From assembly GCA_020536535.1 (NCBI GenBank), contig JAHLWZ010000823.1:44331-108330 (forward strand): a DNA stretch of 64,000 bases. Reading direction: 5' to 3'. The stretch comes from Pelomyxa schiedti (Eukaryota; Protista; Evosea). Both the position numbers and the translations under genes were made by a program. Each line of letters opens with the position of its first letter. The stretch's first letter is position 1. Shown here piece after piece: positions 1-64,000 of this stretch. The notes under the pieces are model-generated. The model worked only from the letters and a program-made list of their open reading frames with translations. It made no database searches and had not been told where the DNA came from.

Positions 1-201
1 TTTCTTCTTCACAAACCTAAAACAAAATTGATGCAGAGCCGAATCTGTTACTGAAAGAAGAAAAGCATATGGTCCATCTCAGTGATTGCAACCATGTGTT
101 ACCTCTGGTATGCACTGATTTATCAACCAAAGCCCCCACAAGTTCCTGTCTACCTTTTCGGTTAAAGCACGATTTTGTTTACAGAGAATATCATGTTGTG
201 A

Positions 202-2278
202 TCAATTTTTGTCTATTACTTTGGATACAACGGCGTTAATCACCAAGCCCCATTTTTTTGTAGGCAGTCTATTACTTTTTCCGAACCAAAATATCCCGTG
301 TGTGTCCTGGCTATTGGAAAGTAAGGATTGTTGTAGTGAGGAAAAGAACAAACCAATGCTCAGCATCGAGCATCCCTTCTGCTGGTAGTTGGGGTTGGCT
401 CCCAGCTTGATTATCATACCTATGCCTCGGACTAATTCGTTCACCATTGGGGTGCCAGTGGAAGCTATTAGAGATGCAAGACCTTCATTTAAGGTACTCT
501 GAGGCATGGAAGAAGTCATGGCTCGAAGTGCTGCCTCTATCTCTGGGACAGCATAGTACTGCAAAACATTCTACAAGTAGTTAGGATGGAATTTCAATTG
601 CGTTTTGGAAGGTGGAAGTCTTCAACCGCAGCAATGTTGACGATATTGTCGGTATTTGGTTCCGGCTTCATGAACGTTAGGAGTACCTTTTAAGGGAAAA
701 AGATAGATGAGTACTCAGCTGTGTTGAATCTAATCTTACTTTCATCCTGTCCTCACTATTGATATAGGGTGGGTGGAGAATGAGGTTATACAGTTCAGCC
801 TTGTTCAAGGATACTAAGTCTTGCATCCAGTTAGGTAGAGACGTGAGTCTCTCTGGACAAATCAGATTAATGGAGTTGGTTTCATGGTAGGGCATGCACC
901 AGTTAGGTCAAGAAGAATTCGTCGTAAAATATTGGGATCTTCAACAATGGTCAAAACTGCATGCAAAAATAATTGGATGGTGGTGTGGTGAGTTCTAGGG
1001 TCCAATGGTACTGAGCTGTCATACAGCCAGCTAAAAGAATCATCTAGGTTCTCCGATGATTGATGCAGGCATCTTACCCAAAGCCCTAAAACGTTTTCAT
1101 TCAACGCTAAAGCAAGCTCCCTTGGCAGCTTTGATGATGCATTGCTAGACAAATACTGATTGCATCGAGGAAACTTGTGTGTAAGAGCACAAATTATGTA
1201 GTCCACTATTTCCGCTGGAAAGAACCTGGGTGGTTCGTATTTGGCTGCTTTCAGTAGGACTTCAAATATCTAGAAAGTTGGATATGAAGATTGAGAGTTG
1301 TAGGTGAGATAAGGAACCTCGGAGGCATCGGCAAGCAGAGCTTGGCGAAAACAATCAGGACTAGGCTTTGCGCCATGTCCTAAAAGCTTCTGAACAATAA
1401 TCATATTTTTTGCCTTCACTCCCACCTCACATAGAACTGCAGACAAGGCGGGACCACCTGCATTAATTGTGGCTTGAGCACAAGAGTCCATCTGAAAAGT
1501 TCAGAAAAAATCAAAGTGCAGACATAAATACCGTCTCCCCCAGGTTCCTGAACGAAGGAAAACACAAAGTTCCTGTGTGGTACGCAGGACACATCACAGA
1601 GAAAAAGTCCCACAAGCCAGCTTTATGTGCAATAGCTATAGGAGAAAGGTTTCCACAACATTCAGCACTAGTGCAGTTACTCTCCACATTTGCTCCATGT
1701 AGTGATAGAAACTTTACAAGAACAAGATTTCTGTGCTTCACGGCCTCATGAAGTAAAGTGTGCATATATGGAGTAGGTCTGTAAATGGAGGCAAAAAACA
1801 ACCCAGAAAATCCAAAGGTTATTAACAGCAAGGAAAAAGAGTTAGAAACTAAACAAGGTTCCAATCCTCCACACGCGCGTACGTACGTCTTCAAAAGAGC
1901 GCCGATAGAATCGCTGCACGCGAATTCCAACTCAGCAAAGTCCCAATCAAGATACGACGTGAATCCCTTGAACACAGCCTTGCCGAGCCACTGGCGGCCA
2001 AACGACGAGATCTTCATCGCAGCCACCGGCGGTATCCGCGCAGGCGCGATTTTCTGCTTTTCCAGCAGCGGCCAGATGTAGAACCAAGGGCCGAAGAACC
2101 TGCGCCAACGGCGGCACGTCGCGGACGCGTGGTGCAGGCTCACCAGCGGCGTCAGGGCCGCTTCGAAAACGTCGAGGCCGCCACCGAATTCGGTAGATCT
2201 GTGGGAGCACAAATAAAGTGCCACGGATCTCAGCGCCACCGCACCCAACCCCGTCCACCCTGATTCCGCTGTGTCCAT
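202..2278 (-). CDS. F-box-like / ankyrin-repeat protein, multi-exon; 3' end uncertain, may continue past the window edge
   Basis: ATG at 2278 (MDTAESGW). F-box-like 'ASATCRRWRRF' and ankyrin-like 'TLLHEAVKHRNLVLVKFLSLHGANVES', 'IIVQKLLGHGAKP' and 'IIKLGANPN' occur across ORFs 1511-2440, 1270-1491 and 202-564. Confidence 0.6.
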
Positions 2279-2516
2279 TCGTCCGTCGGTTGTGGGTTTC
2301 TGTGAAATTTGTTTGGCCCCCTTCGTCGGTTTTTCGTTGTGGGGGAGAGTGTCTGTGTTGTGACTGAGCCATATCCTTGCATCTGGAATGTAACAATGCA
2401 AATTAAAGTCCACGGTACACTCGCCAAAAACTACCTTCACGCTGAAAGTTCTGTGATACCGGTATCACAGATGCCTTTATTTTTCCTCCTTTGTTGCTTT
2501 GGCAAAGTGGCTTGTT

Positions 2517-4247
2517 TTAAGAGAAAGTGCCCATTGCTTTGAGGTCGTTCATAACCTCTTCTTGTTCCTTGACTGCAGTGTGTATTGCAGAAAGCTGTTT
2601 GTGCTTCTTGTCTCTGAGCTGGAATGTGTAGAAGTTGGGAAGCAGCCTGCATGCTCCAAATCTGTTCTCAGGGTCACTCTTCAGCCTGCGCAGCACCCTC
2701 CTATTCACTTTATGCCCTTGCACAACAACTCCTCCAACCCTGGCTGCTGGTTCATCCTGTCCTGGAACCCTGATGAATCCATCGGCATCTGGCTTGTTGG
2801 CTTCTTCCCGCTTCTGCTCCATTTCCTGCGCAACTTTCTGCTGGTAGGCCTGCGCCCGCTTGTTGGTGAAGTTTGCGAGGTGCTCGTGGTATGCATCGAG
2901 ATTGGTTGGTAAGTATGTGTACATTTCGGTTTGCCATTTCCTGAGCCCGCAGGTGCGAAGCGGTACCTTTAAAGGTCAATACAGTTATGTGTACCTTGTA
3001 AAGTTACCTGTGCTGTAACGTGAGTTAAATCTAAGGCAGCAACCAGCCCCTTTGAGCTCTCAAAGGAAACATAGGCGTTGGTACATCGGTCTTGAGGGCA
3101 AACAGGTGGGAATGGTGACCTTGTCTCCAACACAATTGTTATGCTGTCGATTGGGCCACACCTGTCGAAAACGGCATGGAGAAAATCTTTTTAAAGTGTT
3201 ATTATTTCTGGGTGAGTGTTTTTCCATACCTTCGGGTATTTGTGGGGGTAAGTTCAGCACAAACAGCGTTCTTCTTCTCAGTTGAGCAATATCACTTTTT
3301 GTGTTTGCCAGAATGTCCGACTCCAGCCCTTGCTCGTCCATATTCTCCGCCGACTCTGGGTTTTCCTCAGGTCTTTTGTCATCTGGCGAAGAAGCAGCCT
3401 CATCATCAGCGTCACTCTCCGTGTCTGATGATCCCTTTGATTCCAAGGATTTCTGGATCACCTTCATCAACTCGCCGCGCTCTCTCTGGTGCGAGTCCCT
3501 CCTTCTGACCAAGTCCCTGAGCGGCTTCTGCTCCTCTCTCCTCAAGCACCTCGTGTACACGATCCTCTCGGTCGGCGGGCCCACCGGTTTCCCACAGTCC
3601 ACAATCGTGCACCCCACCCCGACGGCGTGGAACCCCCCGACGAGCCCCGCCCCCCCGCCGCCCCCCGTCCTCCCCTTGCTCTCCTCCTCCAGCCTCGCCT
3701 GCACCTCGTCCTCCCCGTCCTCCTCGTCCCCATCCCCCTCGCCCTCCTCCCCGCTGCTGCCCTCCCCGTCCTCCACGTAGTCGTAGTCGTAGCCGTCGTC
3801 GCCCGCGGCGCCGTCCGCGTCCCCCGAGTCCGCGGCGAGCCCGCCGCCCAGGACGTAGGGGCCGGCGCGGGGCCGCCCGCCGGAGCCCGGGGCGTCGAGG
3901 AGGTCGCCCAGGACGTCGAGCATCGCGGGGCCGTAGAGCTCGCGCTCGGCCTTGATCTTGTCCGAGAGCTTGCGGCGCGTGGCCGAGCCCGCGGCCGCCG
4001 TGCGCGCGAACTTGGACGACCGCGTGGCCGCGGCCTCGACTTTGACAACGGGCATCTTCTTCTTCTTGCTCGCCGTAGACGTCGCCTTCGCCTTCGTCTT
4101 CTTCGAGCTTGAGGTGGTTGTTGTTGTTGCTGTTGCTGGTGGTGTGGCTGTGGTGGTGGTGGTTTTCGATGATGAAGCCAGGAGTGGGTTGCGGGCGAGG
4201 GGCTTGGCTTTGGTGCCCTTCATGGCGGGGCCTTTTGATAGTTTCAT
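2517..4247 (-). CDS. RRP7: Ribosomal RNA-processing protein 7 (RRP7A-like) with long low-complexity N-terminus
   Basis: RRM start 'RTLFVLNLPP' plus RRP7 C-terminal motifs 'KPDADGFIRV' and 'NFYTFQLRDKK'; stop at 2517. Confidence 0.85.
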
Positions 4248-4556
4248 CAGTGGACGAGGCTGGGTCGCGGTTCACGAGAAACGAAACCCCGCAAATAACG
4301 ACGTGCAATTACAAAAAGAAGAAGAAAGAAAAAAAGACTGGGCTCAGAGAGTAACTTCTACTAGGGATCCGCGCTGTACTCAGGCGAGAGAAGATTCGAA
4401 TACGTGGTTCCGCCCAGAGTTGTGTCTCTGAGAGTTGCATTTAATTGATGTGCACAGTGCAATTTCTCACATTTGGGGTTACAAACGGTGGCACATTTCG
4501 GCGGTTTGTCGTATTGATCACTCCTCCAATACGCGTTGAAAAATAAGGGTGGTGCA

Positions 4557-6297
4557 ATGGCAACATCTGCTACTTCTTCATTTGATTCCCTGTTCTCCCC
4601 GTCCCCTTATGAATCCCCTGCGCCCACGGCCACAACGGCGACCGGCAAGCCCATCGAGAACTCCCTCGTGGATGCCGTCCTGGGCTCCCCCGCTCCTGCT
4701 CCCATAATGACGTCGGCTGCGGCGCCGCCGTCGTCCACAAAGTCGGTGTACTACACGGGCGAGGCTACGACCGGGAGCGTGGCGGTTGACGTAACAGACG
4801 AACCGCCGCCGTCGTTCTCGTCGTCCGGATTGGGGTCAGATTCGGCAGCGTCCGAGCCTGCAGCTGGAATTGTGGGACTGGAAGAGGACCAGGCGTGGGT
4901 CAGGAAGAGACAAGCTAAATTTATCAAGGGGGAGCGTAGAATATGCATCTCTTTGACAATTGCAACCGTGTGTCAGTGTAGTGGCAGTAAAATCTTATGT
5001 TCTTATTATTTTTGTGTGTGTGTGTGCCTTTGTTGTCATTGGTACTTTTATTTTGTACCTTTTTGGCGATTCCTTTTAACTTGGATTTGTTTAGATTGCG
5101 TTCTTTATTTGCCTTTTGGTAAGCTTCATTGTCAAGAGAGATTTTGGTACAAATTACTCTTGTGGATTGCTTTAACGTTTGTTCCCCAGGCTTTTATTAC
5201 GCGCTGAATATTATTTACTTGTTTTATTTTGGAGTTGGGTGTGGTATGCCTTACAGTATGTTGTGTTGTTACTTACTTTTTGGTAGCCATGATCTGGGCA
5301 GTCCCAATTTTGAAGCTCTGTCATAAAAATGAAGAAGCCGTTCGACCATGGCAGTTACCATTTTTTGAATTTTATGCACTACTTTCCATTTTGATGCTTT
5401 TACTTGCTGAAGCAGTTAGTTTCCCCCCTTTTTGCTCTTTCATACAAACCTCAATTTTTTCTTTACAAGGCAATTATAAGTTTTGCCATTTATATGCCTG
5501 AATATGTAGATTACCAGTATGCTTTCCTATTCTCACTGACTAACTGGTTCTAACCAAACGAAGGTGTAGGCATATTTCTGCATGTGATACTTCAGATATT
5601 GATCCGATTGTGGGACTTGGTATCGCTCTGGCATGCTTTACAGCAGTTGGCTTGGTTTTATTCTGTGTGTGGCCACTCCGTTTATTGTGTAAATGGGTGT
5701 CCATCATTAGAAAGAGATCCAACCTGCCTGCCACAAGAATGACACCAATTGTCATGACACTGGAAAAATATTTGCCACGGTACTTGGATTTGCTTCGTCT
5801 TGCAACTGAGGCATGCAGTGCTATTATCATATTATACTTGGATTTACTCTATCTCTTTCTTTCAATTGCGGAATGATTTCTTACACATGGCTAGAAAGGT
5901 ACAGCTGCCTTCAGGAGGAATGCCGAGTTCATATGTAAACTTTCCTGCTGTTTAATTGCAGTGTGGATGATTCTTCTTTTCTTTTCCTGTTTGGTGTGTT
6001 ATTCTCTTCTACCTTTATTGCCTGGTTACATTCCCTGTATTCCACAAAAAGATTATCAGTAGTATACGAGAAGGACTCCCAACGGGATTGGTTCTTTTCT
6101 GTGATGTCTACGATTTTATATGTTGTCCATACATCCAAACCCAACAAAACACGAAACACAAAACACGAATCACAGGGACCAACACCAACATGATACATAC
6201 AGGTTACATTCTCTTGGTCTCCTTGGCAGAAGGACTCAAGGCCACAGGCAATGCTGCTGCTACTGTCATTCTAACCAATGCCACATCCACCATGTAA
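4557..6297 (+). CDS. Multi-pass membrane protein of unknown family, Ser/Thr/Pro-rich N-terminus
   Basis: ATG at 4557. Several hydrophobic exons (5229-5420, 5610-5700, 5963-6050, about 6200-6297) are separated by GT-AG introns. Confidence 0.55.
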
Positions 6298-6397
6298 CCA
6301 AAAAAAAACCTCCCTGACACCGGGGGGATCGATCAAAAAGCTCACCTCCAATCTTCGTCTTTCTTTTTTTTTTTTTTTTTAATTTTAATCCAAGCCA

Positions 6398-9067
6398 ATG
6401 TCAGCGGCGGGTGGAGACGAAGACGACTGCGTGATCGTGTCTTCCACGTCGTGGTCGAAGGGTACCGGCAGCTCGACGACGTCGTCGACTGCGAAACCGC
6501 GAAATCAGCCTCTGCTTCCCACTCCCGCTCTGCTCCCAACCCCTCCGCTCCTTCCAACTCCCACAATTCCTGCTGGGCCCCCCTTTCTCGGTGTATCACG
6601 TGCCACTGCCTTTCCCTCGTCGTCGGTGGCCATTTCCAACCCTAGACGTGAATCTCCCTCTACAACCACAGCACAACAGCAACCACCACCGACACAACAA
6701 CAACAGCAATTGTCTGGTTTTGCCTCTTCGTCGTTTTCTGGATTGCAGGGATTGTTGTCATCTGCACGAGATAAAAACCTGCAGCAGAAACGAGATAAGC
6801 AACAGGAAAAGGCTGAAGGAGAAGGCGAGGAGGCTGAGGAGGCAAGAAAGGACGAAATCGTAGCCATCGGTGAAACTGTGGATGCCGAGGTTTGTGATGG
6901 CAGCGATGCCAAAGTTGCTGAAAACAACACTGAAAATGCCAAAACTGCTGTGGGTGAGAGTGAGAATGAGAGTGAGAGTGCTGACTTGGAATGCGACGAG
7001 GGTCCTGGTGAATTGGCAATGCTAAGAAAGGAGAGTAAGTTCGATAGTATCTTTCCTCTTCCCGTCTTATCCTCGAGCAAGATGCCAAACTCAAGAAGGA
7101 AAATGCTACGCTCAGAGATGGCTGCTCTGCTCCGGGAGCTATGTGTACTGTGCATTACTTCCCTGGAATGCATCCGTATGTAGCTTATTCAAAGCAGGAA
7201 ATCCAAGGCTAATGTGAGAAATAGTCAGTGGAAGAGACAAATTGATTTCATTCTTCGTAACATCTCTTGTGTTAACGTGAATGTATCAACATTTGGAGAA
7301 GTACAACCTTCCCCAATGGCCCAAGAACCATCAACTAAAACGGAGATTATGGAATATCATGGCCTTTTTGTTGTCGAGAAAACCAAACCAGATACTGAGC
7401 AACTCCCTATGCGAGCTTTATACAGGCAATTTCCTATCCCAGTTGACATCCTCACTTCCTCTTGTTCTATCTTTCCTGTAAGTTACGGTTATTGAAGATT
7501 AACGACACGACATATTGAATATTGTCCCATCAGCCAGCAAACTAATATTCTCATTAGCAATATGGCAGAAGCTGTTGGAATGAGCTCTAGTGTTAGTGAG
7601 AGCATCAAATGGGGGAATACGTGCTACAACTGTGGAATGCCTGGTCACAACTTCAACCAATGTAGCCTTGTAAGCTATTTTATTTTCTCTGTTCTTGCCA
7701 TCCCTAATTTGGAAAAATAGCCTATTGATCACCTGAAAATTCGGACTACTGCAGGGTCAACATCTCCGAGGATCCCTAACAGTCGCTATTACGGGTTTAT
7801 TCCTTTTTTCTTCTCGCACATGAATTTATTTATACCAAGAGGTGCACCTACAAGGGGATATTCACCTTTTGAAGCGTCGAAGTCTCCCCCATCCCCACAT
7901 CGATACAGGCAGTCTGCTCAGGCCCCATCTTTGGTAGAGCGCCGCATCGCTTCACCACCACTTGTAAGTACACCAACAAGGGGTAGGGGAGACAATGACA
8001 GATATCGAAGTAAAAGAAATAAGAGCAGAAGCACAAGTAAGAGTCGGAGCAGAAGCAGGAACAGGAGTAAGAGTAGAAACAGAAATAGGAGCAGAGGCAG
8101 AGGCAAGAGCCGGAGCAGGAGCAGGGACAAAGGCAGAAAAAGGAGCAAATCCTGGGATAGATACAAGCCAAACTCTAGAAGTAGATCAAAGGACAGAAGC
8201 AAGAGCCCCGAGAAACCAACGCCTAGAAAGAGGCCTTCTGATACAGCAATAACAGGAAGCGAAGTATCTGTTACCCCAAGTGCAGCGCCCGTTATACCTT
8301 CACCTGCCCTAAATTCAAACACTCAACCATACCCTCCAAACTTACAACCAGCAAATGCTCCATTGCCACAATGTAGCCAAACCTTCGTACCCGTCCCCCT
8401 TTGTTACCCTTTCGGAGTTGCACAGCCTTACCCTGCACCCTTACTACAGCCTTCTCCAGTACGAACTGTTTACGGGTCCCAAGTGACACTCCCTCACCCT
8501 TCACCTGTGTTAGAAATGCCCCCGCCTCAGTGGTACGTTCCACCTCCGGCACCCCTGAATGCACCACAGCAAACTCCGCAGCCAAGGCCGGACCAAGAAA
8601 CAACAGTCGACCAGCTTCAACCGCCTCAACCAGTACCATCATTCCCACCTCCACAATTGCAATCACAATTACAATCACAATCGCGCCGGCAGGCAAACAC
8701 TGAACCACAAAGACCAACTCAATCAACCCAAAAGCAAATCCAAAACCAAAATCAAGCACAGTCAGTGCAGTCAGCAGCCCCAACTCCACAAAATCAGGCC
8801 ATCCAAGCGGCCGTGACCCCCATACAGACAGCAGAACCTGCTGAAACAACCTCACAAGCATCAACAAAACCAAATACACCAATGCCAACAACACCAACAC
8901 CCACAACACAACCCACAACTGCGGTAGTAGTAGCAGCTACACCCACCCCAAATAAGGCCAGCACCACGAATACAGCAGCAGAAAGCTTTGGCCCACCAGC
9001 CCAAATACCGTCAGGAAAATGGAAGGAACTGAAGGGGATTCTGCAGGCGCGCAGGCACAAGTTCTAA
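6398..9067 (+). CDS. CCHC zinc-knuckle protein with RS domain and Pro/Gln-rich tail (tentatively ZCCHC8-like RNA-binding protein)
   Basis: The exon at 7622-7663 encodes CYNCGMPGHNFNQC (CX2CX4HX4C), which the ORF track misses. RS dipeptide tract at 8000-8200; stop at 9067. Confidence 0.7.
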
Positions 9068-9327
9068 TTAAGGCTACCTTGAACTATTGGATTTGTCTCT
9101 GGCCAAAGGAGTGCCCTCTGTGAGGCGAGATCTCGCCGTCGCATCTCGTTCGGAGAAGCAGATCTTTCCCTTTTTTCCGCCAATCAAGTGAAAAAAAACA
9201 ACAAAATTCTGTCAACGAGAACAACAAAAAACAAAAAAAAAAACAAAAAAACCTCGGGGCGGCACACCGGCAGGGACAGCAGTGTCGTCAAAACGAACGT
9301 GTAGATCTTGTATACTGTGTGGACGAT

Positions 9328-11943
<2,616 letters not shown>

Positions 11944-12180
11944 CGGAATGCCACATGAAATAATGTACCCATGTGTCGCCATTTCCAAGACAGTTTCTTT
12001 TTTTTGTAATCTAATCGCCACAAGTTGGTGGTCTTGCATTGGATAAATACAAATTTACCCGAATCTATTCTGGACGTAAGTGTCGGTTTCGCTTTTTATT
12101 TTTTTTTTTTTTTTGTATTTGACAAGCCAATGAGAAGGAAACAAACGTAACGGAAAAATAAAGGACGAGGCCAGGGGCTG

Positions 12181-13470
12181 ATGTCGCAGTTGTACAAATT
12201 GGACGCCCATCTCTCCCTCCCTCCGCTTGTCAAATTTGGGGGCAACGCAGGGAAACGCAAGGTCACAAAGTGCGCCGCCAAGCCAACTGAAACGCTGCTG
12301 AGCGAACTCCAATGCGCCGAGTTCAAGTGTCTGCTTCAGGCGTTCCTCAGTCCCCAGCCGCCAGCCACCCTTCAATGCGGGTGCGTCAATTACCTGCCCG
12401 CGAGCGGCAACAGCCCGACTGGCACGCTGGTCGTCGTGTGCCTGAGAGACAGCGAACTGGACATGGACAAGTGGGTGATAGTCTGCAACCACGTGGGCGA
12501 ATTCCCCGTCGGGGGGTGGGATCCACCCAAATTCCCTGAGCACATCGGCGATAATCCATACACCTGCCTGCTTGGCACCGGTCTCCTGAATAGCCACTCT
12601 CAGTCGAAGAAGCGCCCAGAGGCCCGGCGAATTTGCTGCACTCCTCACACCACACAGATCACAAGGGAAATCGGAAGCCCAACGCAAGGACAAGATGTTG
12701 ACTACTTGCGGTATTGCCGCGAATTTGCGAAGGAGGTTGAAGAGGGACGGTGGGGGTACGGCCGTGAACCCGACCACTATTCTTTCCCTGACCTCCAGGG
12801 ACCCCTTGAAACGAATTCCAGGGACCCTACATTCTGGAGCCCACTTTTCAAGTTGCGCACGGCTTGGTACTTTGGAAAGCCATACTTCGACCACCTTCCC
12901 GGTATCGAGATTGCAATGATGCGGTGGTTGCTTGCGAGGAGTTTGACACTCCCTAGTTACATTGACAACGTAATGAAATCCAAGTTGAGACTCACGTGCG
13001 GAGAAGAAATGCCACCTTGGTATATGATATTCACAAAGAATGAGGAGAGCCAGCCAACTTCACACATCCTTGTGGAGCTTTTCTTCAACTTCCTTGGGCT
13101 TGTGCAGAAACAGTACCCCCAGTTCATGTCTAAGCTAGTCACTAAGCAGCCAGTGTCATTGCATTTCTTCATAGTTGGTGATTACACTGGAACCATACAA
13201 TTGCGTGAAATTACTGTTCCAGCAAAGCCCCCGTGGCTGCAGCCCAAAACTCCAGTCAATTTCATCCAGAGGGATGACAATTTGAGAGCATCTCTATCTG
13301 ATGTGTTCCAGAAGCAGTGGTGGGGTCGTGGGAACAGTGAAACTGATGTCTGTGATTGCTTTAATGACTTTGAGCCTGAACAGCAACAAAGGTTTCGTGA
13401 TTGCTATAGCGCAGGTTACAGTGGGAGCACATTCCTGGACCTGTATAGACAAACCTTCCACAGCTTATAG
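12181..13470 (+). CDS. Intronless 429-aa hypothetical protein
   Basis: Long uninterrupted ORF with globular composition; no family recognised. Confidence 0.7.
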   Translation: MSQLYKLDAHLSLPPLVKFGGNAGKRKVTKCAAKPTETLLSELQCAEFKCLLQAFLSPQPPATLQCGCVNYLPASGNSPTGTLVVVCLRDSELDMDKWVIVCNHVGEFPVGGWDPPKFPEHIGDNPYTCLLGTGLLNSHSQSKKRPEARRICCTPHTTQITREIGSPTQGQDVDYLRYCREFAKEVEEGRWGYGREPDHYSFPDLQGPLETNSRDPTFWSPLFKLRTAWYFGKPYFDHLPGIEIAMMRWLLARSLTLPSYIDNVMKSKLRLTCGEEMPPWYMIFTKNEESQPTSHILVELFFNFLGLVQKQYPQFMSKLVTKQPVSLHFFIVGDYTGTIQLREITVPAKPPWLQPKTPVNFIQRDDNLRASLSDVFQKQWWGRGNSETDVCDCFNDFEPEQQQRFRDCYSAGYSGSTFLDLYRQTFHSL

Positions 13471-13584
13471 GTATGAGCGGGTGATGTGAAAAACTGCTGT
13501 AGAATAACACTGGGTGTTTAAAAACTTTTTTTCTCAGAGGCCTATGAGAAGCTTGCCATTAGTGGCCTTCACAGTTTCCCTAAA

Positions 13585-13802
13585 CTGCCAAGTGGAACGG
13601 ACCCTGAATACAGTCCAGAGTCATCTATGTAGATAATTGATAGATCGGGGTTTTCCAGATAGGTGAGGCGAAGCCTGTCAAGGTGACTGGGTGTCATGGT
13701 ATTCTCGTCGTAATCACGATGTAGGCTCCAGGAAAATCTTGTGCGATCTGATTGTGAGTGCGCACCATTTCAGTGGATTATGTCCTCTGGGTTCCCGGGC
13801 AG
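13585..13802 (+). ncRNA. Candidate structured ncRNA or cis-regulatory RNA (about 220 nt), family unknown
   Basis: Six nested helices (about 37 bp) can be read directly. Non-Watson-Crick pairs inside the helices are G-U on the + strand. Confidence 0.55.
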
Positions 13803-13872
13803 CTACAGCAACTGCGAGGCTCTCAACTCAAAAACCACAAGAAAAAATTAAAAGTATTCTTTCACGGAATTG

Positions 13873-16040
13873 ATGGTTTCCCAAAACAAATTTGACATGA
13901 ACATACCACAGGTGGCGCAGTTCGTAGTGAGAGTGTGTCGCGATGCAATTGCGCGCACACAAGAAACAGGGTCTTCTGAACAATTATGGGGGAAGGTTGC
14001 CGAATCCGCATTAGCTTTGAAGTACTTTTCGTCGTCTGAAACTGTTGTTCAAGTACGGGTTTTTTCCCTTTGTATTTGCATTTGTTCAGCGTTGCTTTAG
14101 AGTGCATTTGTGGAGGCTGGAGCAATTGACATGGTTGCTGAAATGATTACTAAAACTATCGCTCGTCGTCCCAGTGGTACGTTATTTTCTTGAATGGGAA
14201 AAAAAAGGCTTCACTGACACGTGCAAGACTCTAGTTATTGTCCTATATTGGAAGGCGCACTGCATTGCATATGGAGTTTGTGCATTGGTAAAGATGAATT
14301 ATTCGTGCACATACTTTAAATTACTGATTGAGCGGGGGGGGAGGGGGGGACGGATTTACTAATGAACATTCAGGGAATGCGGGAAATAAACTGAAAGTTT
14401 CGTCTGCATTACCTGTTGTTTTGCAGATCCTACGGCAAGACCTCCCCAATCAAGTCCTGGAGGTAGCTGTTATGGTCATTTGGAGTGCATGCTATGGCGT
14501 TCCCTGTAATCAACAGTGCGTGCTGAACAGTGGAGGAATAGAAATCATGGGTATGAGCACCAGGAAATCCCTTTTTAAGTGTATCCATAGAAAATTTGAT
14601 GTGCAATAAGACACAACCGAATTCAAGTATGGAGCATGCTATTACTGGAGCCATTTGGCATCTTTCGACTCTTGTGGAAGCAAGTGTGCACATTAAACTA
14701 CTTTTTTCAAATAAGAATTGATAGGACTGCCCATTGCAAAAAGTAAAATCATGGCGCGTCTTCCAGTTATAGCCTGCAATGCCTTTAATGAGGAAGAACA
14801 CAACAATAGTACTGAGAGTGCGGTTTGTCCCGTTCATAAAATAATATGCAAGCTCATTTTACTCAAGTTAGCTATTTGCTGCCCTAGCAATCGGGTTCAT
14901 AACTATGGATCTTTCCTCTGCCCCTTTAGTTAAAAGTTGTGGTGGTATAGACGCCATCGTCACTTTCATTAGGGGTAGAGATCACACACGATACTCCCTT
15001 CATGGGCTTGTGTGGACCACCTTTGATCCTCTTGTTCAACTCATTTCATCTGAGAACGCCCCAATAAGATTGTTGGGTGTTTTTCTTGTTGCATGCTTGT
15101 CAAGAACCACCGAGCTGACTGCAAAACTGTTCATGAGTGGAATAAACACTAAAATACTTGCTTATTTGCATGCTCCCATGGAATCCCCGGCAAGTGTATG
15201 TGAGGTCAAATTGAACGAGCTCTACACATTCATTCTAGCCAATTGGAACATTTCCTCTGTTTCAGAGTGTTCAAAAGAGGCTAGTGTCACAAAGAATGAA
15301 TCTCTAGAGCGTGTTCTTACTTCAATTGGGTTTCCACCTAGGTTCGCAAGAATATACATTTCCTCCCCTTGATGAAAATTCAGACTCATTGAGCATGTGG
15401 CCAGCAATGGTCACGATCTAGCGGAATTGCCTGACTCCCTGGACTTGACACATTCCCAAAGAATTATTCTTCATAACGCCTGGAAAACAATGTGAAATTC
15501 TGTTCCTTGATACGGTTAACGTTCTTTTGCAGAAACACCAACTTCGCTTGTTCGACTCTGACACCCATATCAATGTGCACTATTTGCATGGATTCTCACT
15601 GTACAGTGTACTTTGATCCATGTGGGCATAGAGCAGCATGCGAAGCATGCACACACATATTATTAGCTAGTAACGAAAGATGCCCTTTATGCAGAGCAAA
15701 AATCTCCGGCTTTGTTGCGCCCTTGCTCCCCCAGTATGTACAATTTGTCTACCAAAACAAAACTTCTCGCTCTCACTTCTACAGTAATTAAATCACACTC
15801 ACCTAAATAACCCGCACAAACCCATTCATGCCTTCCGCTCTTCCAGCACTCAGTGCATAATTCTGATATGATTCTTGTAGGATTGACCCTCCTGCCAAGT
15901 GTATCCTCTGTGCTGATTCTGCAATCTCCTGTATATTCGTTCCGTGTGGACACGGGCTCTGCTGTACCACCTGCAGCCCCAAGCTCCCACAATGCCCATT
16001 GTGCCACGCTCCAGTGGCCCGCACCATCACGCTGCTGTGA
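13873..16040 (+). CDS. ARM-repeat protein with two C-terminal C3HC4 RING fingers (putative E3 ligase)
   Basis: ARM-like exons (GAIDMV, SGGIEIM, CGGIDAIV). RING1 is CTICMD..PCGH..CEAC..CPLC at about 15575-15695. RING2 is CILCAD..PCGH..CTTC..CPLC at about 15900-16005. TGA at 16038-16040. Confidence 0.8.
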
Positions 16041-16259
16041 GAGCAATCTTCAAATTCTTTGTTGCCGGGAGTTCCAAGCCAGATTTCGCCCGGAACTTAG
16101 CAATATTTACGCCGCATTTGAAATTCAAGATGCCAAGAACCCCGGGCCAACTTGTCACCCCTACATAAAAACAAAAGAAAACCACGAGCAAGAAAACCGC
16201 ACCAAGAGCGCGCAGACGCGTGTTGTGAGTGTCGCTTATTCGGGAGTGTGTTGATAAAG

Positions 16260-17850
16260 ATGTCTCGACAAGGAGGGCCGACAGTTGAAGAGCTGTCTGA
16301 TGACGACCTAGAGGGGACAGGCTGCGGCGGCAACATAAACAACAACAGCAGCAGCAACAGACCCGGCGAGGGCAGTCGTTCGGCTGCGGCACCGCCTGCG
16401 ACGCATGGGATTGTGGAGGAGCCAGAGGAGTACTATGGTGGTGGACATGTGCCTCCCTCCTCCTCCTCGTCGTCGCACCATCACCACGGTCACCAGCACC
16501 AGCAGAACAGGCAGCACCCGCAACAGCAACAGCAGCAGCAACAGCAACAGCAGTACCAGCAGCAACGGCGGGAGAGTGGTGGTAGACAGCAGCAGTACCA
16601 ACGGGGAAGCTATGGAACAAACCCGATGGATCCTTTTGGAATGGACGACATGTTTTCTGTATGTTGGCATCTGTGTTTGCTTAGAATGGGTATTTATTTT
16701 TGTTGTAGGGAATGGGAATGTTTGGACGTCCTGCAGCTGCAGACCCTTTTGCGATATTTGATTCCATGTTTGGGCAGTCCGCCTTTGGAGGTTCCCCTTT
16801 CGGAGGTACCCCCTTTGGCTCTTTTGGATTCCCGTCATTCCCCAGTTTAATGGGGCCTGGGAACAACGGCGGGCATGGTGGGGGTTCTTCTTACAGGTTC
16901 CTGTCCCTATTTTCCTACTTGAATTAATCTGTTGCAAGCTATTCCTCAAGTTATATGTCGTCCTCTGGCGGTCCCAATGGAAAGCCTGTGTTTTATGAAG
17001 CCACCAAGACGCAAAGAGTGGGCCCTGGTGGGGTACACTTTTCTCCCTGTTCAGCTTGTATGTTACCATTGATCCCAGATTTCTGAGGAACAAATCACAG
17101 AAAAGGATTCCAGAACTAAGACTAGTCGAATGGAAATTAATAGAAGTATTGGGGATCGATCCCGCTCCATACAACAGGAAAGGATTGGGTCTGGCCCTAT
17201 TCAGACAACAGAGGAACTTGTGGGAGTAAACCAAGGTTACGAATTTCCGTTGAATCGCTAACACTCACTCGGGTTCTCTTTCTAGATGAGGCAAATGCCT
17301 TCGACTTCGAATGGCGGCAACAAGCCAACCAATCATTTTTAGGTACTTCTTGATTTTGCAGTAAAGAATATTCCATTCATTGTGAAAAGGTATAGCAGCA
17401 CCACCACAGGCTAAACCCACATTGGCTATCGAAAATGTACCGCAAGATAGCGCGAGAAATGCACAACCTCACTCTCAGTATCAAACACACCAATCTCAAT
17501 ACCAGACGCAGCCTCAATACCAGGCTACGCATCAAACACAGCAACCTCAATTACACACAGCACAACAACCTTATCACACAGCACAACCACAACCGCAATA
17601 TACGCAACATTCACACCATCCCATGCAGCACCAACCGCAGTTCCCGACAACTCCACAGGCACAATTTCATACCCCTCAGTCACAACAGCATTACAACACC
17701 ACACCGCAACACACAATCCCAGTTCAACCCCAACAACAAAGAAGTAGTGCACCCTCTCGCACACCTTCCCAAACTCAACAACCTAGTAGCAACACATCCA
17801 CTTCCCCTTTTAACTACCTACAGCCCTACCAACAAAACCGGCGAAGTTAA
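16260..17850 (+). CDS. MLF: Myeloid leukemia factor (MLF)-family protein with Gln-rich ends
   Basis: 'DPFAIFDSMFG', 'SYSSSYMSSSGG..KPVFYEAT..RVGPGG', 'MEINRSIGDRSRSI' and 'DEANAFDFEW' match the MLF layout. Confidence 0.75.
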
Positions 17851-17904
17851 TTACATTATTGATTGAGTGACAACAATACAAAAACAAATTTGGGACTCAC
17901 ACTA

Positions 17905-18320
17905 GGGGGTTTTTGGTCCAAAAAACGAAAATCTGGTCCAGGGGAAAAAAAGCCGGTCCGTAAAAAAAAATTTTTTCTGTGAATTTCTGTGGTTTTGTCA
18001 CAGGGTGTGAGGCATGTGGTTGTCAGAGCTTGTTGTAACATGGACAACTCAATATTATTGTCACAACCAGCAACAGTAATGACTTAAAACCAAGGTATTG
18101 AGTCAACGTCACACTGAGGACAAGTCACCTCCAGAGAGACACTGTGCCATCTCAGTACAACTTGTTATGGGTGACTACAACAGCATTGCCATGCACATTT
18201 AATGTCCTCTGTGCCTGCTGCATGTGTGTTTATTTCACAGAAAAAAAGAATTATTTTTCCGGACCGGATTTTTTTTTTTCTGGACCAGGGCACTTTTGGG
18301 CAAAAAAAATTCCTTTCTCC
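17905..18320. mobile_element. MITE-like non-autonomous element with imperfect terminal inverted repeats of about 75 bp
   Basis: Left arm CTGGTCCAG..CCGGTCCG..TTTTTTCTGTGAA (17933-17983) is the reverse complement of right arm TTCACAGAAAAAA..CGGACCGG..CTGGACCAG (18234-18288). The interior is non-coding; no TSD was identified. Confidence 0.6.
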
Positions 18321-18523
18321 CTTCAGGGCACAGAGACTGCTGCAGGACCAAGCACATTTTCTGGTCCACCCTTTGGGCCAGCTAAATCCAAAAGAGCAGA
18401 TTTTTCCATCCACCCCCGACTGAGAACAACACTCTGATTCATCAAAACGAATTTTTTAGTGTGAGTCCCAAAGTTAGTTTCTCAACGCTTTTAAACCCAA
18501 AAGCGTCGTACGTCACAGATAAG

Positions 18524-19875
18524 ATGGCAGCCACGACCAGCGTAACGGATGTAAAGATAGAGTTGTCGGCGCTTCACATTGAGTTTTGCAAAGGGTCGGC
18601 CGCGCACAACTTCATTCTGAGAGTGACAGACCACTCCACAAGATCTTTTTGGCAGTCTCAAATCGATAGTGAAGGTGCCTCAGCCTTGACCAAGGTGGGA
18701 ACCTTGTTTTTTTTTACCCATCTCCTGTGACGCCGCACAAAGGGGTGCATTTTGGATACAAAACACTTTGAGAAATACCTACAAGACAACCTAACACACC
18801 CCTCGACTGCAGCATTAAGGGTTGGTTTCTTTTTTTTTTCCTGTCCAGTCAATTACAATTTCTTACCTTTTCTCTCGTTGCAAAGACATCTGATGGAAGT
18901 CTTAAATTGACTTTTCCACTGTGCTTTCCTTATAGAGAACCAGATAATTTTGTGATAAATATGCCGTGTACTAGGTGGACATTCGAGAATCTCTCAGAGC
19001 TTATGCTGGACATGTCTGAGCAGGTTGAGATATACCACCTGTAAAGAGTAATTCATTATCCCGTTCAGATCAAGATTTTGCACAACGAAAATGAAGTTTT
19101 GAAGAGGTTTTTATTTTCTGAATCCACTTTGAAACATTTCACAAGCCTGGAACCACTCATCAAACGAGTATTCTCAGTTTAACATTGTTCCAGTCAATTT
19201 TTGATGATTCTCAGGGATTTCAGCCACTGCTATTTTTGGATGGGGCTGACATGGGGTTCTCCACTGAATCTTGGACAACCACTGGGTTGCCAACTGGGCC
19301 CTCTCGGAAATACCTGGAATACAACACAAAGGTTGTATCCCAGTTGGCTCTCATTGATCCTGCTTCCCAAAGATACACTGTTCTGGCACTCCCTTCTCCA
19401 ACAACTGCCTTGGCTTTCTTCTCTGTAAGCTTTCTGAACCTTTTTTTGTGGATCTGACATTCTTCAGGATCCAGCAACAGTTTCATTAGAGGTTATAGAT
19501 GGATGCCGCTCTCCATTGCAATTGATTTATGGAACGGATCCGGACATAACAACAACACCAAACTGGAGGAAGAACTCAATGTCAGGCCCTGTGGGGAATT
19601 GTATGTGTGTGCGTTTGGGAGGATGGCTCCACCAGCAATGGGGGGATAACTTCCCACAAGACAGTCAAGGTTTCTATGTTTCTTTTCCCTAATAATATTA
19701 AAAACAACCTCCAGGAAACAAATGCACTGCCGAAGTTGTTGGCATTGGATTGAAAGATATCCTATACCCACCGTTCTGCACCGGACGATCATCGGGCATA
19801 AGGCAGGCTCATGACTACAACACCTTTCACAATGTTGGACAAATGACCCTCCCTCTCTATCTCATGGGCGTGTAA
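18524..19875 (+). CDS. Hypothetical protein (copy 1 of tandem pair); N-terminus resembles an XRCC4/SAS-6/CCDC61-type head followed by a short coiled coil
   Basis: All exons join in frame from ATG 18524 to TAA 19873-19875 if a 26-nt GT-AG intron (19168-19193) is spliced. Confidence 0.6.
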
Positions 19876-19958
19876 TAATGAGAAATGTCTTGTTCACAGA
19901 ACCAATCCAATGAAAGGTCATCAAACGGTACAAAAACCCACAACTGCGCAAGAGATAG

Positions 19959-21035
19959 ATGGCAGCGACCAGTAAAAATAGTTCTGCCAAGGAGCGGATG
20001 AAAACCGCTTCATTGTGAGGGTAACAGATTACTCCACAAGCATTCTGGCAGTCCCAATTTGATGGCAAAAGTGCCTCAGTCTTGACCAAGGTGCCTGTTT
20101 GTTGCTTTTGTCTGGTTAGTCTGACTTTGTGGTACCCACAAAAGGCATCTTGAGTGCCAAAACACTTTGAGAAATACTTTCAAGACACTCTAACACACTG
20201 TAGCATTCAGGGTTGGGTTCTTTTATTTTTTCCCCCCTACTCACAATTTCTTCTGACCTTTTCTTGGACAGAGTCTTAAATTGATTTCCACTGTCCTTGC
20301 CTTATAGAGAACCAGACTCTACTGTCGTTCATGTTCCCTGTACTGAGCAGTGTACAGTCGAGGATCTCTCACAGATTGTACGGGAATTGTCTGAGCAGGT
20401 TGAGATATCCAAGATTCTCCACGATTTATCCAATTGTCCCCTTCAGCTCAGGATTTTGCACAACGAAAACGAAGGTTTGAAGAAACTCTTATCTTCTGAG
20501 TCCACTGTGAAACATTTCACAAGCCTGAACGTCTCATCAAACGAGTACTCTCAGTTTAAAATGGGTGGTCCCATGACTTTTGATGCTTCTCAGGGATTTC
20601 AGCCACTTCTCTTTTTGGATGGGGATGACATGGGGGTCTCCACTGAATCTTGGACAACCACTGGGACCTCTCGTAAATATCTGGACTAAAACACAAAAGT
20701 TGTGTCACAGTTGGCTCTCATTGATCCTGCTTCCCAAAGTACACTGTTTTGGGTCCCTTCTCCCACAACTGCCTTGGCTTTCTTCTCTGTATGAAGTTGG
20801 AACTAGTTTGATCTGATATATCTTCAGGGTCCAGAAACAGTGTCATTGGAGGTTATAGATGGTTCCCTATCTCCATTAGAGCTGATGCAAGTAGACGGGG
20901 GAAATGACAAAACCAAACCGGAGGAAGAACTGTACTGTGAAGGGCGATCATTGGGCATAAGGCAGGCTCATGACTTCAACTTCACCTTCCACAATGTGGG
21001 GCAATGACCCTCCCTAGCTCCTTGGCTTGTAAAAA
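19959..21035 (+). pseudogene. Degenerate tandem paralogue of 18524-19875
   Basis: Collinear similarity with mostly shared intron positions. It has in-frame stops in exon 1, TAA at 20687-20689, and a deletion of roughly 200 bp from the last exons. Confidence 0.75.
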
Positions 21036-21320
21036 AATGATGAATCTTCATCTTCCGTTTCGATCATTTCACTTTTTTCTTTGAAACCCGAGAAAGGCAA
21101 GTCCCCTTACGACGAAAAACAGAAGAAAGGAAAAAAACAACAAACCACACAACCAGTGCACGCATCAGGCAACACCCACACCGACCACTCCCTAACATCA
21201 ACCTGTTCTACACGCTACCACCTTTAAAAAAAACAACACAACAAACACACACACAAAAAAAAAAACCAAAGCCTCTCCGACGAGCGCAGGGACACACACC
21301 CCACCTCAATCAAATCATCG

Positions 21321-24027
21321 ATGGATGACTACGGGGTAACTATAGCCACGACGCCGCCTCCTACGATGGGCCCCCCTCCTGGCTCGCAGCAGCAGCAGCC
21401 GCCCCAATCGCCGCCGACGTCGACGACGGCTGTATTTGGGGTTCCACTGAGGGCTGAGGCCACGGCGCTGCCTGGGGCCCTGGATTCTCTGCTTTTCGTG
21501 TTGAACGCGTGCGTGCCTGCCCAGTCCGATTTGTTCGACCTGTCATTGGCTGGCCCACAGAGTCTGCTTACTCACCCCAAGTTGGTGGCTCTAAGGACAG
21601 CAATAGATTCTGGCCAGGAGGATCCTTTGGGCCAGGTTTTTTTTTTTTTTTTTTCTTTTTTTGTTTTGTTTTTTCCCTCCTTATCCTCACTTAAAACCAA
21701 AATTAGGAAGATGACCCACAAGTTGTGGCAGCAGTACTGCTTTTATACCTTCATCTTCTGCCACATCCAGTCATACCACCTAAATACTATTTCACATTTT
21801 TAAGGCTTTCTGCAATTGCCTCACCTTGGGCACGATTCAAACAGTTGAGAGTTTTGATAAATAAACTCCCTGGCATTGCTAAAACCTTCACTCTGGCTCT
21901 AGTCAAATTCTTTCATGCCTCTGCTTTGGATAGGACGAAACTCTCTTCAATTTTCTCAAAATACTTGCTGCGCCCAAATCTTGAATTAAGTGAGAACTTC
22001 CCTGTACCTCAGCAAGTGTACAGAATCGTGGTTGATATGATTGAACAAGCACCTTACATGTCTCTCACAACAGAGGAACCTCTTATAACAGACCCTGCAG
22101 CACCCCCAGAACCACCAAATGAATTTAAGCTTCTTGGATTTGCTCTTTATGATTTCAATGGGGGAGGTTCGTTATTACATTGTGCTCTTACTTAGGTTCT
22201 TACTGCCTTTTACAGGTGAATCTGGAGTTCTCTCTTTCAAAGCTGGGGAGCGCATGCAACTTATCAATGCTCATCAGGACGATTGGCTTGAAGGGATTAT
22301 ACGTGGCACCTCTGGATTTGCTCCTTCAGGCTACATTGACCTTATTCCAATGTCTCCTCCTGCAAACTTCGGGCGAGGAAAGCCACCGCCGGGACCAAAC
22401 CAACCCCCAACACGACCTATTCAGATTCCTGCTCCCCTGACCCCCACCCCCACCCCAACACCCAGCACCATTACTGCCCCTAGCCCTGCTGTTGTCACCC
22501 CCACTCCCACCACTACACCTGCTCCCACTCCCACCACTACACCTGCTCCCACTCCCATTCTCTGTCCCCCTCCAACTACTGTTCCCCCTTTTGCCCTCCC
22601 AGCGACACAGACTGAGGTACCACCACCGGCAGTCTTGCCTGTGTCCCCACCTCCCATTATCCCTCCAATTGACATTCCAGCTATCCCAGCTCCAATGGCC
22701 CCAGCACCTCCTGCCCCACCCACTTCACAGATTGAGCCACCCGCACAGCCACCTCCACCCGTATCCTATCAGCCCCCTCCACAGCCGCCGTCATTCCAAC
22801 CACCTCCGCAGCCGCCAACGAGTCAACCGCCTCCACCGGTATCATATCAGCCTCCACCACAGCCTCCAAGTAATACACCTCCTCCCAATAATCAAACCAC
22901 TCCCCAGACATCACAAAGCCAGATATCTTATCAAACTACCACCACCACACAGCAGGTTCAGGTCCAAGTCCAAGTCCAAGTCCAGGTTCAACCCCAACAA
23001 TCACAACCATTATCTCAGTCACAAACACTTGATGCCCAGTATGCTCAAGTGGCTCCACCTTCATCAACACCAAGCCAAGCTTGTACTGTATGCATTATCC
23101 CTTTTATTTTCCATCTGGTTAAAGGCTGCTGTAGGATACCACCGAACCTCCTCCCACAAACACACCTCCTGTCATCAATGGAAAAACAACAGGCAAAATT
23201 CCCAACCCGAATGAGTGCGGTGAAAGCAATCACATTGTAGTTGTTGTGGGAAGTGGTGGTGTAGGTAAGTATGTATTTATTCAATGCTACACTCACTTTA
23301 TAAGGAAAATCGGCTCTTACAATTGGATTTGTACAGCACAGCTTTGTTGAAACATATGATCCTGTATGTTTTTTTTTCCCCCTTGCTGAACAGTATCTTA
23401 CACTGAAATAGACAATCGAGGTAATACAGGTGTTGCTAATCACACTTTTATTGATTTGCCCTCAGGACTCTTACCGCAAACAAGTTGTCGTAGACGACGC
23501 CTCCAGTGTCTTGGACATTCTTGACACAGCAGGTACTGTCTAATTTTCTCTACAATTATAAATTCCTTTAACAAACTGTCCAGGGCAAGAAGAATTCAGT
23601 TCCATGAGGTTTCCATCTACCCCCTCCCAAACAATGAATCACACAAACACTAAACTTTGTTGAACCAAACAACAGGGACAAGTACATGCACACAGGACAC
23701 GGATTCGTTCTGGTTTTCTCCCTTACTTCAGCAACATCATTCCGCGAGATTCCAGACCTCTACCACCACATTCTCCAAGTCAAGGACGCCGAGTACGTAC
23801 CAATCGTCATCGTCGGCAACAAGTGCGACCTCTACGACCTCATCGAAGTCAGCATCGCGGACGCCAACAGGTTCGCCCAGTCTGTCAACGCCCCGTTCTT
23901 CAAGGCAAGTGCCAAACTCAACATCAACGTTGATGAGAGCTTCCACCAGCTTGTGCGGGGCATCAGAACACACAGGGCAAAGCAGGGCCACAATAAACCC
24001 CCAAGGAAACTGTGCTGTCTATTGTAG
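21321..24027 (+). CDS. Fusion protein: degenerate RhoGAP - SH3 - Pro-rich linker - Ras-family GTPase with CaaX (CCLL)
   Basis: RhoGAP 'VFGVPL..VAAVLLLYLHLLPHPVIP'; SH3 'ALYDF..LSFKAGE..DDWLEG..GFAPSGYI'; Ras GSGGVGKS, YDPTIEDSY, DTAGQEE, NKCD, SAK. A phase-0 intron at 23088-23134 joins the linker to Ras, and the Ras frame has no ATG of its own. Confidence 0.8.
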
Positions 24028-24137
24028 ACAAATAGTAATAGGGTTTCATTTTTCACATGTTCTTTTGTAACACGGAAGCAAATTTAAAATACTGAAGTGT
24101 GCTTCCTTTGTGGTTCTACACTTAGGGAGTCCGTGAT

Positions 24138-25714
24138 TTATCCCAAGCGAACTCCCAAGCAAGCACTGGTGAAGTGTGAACATTTGTTGAGTAGGACATT
24201 TTGTGCTGCTTGAGCGTTTTCGGGTTTTCCTGCTAGAGGTTAACTATTACATACAGCCTGATGGCGGCAAAGTACCGGCCCAGGAGGTGTAAAAGGAGTG
24301 CAAAAGGGGCGTGCCAAACGCGAAGCCAACTGTCCAAGGTTTTCTGATGTTGAGCATTGTTGTTCCGCGTAGCAGTTCTAGTGATTTGTCGTCAGTCATG
24401 TTGGAGGAGAGCTGTTCGTTGTTAATGAGGAGAGTCTTTCAGGGAATGAGAACAACCATGACACACTGTACAGCAGGAGGTACGGTTCTTGCCAAGCATT
24501 GCAGGGTTGTTTCACTCCATTTTGCAGGTGTAGAATTATTCGAGGCATTAGGCCCAGGTGTGACAAATGTGGGTCTAAATATTATGCCTGGTCTTTTCTA
24601 AGAAAAAAGTGGCAGAAACTCAACAACCTTCAAGTAAAACGTGAGCTTTTTGCAGAGCACCAAAAATACTAGTGAAAATAGTTTCTGTGATGGTAGCACT
24701 CTCTTCTATTGGAATGGAATGTTGAATAATGACTTCTGCATCAATCATTGGTACCAAACCAGACTCCTAAAAAAATATTAATTTTCGGAGTGAGAAGAAA
24801 TGCGACCTGGCACACAGCAGCGTACTGGGCTTGAATGGTTGTATTTAAATCAATGGCGTGTTGTGTAGGTAAACCGTTTCCAGCATAAAAAACGGTTTTC
24901 CTAATGGAATATGAGCCGGAGGTAGACTGTCCTGTACCCACCATTTTGCAAATCGTGCACCTTCACCATAATATCTTGTACATCTAGCTCCCAAATCATC
25001 CAGGCCTTGTGTGCATTCCTCGATGTCAAACCCAGGAATGTTGTGCACACCCCTATCCAGAACAACTCCAATTGCTATATCGCGTGATCGCAGTACATCA
25101 ACTATACGGCGACCATTTTGGGAGCAACGCTGGGCAAACACTTCATCCGTCAGGACAACCCCACAGATGAACTTGTTTAATCCTTGAGAATTGTATATGA
25201 GAAGGTTGCACATAATCTCGATTTGGGTGTGGGAGTTACCATCTGTCGTTGCAATCAAATCACGAGCTTTCCCACGTATCTCGGCAGAGTTGGTGAGCCC
25301 CATTGAAGAGAATTGTTGAGTGAGGCACTGGGTGTCAGGTCCCTCGTCACACAGGAGGAAACCCTTCCCAACCACAGCGAGCTTGAGCATGGTCTGCAGC
25401 ACCTCTCTGTGCGCCTGCTCCCTCTGCTGCATAATCTGCTCGCGCTGGTGCTGCCTTTGCTGCATAAGCGCCAGCTGTTGGTGCAACTGAGCCTGCTGCA
25501 GTTGCTGCTGTAACTGCGTAGCGGCCGTGGGGCTACATGCAGCAGTTTTGGTCGCGGCGGCGCTGCTGGGAGTGGGCGGAGTGGGAGGCGGACTCATGCG
25601 CGCGATCTTGTTTGGCGGTTGTTGCTGTGGCGTCGTCTTTTCTCCAGCACCGAATATGGACGGCATTGTAATCTGTTGTGGTTGCTGTGTATGCGGCTCC
25701 GCTGCTCGCCTCAT
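24138..25714 (-). CDS. Class I fructose-bisphosphate aldolase-like protein, catalytically degenerate, with polyQ N-terminal extension
   Basis: GKGFLLCDE, TQGLDDLGARC..GARFAKW, GLVPMIDAE, LEGIIFRPTFVTPG, RTVPPAV and KPWTVGFAFG align along the whole class I aldolase fold. TAA at 24138-24140. Confidence 0.9.
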
Positions 25715-25926
25715 CTCCTTTCTTTAGTTCGTTTTTCGTACAAAAATGATTTCGTTTGATCTTAGGTCGTTTGCATTTTTTTTCTTTGTTTTGGTTGTGG
25801 CAACAGGGCAGGGCAACCACTTGGATAGACAACTTGGATTTTTGTACAGCAAAAAAAGGCAGTGGAAAGGGGTTGTATGCGTGGTTAATATGGAGGTGAT
25901 GATTATATAAGAATCCCATAAGTTGA

Positions 25927-28219
25927 TCATGCACTCCCGCTGTCGGGCCATACACTCCAGGGCCAGAATCCACCCGGGCAGTCGCGGGCGTAGCTGTACC
26001 CTGTGAAGATGAAAGCCGTGCCAACTCTGTTATGGGTGGTTGGGTCAGACGAAACTAGTTGGGGAGTAGGGGAAAAGTGGAAATTACGGGAAAGCTCCAC
26101 AGGCAAGAACAGCAGATACGAACATGTAGAATATGAGTTGTTTTTTCATAGAACCAGATAGGGCAGGTGGTTTCTTGCATATTTTGGTCAAGCGGAGGCG
26201 GTCGATACCGACTCTGTCAAATGTGTCAGATTGTTTTGGTTTATTTTTGGAGCTTACTCGATAACATTAGCTAGAAGGGCAAGTAATGTTATTAGGGGAA
26301 AGAATGGCATCCCTAAATAAATAACGAATTGCCGATAGAGAATTTCTAAGTATTCCTCGGCGAGGTCAAATTCTGGCTAAGACCCTTTTAGAGAAAGGAG
26401 AAGAAGAAAATATGTTGATTTGCCCACCCTGTCTTTGCGGGAATTTATCTTTGTATCCGTACAGCAACAGCAGAAGCATTTCTTCACTAAAGGATATATC
26501 AAAGGATAGCCCACTTCTATGGCGTTGGAAACCTTTGAAAGGACACACAATGAGTACCATTAATAGAAGAAAGAGACCTACCAACAAGTCAATGACGATC
26601 AGCATTAGGAATTGGTCACCCATGGCAACCAGCCCACATTTGGTTTCTGCTGCGTCTGTGCTTGTTAGTGAACCATCACCTCCTTGCCAATATGGTAAGT
26701 GAAGATCAGGCAAATTCCAATCATAGGTGAGTTCGTCTGCCCAGAAAACCATCACAAGCCATCGAGAAATGTACATCATGACGACATTTAAAACCTTTTG
26801 AAGAGTAAAGGGCTTGCTGCCGGAGATCCGTTGTACCTTGAAGGAGTACCATTTGAATAGAACATGCTCCTTATAAGATGACCAATGCGTGTGCCGCTCG
26901 AATTTAGTCAATCCTGTTGCTATAGCAGCCCAGATAAGCCGCACTATAGTCACGACGAGAGCAACAGCAGTAGAGGCACTAATTATCATAAAGATATGAA
27001 TTTTGTTGTTGTAGGGCAGTGATTACATTCGTGATCCTATAGCATTTTTCTCAAGAATAGTCAACCCAAATGTGCAACCAGCAGAAACAGCTAGCAAAGA
27101 TACAAATACGAAGAAGGAGAAAGCTCCCCTAACACAACGTGAAAAGTGGGTGATGTCTTCATTGTCCTGGGAAAAAGGTCAGCTGGCTTTAACAAACTAT
27201 ACATTCAACAGGAATTTCATCTTCAATATAGTTGTCCTCGTGATCATGAATATTCCTGTGCTTAAAAAAGCGGGCAACACTTATAAAGTAAACCCACCTT
27301 TTACTTGGTTAACTTTTTTTTTTTGGTTTGGTTAGTGTAAGCATACCCACAGAAAAACCATGACAGAGCATATACTCCAGATGATATCAACCTGCATTTA
27401 TTACTCAGTTTTTGGAATTGCCCAGTGTGAGGTACCAGTAATAAAAAGTATCACTGGTGTAGGAGGATAAATAAAATATTCTCCTTCTGTCTTCAATTCC
27501 AGAAATACCAGAGTCCAGAGCGACATCGTCTTTCGTTAAGTCCAATATACAGTGCGGAATAAAGTTGACAAGTACTAGAAGAATGAATCGAAAGAAAAAT
27601 AACAAGTAACCACATACTGCAGAGAAGCCCAAAAACGTTGGTTCCAATTATAAAGATCAGAAATCTGAAGTACAACTCTACGCCAGTCCCATAACTTGAA
27701 GAAAATTAGTACTATCCTATAAATGCAATTGACGTACTATTTTCCGATAGACTTTTTGGAACCACAACACTTTGGAATATGCTTGTCATCATCCTCGTCC
27801 TCTGTAGCATTATCATCTTTTATTCTGACAGAAAAATTAGAAGACAGAGGCACCAACGAGATACTTTTTCAGGTATCGGCACCCAGACTTGGTTGTTTTC
27901 AACTTATAGCCTGGCGGTACTTTAACCTTCCTAGCCTTCCGTTAAAAAAAGCCCTAGACTCAAACAAGAAAACTCACTTTTTTTTCTTCATTGGTGTTGA
28001 GACACCCATGAAGGACTCTACCAAGTAGGTTAAAAAAAAAGAGAGAGAGGTAGAGAGTATACCCAGAAGGTACTCCACACGATTGCCGTCATAAACCTGA
28101 TAGGGTTGGTCAGGTGTTGGTGTGTAGTACCCTTGGTCACTCGCGCTCACGCCGCCGACAGCCTGGTCTCCCACAATTGGAACCCCCAGTGGGGTCATCT
28201 CAATATCACCCCCGCTCAT
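25927..28219 (-). CDS. TMC: Transmembrane channel-like (TMC family) protein
   Basis: 'YGTGVELYFRFLIFIIGTN', 'CGLVAMGDQFLMLIVIDL' and 'PEFDLAEEYLEILYRQFVIYLGMPFFPLI' match TMC signatures. TGA at 25927-25929. Confidence 0.75.
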
Positions 28220-28679
28220 TTCCCTCCCTCACTCCCTTCACACAGTACTAGGAGTTGAGTTTTTTTTTTTTTTTGTTCGGCCTAGGGGTTTCGGGTGTTG
28301 CTTTGTTCGGCAGATGTGTTGGCCTTTGGATGCGATTCACACGCACAAGATTGCACAATCAATAAATAACGCTCGTGTTCGGTTCGGTGTCGTTGTGAGT
28401 CCCCGACTTGGTTAGGTGTTAATGTAGTTACAAGCGTACGTAGTCTCTACGGTTGTTTAACGTCGTTTTTGTTTTTGTTTTTTTTTAACAACGAGTAAGT
28501 CAATGCGGTTAGGGTTCGGAGAAATGAACAAGTTCCTTGGGCGATCTAAATCTGTATTTGAGCACACCCGGAAGAAGATGGGGGGTACCGCCATTCCACT
28601 CCTGAGTGCTGCCTGGGGGCACCTACCTATGTGCGGTGAATTTGGTTGGGTGAAGTTTTTGGTTCATTCGGACCTTGGA

Positions 28680-30554
28680 ATGGCTTCTGTTCGCGGAGCC
28701 GCAACAACGGGTAGGGTCGTGGCGACGACCGAGCCCGTCAAAACAAGCAACAACAATAATCACCCGCAAGATCAGGCACCCGTTGGTGTGGGACCAGGGC
28801 GCCGGCCCGGCCCCAGCCCCTGCTGCCCCTGGGAGTGCGTGCTGCTCTCCTCGGGCTGCCGCTTCCCCCGCCGCGTGGTGCCCGACCCCCTCGGCGCCGC
28901 CCTGGCGGTCGTGGGCCCCGGCGGCCACGTGGCGGTGGACAAGGTCGCGCCGCCCCCGCCAAACCCCCAGCGGCACCACCAGCAACAGTCGCAGTCGCAG
29001 TCGCAGTCGCCCTCTCAGCCACAGGCACAAGGAGCAGCACACCAGCAGCAGCAGCAGGCGTCGTCGTCGGGGAAAAGTGGCGGCGGGGCGTCGGAGCAGA
29101 GTCTGGAAATCGACGCCGCGTCCCATGTTTGCTTCGTGCGGCCTCTCGTGAAGCCCCCCACGGAGATAGGGCACGACGACGTGGCCTCGGGGGGCAGGGG
29201 CGGGGCCGATGGCGGGGCCACACAGTCCCAGGCCCAGTCTCAGTCTCACTCCCAAGCACTACAAGCCCAAGTGCAGGAACAAACACAAATGCAAAGCGCC
29301 TTGCAGGGGCAGCAGCAGCGATTGCAGGAGGACTCTCCTCTTGTGGTTGTGGCAGTGATGGCAAGGGTTACAAAGTGTGAGGTGCGAGGTGTGACCCCCC
29401 ACTTTTATTCTAACCCCCTTCGGTATGTGTACTAATCTGTTTTTCCTTTTTCTTTCACCTAGCTGTGCTCGTGGGAACTGGGCGGCGGGAATACGCAGAT
29501 ACCAGTTTCTTGCGAGTCGGGAAGGTTCCCTTTTTCCCTTCCTGCTTATGGCTGTGAACACTTAAATATGTTGCATGTAAACATTCAGGGGGTTCACTAT
29601 TACGGGTGGATGTTTTAAACTCTTTTCTTGGGCAGACCATATTGGAATAATCTCTGACAACATGAAATCTCTTCTTCTATTACAATGTTCCATTGTGCCA
29701 TCGGCAACGCCGTCACCTTTGCGCTATGATTCCATAATCCTCAGTACTCTCGCTGTTGTGGAGGCTTCTTCCGCCGGGCTTGACTCTCTCCTCTGTGGTG
29801 TTTGGGATGCATCAAATCTCTGGATTGGAGGCACTGGGGGTATTACTGTTGTGCCAACAGCTCCAAAAACCGGCATTCAGGTGTGGTGTCGACGTTCTAG
29901 CACTTGTGATATTCACCCTCACCATAAAGAAACCGGAGCTCATTACATTAAGTGACCGGAAGGAAGGATTGATTGTAGATGGTGAATTACATCGCGTTTT
30001 ACTTCCGCTGATCCTCCCACAATAGAGATACACACAGTTAGCAATAATCTTGTAATAGCTGGAAGCAACTCAGAGGTTGTGCACGCGATTTTTAGAAGAC
30101 CCCAACGGCATCAACACCAACCACAAACTGCCATCTGCATGACTTTTGCTATTCCATTTCCTGTAAAAAAGTTCGCTGTAATGCCTGCTCTCGAAAACGG
30201 TACCGTGCTACTACTGAACATTTGTTTCTCACTCCCATACAGGGCAAGGACTGCTTGTAATCGTTTCTCCAGATAACCACACTCTTTTCATTTGCTCATT
30301 GAAGGACCTTTTACCCTCCATAATACGTGCCGAGCACTCCTTACGGCATGGTGTGTTCCATTATTGTGTAAATCCTAGCTTATCCCTTCTCATCCCAAGG
30401 TGTACTGGAGGAACAAGGGCAGGTCTGGGCGGTTCCACTTGATACAGCATTTGTGAGTTTGTGCTCAGTGGAACATGTTGCTTGTGTTGCCCCAGACATG
30501 GTTCTTGTTGAGGGACAGGGGTGCTTATATTGTTACCACAATATTCACTCTTAA
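28680..30554 (+). CDS. Hypothetical multi-exon protein, Gln/Ser-rich insertions, beta-rich C-terminal part
   Basis: GC-rich first exon and several GT-AG-bounded exons; last exon VLEEQGQVWAVP..NIHS*. Confidence 0.5.
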
Positions 30555-30589
30555 AATGAGGCAATAGACTGAAATGAATTTCGTTTATT

Positions 30590-32597
30590 TTATGGTGCTG
30601 TGTAGTACTTGGTGATGGCAACCAGAAAAGCGAGAATCACAAACCCGAGGGAGAAACCAAGAAGTAGTTTGGCGGGGTGAGAACTAGAATGCGATTGAGG
30701 ACTAGTAGATGTATTAGAACAATACATTTTTGTTGGGATGGAAGGACACACCTCACCTACCTCCTTTTGGCTTCGGTAATTTGGTTCTCCAACCAAGGGA
30801 ACACGGAGGTAATGCAAGCTGAGCTTGTCCACTCATGGGTGTTATGCCCTGCGGAAACTCTTTTCTCGCCAGTGCTCTGTACCAACATTAGGATAACCTA
30901 AAGGAATGGAGTAAGAAACCCGTAGTGGTGTATCTAGTGGCTGGTCTGAGGCTGCCCAGTTGATACAGTTCTTGGCAATGAATTGCCTGATCTCAGCGTT
31001 TCTACATCCACCAAGGAATGAATCCGTGAGGGCAACAGCATTCAACCTTCCACGAAGTGCGTCCCCTTCTTGTGGTTATGCAAAGAGTGGGGAAAAAAGA
31101 TGCCATGTAAAATACATTCAGACTCCAGCAATGAGCTCGTGCAAAATCCACCAGCTGAATGCGCAACAATCACAATGTGCGCAGCTGGTGATTGACTTAT
31201 AACATTCCTCCAAGCATAGATAGTATGATCAATTGGACTGGCATTCCCTTTTATGTTCACACAACGCCCTTGCCTTGTAGAACCAAAGGATTTGTCGGTA
31301 TTGAAAAAGTCCTCCCATGTCAATGGTGCTGGGATACAGTTAGTTCTGGGCAGTGGAAGACTATACTGACGTGGCTCTTTGATGGGTGCCCTGTTTAAGT
31401 TGGGATTCAAAATTGCAAGGGAGTATCCAAGTGACTGTGCTCTCTCAATATAAGGCAGTATACTCCCGACGGTGAGAGAATCGTTGAGACAAAGTGCACG
31501 GGCCCACTGGCCGGGTCTAAAATGAATGGGGATTACTACCGTTTGAAATTGAAACTTTTCTTTGTATTTGTTTCTGCTAATATTATAATAGAAGGGAAAC
31601 CTTACTGCACCCGATCCTTGTATTATAATCATCAATTTGTCAGTGTTTGTTTTGAGGTCTTCACTAACAAAAATATTGTTGTATGGGCCATTTGGATCAT
31701 CCACTGTGTAAAAGAGATCAATCACGTGGATGCAGCATTACTATGCAAACCTGGAAGTAAAACCTCTTTCATGTGATACTTTTCCTTCATTACATCTTGG
31801 ATATGTTTCACAACGTAGTCACCAATAATATCGTAATGGATTTCGGAAATGTAATGGTAGCGTTCACCTGCGTTTTAAAAAAAAAAAGGAGTTCAATATA
31901 AGAATGACTTCCCTAAATGTTCAACCTGAGGCCATTTGCCTGAGCTCACCAGCTTCGTTGAAGTGATACCTCAAGTCCGCCAGGCACACAGGGTGCGTAG
32001 CAGGAATAGTTGCAAATAAATTGTTGAGCATTGTAGTAGCTTCCGGGGAAGCAACAGCCCGAACGGCATTGACAATCATTGGGCCCTTGCACTCCCTATA
32101 TGGGCACGCCAACAACAGTGGACTGCGCCTGCGACCCACCAACTCCCTATCCACGTGCTTGCTAGCACATTCAACACACCTTTGTTTTTTGTTTTTGTTT
32201 TTGTTAGTTGCCCACAACCATATGCGCACGCAGACATAAACAAAAACCAAACACCAAACAGGTGAAGAAATAGGGGGGAAAGCACGCACGTGGGGCTGGA
32301 GCACGACTTGCACACGCACGCCACGTCGCGTGTCTGCTTGCACACCACGCAACGCCCAGACGTCACCTTGAGCGGCACCACCGCGGGCATCCTGGACACC
32401 GCCGCAGCCGTCGACGTCGCGGCCGAAGCCGTGCTGCTGGTGGCTGGGATCGGCGTTGCTGCCGACGGCGCCGTGGACGAGGAGGAGGAGGAGGAGGCGC
32501 TGGCTGTGGGGGTGGTGGTGGTGGCTGGGGGCTGCGTCTCTGGTTGGGACGCTGTCGACGGTTCGTTGGGGGTACCCGTGTTGGTTTCGGTTGACAT
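30590..32597 (-). CDS. FAM172A/Arb2-domain protein with N-terminal Cys-rich RING-like region and possible C-terminal TM anchor
   Basis: 'KLMIIIQGSGAVRPGQWARALCLNDSL..GSILPYI', 'IVAHSAGG', 'AVALTDS' and 'SAGHNTHEWTS' match FAM172A. N-terminal CVVC..CVCKSC..CVEC..CPYREC. Confidence 0.85.
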
Positions 32598-32764
32598 TTT
32601 TTTTTTTGTTGTTTGTTCCTTCTTTTTTTTACAATCTGGTGCAGAGCAACAAAACAAGGAAGGTCGTCAGGATTTTATCAATGGGGGACCTTGGAGAATC
32701 CAGGTTGCTGGGGAAGCTTGGTCAACCACTGCAAAGAAGTGAGTTTACAGTTTGTTGTTTGCTC

Positions 32765-33850
32765 TTAGGCTCTTGTTGGTAACACACCCACAACTGTTTC
32801 AGGTGAAAATTTGAGGTCTCGCTCACCAGATGCCCAGTAGTAGCCCAGCTCATTCCCAACAAAAACCGTGGAATTAACCCTTACAAGGAATCAGTGGGAT
32901 CATGAGATATTTGTGGTGATGCCAAACATACTCAGAGATGGAAGACTGGTGATCATGTCCGTAACACCAACACCTGAGAACAGACCCCGGGGAACATAGT
33001 TCGGAGGTCAAATTGGTCCCGAAGCTGCAGGAGGTTATTTATTCCTAGCAGAAGAAGATATGTTTACCTTGTGCAATTGTAACAGGGTACATGATGGGAA
33101 ATTCCAACCACTAATTCGCCCAAACTGGCAGCAGTGGCCAGCTCAGACATGATAAATTCCACTTCCTCCAAATGTATGCGCATAGTATCATGTGGAACAA
33201 GCTTCCTGAGAAAGTGTGAAACTTGAGCAGATTATCTTGTACCCATTCACCTATCTCCGAATGTTATGTAGTTGTAGTCATTTACATTGAGTGCAGCCTT
33301 TCTTGACCACAGAGTTCCCCCAATCACTCGAATTTTAGTTCCCGGAACAACGAAGGAAGTTTTGTCCAGGAATGTCACATTAGGTAGCAGCTGGCATACT
33401 CGAGTCATTTGTTCACGCGTTTGGCGGTACTCATTTCCATAGAATTCGTGCTTTTGAAAAATATGTAACACAGTTGGGTGAGGATAAAGTCGAGTACATT
33501 GCCAGCCACGACAAAGACGTGCTTGAATTGCAGGGATTGTTGTCGCAGAAAATTAGAATAACTCGGCTGAAATGGATTTCCAATATCCCCACATCTGAGT
33601 ATTGATGAATTCAACATGGCATATACAAGAAAAGATACAATGCAAGGTATGGAGCACAAGGAATGAAGTGGAAAGCAGACTGCCCCTCAAACTCGAGATG
33701 CAAGTCAGACAGTACTTGCATAGCGAAAATTGTTGATGAATTTTTTACAGAATCTAGGCGGGCGGGGTTTCCAAGTGTCACTCGCAAAGAAGCAATGTTG
33801 TGGCAAAGTTGTGTTGCCGGCTGTGCGGAGGTATTTGTAACCTGAGACAT
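32765..33850 (-). CDS. Calcineurin-like metallophosphoesterase
   Basis: Motifs SDLHLE, CGDIG, AGNHEFY, GGTLWS, SHHVP and YGHDH; TAA at 32765-32767. Confidence 0.9.
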
Positions 33851-33989
33851 ACGGAAAAGAGGAAACATTCACCAAGTTAACCAAATTTAACAAATAAAAA
33901 AGAAAGAGTACAGCCATAGAAAAAGTGCGCTGTATCGAAGGACTAATGATTGGTGCCTTTGTGTCCACCCTAGTGAGAACGGATAAGCC

Positions 33990-34726
33990 AACTTACTTAG
34001 AAAGCAATAAGATACACTACCGCATAATAATAAAGTCGGAGAGGGTTTTTACTTGGCTGGGGGCCAAAGATTTCGCAGAAGCCACAGGATCATGTGTTAT
34101 CTGCATTAATAGTAATTTCGTATGGAAGCAAGAAGATTAAATAAGGACCTTTTCAGCAATAAGTGACACAATAATATCGTATGCCTCATCAGATATAACA
34201 GCCTTGCGTGCATTCCAAGCGATCAAAGTAGCATACCTCAAGTCTTCCAGCTGCCCCAAACTAAGTGACTGGCAATAATTACAAACCGTTGCCGTATCAC
34301 CAACTAGTTGGACCATTTTGTAATTATACGATGTTATTCCCTGAAATAGACAATTAGAGAGGAGACACCAACACCCAGCCCAAAGAGGTGACAAAAAAAA
34401 AAAGAAATCGCAATCGCTGGCAAGAGCTTCGTTTCATTGTGCACACTCACTTTGAGAATCTCGACGAGGAATAGCATTCTGCAGGTCATCTCGTTGAAAT
34501 GTCTATTCATTGCAGCGTCTTCGAAACCGCCCTTAGGAGACGCTGGCGTGAGTTGTGCCTCCATTCTATGCCTTAGGGACCCGATGCTCGATCTGTCCAT
34601 CTGCCAACACAACGCATCCACGTCATCGGGCCCATAATCGCGGTTCGTAGCCGTCCCCTCTCCGTCCACTGTCATCGGGTCTAGGGCGGGGCAGTGAGCT
34701 CCTCCTGGTGACGCTGCGTTTCCCAT
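33990..34726 (-). CDS. Small hypothetical protein, possible N-myristoylation (MGNAAS); 3' end approximate
   Basis: ORFs 34334-34726 and 34137-34394 join through a GT-AG intron. Confidence 0.5.
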
Positions 34727-34849
34727 GCTCGTTCAGCGAGCGAAAGTTTCTTTGCAGTTTTTGAGTTCGGAATTATCTCCGAACTTAATAAAGCATTAAA
34801 AAGAAAAAAAGATCCAACATCAACCTCACATAATGTTGTGTAATTTGCG

Positions 34850-37335
34850 TCAACACTGTGTGAGAATGGCCACTGTGAATGCCTTGAGGGTGAAAGTGTC
34901 AGATGTCAGTTGTATTTTCGCTGGGGGCGAGTCGCCAGTAGATTCGTCGACGTATTCCAAGGTGCACGAAGTGGCTCCATTGATAGTTATTTCGTAGTCT
35001 TGGTCTGTTTTGATTACAAGCAGAATTACCCGGCTTTTATCTGGAAGAATGTAACCCTGTGCATAGACTTCTTTGTTTGTGCAAGTTGTGCCTGTCAGTT
35101 TATAATTGGAACCCCTGTTTGTTGTGTGTTAGTTTCAGCTTTGCTATATCTTTTGAAAATTATGTTGACAGGGGTTTCCACACGTTTTGGATGGGAAATA
35201 TGATAGGAGCATGCTAAGAACCCAGTAGCGGGCATTTGGCTCCCCGGTATCCCAATTCATCATTGACACTGAGGGGAATTGCGTTGGGTACCCAACCAAT
35301 TGGCTCTCACCAACGTATTCTATCCCTTGTTTTCCTAGGTTGGAGAAAATCTTCCTGACTTGTCAGAGGGAAATCAATAAAGTACACGGAATTACATAGG
35401 CATAGAGGCCGCCTGCTGCATTCCTACAGTATTTGAAAGGTTAGTGGGTACATAACCAATTGATTAAGCAAGAGGCAGGTACCAGTAAATATCTGGAATT
35501 GGGAGTGTGAACTTATCATTGTCATTGGGCAGAATAACGCCGACTTCATTTATTGCTGTCTTGGTTCCAGGGGAGAGGCTTGATCTAATCTGCTGGATTG
35601 TTTGTACCTATGTAATATTTACTTAAACTAGTCTGTAAGAAACGCACTCAAACTTCAGTAAAAAAGTCATCTGCTTGGTCGAAAAATGTTCGGTACTGCA
35701 TTACATCGTCTCGAATGCCACAGGAAGCATAAAAGTGGTAGGAGATATAATCCAGTGGGATTCCTAAGGGAGATTATTTCAGTGAGGTGAGAGAACGTAG
35801 GTACCTGACTCGTGGTTGTTATGATCCAGGAAGTAATTATACCAATCAAATTCATTGTGGTATGCAAGGGCCATGCCAACTAATTGCAAGTCTTTTGAAA
35901 AAATTTAGAGGTTACTAACAAGGATTAAATATACCTGGCTTTACGGCAAGCATTGCTCCCGCTATAGAGTCATATATTTGTGTGTAATACTCTGGTGTAT
36001 TACTGTGCTCAGCGTCAACTTCATTTAGAATTTCCCAGGCAGGAATATTGTAGTAATGCCCAGATTCGTGCCATACACCATATTCGTCCTCGAAGCCTCC
36101 TTGTGTATACCTAGATAGGAAATACCGTTGGATACAAGAATACCCATAAGCGGGATTAAAGGTAATACCACTGAAGAAGCCTTGAGTAGTATGAAGATAG
36201 TTCAGTCATCGAACTGTCACGAAGCTCTGTTCCTTGTTCATAGCTCCAAGTCACCTCGTTGGGGTCGTCAGGATAGTCTACCGGCGATAAGGTGTCCCAC
36301 ATCCACTGTGGGGTGGTACTACTTAAAATCAAAACCTGAAAGTGTAGTGTGGAATTTTCTGTACCTGAAATTTATCACAACAGAGCGGTCCTCTGTTGCT
36401 GCCATGAAGTCTTCCATAAGTGGGTCAATGAGGGAAAAGTCCCAATTAGTTGTTTGGGATGAGGGAGTGCATGAAACCTTTAGACATGCTTCAGAAAGGA
36501 AAAGGTTATTCCAGGACATACTTGTACATCAAGTCTTTTCTGCATCCCGGCACAAACACTTCCAAAGGTGCTATCATCAGCTGTGAAGGAACAAATGGCT
36601 TTATTCAAGCAATTTGCTGATACTATACTCAAAGCATCAGTAGACTGACAGGATCCCTTAATTTTTATCTGTCAGCTGACTTACGTATTGGTCTTGGCTA
36701 CGACCTGAGAAAAGTTCCCACATACGCCAGAGCCAGTTCCATAAGAAGCAAAATCAACTTTGGAAATAATGGCACCTGAAGTAGGACACTCTAGATATAT
36801 ACTTATACCCTCTTCAGCAGTAGCACAAATCTAAATAAGTGAGTGGTTGCATTCTTTGCTTAAGCTCACAGGATTTCCATTTGGAGGTTCCAATTCGGCT
36901 ACAGCCAATTTGGGATACGGAAGCCTGTTTTTGTTTCACACTTTGTACCAAGGAAATGAAAGGGAAGGTAACCATGGCACAAAGCGCACAAATTGAGCAG
37001 GGAGAGATTCCAAAGCCTCAAATGATTGATTGTGAATACTCCCTAAGAGGTGGTTGGTGTGCATTGCCACTGGAGCCTTTGTGGTGTGAAAACCTGTTCT
37101 TGTCAGCTCAGGATTGACAACAACTTGCAGTGTTGGTATCGTATAGCCCTTTAATGCAACAATGGTTACCAACACACAAACAAAAAAAAAGAAAGTGACA
37201 GATTGTCGAGGAAACCTCGGTTTCAACTTTTAGCCAATCCACAACAACATAGGCACTCAAACCAACTGCTTCAACGTACGTCGACAGCCCAAAGTACACC
37301 CCAACGACCAAAACCACCAAACGTCGGGTGTCCAT
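34850..37335 (-). CDS. Secreted clan GH-A glycoside hydrolase (GH39-like) with inserted SUEL/Gal-lectin domain
   Basis: Signal peptide; 'WDFSLIDP'; acid/base 'WEILNEVD'; nucleophile 'TAINEVGV'. Lectin 'ICATAEEG..LECP..ISKVDFASYGTGSGVCG..CLNKAICSF' at about 36500-36830. Confidence 0.75.
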
Positions 37336-37472
37336 TTTCTACCGCTTCAACCGCCGAAATGATCGGAACAGATCCACGAAAAATCAAACCCGTTGGTGCT
37401 TGGCCACCGTAGGATAGACTCGATGGACCCACCCATAAGTTATGATGTCGTCCACTCACCGCCGATAAGCAG

Positions 37473-38756
37473 GTGCTTCTCACTCCAAGCCAACCAACAC
37501 ATAAAACAGAAGACGAAACCAGGGCGCCGCCACAGGTGATCGTCGATGTCGTTAGTTGCCTGTCGGCCTCGTACCAGATGGAAGCCCTGTTGGCAGGGAC
37601 CCACATCGGAAGGTGCGGAGCCAGCAGCCCAGCGAGGCTGATACCCCCGGGCGTACTGTGGGCCGACATCTCCAAGTCGTGGGTCACCGCCACGTGCAAG
37701 CTTGCCTGCCTGGCAGTCCACAACGCAGAGGCGGTGGACATGTCGCCGTACGCACTCCCGCCCCGCGCAGCAGCAGCAGCCGCCGCCGCCGACCAGCAGC
37801 AGCAGGGCGCCGAGGCGCAGGCCGACGACGCGGGGTACTACGTGTGCTTCGGGGTGTCGTTCACGCTGGGGGTCACGCGGGCCCCCTGGGTGATGCGGCG
37901 AGGCGCGGCCAAGCTGGGCGGGTGGCAGGGCGACGTGGTGGGGTGGGCCGGGAGCGGGAGGCTGCTGTGCCTCGGCGACCTGATCGACCCCCTCTACCAC
38001 CCCTACCTTGCCTTCGTGTTGGCGCCGCCCCACTCCTCTGCCTGCAACTGCAAGTGGGTCGTGCGATACACCGGCCTCGCTGCTCTGCATATATGGCGCG
38101 TGCCCGTCGACGGTTCATCTGGGACTGGGACTGGGAGTGGGAACCAGACGCCTATGGGGAAAGAGGTGGAGATTCCGATTATGGGTGTGGCTGGGGACTG
38201 TAGGGTGCATAACTTTACGGGGCCGACGTCGGATTTGGTGAGCTTATCAATCCTATACTCGTCGACAGTGACGTTCATGACCGTGGACCTGGAAGAGACA
38301 CTGAGGCTCAAGAGGGTGGTAACAACACAGAAATTCATGTGGGACACAGGCCGGCCTTGTGCTACGTGGGGTATCTTACTTGGGAAAGGCGGAATCCCTC
38401 ACCCTGTCTTCCTTCATGGCACTAATGGGAGTGTCTATTCCATCGACCCACAGTTAGAACCACCATTTCGCCGACTACAGGGTGACGTTATGTCTCTACG
38501 CTTGTTTGGGCAATCACACTACGGAGTGATGTTCAATCGGTTGGACCACCTTTTTACCTATGGAATTGACAATCCCCGTCATCCCTCTTACGTGGGCACA
38601 ACACCACTCTATGGGGTAATACCAAGTTCTGAGGATTTGGTGGTAACCTCTCCACCAGTTTGCAATGTGGTTGATGTGTCTCTTGGTGTCACCATCCTAA
38701 AACTGGTTTTGTGTGAACATCACACTATTGACCAGTTCACAGTTTCCTGGGTTTGA
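37473..38756 (+). CDS. Intronless hypothetical protein (lineage-specific family, 'RCGASSPA' N-terminal motif)
   Basis: 427-aa uninterrupted GC-rich ORF; start codon uncertain (first ATG at 37578). Confidence 0.65.
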   Translation: MLLTPSQPTHKTEDETRAPPQVIVDVVSCLSASYQMEALLAGTHIGRCGASSPARLIPPGVLWADISKSWVTATCKLACLAVHNAEAVDMSPYALPPRAAAAAAAADQQQQGAEAQADDAGYYVCFGVSFTLGVTRAPWVMRRGAAKLGGWQGDVVGWAGSGRLLCLGDLIDPLYHPYLAFVLAPPHSSACNCKWVVRYTGLAALHIWRVPVDGSSGTGTGSGNQTPMGKEVEIPIMGVAGDCRVHNFTGPTSDLVSLSILYSSTVTFMTVDLEETLRLKRVVTTQKFMWDTGRPCATWGILLGKGGIPHPVFLHGTNGSVYSIDPQLEPPFRRLQGDVMSLRLFGQSHYGVMFNRLDHLFTYGIDNPRHPSYVGTTPLYGVIPSSEDLVVTSPPVCNVVDVSLGVTILKLVLCEHHTIDQFTVSWV

Positions 38757-38805
38757 TACCAAAATTGTAAAAAAAAAACCAAAAAGTATTCAATACATTG
38801 TTTGT

Positions 38806-39969
38806 TTAAAAACAAGACAAGTGGAGGTACTGCAAGGCTGCATGACCTTCTGCCACAAAACCTTTGTAACCATTTTCCTCACCCCAGGAAATAGCATCAA
38901 GTGCATACCTTATCCTTGAGATGTGGATTTGCATGGCCCATTCGGCACTACTAAGTCTGATGGGAGTGCCATATCCTCGGGAAAAGGCCTCCATAAGCGC
39001 TGGATCAGACATCCATTCCCATTCAGGGAACCGTGCAAAATCTGTTGCACGCACATCCCAGGCAGAGAACTCGAAGTCCACAACACCCTTCCATGCGCCG
39101 CCCTCATCTAGGAGCCAGTTACATGGGCAGTAATCCCTGTGGCAAGGTGTAGGTTGTTCCCCACAAAACAACATTCTGGCCATTTCAGCAGCACGCCGGG
39201 CAGTATCCTCCTCTTCGGCAGAAAAAGGGCACTTCAAGCGTTGAATGTTAGCGGTTGTCTTGAGAATTTCAGTTGCAATAAACAACCCTGCATCTGGAAT
39301 CCCAACACCAATTCCGCATTCCAAAGAGGCTGGTCCAAAACAAGCACCGGTGGCTGCTGCATGGAACTTGGACAGTGCCTTTCCTGCTTGGAACCACACA
39401 AGTAACTTTGCCTCCCGGCTCAACTCCGCTTTGCTGGCCTGAATTCCACCAATGTCTGTAATCAGAATTACCATTCTTCTCCCATGACCTCCTCCCTTAG
39501 AAGAATCACAGCAGCCGCACGAGCAAATACACCCACCAACTCCAGTCACTTTGTTTGTGGTTTTCAGCAACATGGCTGATTCCACACCCGAAGTTGTGCT
39601 TGTGTTTTCTGAACAATAAGAAGAGGGGCCTCGTGATTTGATGCAAGATTCTGCACAGAATCCCAATGCGGAGATCAACCTAGGAGCCTTGAGTGTTGAT
39701 GACAAATCACCACACATCCACTTGGAGTACACGTGTACTTCGTTGGAAAAGTGCGCCGGGTCTCGGTGCATTTTCAAGTAGTACGAGTTGCGGTTATGGG
39801 AGTCACAATCGCTGCTTGTAGACTGGGGACAAGACACCTTCAGCAGATCGGCCCTGTGTTGGCCTGGAGAGTGCCTCCCTGCGTCGCCATTGTGGGACAG
39901 TTGGACGTGCCCAACACCGAGCACAGAGGAGCACCACGACATCAGACCGTCGTCATCGTTTTCCACCAT
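38806..39969 (-). CDS. Aminoglycoside phosphotransferase / choline kinase-like protein, intronless
   Basis: 'YYLKMH', Brenner-type 'CHRDYCPCNWL', and 'VVDFEFSAWDVRATDFARF'. Confidence 0.85.
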   Translation of the reverse strand: MVENDDDGLMSWCSSVLGVGHVQLSHNGDAGRHSPGQHRADLLKVSCPQSTSSDCDSHNRNSYYLKMHRDPAHFSNEVHVYSKWMCGDLSSTLKAPRLISALGFCAESCIKSRGPSSYCSENTSTTSGVESAMLLKTTNKVTGVGGCICSCGCCDSSKGGGHGRRMVILITDIGGIQASKAELSREAKLLVWFQAGKALSKFHAAATGACFGPASLECGIGVGIPDAGLFIATEILKTTANIQRLKCPFSAEEEDTARRAAEMARMLFCGEQPTPCHRDYCPCNWLLDEGGAWKGVVDFEFSAWDVRATDFARFPEWEWMSDPALMEAFSRGYGTPIRLSSAEWAMQIHISRIRYALDAISWGEENGYKGFVAEGHAALQYLHLSCF

Positions 39970-40019
39970 CGAATCAGCTTAATAATGTCGAGCAGATTTG
40001 AGATTAGAATAGAAAGAAG

Positions 40020-40720
40020 ATGAATGCCACTAGCGCGAGTGTGTCGAGTTTGCCGACGCCGCCGTCTTTGATCGAGTACGACAAGTTGAAGTTCCTCATT
40101 TTCGACGCCCCGTCTGATGAGAACCTAAGCCTTTACGTGCAAGTAGGCTGGATGGCACTTTTGTGCAACTGCAAAATTGCGTCCGGCAGTTGCACGTGGT
40201 TTATTTTTGGTTATTAACACATCGTGTTAGGAATTCAAGAAGTACAATGTAAGGCATGTTGTTCGTGTTTGCGACCCAACGTATGAAGAGGATGCACTGG
40301 CTGCCTACGGATTCATACTGCATGTGTGTTTACTTTCGAATTGTTTGTTGTGGGACTAATGCAGGAAAGGACCTACACTTTACTGAGGGTACTCTTCCGA
40401 ATAATGTGGTGCATCAGTGGCTCTGTCTTGTCAACAAAACTTTCCTTGATGGGAACCCATTTGATGAAACCCTTGGAGTTCACTGTGTGGCTGGCCTTGG
40501 CAGGTAACAACTTTTCACATGCAAAAGAAGCTCAAACACGTTTCTATATAGAGCGCCTGTTCTTGTGGCTTTGGCACTCATTGAACATGGAATGCCTGCA
40601 TTAGCTGCGGTACAATTGATAAGGTCAAAGAGGAGAGGGGCTATCAGCGCAACACAACTACAACTCATAAAGGCATACAAGCCCTCCTACTTATCTAGTC
40701 ATTCCTGTGTGATTTTATAG
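40020..40720 (+). CDS. PTP4A: PRL / PTP4A prenylated protein tyrosine phosphatase
   Basis: 'KFLIFDAPS', 'VVRVCDPTY', '[20 protein letters not shown]', 'RRGAI', C-terminal CaaX CVIL; TAG at 40718-40720. Confidence 0.93.
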
Positions 40721-40799
40721 GAGCACCATTCCCAAATTCCAAGCACACCTCATTTTGATTGTCATTGTAAACTAAGTTAAAAAAAAAAAGGCATAGTCC

Positions 40800-42878
40800 T
40801 TAATACTTCTCCAATGAAAGACGGTACATAACAGAGCCCCCATTGGCAGGTACAGCGTTGGCGGTAATGGAACCGGCAGTTTGCCCGATGTTTCCATGTT
40901 GCCACACATCCCTTACATAAACGGTGGTAGTGCTATCAAAACCGGTTTGTTTCCAACAAGAATCTGGTTGCGTTTTAGTGTTTGGGAGCTGTATAGAAGT
41001 TGTTACCTGAGCATGTGATATCGGCGTCAGTCACCCCTGTATTGACAAAAACGATAGCAAAATCGCCACTCTGTAGAGGTCGTCCCCAAACGTTCTGAGT
41101 TTCAGGAACAGGAGCACTGAGGCAGTACGTGTCCCCGTTTTGAGTAATTGAGAATATACTTGCATCATTCCCGGCTTGGGTTTCTTTCCAGGTTTGGACT
41201 GAAGAAATCGGAGTCTCACACTCTGTAAGGAGGAGGGACCCTGCTGAATCACCAATGGTGAGACAATGCCCATCCATTTGGGAGGTTAGTGCTCCCGTTG
41301 CGGAGTCAAATGTCCATTGCTGGTTCTTCAGCTGTGCACAACAAGTTACGCATGGCCCTGCAACGCATTCGTATCTTTGTGATAATTAAGTAACAGTTTT
41401 ATAACTGGAAAATTACAAAATTACTGGAGATTCTTGACAGTTCGCCATATTAATGCAGAGCTGGTCGTTGTAATTACTAATTGTTCCTTCCATAATATAG
41501 TCCCACACCCACCATTGCGCAGTAGAAGAAGTATTACATGGCTTAACTTTCACATATGTGCCAGCACTGCCCAGGTCATCTCCTTGGAGTCTCCATCCAG
41601 CTTTTCCACCAATGTCCTGGTTGATTGCAATAACTTCTGAATTTGTCCACGTTTCTTCTATGTAACTTCATGAAATAAGGAATCACAATTTGGCATAGTG
41701 AAAAGAAGCAAACGTTGTCATTTTTCGGATATCAGAGCTTATGATCAAGGGAGAGGCTGTTACGGACCACAGATTGAACTGAGTACGCGTTTGGAGCTCA
41801 GTAAGTCTAAGATTGCCCTCTGGGTCATTGTTGAGAAGCATGTCTGGATCTAAAAGTAACAAGAGTTATTTCCTTCGTAGAGATTGTCAAAAAACGCACC
41901 ATTCCATCCCCCAGATCCTGCATATTCATAAACATAACTGAGAATGTCTAAGTTGTCAAGAATCCCAGCCCAATTGGAATCGTCCGGTCCAGTGCGCCAC
42001 ATATTTCCCAGGGAGGCCCCTTCAGGGGCGTACCAATCATACCTATTCATCAGGTAAGTAAGACTGTTTGTTCCATCTTAAGTGTTACCATCCACACAAA
42101 CTGAATAGCATTGGTCTCCCGGTTTCATTGAGTGCGTCTCGCATGAGACCGTACTCGTAAAATGCAGTTTCATGGTCCTGAGAGGCATAACAAGAATCTT
42201 CCTTCACGAAATCCACACCCCAGGAGCTATAAGTCTGAGCATCAATCTACCATGACCGTAAGTTAGAGGTCAGACAATTGGAGTCAACTGTTTCATAGCC
42301 GCCCGATCCTGGTCTTCCAGCACAAGTGTTATTTCCACGATCAGTATACAGCCCAAACTTCAACCCAAGGGAATGAATGTAATCTGCCAGAGACTAGGAA
42401 GACTGTTGAGGGTGATAATAAAATACAAGTTAACTAAGTATATCTTACTTTCATCCCAGAAGGAAAAGTAAGAGGGTCGGCCTGCAAAACGCCATTGGCA
42501 TCTCTTTTAGATATGAAGCAGTCATCCTACCACAAGGGAGTTAACAGAAAGCCAGGTTCCCATCGGGAAGCCACACAAGGTTGACGTAAACATAGCCCAA
42601 TTCAGCCAAACCAGTCTTGACCATTATATCAGCTGATTCCTTCACAATATTCTCGTTCATCAAATATGAGCACTCATACCCATACCACCTTTTTCACCCC
42701 TTACCAAAAACGGAACGTGCTTGGGTTTTTCCAAAAAAAAAAGCACAAGAAAGACATACGTGTTGAAACCCATGGGAGGCGTTAAAGCCAACCCATTATC
42801 AAGCGCACCAACTCCAATACCAAATGTGACAATTGTACTGATCACAGCCAAGACGGCAATGCCTACCCTCTCCATCAT
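40800..42878 (-). CDS. Alpha-galactosidase (GH27) with ricin-B-like lectin insertion
   Basis: '[14 protein letters not shown]', '[10 protein letters not shown]', nucleophile 'VDFVKEDSC', acid/base 'MWRTGPD', 'DPDML'. QxW motifs at about 41150-41330. Confidence 0.92.
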
Positions 42879-42977
42879 AACAGAGATCGGTTGAGTTTAG
42901 GTGAAAACGCCGCTTTACAGTAACGGACAGATAGGAGATAAACCATTTCCCGATTGGAAAATGTTGTAGTTTGCACG

Positions 42978-44173
42978 CTAGAGTCCACAAGAGGCTCTGA
43001 CGAGAGTCTCCAGGAAAGACGCATCCAAACCAGTCTTGTCCTTGGAACTGACTTGGAAGTGAGCTAGCTTGAACATGGAACAGAAGTCCGTGGCCAATTG
43101 CAGGTTCTTGTCAGCCACATCGGGTGCTGTTGGTATCATGTCACATTTGGTGGCCACTAGCGCCTTGACTGGATCGTGTGTATCTAGCATCGAGGGGTAC
43201 TCTTTTGCTGCAGAGTTGTCGGGCAGTGTTGAAAATTCTGCTGCGATGCTACCTGCTCTTTCAATGGCATTTTGTGCAGACCCTGCATCCCCAACAGAAT
43301 AGAGTATCACAAAGATGGTGTATATCTGTTTTTTTTTATTGATCACCAGGTGAAATAAAAAAGAAGGGCCGAATTGGCATTGAGATACCTTCTTTAGGTA
43401 TCCGTCGACATTAGAATAGGCAGTATGACCAAACCTGAACCAGTGTTGGATTCTTAAAAGGGAGGCAGGCTAATACCGAGAGTTCAGACAACCTAAATCG
43501 CTTGTGCAGGGTGATCCATAACTGTTTGATGTAACCTCAATCTTGGGTGTGTCCCTCAGTGTGACCTTCACACCAAGAATTTCCACAGGTTTCTCCAGCT
43601 CCCCTATTATTCTCCATTGATCTGACCCGTCAGTTGTTGGCCAGTAAGAGTACACCTTTCTTATTGTGGTTATTGGGATTGATCAATTGTTGTACCTACG
43701 GGTCTTCATGGGGTATATACTTCACAAATGAATCCACCCTAGTGGGTCTGTACATTATGCATGTTAGAGAATAGTGAACGAACAAGGATCAACCAGTAAG
43801 AACAAAAACATTGATGGAATGGTACTCTTGACTGTGCAGAAAGGTGTCACCAGTGAGGACTCTCACTAAGGAAGTAGCGCCATAGGAATTCTCACAACTA
43901 TCAAACACAATACACAGCTCTGTAACCTTCGTTCTGTGTAACAAACATGTACCCCGAAAAAAAAAAAAAACAAGAACAGAACAAACCATTTAGAAACAAT
44001 AGAACTGTGTGCATTTGAGGAAAGGCTAACCCCGGAGGAGGTGCATAACGAACACCACTTGTTGGCGTTGACGGAGCTGTTTCTATACTATTGGAAGCTG
44101 TTTTTGGTGGGGGTTTTCGTTTCGCTCTGTTTTTCTTGCTGTGTCGGTTGCTGCTCGATTCCCCTTGTCCCAT
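42978..44173 (-). CDS. Highly divergent Ras-superfamily-like protein with defective P-loop
   Basis: G4 'LVATKCD', G5 'VSSK' and 'FVILYSV' are recognisable. G1 reads 'DSCENSYGATS', G3 reads 'RDTPK', and the N-terminus is MGQGES. Confidence 0.65.
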
Positions 44174-44235
44174 TTTGGCTCTCTGAAATAGAAAAGAATT
44201 GATGAAGAAACGAAAAATTTTTGGGTTGGACGGGT

Positions 44236-47200
44236 TCAATGGTTATTTAAAATCTGCCTCAGCCTGGCTTCACGTGCCTTGGCCCTCTGTTGTGTGTTGG
44301 TATTCTGAAGGAAGTGGAAAGGAAGTAAGGGAAAAACCTGTTCTGTCTCAATTCTTAAAGCCTCTTCTTCAGCCTGTAACCGGGCCATTTCAGCTTCGCG
44401 TTGTCTGCGGCGCTATGAAGGGGATTGGTGTGGTGGAAAAATGGTAAACTGGCATACTGCTTGCATGGCATCCACTACTTCATTTGCAGTAATTGGCTTC
44501 AACTGTGATAAATTAATCAGATGATTAACTGGCAGCATTATGGTGCGGTTTACCTCGGTTGTTTTTCGGGCAGTTTCTGCTTGAACTTTCTCCTCTGCTT
44601 TACGCTTCTCTTCTGCCAAACGACGTTCCTCTTCGGCTTTTTTGGCTTCAGCCACACGTTTTTCTTCGTCCACTCTTTTAGCTTCGGCAGCACGAATTGC
44701 TTCTTCCTGCAATGATTTGGAAACGAAGTTTGGATTATAAATGCCATCTTACCTCTTCTAGAAGGGCCCGCCTTTGCTCCTCTCTGCGTGCAAGAATCAT
44801 ATCCCTGGTACTCAGCCCTCTGGATGCTTCCTTGAATTATGTTACCCTCAGGAACTAAAACGACCACGTTACCTCTTTCCTTCTTGCAGATTCCTTTGCC
44901 AGTTCAATAGAACGTTTCAGGGAATCGCCTTCTCTCTCTTAGGCAAGGTTAAAGGAACTTTGTGTAATGAAAGAGAGGAGTACCCAATCTTTCTTTCTCT
45001 GCCATATACACTTTTGGATCTGTTCGTGTGGAGGATGGTGCTGTGGTACGTGGAGGTGAGCGTTCCAAGTGAACTGTGGTGGGGTGTGGAGTCTCAACAA
45101 CGGCCGTTGTGGTCTCTGTTATCTGGGGCAAGACTGGTTCAGCTGAAACTTGTTTGACGGGAATTGGTTCTGCAGGAGCAATTTTGCTGTAGTGGAGAGT
45201 TAGTGGAGAAAGAGGGTGAAATGGGAAAACACTGTGCAATTGGAGTAAGGTCTTCCTGGAGAATTTATGTTAATAGCACTTGAGGAACACAGAGATTTGC
45301 CTTGGAGGGGGTAACTTCTGCTCTTGGCCGTGCTTCTATTTTCGATGGCACTGGTTCTATTCTTGGTAGGATATGTTCTACTATTGACGGTGCTTCTTCT
45401 GTTATTGACGGTGCTTCTTCTGCACTTGTCTGCTTTTGGTCCTCTTCCATTTGGCGCTTCATCTCTTCATAATACTGTTTCTCTTCTTCCTGAACGTGAC
45501 TTGTCACTACTAAAATACAACAAAAATCCAGGCACCTCTCGTGCTTTGAGCTCCAGCTCTCGTTCGCGCTTAGCTTTGGCTAGCTCTTCTGCAAGCCATC
45601 TTTCATGAGCTTCTTTTTCATGTTTTTTCCTTAGTTCTTCTGCTTGCCTCCTACTCATAATATGACACTTGTCAAACCAAGAAAAATTACCGTTCTTCCT
45701 CTGACTTCTGGAACTGAGCAATCTGAGCGAGTCTTTCAGCTTTTTCCCTTTCAAGTCTTTCAAGCCGCTCCTGCTCTTCCCTTTTCCATCTGCGTTCTTT
45801 TTCCTCCTCAGTCTCCTCGGTGGGATTTCTAGAAGTGCTTGGAGCAGTAGAAACGCTTTGGCTTGGACTCTCTGAAGACGGTGACTCATCCTCATCTACA
45901 CTTTTGGACTGAGCTATCCGACTGAGAATAGTATCGCGAGTGCTAGCATGGTTTTGCTATCGGTGTGAGAGCCAATAAAGTACCAGAAGGACAGTACCTG
46001 CTGAGCACTTTCTACAGTAAGTTGCCGACAGCGTAGAAGGCGTTCTGCAGCGTCTTTCTCAGCTTCTTTATGTTAACTATCTCTCTCGGAGGGGGAACAG
46101 ATGAATACCTGCTTTCTGAGCAAGGTAGGCAGCAGTGGAAGGTTGGATGTGTCGGGGCCCTGCTCTGGGCTTTGACAGTGATTCGACAAATGCTACTGCG
46201 GACTCATCAGGCTCCTCTCTAAATCTGTAGCAAAGTTAGGTTCAATTCAAAGGTTTCGTTTTACCTGTTTGTAGTTGTATTGATGTGAGTGGTTTCTTGT
46301 TTTCGAATCTCAGGCTGAAGTTCCGGCTCAGTGGGCGACGAATGAACACTATTTATTGCAGGATTGTCTATGTGTTTTTGTTCAGCCTGTTATTTGTATA
46401 CGTATTTAAGCTTGGCTTTATTTTTTATGTCCTTCCCCAATACCTCTTGCACCACTCTTGGTTCATCTGATCCGAGTTCCTTCCTGCAGGAACAAAGGAG
46501 AGGGTTAAGGGAGAGATATACAAAGCAGCTCACTTGGGTGGGGCATTTGATGGAATGTATGCTTCCGAGGTAACAGCTACAGTGTCAATGGTACTGCTTT
46601 GTTGGGAGAAGATAGGTGTCGGAGTCAAAGTTGTGGCTGTGATTGGAATCGGTGTAAATTCTGGTATTTTGAGTTCCTCCTGGAAACTGATTAATGCCAC
46701 AGGAAAATTTAAGAGGTGCTACAATAGGAGTATTAGGAGAAGCCAAAGGTTGTCGATTTCTCCTGGCGGCAAGGCTTTCTTCCATTCTTCTCATTTCCTC
46801 TTGTAGGCGTTGGTTTTCAGCTTCCTGAAAGAAAGGGAAGTATTACAATAAAAAAAAAAATAGAAACGGAGCAAACTCGTTCCGCTTGGCGCTGCGCTTC
46901 TCTCTCGCGCTTTGCCTTGGCTAGCTCTTCAGCCAACCACTTCTGGTGGTCCTCTGCTTCCTGCTTTTTCCGCAATGCCTCAGCTTGCCTCCTTTGGTTT
47001 TCCCAATAAACAAAAGGGAGGGAATTTGAAATATACTTGGCTTCTTCCTCCTTCTGGTATTTTATTCTTTCTGCTAATTGCTCAGCTTTTTCCCTTTCGC
47101 GTTTGGCAACTCTCTCATCTTCTTCACGTTGCCAGCGGGCTTCTTTCTCTTCCAATGTTTCTTCACGACTGATACCATTCTGTGAAGTTGTGTGGTTCGG

Positions 47201-48120
47201 TCGATCTTTGGACAGAATTGGTTCCCGAGAATTTGCCTATAAAACATCACAAAGAAAGGAATTTAGAGGCTTTACCCTTTCAAGGGATTCCACATATTTG
47301 GCTGCTCTTTCCTGTTCCTCTCTGAATAGTGAGAAATTTGAAATGGTTTTTCTATGAAGCACCTGCGAGCACGTTCTTCAGCTTCGAGTCTTTGAGTTTG
47401 GAGAGCTGGCGAAGTTGTGGTTTCAATCTCGGATAAAGTGAGATATTCATTTTCCCTTCGAGCTATGATTGCTTCATGAGCACCTCCCACATGTTTAATA
47501 CCATAAGCACTTGCCAATCTCAATCTTTCTTCTTCCTGAATTCTCTTGAACAGAAAGTGCATTAATTTGTAACCTACCTCTTTTTTTCTTTTTGCTTCCC
47601 TTGCCTGCTCCCGTGCTCGAAGAAGTCTGTCCCCAGACTCCTTTTCTGAGAAAATGTCACCACTGTGGAGTGTGAAAACTGGCGCACCTGTTCTTTCCCT
47701 TTCTAAGACTACTTGTCTTTCAGCAGGAACACGTTGTTCAGTTTTAGCTCCACCAGTTGTCCTTGTTTTGGAAATTACTGCCTCGATTCTGTTTGCTCGT
47801 TCCTCTTCTCTGACGATTTGCCGGTTGCTGAATGTGCCAAGTTAAGCAAAAATTAAGTGTTTTACACAGGTCAGTAAGTACTTGGTAACACGCTGGCTGG
47901 TTGACACGGACTTATTGCCCTGCCATCCGTGGTTAAGGTGTCACTTTGTTGATCACAAATTAAAAAAAAAGGCTGGCGTACTTGCTGGGCTCTCAACCAC
48001 TTGAGGCTGGTCTGCACGGTTTCTAGTAGCTCCTCCAACTCTTGTTCAGTCTTTCCCACGAGCTTCACAGACGTAAATGTTGGTGTTGTGAGGAACCTCT
48101 ACCTCTTCGTCGTCGTCCAT
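44236..48120 (-). CDS. Large Glu/Arg/Lys-rich coiled-coil protein with internal repeats
   Basis: ATG at 48120 (MDDDEE|LVGKTEQ) and many short exons. Duplicated 'RRQAE.LRKK.E.E.H..WLAEELAKAKRERE' at about 45540-45650 and 46890-47000. TGA at 44236-44238. Confidence 0.65.
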
Positions 48121-48285
48121 TCGTATCCGAAATTTGCTGTTTTTTTTCTTTTTAATTTGTTCGATCAAACTCGCTGTATTTTTTGTTTGTTGGTGCCGGG
48201 TCTGCGCCACAATTCCAAGGGCAAAAAAAATTTTCCAACTCGAAGGGGGAATTTATATGAGGTTGTGTTTCACTACGCTGTTGTA

Positions 48286-50060
48286 TTAAAAACCTTGATC
48301 CACAGCAAGCACTGGCAGAGTACCAGCTAGTTTGGCTGCCATGAACTCCCTCATGGCATCAAGTGTGAGTGCGGCACCCTTTTTCTCACACAGGTACCAG
48401 GAGTCTTGTGGAAGGTCCAGAATGAGAAGTTTCTCCTCGAAGACATCACCCTCGGCTGAGTTGGTTTGTTAGATTAAGACTACTCCAGAGATGGAGGAGA
48501 GGAACCGAGGCTGATGAGTGATCGAATCTGTAGCCCCACTGTGGACTCGGCATCAGCAAGGTAGAAACGAAGGGTTCCATTTCTCGCCTTTTCTTCTTCA
48601 GCAATTACATTCTGAAAAGGGCATAAGACGAAAAGTAATAAACGTTACGAGCGCACCAAATCGTGGCGCAGCACTGCAATACGTTCGGGAGTTGCCCGTT
48701 CGGCAAAAAGCAGACCTATAGCAGTAGCTTCAGCACCGCGTATCTTCCCAATTGATTTCACCAACTGAGGGACCCACGGGAAACGGGCACCTTCTGGGTC
48801 GTCCTGAGGAGGGGTAAACATGATTGTCTTGAAGAAAAAGTAGTGCTGAGACCTCGACATCATCGCGGGTTTCAGTGGAAACAAGCTTTCCAGTGGGATC
48901 CATCAAAACAAGTGTAGGAATGCCACGTACTCCAAATTCACTGCTTATAGCCCTGTTCGTTTTCCTTTTTTTCGCGGTTAACACCTATTCAACACGAGAT
49001 TCATACATGTCCGTATACGGTAAAGCCAGCCAAGGCATCTCACCCCAGTATGTCATGAAATCAGCCTCTGACCTATCTGAAGAGACAAAAACTATTTCAA
49101 ATTCTTTACCAGCAGACTATAAAAGAAACCATGAGATTGAAACAGCAAGATAAGGTACCTTCAACTGATTGTAGGTATGAACTAATTTCGGAGTGAAGTG
49201 GTGGCACGGCCCACACCAGGAGCCAGAAAAATAGAAAGCGTGATATTTACCCTATAGTTTGGCGTCAGAAGTAGAAGAGGAAAAAGGGAACTCACCAATA
49301 AGGAAGAACCTGGAACGTGAGCCAGTGACTTGTTGATGAAATTACAGCCACCAGTGTGTGTGGTGCTACTCCCATAAATGGATTCTGCAAAAGGTACCTT
49401 GACCCATGGGAATTGGGAGGCACTCGGGTCATCCTCGACAGACATGCGTGCATCGGTCGAGAGTACATTGCCAGCTTGGTCAAGGAGAACAAGGGTTGGA
49501 ATTCCTTCAACTGAACGAAAATTAAACCATACTGACAGTAGTAATATGTTTCCATACCCTGTAAAGCATCAGAAAGAAGGGCCCTAGTTTCTTCCTCAGC
49601 ATAAGGAATAGCGATCCACGGCATCGAGTTTATGTATTCCTGGAAGTCGTGTTCACTGCGATCTGAAGAGATAAATACGATCTAGAGAACTTTATTAGCA
49701 TGAAAAAGAAGGCCTCACGAGCCAACACCACAAAGAAAAAATCCAATCACAGGGTGGAATTGCCTCGAAATTCTTGGATGCAGCAAATTTGTTGTAAAAG
49801 GTTGCCAGTTTTGGTGTGAATCCTCTGCATGGAGGACACCTGGCAGTGGAATCATTAAGTCCTTGTGTTTAAAAAAACGCAGTACGAAGAGGGGCTAAAA
49901 AAACAGCTTGGTACCAGTGAGCAGAGAAGTACAGGAACACGAAGGCTTTGTCCTCCAATGTTCCGGCGGCAGGTGTGGGTCTCCCAGATCCGGCAACAAA
50001 AGTGCCACCCAACATCGCCAGCGGAATGCACGTAGTGTCGTTGCTTGACGTAGCTGCCAT
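48286..50060 (-). CDS. NXN: Nucleoredoxin / tryparedoxin-like multi-thioredoxin protein
   Basis: '[18 protein letters not shown]', '[18 protein letters not shown]', 'MPWIAIPY' and 'GVRGIPTLV'; a third domain lacks CxxC. Confidence 0.9.
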
Positions 50061-50214
50061 TTGTCTCGTAGTGGTGCCAAATGAGATCTGACTTTTTATG
50101 TTTGTTTGCGTTTTTTTGTTCCTTCTTTTTGCTTCTGTCCGTTGACAGGCGAAAAAAAATAAATCAAAAAAACAGGGAATTCATACTCTGGGTTCGTGAA
50201 CGTCAACAGGAATT

Positions 50215-52413
50215 CTATGTGTGTGAATGTAGGTATGAAAGAAGGATAGGTAGTGGTGATGAAGGGGGTGTGAATGGGTTTGTATCCCACCAGTCACATT
50301 CCTGCTGGTGATATGCTGTTGTTGCTTGTGTGTTAGGTAGGTTGATTACAAGGGTAGGCCCACTGCTGGTGCTGAACAGTGGCCACTGTGTATCGAAAAT
50401 GGAACCTGGTTCCCCTGTGGCAGCTTCTTGGGTCCAGGAGTGAATAACTTGAACTGCGAGGTCTGATTCGCACACCGTGCCACGTTTGGTTGCTGTTGAT
50501 TTAGAGCTTGTGTTGCAGTGAAAACAGTATCCTGGGACAAAGGAGGCACTCTCGAAAACATATGCCAGCTCCGCACCATGACAAACTTGTCCAATGCAAC
50601 CTTTTTGGGTTAGATAGTTTGGGAATTTTGGCTTTACTACCTGTACTGTTGTTCATAGGGTCTTGTACTGGAGGATAAGCAAAGATATAAGAATATGAGG
50701 GAATTCCATATGCTGTTGTGGCTCGTAATGCTTGCCTTGCTGGGCAAATCTTTTTATTCCCCAGATGAGTATTAGACACGAGTTATAGTGTGGGTTCACA
50801 CCATTTCCATATCAGTGGACAATTGTGAAAGTGCTGGCCGGGCATCGCCATGCAGGCCTTGTGGTGCAGGATACAGTTCTAAGAGCTCTGCTGCTTTTTC
50901 CTCCCCAAATACAACTTCCAAAGCGGTTGTGTATAGGACTGGGGAAATCGGAGATTGGAAAAAGTCATACAAGAATGATACTGGTATATCACTTACTTCA
51001 GGGGAATGGTATTGTGTTGTTTAAAACCGGTTTCATTCTGGACATCTCCCATTATAACAGACTTTACTCCAGGAGTGATCATTCCGTTTTGCAATTGAAC
51101 AAGAGGAAGTGGGCCAGAGACCAGATCTAAGAGGAAAAAAAACCCGTGAAGTTGTGCAGACATAGAATAGAATGAGAGAAGTACAGTTGTCATATGTCGG
51201 AACCCAGCACTTGACATCATAAATTGAAAAGGGCTGCGCTAAACAAACAGTATTGTCTTGTGCTGTAAGAATACTTTCCACTGTAACGTTTCTTAAGCAA
51301 TCCAAATTTTCTGCATCACACCCAACTAAGGCGCCGAATTTCTCTGAATATCTATATTGTTGAGCTGGATAAGGATATCAACTTGTTTCATACGGGGTAG
51401 ATTCCTCCTTGGTTCGGTAATAGGTAACCAAGAAATTACTTTCAAGTATTACATTAGAAATAAGCCCACTGAATGCTGTTGAAGTCAAAGCAATAGTTGA
51501 TAGCATTGCACCAGCACTTTGGCCGAAGAGAGTCACCTAGATACTGTCATTCCAGCGATTGGATGAAGAATTACCTTAGAGGGATCACCACCGAAAGCTT
51601 TAATATTGGCACTGACCCACTGAAGGGCGAAGAGAACATCTTTTACACCTGTAAAATTGGTTAGAACAAAGCCAAAACCAAAGGAAAGGTTGCCATAATT
51701 CCCGTCAAGCGAGGAGCCCGACAAGAATCCAAGGGCTCCAATGCGGTAGTTGAAGGATACTAAAATTACATTTTGCAAAGCGGTGTTATTACCCCAGTAC
51801 AGGGGATCACTACTCCACCCCTTTTTGGTGAGCATTAATTTTGCACCCTCAATTTTTCCAGGATACCTGTGTCATTCCACCGCCGTAAATCCACACCATA
51901 ACAGGAAGCATAGAATCTTCTGTCAATGGAGTGTAGACCTAATTCCAGTAAATGAATTGAAAAAAACCCGAGAGAGACAGCGCTACATTCAAATACAAGC
52001 AATCCTCCGAATACCCAGTAGCCTCCAATGACCCATAAGTGCCGCTCTGAGGGCAAGGTGGTCCAAATTGTGTGTGCGTGCGCACTCCTTCCCAATAGTC
52101 TGGACTAACAGGGTCACTCCACCTCAATATTCCCACAGGGGCTTGGGCGTAAGGAATGCCTAGAAAGGCTCTACCCCAATCGTCACACTCTCCCTGTATC
52201 CAGCTATCATGGTGGTAAAAAAAAAAAGAAAATTTCTGTGACTTTGTAGCATTTGGGAACAAAGTCCAAGGGGCATGCAGACAGACAAGTGAAACAACAA
52301 GAGAGGGTGGCAGTTCGAGCCCGACCGTACCCATTTTGGGTTTCAACAGTGTCAGTGCAGGCACTCACCGCTACAGAAAAAACGGCCACCCACAACACTA
52401 ACCGGCAAACCAT
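50215..52413 (-). CDS. Secreted type-B carboxylesterase / lipase
   Basis: Signal peptide; 'FLGIPYAQAPVGILRW', 'SEDCLYLNV', 'VMVWIYGGG', 'NYRIGALGF' and 'GGDPSKVTLFGQSAG'. Confidence 0.92.
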
Positions 52414-52680
52414 TTCCAGATTTCTGAGATTCGTGATGTTCCGGTAAAGCTCTGAATCTGCTGTTCGGTGACTCACATCCACAGGGCATTGTAGCTCCCT
52501 TTCAGCACCAACTTCCGTACACCTCACACTACAACCATTGGTCACTGCCAGTGTGAGGTATGATCAATTTCCCAGTATCCTAACTACAGCCTTTCGTGGA
52601 GAGTCAGCAGCGTGACCCTACACCGAGTGTCGTCGTCCCACGTCGGCGCAGACACACTCCAACGACAACAGCAACCACCC

Positions 52681-54261
52681 ATGAGTATGTTGCATCGCAA
52701 CAGCAGCAGCAACAAAGCAAAATCGTCCCTCACCACCAGCAGTACCTCCTCCCACTCCCACCCACACGTTACCCCCACTAAAGCTTCGTGCCAATGTAGA
52801 AGCACCACCCGCCAGGCGGAGGCCCACCCCGCCAAAGGGGGGTGCTGCGTACTCACCCTGGGCCTCTGCCTCGCACTCGCTCTCACTGGCCTCGGCATAA
52901 CCACGCTGTGCACCCTGCAGTGCAGCACGCCGGGCGGGGGCGGCGGCCTGGACAGCCGAGGGAGCCGCGGCGAGGGCGGCGGGGGAGGCAGCGGCCGAGC
53001 CGAGGGCGGCGGAGGAAGAGGAGCAAGCGGCGGGGCAGGGGCCGGGCCCGGGGCTGGGATTGGGGGTGCCGCTGGCGAGGGCGAGGGCGAGGGCGAAGGC
53101 GAGGGCGAGGGGGCCGTCTCGGCGCAAGGGAGCGGCGGCGATGCGGCGGGGCTGGCAGCCACGGGAAAAACTTTGGAGGCAGCGGGGGTGCCTCTGGGGT
53201 GCGAGGACGTCTGCGGAGGGGGTGCGGCTTCTATGACTTGCTCCTGCGATAGTGTGTTTTCAAAGGTGGCGTGTTGGCTGAGCCGTGTGACGTGCAGGCT
53301 GCGTAATTCGGCTGGGCGCAGCCGCGCCCACACTTCCGTTGTGGAGGAAGCTTCGCAGGACAAGACATCGCCCCCGGGCACGAGGCCACAGAGTGATTCG
53401 CCAGTTTTGGATGATCCGCGTGTTGTCGAAGTCGTTCCTGTTCAAAAGAGAGTTTTGGTAGATAGCAATGCCCGATTTCTTTCCTACCATATAAAGAATA
53501 ACAGTTAATGAAATGCACAGCAGCTTGTATCCTCACTTTATTTCCCCTCAAACAGATTTACTGTGACACATTAAGCTCACGAGAGCCTATAAAAAGTAGA
53601 AACCTTTTTCCTTGCCCTGATCTCATCTTTTTTTCCCCCTCTTGCAGGCTTTATTTCCCAACAACTTCCTGACTTGGTACTGGTAGATGTGCCAAATCAA
53701 CTGCTCTACAGTCAAATCAGCAACTCCAGTCTAGTTTTGTTCGTTCATCAGGTTCTCTTTCTTCTTTTTTTCCCCTTCGCCGATATGGTGCCAACTAAAT
53801 CCTCAGGCTCTTTCTGACAAAATCGAAGGCATGTATAACAAGGATGTTTTCAATGAACTTTTCACGTTAACAGGTATTCATTGGCGTAAATCCTTACGGT
53901 ATATCACCTTATTTCTCTCTAGGTGGCAATGTAATTTTCGTAGTTCTGCGGCAGCTGTCAGCCAACAGCCATTACCCCAAGTTGTTTGCCAGTGTCAGAT
54001 CCGGTGTTCACATGGCCGCTGTCATGCCAGCTCCACCAGCTCACGCCACCCACCACACTCCTCTTGTTGGTACCCATCCACGGGCTCACTCCCTGTGGTT
54101 GGAATTCAGACATAGCATGTATCAGTTTCACAGGTACAAAGAGCACTCAATATTTACTTTCCCCAATTGACCACTTTTCCTTTTTCAGGGATAAGTTCAA
54201 TGCCCAGGAGATACAACAACTCCGGGTGGCTGTGGACCTGTTCTACAATTGTGATGCCTAG
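52681..54261 (+). CDS. Hypothetical type II membrane protein with Gly-rich stalk and C-terminal globular domain
   Basis: TM 'VLTLGLCLALALTGLGITTL'. Downstream GT-AG exons (IYCDTL, FISQQLPD, GGNVIFVVLR, DKFNAQEIQQL) join in frame to TAG at 54259-54261. Confidence 0.55.
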
Positions 54262-54510
54262 GGAACGGAACACTATCAATGTTAACTGTAATAACAGGCT
54301 GTTTATTTGTTATCTACAAAAAAGCGTTTCTAAAAGAAAGCTGCAATAAAAAATAAAACAGGAGAAGCTTTCCTTTACAGAAAATCTTCATTTTTGTTAT
54401 CTCCCAAGTTTTGCGCATTCGATTGCGCAAGAAGATAGAGGCCATTGAACACAGAACACTGAGAGTTTTGCATTTACACAGGCTCGAGATGGGAAGCCAG
54501 TTTGGCGTTT

Positions 54511-57500
54511 TCATGTTCTTGATGTAACATTGGCCTTATACTTCAAGAATCTGTTGAGGTTGATTCTTGCCTCGTCACAGTGCCCAAAAACAACAGGATC
54601 CAGGTGTTTCTTTTCCATTGCCAGCTTTTTTGTTTTGAGAAGAAGGTTTGTTTTGTGTTTGTTGTACCTTTCTGTGCCAGATTGGGACAAAAGTGGCCAG
54701 TTGAGTGTACATTCCTAGTCTTTTGGCTACATCTTCATGGTCTTCTTCAGCAAAAATATCAAACAAGCTGTTCAGAGTTTCAGATACAACTTCACAGGGC
54801 GTTCCAGGCTTTACAGTTGTCTTGAGAAGAATTTCAGCAAAACCCTATTGGTGGTTAGTGGAGGAACAGAAAGCAAAGGTGTACAAAAAGTAGAGGGGCA
54901 TTGGCAGGAATGCGGGCAATGATCCCAATCATCGAAGCGCAGCTGGTAGCCACTTCAGAGGGAGACTCAGAGTTTTCGAGATGCTTCATTATTAGAGTTG
55001 GTTGGGGGATCTATGGAAAAGGTTACTGGACAGAAGTGAGAACGAGAAGACACACAAATGGTGGTGTTGGCAGAGTAGAACCAATGCATGTCCTAACTAA
55101 TGTAGCCATGCAACACGTTACTGCGTCAAGGAGTTCGTTGTCTTTAGAAAACTTCAATTTGGTAAGTTGAGGGTTCTGGTTGTTCGAAAGGGGCACACAA
55201 GTCTAGTTGCTTGAGCTTCTGTTGAAGCAAGAGATTCCCACAGAGCTTGAGACTGCGCCACATAATCTTAAAAGGGGTCAGACACCAACAAATTTCCTGA
55301 ATAGCACACAAGGTGATGGTAACGATATTAGCAAGTTAGTGAGACATGCTGCCGCACGTAATTGTAATTTTCTGACTCCCGTGATGTGAACGGCGATAAC
55401 TGGTGCTAGGTCGCGAATTGCTTCAATCATTTCATAGGGAACAGCAATTTTGGAGGCGATCTCAAGCAATGTTGGCATTGGAGTACACAAGGTTTTATAA
55501 GAGCATACTTTGGGTAAAACCCCTAATTTCACCAGCAAAATGAAAATCGGCGATACTTCTCGCCTGGAAATTACTTCATCAGCCATAGGTTCGTCATCTG
55601 AATATTACTGAGAATGAAAAAAAAAGTGTGAGACCAACCGTCATTGTAAGTTGGAGGATTTGAGGGCGTTTGAGTATCAGAACACATGTTGGTGAGAATT
55701 TCTAAGCAAGTTTGTTGAGCATTAAGGTAGCTGCACCATTCACGCAGCACATCAGGGCATCTCATTTGAACGGGATTTGGTTCATCCACGTCAACAACTT
55801 CCTGATGGTACAATAAGTGAATTTTTGAATGGGGGAAATGAATGAATTACTGATAAGATGTCAACAGACTGTTTGTGAACGAGTTCTAGGGCAGCCGGCG
55901 CATCATAATTTAGGAGTTCAACAAGAGACACAACTAGTTCCTCCGAGTTAACTGTCTGGGCCGCAGATAGAAGCATGCCTGATCAGGAATGAGGATATTG
56001 AACTATATCTGCCGCGGGAATACCCAATACAAGCGACTTCAAGTGGGGTGTGATGGATGGAAAGTGTAAGAACTCTTTGAGGGCAACACACTGAGGCTGT
56101 TGGAGCTGTGCAACGGCAGAAGAGTTATCATCACAGAGTGTGAAAATGAATTGGGCTAGTTTCCCAAGGCCACAGTGAATCACCAGAATTAGGTAAAATA
56201 ATAGGAACCTGTAACTGCAGCAGCCTCAATTCCGCACTTTGGAAGCAATGTGAGTAAAGGGGCAACAACTCCGGCTTCCGTAAATTTTGTGGTTGCCTCT
56301 TCGGAAACTTCACTATTTTTGTTTAGTGAGGCGAAGCAAGATGCTTTTCTACATACCATAAATGCGTTGCAAGTAAAATTGTGTTCGCGAGAAGGAGTAC
56401 TGTCTCACATTCTGGGAAGATATCTGTACTCGTCAACGCGAGAGTCCCTTCTGCCTGTTTAGTACCAAGGAGTTACTCTATGTGAGAACTCACAGGCACA
56501 TGTATACTTGCATGATATTCAACAAAACAGGAACTATGCCACATTTAATGATTCCTGGTATCTGCTCTTCAACAGCGATGCATACGTTTCTGGAGGCATT
56601 TAGGAACAAATGAGAAAAGGGCAGCGTTGTGCCTGAGAGCTCCTACAGCAGATATTTTCACAGAGCGTTCAGTTTCACCTTTCAAGAGATTAAACAGTTG
56701 GCCCGCAATACCCCTTGCCAACAACTCCTTTGTCACATTTGCTTGGCTAAGAGGAGGACCGGATTTCGGCTCGGGCTTGTTGCAGGGGGCTGCAGAACTA
56801 ATACTTGGAAGTAATGTGCTAGTGATCTCTTCAATACTACCAGTAACATCACTCCCAATGCAAACTTCATAATTGGAGGTATCCACATCACATGGCTTAT
56901 CCTTGTCATCCCCAGAGTTTTGTGGTGATGGCATTGCAGGGGCTGCGGCTGTGGCTGCTGATGCAACGTTGCTTAGCGTTGAAGGAGCTGTCAATCCTTG
57001 CTGAGTGTCTGTTTGTACCGGAGCAGTTGAGGGAACAGTTTCAGAGGATGAAGGTGCCGGAGTTGAGGTGGAAGCTTTGCTGTCTTGCTGAGGCAATGGT
57101 GGGAAGAACATGGGGACTGCTGTGTCTGGAGTTGGAACAGATGCAAAAGCAGAAGCTATAACGTGGCAAGCACACTCCCTATCTTTCTTCGTAGTACTGT
57201 GCAACTTTTTTTTTTGTTATTGTTTTTGTTTTATTTATTTTTTGAGACAACCCACATTAGACACGCATTGTACTCTATAAAGAGCAACAACAAGCACAGA
57301 ATAGAAATAGCAAAAGCAAAAGCAAAAGCAAAAGCAAAAGCAAAAGCAAAAGCAAAAGCAAAAAACGTACAAGGGTGATAGTCCTTTCAATATCAGACAG
57401 CTTGACAGCATCGACCGAAAAAATAGAACCGCTTTTCTGGCCCCTTGCACCCCGCGTTTGCTGCTTCATATCTCCCTTTGGTGCCACCGGGGCCTTCTTA

Positions 57501-57835
57501 TTCCCCTTCCCCTTCCCCTTGGGCTTCTTCTGCATGGCAGTATCCATCGCTTCGGCCATCACCTTTTGCGCCTGCACCACCGGGTTCATGTCCAACGCTT
57601 GCAGTGCTGGTGCAGAGGAAGAGGAAGAGGAAGAGGAAGAGGCCGAAGAGGTGGCCGTAGTAGTCGTAGTCGCCACAGTGGTAGCAATGGGCGACGACGA
57701 GGGGAAAGTCGCAGGGGCTGCGGTGTTGACAGAGCCAGGCTGTGGGGAGGGCGTGACTGAGACGTTGAGGCGAGGTGGCGCCCTTTTGGCAGGTCGTTTC
57801 TTGCCGCCTTTGGTGTGGACTTTGGCCTTTCCCAT
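54511..57835 (-). CDS. HEATR3: HEAT repeat-containing protein 3 / Syo1 (symportin)
   Basis: Basic MGK N-terminus; 'RECACHVIAS', 'ISAVGALR', 'QQTCLEILTNMCS', 'MFDIFAE' and 'EARINLNRFLKYK'. TGA at 54511-54513. Confidence 0.85.
57310..57363. repeat. (GCAAAA)9 hexanucleotide microsatellite in HEATR3 intron 1
   Basis: Perfect tandem array read directly. Confidence 0.95.
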
Positions 57836-58011
57836 CGGTACCACGCACACGGCCACAACGAGAGACGAGGGGGGCCTGGCTAGAGGAGCGAGAAAAAGAT
57901 TGGGGTTTAAATTTCGGGCCAATTTCGCAGTTGATTCTGGATCTGATGCGGCGAAAGTCTAAACAAGTAAGGGGAACTGCGGGAGGAGTTCTTCACGGAC
58001 AGAACAGGACC

Positions 58012-58017
58012 AAAAAA
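58012..58017 (-). terminator. Putative Pol III terminator (T6)
   Basis: Six T on the minus strand, 3 nt after the 3' strand of the stem that closes the tRNA-like domain. Confidence 0.5.
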
Positions 58018-58061
58018 CTAAGGGAGGGTGAGTGGATTGCAGCCACGCCACAATTGCAGGT

Positions 58062-58152
58062 GACATCCGATTTCAGGTCGGACCCTTTAACCACTCGGGC
58101 AACCACAGCAAGCTGCAGTGGAGGATTCGAACCTCCGAGTCGCAATGAGACA
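58062..58152 (-). tRNA. Circularly permuted tRNA-Ser(UGA)-like sequence (3' half precedes 5' half)
   Basis: Order on the minus strand: T arm GGAGG-TTCGAAT-CCTCC (58136-58120), acceptor 3' strand ACTGCAG, CTTG loop, acceptor 5' strand CTGTGGT, TG, D arm CCCGAGTGGTTAAAGGG, anticodon arm TCCGA-CCTGAAA-TCGGA. Confidence 0.75.
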
Positions 58153-58332
58153 CGTCGAATGCTCTTTGATATGTCCCGGGCAGTGTCGCTCACAATATGA
58201 GAGCACCTTCTCCCTGGAAACCGCCTGAACGTTCGCCCTCTTTTCGCTTCTGTGCAATGGCTGAGACTACATTGTGGGTTTCACCCAAGCCACAAAACAG
58301 GGGAGTGTGGGAAATCCCGCTTGTTAGCTGGC

Positions 58333-58632
58333 GGTCGTGGCTGGGTTGCATGACTGGTGCTGTGGAGCAAGAAGTTTTCCTCGGCCGGTGGAGTTGGGGT
58401 ACAAGAGGGGAACGTCATGGGAATTACGACAGCCTACTACCTTCATCCCTGGCAGCACCGCGGACCCAATCCGCAGGGACACCAATAGGCACCTCAACTA
58501 CGCCGAGGCACGGCTTCGTCTGTTCTGAACAGAAATCTGAAGGAGAAAACATTTTGATGAGAGCGCCACAGCCATGCAACCACGGCCATCCTTAGGAAAC
58601 CCCTAGGGGTTGCGTTGGCCGAAGCAACCTCT
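58333..58632 (+). ncRNA. Candidate structured ncRNA (about 300 nt), family unknown
   Basis: At least eight nested helices, plus a 3' hairpin (58605-58632) followed by a T-rich run. G-U pairs favour the + strand. Confidence 0.55.
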
Positions 58633-58724
58633 TTCTTTAGCTTCTCTTTTCATTTGTCCTCACAGTCAGGACTGGCAGATGGTTTTCCGATAAAAAGTGG
58701 GTTGTCAAGAACAATCGTTGTTGT

Positions 58725-59066
58725 CTAAACGTCAAAATGGCGGCGAGTACCGCAACATGTTCATCAACGTCGGCAAGCAGTGGGGTCACGACACTTAGCA
58801 GATCTGCTGAACTGAGATCATTTGTGCAGTTCATCAACGACCCCGNNNNNNNNNNNNNNNNNNNNNNNNNNNNNNNNNNNNNNNNNNNNNNNNNNNNNNN
58901 NNNNNNNNNNNNNNNNNNNNNNNNNNNNNNNNNNNNNNNNNNNNNCTAAACGTCAAAATGGCGGCGAGTACCGCAACATGTTCATCAACGTCGGCAAGCA
59001 GTGGGGTCACGACACTTAGCAGATCTGCTGAACTGAGATCATTTGTGCAGTTCATCAACGACCCCG
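58725..59066. other. 100-N scaffold gap flanked by an identical 121-bp duplication (probable assembly overlap)
   Basis: 58725-58845 is identical to 58946-59066; N run at 58846-58945. Confidence 0.9.
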
Positions 59067-60892
59067 CTACTTCGGATTGCATGTTGAGAACTTACTCGGA
59101 GACAAGTTTGTTTTAAAGCCGTTTTTTCTGTTTTTTTTTTAACCCTGATAAAGTAAATGGGAAAAGCTAACCCCCATATGTCGGTTTATAGGTGATGGTA
59201 ATCACAGAAATGTAGGTACATTCAGATTGCACCGAGTTTTGTTGGCTCATGCGTCTCCTTTTTTTAGGTTTTTTTCCCCATTCAACCAGTTTGCAATTAA
59301 CCCTTTAAAGAGCAGCGCTTGCTGGAGGTATGAGAGAATCCAGTAGCAAGCAGCTCGAGTGGAATTTTCCTGATCCTTGCTCAGTTTTCCCCACTCTGAT
59401 AAGTTACATATATGGTGGAGGTATTTCCTATTCACATTTGGCAATTAATTTAAAGTCTCTGCCAGAGATATCTTTAACTTGTGACAATGCTGTGGCTTTA
59501 GCCGTACTCTCACACCAAATCCAGATGCAAGAATTACAAGATCAATGCATTTCCCATGTCCACAACACCCTGGGAGTTGAGACATCCCAGAAATACCTTG
59601 AAACAGCTCTTCTATTCAATGAATCTACACCACTCGGCCTTGTAAAACTTCTCTCTGAATGTAAGTCATTGCTGTCTACCTTGGACTTTGTTTTTAACGA
59701 CAGTTCTCAACAGATATCAGCGAAAATATGGTGTTCTTTCCGAATCTAAACCTGAGCAAACTACCACTCCAAATGTTTATTGAGTTTATTTCCTCTGACG
59801 CCCTAAACGCCGACGAGGATTCTGTATGAAGTGCATATCTCCTCACTTGTAATCTTAATCAACTTCGTGACCTTCCTAAAAAAGGTTTTCAAGCTTGCCC
59901 ATAAGTATGTTGAGAATCACCCTGAGCTGGATGCTGAAGAGCAGGCAGCTGTATGGGAGGGAGTAAGGATGCAATTAGTTTCACTAGCAACTCTAAAAAT
60001 TGCACAAACGATACCTTCCATTCCTCGCAATTTGCTTATTGATGTATCAATTGTTAGAATTTACCAGTATTCACACGAGTTAGGTTCTTTTCTCTCTACT
60101 TGATAAGACCAATGAAGCAAAACTATTGCGAAAGCAAAGTCGACACCTTTTGAAGGTATTGCCCCAAGTTGGTAAAACAAACAAACATAGATTGCATCTA
60201 GGATTCCGGCGAACTACCAGTAGTGATTGCAAATAGAACTCCACGCCTACGAATATTAGAGCTCAAGCGGTTCTCTTCCTTACCTACTGCTCATGACTGG
60301 CAGATTAATGGCAACAAACATGATGCTGTATCATTAATGCGCTACACGCACTTTTTCTACACTTTTCCTTGACTCCTGAAAAGCTTAGCTTTGCAGTCGA
60401 TCGTGACATATCTTTGTGGGGAGTTGGAGTAATGGGAGGTGCTTCACCCAACATTTCAATTGATGTCAGTGTGGAGATTACTAATGAAGTCGCAAAGACT
60501 GTAGTTTTAAAGTACAGCTCGTCATACACAACTACCGGGACACCACTTCCCGTAATGACTCTCTTTAAAAAGCCCGTTCTAATCAAACGGGATCAACAGT
60601 AAGTTTAGTTGCAGTGTAGAGTACTAATTAATACCTCGAGATGCATAACCTCCCAAACAACAACCCCAATCCTCCTCTTTGCTTACACACAGTAAGGTAC
60701 ATGATAGATATGCTCCTGGTCGGACCATGTACAATCTTCTCTGTTGGAGGCTGCCAATCACAGTGCAGGTCACATGGCGTAACATTTTCCTTCACTGGTA
60801 ACCAGAGAAAATCCACAAATGGGACAACCCCCGAGTCTGGACAAATTCCCTCCCTGTTCTTTAAAATCTCCCCCTCCATGTCCCTGGTGTAA
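58737..60892 (+). CDS. BTB/POZ-BACK-PHR domain protein (BTBD1/2/6-like)
   Basis: BTB 'INDPATSDC..HRVLLA..RESS..FPTLISYIYGG'; BACK 'LNADED..VWEGVRM'; PHR 'LSFAVDRDISLWGVGVMG..NGTTPESGQIPSLFF'. The ATG is duplicated across the gap (58737 and 58958). Confidence 0.88.
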
Positions 60893-60959
60893 TCAAATGT
60901 ACGGGACAAATTCTCAAATTTTATTGAGCTTCCCTTGAGCCCAACCAGTAATGGAGCCA

Positions 60960-63764
60960 TCAGTGATACATGGCTTCTATCTGAGAAGCATAACGAGCCT
61001 TCAGCACTCCTCTCTTTAGCTTGAGAACTGCAGTTAGAAGTCCACTGTCAGGGGTCCAGTCATCAGTAATCAGACAAACCCTTTTGGTCTGTTGGTTCTT
61101 GGGAATCTGTAGAACATGTGGTTTGTGAGTTTGATTAGATGAGCAATGAGGTTGGGAAGTGATACTCACATGACCCTCGGTTGCAGTATGATCCAGGGAT
61201 TCCTGAACTGCTTGAATCAATTTGGGGTCAGAACAGGCAGCTTTCAGCTCATCTTGGTTCTGTGTACCATTGTTAAGGGTGGCAGTACTGGGGAAAAGAA
61301 AGAAACCTGGAACTTCTTGTGTAAAAATCCTTCAACTCGCTGCTTGTTCACATTTACAAAAGCAACTGCAAAGTCACGAGTACTGTCCGCATACAGCCAG
61401 AAAAAGTCAACGTAGGAGTTGCGGGAGTAAACAGATTCTATCTTCTCCAACCTTCAGTATTTCTTATTTATAGGAACCAAAGAAGCGCCAACATACGGCA
61501 GGTACTCTCCATGTGAAAGTTTTACAACATTTTTCTTTCTATCAATGATTTCTAGTGTGCCATCTGGATGCCACTATTTTTTTCTTGTAAGCACTTGGGA
61601 TGTTATGAACTGGGCCAAATACCCTTCCAATGTCGCCTGTAGAAAGGAAGCCATCAGCCCCAAATGCCTCAGCTCTGTAGAACGGAATTAAAAATTGCAG
61701 TTTTTGAATGGAGAGACAGCTCACGTTTCATCTGGCATTTTCCAATAACCCTTTGCCAATGTATGGCCTCTGAAGCACACCTCACCGCAAGGATATGGCT
61801 TTGATTTGCTTGTGTAGTCCAACTCTGGCACATCCTTCAGCCTGACCTCTTTTTTTCCACATTAGACCTCAGAAAGGAGAAAGGAACAGCACACCTCCAA
61901 CACAAATAGGGGGCCCGGACCTCCCGAAAGTACATTCATAAGCTCCTTGAACAGCTATCAGTGCAGAAGTTTCTGTCATTCCATATCCAACAACGACGGG
62001 GCAAGAGAAGATTGCCGTTAGGAACCTCTGTGTGCCTTTGCTCAAAGTGGCGCCTCCTGCAGCAATTACCCGAAAACGCCCTCCAAATGCTAAAGCAACT
62101 TTGCGGAAAATGATGGCATCCAGAAGACTACAGATTAAACGAGCGAGAATAGCATGTCGAAGTCTCCCTAGTTATTGTTCTGTGAAAGGGCGAGAAAAGT
62201 ATGCAGCTGCTTACCCACAAGGTTCATTTTGATGGCAAGAGCCAGATGGAAGAGGATTCGAACTACGATTGACTGCTGCCGGATTTTGTTGTGTATTCCC
62301 TTGCGGATTTTCTCGTACACAGCCGGTACACCACAGATAAAAGTTGGGGCAAGCTCGGCCATGTCACCCTTGCATTCCCACATGTTGTCATCCATGAGTG
62401 TACGGACTGACTGAACCAAAGTTAATCCAAACTTGTACATGCGACAATAGTACATACTGCAAAACCAATGGGAATTTCAGCGCTGATCATACTGAATTCC
62501 GCCATAATCTCAAAGATATGTGCGGATGGCAAATATGCAATGTACGCCTCTTCTTCGAATTTTGGTAAGACACACTGGTGACGGGCAGTGGCTGTGGAGG
62601 CAACAATGGCCGAGTGTGTCAATATGACTCCTTTGGGTTGACCCGTGGTTCCACTTGTGTACCTGTTTTGGGAAGCATAAGACAGAACCCACAAAGTTGA
62701 AAATGTGTACATGACAAGGCAGGTATCTTCGGGTCTTGGGGGTACATGCTCGGTAGGACTGCCGCGCCCAAGGATCTCCAGTTCTTCGAAGGAGAGAACT
62801 CTAACACCTCGAGCTTGCAAACGCTCAACCACAGTTTTATCTGCGACTCCTCGGTAAATAACAGCTTCGATTTTCTGTCCTGGGTTGTCCAAAACGTGAA
62901 GCAACTGGAAGGAAGGCAAATGAGTAGAGGGAGAAATGAGGTATTCACGCACATTGGGCAACAAATCGTAATTCGCTAAGAGAACCTTCACTTCAGTTTG
63001 AACAAAAGCAATGGCAATGCCCTGCAGTCCGATATTGGGATAAACTGTTGTTGCAACAATAGACTGTGTGTATGCTGCATTGAGCAATAGAGACCACTCA
63101 ACACAAGTCTCACAGTAAAACCCACAAAAATCTCCGGCCTTGAGTCCAAGAGCGCGCAGGCCACAACCCAAGGCTGAAATTTTCTCAGTTGCTTGGCCAA
63201 ACGTGAGCCAATTGTAGGGCCCTAGGGTGTAGAGCATTTTTAGAGGAGTTACGCTCTGTGACAAGGGAGTGAATGTGATGAAAAAGAAAGTGTGAAGGGT
63301 ATGCACACCACTTCTTTTGTGGACAAGACCTTTCTGAAACCATACATCCGTTTGTTGGCACGTTCTTGCAACTGGTTCCAAACCAGTTCATATAGTGTCC
63401 GTTCACCACATGGCCCATAAGGGGCACATGGAGTTGGCTGCCAAGGAAACTTTAGTAGGGGAAAAAAAAAAACATGCACTAATCACATATCCCAAACTGA
63501 CAGTTACACAAAAAAAAAAGATGATGGGTTTTCAAGGAGAAGAAATACTTTAGGGGATGTTGGTGGTAACGCAAAGGGTCGGGATCCAAGCCCCCCCTTT
63601 CGGTAAATGACCGACCCACAAGAAGTTTTTCTCCTCGTACCAGTATCGTCATAACACCGACTGAGGAGGGTGAGTCCGTGTCCCATAAGTGTGCGAAGGT
63701 AGTCCACGACGATAAGAATAACGCCAATGGCGCCAATGAGTGACAAGACGCAGAGCAGGCCCAT
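60960..63764 (-). CDS. ACSL: Long-chain acyl-CoA synthetase with N-terminal TM segment
   Basis: '[12 protein letters not shown]', '[10 protein letters not shown]', 'GYGMTET', 'TGDIG', '[16 protein letters not shown]' and '[11 protein letters not shown]'. Confidence 0.95.
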
Positions 63765-64000
63765 CTTCTTTGCTGGTTTTTTTTAGTTTTTATGTTCTTT
63801 ATCTGAAAAAAGGGTCGCTGCACGAAGTTCGGCGGCCCTCAACAATGAAAAACAGTTTGAAAGAAGGTGCCCTGATTTTTTTTTCCTAATCCGAGTGTGC
63901 CTACGCGGTTTGGCAGGCAGTGAGTACTCTTAAAATAACTATTCTGCACAAACATCCCGCACAGAGATCAAGTTGATGCACTTTCTGTTGGCGAAAAGTA

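What the first reader, a model, noticed from the sequence alone, without database searches (positions are those of the whole stretch)
58012..58215. Circularly permuted tRNA-Ser(UGA)-like module inside a larger closed RNA fold ending at a T6 run
Seen, minus strand: a canonical T arm with perfect B box (GGTTCGAATCC; arm at 58136-58120) lies upstream of the D arm (58099-58083) and the anticodon arm (stems 58082-58078 and 58070-58066; TGA at 58075-58073). The acceptor strands ACTGCAG (58119-58113) and CTGTGGT (58108-58102) form 7 bp with two G-U pairs. They are covalently joined by CTTG, a G-C-closed CUUG tetraloop. The chain opens at the variable arm instead: GAC/GTC pair, then a 4-nt bulge, ATTGC/GCAAT and further wobble pairs. 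A 10-bp stem with a 2-nt bulge (AGGGAG-AA-GGTG at 58215-58204 with CACCCTCCCT at 58030-58021) closes the roughly 200-nt unit just before TTTTTT. Established: permuted tRNA genes are known from Cyanidioschyzon, some green algae and nucleomorphs, and Thermofilum, and bacterial YrlA Y RNAs carry a permuted tRNA mimic with a closed acceptor stem. I know of no amoebozoan case and none opened at the variable arm. Inference: this is either a permuted tRNA gene matured through a circular intermediate, or a non-aminoacylated tRNA-mimic ncRNA. C33 instead of U33, a non-G discriminator and the very stable tetraloop favour the mimic.
Basis: partly seen in the sequence, partly recalled or inferred. Interest (0 to 1): 0.93.

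Follow-up and report, generated by a model that had tools for sequence, protein, structure and literature searches.

The report
Expressed back-to-front tRNA-like gene in amoeba
An amoeba genome (apparently Pelomyxa schiedti) carries a transcribed gene of about 200 bases whose core is a serine-tRNA shape written back half first, with its usual ends sealed into a loop. It belongs to a small conserved gene family, and such a layout, opened in the variable arm, has not been reported before.

Summary
Native sequence gives no tRNA or Rfam hit, but the rejoined halves are called tRNA-Ser(UGA).

This is not chance or an assembly error:
- A covariance model finds at least 7 such loci in the 52 Mb genome.
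- The 74%-identical paralog keeps 96% of the pairs, with 6 pairs changed on both sides, while DNA outside the unit is no more alike than shuffled sequence.
- Two single-cell RNA libraries hold the RNA. A template-switch oligo is joined at 58215/58214, the first base of the closing stem, and one contig runs unbroken through T arm, CTTG linker and D arm.
- A U6-type upstream element (ACCCACAA, -64 to -57) and a T6 run flank the unit.

Ordinary tRNA-Ser(UGA) genes exist in at least 5 places, so this gene is not needed for decoding. There is no bulge-helix-bulge motif at the junction. The discriminator is not conserved, and the anticodon loop drifts (C33 here, CUA in the sister copy). Leader and trailer are conserved.

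My best reading (about 0.5) is a stable tRNA-shaped noncoding RNA. A true permuted pre-tRNA (about 0.3) is not excluded.

The scan had already noted permuted tRNA genes elsewhere in this genome, including two members of this family.

The parts
58272..58279 (-). Upstream promoter-like element ACCCACAA, at -64 to -57 from the observed RNA 5' end. It matches the Dictyostelium DUSE / U6-type element.
   Evidence: The same NCCCAYAA word lies at -67 to -57 of paralogs C817, C874 and C68. It lies at -67/-66 of all 6 U6 loci examined and upstream of 0 of 28 ordinary tRNA genes. DUSE about 60 nt upstream of ncRNA genes is described in PMC7919456.
58236..58245 (-). A-rich box GAAAAGAGGG at -30 to -21, a possible TATA-like element.
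   Evidence: Read. Comparable GAAAAAGG / GGAAAAGG words lie at about -30 in C817, C967 and C1289 and in U6 upstream regions. This is inference only.
58012..58215 (-). The whole transcription unit of about 204 nt: leader, permuted tRNA-like core, trailer and T run.
   Evidence: RNA 5' end at 58215/58214 in two libraries. Paralog similarity is confined to this span, z = 9.7 inside against -0.3 and 1.8 outside. The 3' end at the T run is inferred, not observed.
58204..58215 (-). 5' strand of the closing stem, AGGGAG-AA-GGTG.
   Evidence: GGTG/CACC is kept in win, C817 and C874 and partly in C68. The outer part varies but stays complementary: GAGA/TCTC in C817, GGGG/CCCC in C874.
58147..58177 (-). 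Leader hairpin GGGACAU...GUGUCUC with the conserved loop word UCAAAGAGCA.
   Evidence: C817 keeps it as GGGUCAC...GUGGCCC. The loop word is identical in both copies.
58142..58146 (-). ATTGC, which pairs with GCAAT at 58053-58057. This helix extends the variable arm.
   Evidence: Invariant in win and C817 (helix 1). It is not recognisable in C874 or C68.
58139..58141 (-). Variable-arm base, 3' strand GAC, followed by U47 and C48 (58138-58137).
   Evidence: GAC/GTC becomes GUU/AAC in C817, two pairs changed on both sides. C874 has UGC/GCA and C68 has AGC/GCU.
58120..58136 (-). T arm with a consensus B box (GGTTCGAATCC).
   Evidence: It is 17/17 identical to C817. The T stem covaries in C874 and C68.
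58113..58119 (-). Acceptor 3' strand ACTGCAG.
   Evidence: All seven family members have different but complementary acceptor strands.
58109..58112 (-). Linker CTTG that seals the acceptor stem as a G(CUUG)C tetraloop. The first base would be discriminator C73.
   Evidence: It is 0/4 conserved against C817. Family linkers are 4 to 12 nt. The RNA contig runs through it.
58102..58108 (-). Acceptor 5' strand CTGTGGT, giving a C1-G72 pair.
58083..58101 (-). U8, G9, D arm (CCC / GAGTGGTTAA / AGG, with a C12.A23 mismatch) and G26.
   Evidence: It is 18/19 identical to C817. The D-loop 13-mer occurs only 4 times in the genome, each time downstream of a B box.
58066..58082 (-). Anticodon arm TCCGA-CCUGAAA-UCGGA, with anticodon UGA at 58075-58073 and C33 at 58076.
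   Evidence: The stem keeps pairing in C817 through two pairs changed on both sides. The loop is only 3/7 conserved and reads CUA in C817.
58053..58065 (-). U44, variable-arm base 5' strand GTC, bulge ACCT, and GCAAT.
58021..58052 (-). Trailer, including the 3' strand of the closing stem CACCCTCCCT (58030-58021).
   Evidence: The trailer is 15/22 and the closing strand 7/10 identical to C817. The homologous trailer word UGUGGC..UGCAAU..CACCC also occurs in C967 and C1289.
58012..58017 (-). T6 run, read as a Pol III-type terminator.
   Evidence: Every family member ends in a run of 5 or more T. Its function is inferred.

Best explanation
The locus is a real, independently transcribed small-RNA gene on the minus strand.

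How it is made:
- A U6/DUSE-type upstream element at -64 to -57 sets the start at 58215. This start is shown by RNA.
- A T6 run ends the transcript at about 58012. This end is inferred.

How the ~200-nt RNA folds:
- It forms a class-II (serine-type) tRNA L-shape encoded in circularly permuted order.
- The acceptor stem is sealed by a 4-nt loop, so there is no end to aminoacylate.
- The chain instead enters and leaves through the variable arm. Leader and trailer pair there into a long irregular rod, closed by a 10-bp terminal stem next to the U tail.

It is one of at least 7 paralogous units in this genome.

For this copy and its sister copy on C817, I think the functional product is most likely the tRNA-shaped RNA itself. 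It would be a stable Pol III noncoding RNA that presents a tRNA elbow, D/T core and anticodon stem to tRNA-binding factors. It would not be a decoding tRNA-Ser. Which factor it binds is unknown.
For: Anatomy. The rejoined sequence is called tRNA-Ser(tga).

Family.

Selection on structure:
- 96% of cells are paired, against 30-50% for slid controls.
- 5 pairs, plus pair 1-72, changed on both sides between the window copy and C817.
- 14 of 26 pairs are compensatory across 4 members.
- All seven acceptor stems differ in sequence but stay complementary.

Neutral sites are saturated. Identity outside the unit equals the shuffled baseline. Yet ungapped identity is 69% in the leader and 68% in the trailer, the T arm is 17/17 and the D arm 18/19. 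The anticodon loop is 3/7 and the linker 0/4.

The anticodon loop is aberrant in both sister copies: C33 here, and CUA with G37 and a C.A mismatch in C817.

The discriminator is C, A, U and G in the four variable-arm-type members. Ordinary tRNA-Ser has G73 and ordinary tRNA-Leu has A73.

Ordinary tRNA-Ser(UGA), tRNA-Ser(GCU) and tRNA-Leu(CAG) genes are present in several copies.

RNA:
- Contigs in two single-cell libraries end at 58215 and 58214.
- Each is followed by the reverse complement of the SMART template-switch oligo.
- One contig is continuous from the leader through the linker into the D arm.
- Flanking DNA has no RNA contig.
- The library type is consistent with poly(A)-tailed SmartSeq2 of P. 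schiedti cells.

Promoter.

No 3-4-3 bulge-helix-bulge motif can be drawn at the junction. There is only one 4-nt bulge on the trailer strand.
Against: Two more distant members keep textbook anticodon loops that match their bodies. C874 has CUGCUAA, and its anticodon stem is nearly that of the ordinary tRNA-Ser(GCU). C68 has UUCAGGU with Leu-type D and T loops. This suggests the family is, or recently was, under tRNA-like constraint.

Short intervening sequences (1-5 nt), an upstream promoter and a T stretch are also features of accepted permuted tRNA genes (PMC3978253).

C33 occurs in some functional initiator tRNAs (my own knowledge).

The RNA data are contigs from a few molecules. They cannot show absence of a circular or mature form, the 3' end, or abundance.

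No partner protein is identified. The genome's TROVE protein lies on another contig and shows no sequence match to solved Ro60 structures. Rfam Y_RNA does not match.
Confidence: 0.5

Rival explanations
1. It is a genuine circularly permuted pre-tRNA-Ser(UGA). Leader and trailer would be removed at the variable arm and the ends ligated. Alternatively the two pieces would stay paired, as in two-piece tmRNA. RNase P and tRNase Z would open the acceptor loop, CCA would be added, and a minor serine isodecoder would result.
For: - The rejoined sequence is a recognisable tRNA-Ser(UGA) with all tertiary-contact bases present: U8, A14, G15-C48, G18G19, G26, T54-Psi55-C56 and A58.
- Stems are maintained by compensatory change.
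- Family members carry Ser(UGA), Ser(GCU) and Leu(CAG) anticodons on bodies of matching type.
- Cutting at the 4-nt bulge would leave a normal 13-nt variable arm, U-GUC-ACCU-GAC-UC.
- Known permuted genes share the external promoter, T stretch and short linkers, and class II tRNAs are over-represented among them.
- Earlier scan notes report other permuted tRNA genes in this genome, one said to be cut at tRNA position 1. This is a lead that I did not test.
Against: - No bulge-helix-bulge or related motif lies at the junction, and no junction structure is shared by the four variable-arm-type members beyond the 3-bp base.
- It has C73 where ordinary Ser has G73, a C1-G72 pair, and C33.
- The sister copy would be an amber suppressor.
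- It is redundant with at least 5 ordinary gene copies.
- Leader and trailer are conserved in sequence far beyond what a discarded flank needs.
- The only RNA seen is uncut at position 1, and no back-joint was found. That is weak evidence because only contigs were available.
Confidence: 0.3
2. It is a decaying but still transcribed copy of a once-functional permuted tRNA gene, with no present function.
For: - U33 has become C33, there is a C12.A23 mismatch in the D stem, and the discriminator is non-canonical.
- The sister copy has a nonsense anticodon and a C.A mismatch.
- Three family members lack a canonical anticodon arm.
- It is redundant with ordinary genes.
Against: - Neutral flanks are saturated, yet T arm, D arm, leader and trailer are conserved. 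Six pairs were repaired on both sides since the window/C817 split.
- The promoter element, closing stem and terminator are intact.
- The RNA is present in two libraries.
Confidence: 0.15
3. It is an assembly or amplification artefact, for example a collapsed head-to-tail tandem of ordinary tRNA genes or a chimera from whole-genome amplification.
For: - A second assembly contig (C3693) starts at 58107.
- One DNA contig of run X4 departs from the window at 58115. Both breakpoints lie in the acceptor hairpin.
Against: - An RNA contig from an independent library spans 58084-58215 without a mismatch, and a DNA contig of run X3 spans the whole stretch.
- No 5' tRNA half lies upstream of the T arm.
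- Six further loci have the same order.
- C3693 is a near-identical allelic contig.
Confidence: 0.02

Closest known systems
Circularly permuted tRNA genes of Cyanidioschyzon merolae, prasinophyte green algae, the Bigelowiella nucleomorph and Thermofilum pendens (review PMC3978253)
   Same: The 3' half lies upstream of the 5' half on one strand. A short intervening sequence joins the acceptor strands. B box and A box are in inverted order. There is an upstream promoter and a downstream T stretch. Class II (Ser/Leu) tRNAs are favoured.
   Different: - The junction is in the variable arm. Reported junctions are 20/21, 37/38, 50/51 and 59/60.
- There is no bulge-helix-bulge motif.
- Long conserved leader and trailer form a rod with a terminal stem.
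- The discriminator is not conserved.
- It is redundant with ordinary genes.
- The host is an amoebozoan, not an alga or archaeon.
- No circular intermediate or mature product has been shown.
Bacterial YrlA-type Y RNAs (tRNA mimics bound by Ro60/Rsr)
   Same: A noncoding RNA whose 5' and 3' ends pair in a stem. It carries a tRNA-like domain with T arm, D arm and an acceptor-like stem that cannot be charged.
   Different: - Here the ends leave through the variable arm, and a full anticodon arm is kept.
- No Ro-binding helix sequence is recognisable, and Rfam Y_RNA does not match.
- It is not linked to a Ro60 gene.
- It is eukaryotic, with a Pol III-type terminator.

The comparison with YrlA anatomy rests on my recollection of the literature, not on a test here.
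DUSE-driven small noncoding RNA genes of Dictyostelium (snRNAs, Class I RNAs; PMC7919456)
   Same: An upstream element with three consecutive C lies about 60 nt before the start. The 5' and 3' ends pair in a short terminal stem. A T run lies downstream. Both hosts are amoebozoans.
   Different: Class I RNAs are 42-65 nt and have no tRNA-like domain. Here the element is shared with this genome's U6 genes and drives a ~200-nt tRNA-shaped RNA.
Two-piece tmRNA from circularly permuted ssrA genes
   Same: A permuted gene for a tRNA-like RNA. The precursor could be opened at the acceptor loop, with the pieces left held together by base pairing and no ligation.
   Different: tmRNA is bacterial or organellar, lacks an anticodon arm and carries a tag reading frame. 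No cleavage at the acceptor loop is seen here.

Membership tests
Circularly permuted tRNA gene | The 3' half (T arm plus acceptor 3' strand) is encoded upstream of the 5' half on the same strand, joined by a short intervening sequence. | tested here: met
   The linker is 4 nt, and the reported range is 1-74 nt.
Circularly permuted tRNA gene | The rejoined sequence forms a canonical cloverleaf with a sense anticodon. | tested here: met
   ARAGORN calls tRNA-Ser(tga) for 362 of 598 joins. The deviations are C33, C1-G72, C73 and C12.A23.
Circularly permuted tRNA gene | A bulge-helix-bulge motif, or a relaxed form of it, where leader and trailer meet. | tested here: not met
   Only one 4-nt bulge lies between a 3-bp and a 5-bp helix, with no opposing bulge. 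No junction motif is shared with C874 or C68.
Circularly permuted tRNA gene | A circular intermediate and a mature CCA-tailed tRNA are produced. | tested here: inconclusive
   No back-joint appears in the contigs of four runs. Contigs cannot show absence, and raw reads were not available.
Circularly permuted tRNA gene | An external upstream promoter and a downstream T stretch. | tested here: met
   ACCCACAA at -64 to -57, shared with U6 genes, and a T6 run.
Functional tRNA-Ser | G73 discriminator and U33, as in this genome's ordinary tRNA-Ser genes. | tested here: not met
   The window copy has C73 and C33. The ordinary genes have G73 and U33.
YrlA / Y RNA | A tRNA-like domain with a non-chargeable acceptor-like stem, inside an RNA closed by a 5'/3' stem. 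| tested here: met
YrlA / Y RNA | A conserved Ro60-binding helix, or a match to the Y_RNA model. | tested here: not met
   No Rfam match, even at E <= 10.
YrlA / Y RNA | A Ro60 partner encoded nearby or present in the genome. | tested here: inconclusive
   A TROVE-domain gene exists on contig C807. One of its three pieces was compared with solved structures and matched no Ro60. It is not linked to this locus.
DUSE-type amoebozoan ncRNA gene | A CCC-containing upstream element about 60 nt before the transcription start. | tested here: met
tRNA-derived SINE | A box before B box, an A-rich or repeat tail, target-site duplications and many copies. | tested here: not met
   The box order is inverted, the unit ends in a T run, and there are 7 diverged loci. 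Target-site duplications were not looked for.

The most novel reading that the evidence does not exclude
The family may be a previously unknown class of eukaryotic tRNA-shaped noncoding RNAs. These would be Pol III transcripts from a U6/DUSE-type promoter in which a complete class-II tRNA fold has a sealed acceptor stem and a long leader-trailer rod growing out of the variable arm.

Two functional readings fit:
- The RNA acts as such, as a decoy or scaffold for tRNA-binding enzymes. That would be a eukaryotic counterpart of bacterial YrlA.
- It is opened only at the acceptor loop, giving a two-piece, rod-bearing tRNA without any ligation step.
Probability: 0.4. Interest if true: 0.85.

Novelty: new variant of a known kind. 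Interest (0 to 1): 0.78.

Why it matters
Permuted tRNA genes have been reported only from a few algae, a nucleomorph and one archaeon. In those cases a bulge-helix-bulge motif explains how the halves are rejoined.

This locus differs in four ways:
- The host is an anaerobic amoeba.
- The break lies in the variable arm.
- The motif is absent.
- The promoter is of snRNA type, and the flanks are conserved and structured.

There are two possible consequences. If the amoeba matures these RNAs, it does so by an unknown pathway. If it does not, it has turned tRNA folds into a new kind of stable noncoding RNA. Either result bears on how disrupted tRNA genes arise and on how widespread tRNA mimicry is in eukaryotes.

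The observed RNA 5' end, the paralog set and the covariance model make the question directly testable in a culturable organism.

Tried and rejected
- **Native tRNA and Rfam scans.** ARAGORN and Rfam (gathering threshold and E <= 10) on the native sequence found nothing relevant. The only hit was a 17-nt chance match to the T hairpin.
- **Whole-unit folding energy.** It is not significant (z = -1.0) and I did not use it as evidence.
- **Trailer-only hairpin.** The hairpin at 58064-58042 in the minimum-energy fold is not kept in C817, so I rejected it.
- **Core alignment of four members.** MAFFT misplaced the linker gaps (A4), so I did not use that alignment. I built the model from the two-sequence alignment A5 instead.
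- **5' leader motif search.** GGTGCTCNNATATTG gave no further members. One-mismatch hits showed no B box in the 26 loci fetched, apart from a lone B-box-like word in L074 that I judged chance. A recurrent GGTGCTCATATTTTG word belongs to an unrelated dispersed repeat.
- **Y RNA idea.** A TROVE gene is present, but it has no Ro60-like PDB match, is not linked, and there is no Y_RNA hit. The idea is unsupported.
- **Metagenome pattern scan.**
  - It returned 13 non-tandem permuted class-II loci.
  - Seven of the 13 look like the known 37/38 junction type of green algae (my inference from the sequences).
  - None has window-type flanks; the seven unexplained loci checked (six of the 13 plus L143) also lack a DUSE-like element.
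  - Cross-species conservation therefore remains untested.
- **RNA contig 3' limits.**
  - The contigs stop one base before G26 (58083) and one base before A58 (58127).
  - I considered this a trace of m2,2G26 and m1A58.
  - I set it aside because in tagmented low-input libraries contig ends may simply be transposase cut sites.
- **No RNA contigs on 58012-58083.** This says nothing about the 3' end.
- **First read-laying run.** It failed because of the N gap at 58846-58945.

Full report
**Observation.**
- T arm GGAGG-TTCGAAT-CCTCC, 58136-58120.
- Acceptor 3' strand ACTGCAG, 58119-58113.
- Linker CTTG.
- Acceptor 5' strand CTGTGGT, 58108-58102, giving 7 bp with two G-U pairs.
- U8 and G9, a serine-type D arm, and G26.
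- Anticodon arm TCCGA-CCUGAAA-UCGGA, with C33 and anticodon UGA at 58075-58073.
- Variable-arm base GTC/GAC, split between trailer and leader.
- A 4-nt bulge, then GCAAT/ATTGC.
- A 10-bp terminal stem with a 2-nt bulge (58215-58204 with 58030-58021).
- A T6 run (58017-58012).

ARAGORN and Rfam see nothing in the native order. ARAGORN calls tRNA-Ser(tga) for 362 of 598 in-silico joins of the two halves. The folding energy of the whole unit is unremarkable (z = -1.0), so the case rests on other evidence.

**A conserved gene family.** The window lies in a 52.4 Mb assembly of 5,337 contigs.
- A DNA search finds a 74%-identical paralog on contig C817 and a near-identical allelic contig.
- The serine-type D-loop 13-mer occurs only four times in the genome, each time downstream of a B box.
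- A covariance model of the core (R1) retrieves seven loci.

Four loci are opened in the variable arm:
- the window copy, with anticodon UGA;
- C817, with CUA;
- C874, with the canonical Ser loop CUGCUAA;
- C68, with the canonical Leu loop UUCAGGU and Leu-type D and T loops.

Three loci (C967, C1289, C267) have the variable arm closed by a short loop and are opened in the anticodon arm instead.

All seven share these features:
- the T arm;
- a sealed acceptor stem whose sequence differs in every copy but stays complementary, with linkers of 4-12 nt;
- the D arm, G26 and C48;
- a leader motif;
- a terminal stem built around GGTG/CACC or a variant of it;
- a T run.

**Covariation and conservation.**
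- Between the window copy and C817, 96% of cells are paired, against 30-50% when the partners are slid.
- Five pairs changed on both sides. Pair 1-72 (C-G to A-U) is a sixth, read from the alignment.
- With four members, 14 of 26 consensus pairs show compensatory change.
- Outside the unit the two loci are no more alike than shuffled sequence (z = -0.3 upstream, 1.8 downstream), so neutral sites are saturated.
- Inside the unit the T arm is 17/17 identical and the D arm 18/19. Leader and trailer are 69% and 68% identical without gaps.
- The anticodon loop (3/7) and the linker (0/4) are the least conserved parts.

**Expression and transcript start.** Contigs of two single-cell RNA libraries cover 58084-58215 and 58128-58214. 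They leave the flanks at 57500-58040 and 58220-58845 uncovered.
- Each contig continues past 58215 or 58214 into CCCATGTACTCTGCGTTGATA(CC). This is the reverse complement of the Smart-seq template-switch oligo as I recall its sequence. It marks where reverse transcription reached the RNA 5' end.
- That position is the first base of the terminal stem and the point where paralog conservation begins.
- The longer contig runs without a mismatch from the leader through T arm, acceptor, CTTG and acceptor into the D arm. The permuted order therefore exists in RNA, and at least some molecules are uncut at tRNA position 1.
- The run descriptions fit the published poly(A)-tailed SmartSeq2 transcriptomes of single Pelomyxa schiedti cells (PMC10579272). 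Earlier scan notes also name this species. I did not verify the species independently.
- The data are contigs, so they say nothing on the 3' end, on abundance, or on the absence of rejoined forms. No back-joint was listed.

**Promoter.** The word ACCCACAA lies 64 to 57 nt upstream of the observed start, at 58279-58272.
- The same NCCCAYAA word sits at -67 to -57 in C817, C874 and C68. ACCATAAG sits at that place in C967 and C1289.
- All six U6 snRNA loci examined carry ACCCATAA at -67/-66. None of 28 ordinary tRNA genes has the word within 120 nt upstream.
- This matches the DUSE element described about 60 nt upstream of Dictyostelium noncoding RNA genes (PMC7919456).
- Together with the T6 run, it indicates an externally promoted, Pol III-type small-RNA gene. 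That fits the inverted order of B and A boxes.

**Is it a tRNA gene?** Evidence against a decoding role:
- Ordinary tRNA-Ser(UGA) genes are present in at least five places in tRNA arrays. They have G1, U33 and G73.
- Ordinary Ser(GCU) and Leu(CAG) genes exist too. The permuted copies are therefore not needed to read any codon.
- The window copy has C33, C1-G72, C73 and a C12.A23 mismatch.
- Its sister copy would be an amber suppressor with G37 and a C.A mismatch.
- The first linker base (the would-be discriminator) is C, A, U and G in the four variable-arm-type members.
- No bulge-helix-bulge motif can be drawn at the junction. Beyond the 3-bp base, no junction structure is shared by the four members. 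Accepted permuted tRNA genes have that motif (PMC3978253).
- The conserved, structured leader and trailer go well beyond what discarded flanks need.

Evidence for a tRNA role:
- Short linkers, an external promoter and a T stretch are normal for permuted tRNA genes.
- All tertiary-contact bases are kept.
- C874 and C68 keep textbook anticodon loops that match their bodies.
- Cutting at the 4-nt bulge would give a normal 13-nt variable arm.

**Verdict.** The locus is a real, expressed member of a family of permuted class-II tRNA-like genes. For this copy I rate the readings as follows.

| Reading | Probability |
|---|---|
| Stable tRNA-shaped noncoding RNA | about 0.5 |
| Genuine permuted pre-tRNA, matured by an unknown route or as two pieces | about 0.3 |
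| Decaying but still transcribed copy | about 0.15 |
| Assembly or amplification artefact | about 0.02 |

The Y RNA analogy is only structural. There is no Y_RNA model hit. The TROVE gene is unlinked, and one of its three pieces, compared with solved structures, matched no Ro60.

**Novelty.** The review of permuted tRNA genes lists junctions at 20/21, 37/38, 50/51 and 59/60, and no amoebozoan host. A full-text search found no paper that links permuted tRNA and Pelomyxa. The scan itself had already noted permuted tRNA genes on other DNA of this genome, including first-reader notes on C874 and C68. I treated those notes as leads and re-derived the family independently.

**Relatives in other organisms.** A truncated metagenome scan found other permuted class-II loci but no relative of the window-type unit. 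Conservation in other species is therefore untested.

Noticed in passing
window 58333-58632 (+): A second structured-RNA candidate lies divergently next to the unit. It has a long terminal stem, GTCGTGGCTGGGTTGCATG with CATGCAACCACGGCCA. The fold z-score is -1.85, there is no Rfam match at E <= 10, and no RNA contig covers it in the two RNA libraries. It was already noted by the scan as s1-632138.
   Followed up: partly
window 58846-58945: A run of 100 N, an assembly gap, lies about 630 nt from the unit.
   Followed up: yes
L009 (G000:C237:36069-39106), L019 (C913), L054-L056 (C962): Ordinary tRNA genes sit in dense, repeated arrays (Leu, Tyr with intron, Ser, Lys, Pro, Arg and others). This recalls the tRNA arrays known from Entamoeba (my own knowledge). 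ARAGORN labels the intron-bearing tRNA-Tyr(GTA) as tRNA-???.
   Followed up: no
L210-L215 and 15 further places: U6 snRNA is present in about 20 copies. All six loci examined carry ACCCATAA at -67/-66, so a DUSE-like promoter element appears to be used in this archamoeba.
   Followed up: partly
L033:1442-1623 (+) [C967], L034:1446-1612 (+) [C1289], L004:1454-1623 (-) [C267]: Three family members have the variable arm closed (by a UUCG, a GAAA and a UAU loop) and are opened in the anticodon stem instead. Their 27-30 and 40-43 strands lie in trailer and leader, and no canonical anticodon loop is evident.
   Followed up: partly
L003:1498-1714 (+) [C817]: The sister copy of the window unit carries anticodon CUA, which would read the UAG stop codon, in the loop CUCUAGA.
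   Followed up: partly
L129, L188, L155, L169, L185, L136, L143 (metagenome contigs): These environmental contigs hold class-II tRNA-like loci in permuted order. Their acceptor stems are sealed by 4-11-nt linkers, and their junctions are not at 37/38. Some sit among other tRNA pieces. None has a DUSE-like word, and their organisms are unknown.
   Followed up: partly
G000:C807:26546-27809 (L026-L028): A TROVE-domain gene interrupted by introns. The one piece compared with solved structures matched no Ro60. It may be of the TEP1 or telomerase-p80 kind.
   Followed up: partly
window 58107-58115; L002 (G000:C3693): Two independent contig breaks fall inside the acceptor hairpin. Allelic contig C3693 starts at 58107, and a contig of DNA run X4 leaves the window at 58115. 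These are probably assembly or amplification breakpoints at the hairpin.
   Followed up: partly
L069, L071, L079 (G000:C191, C251, C447): A dispersed repeat shares the word GGTGCTCATATTTTG with the leader motif by chance. It is unrelated to the family.
   Followed up: yes
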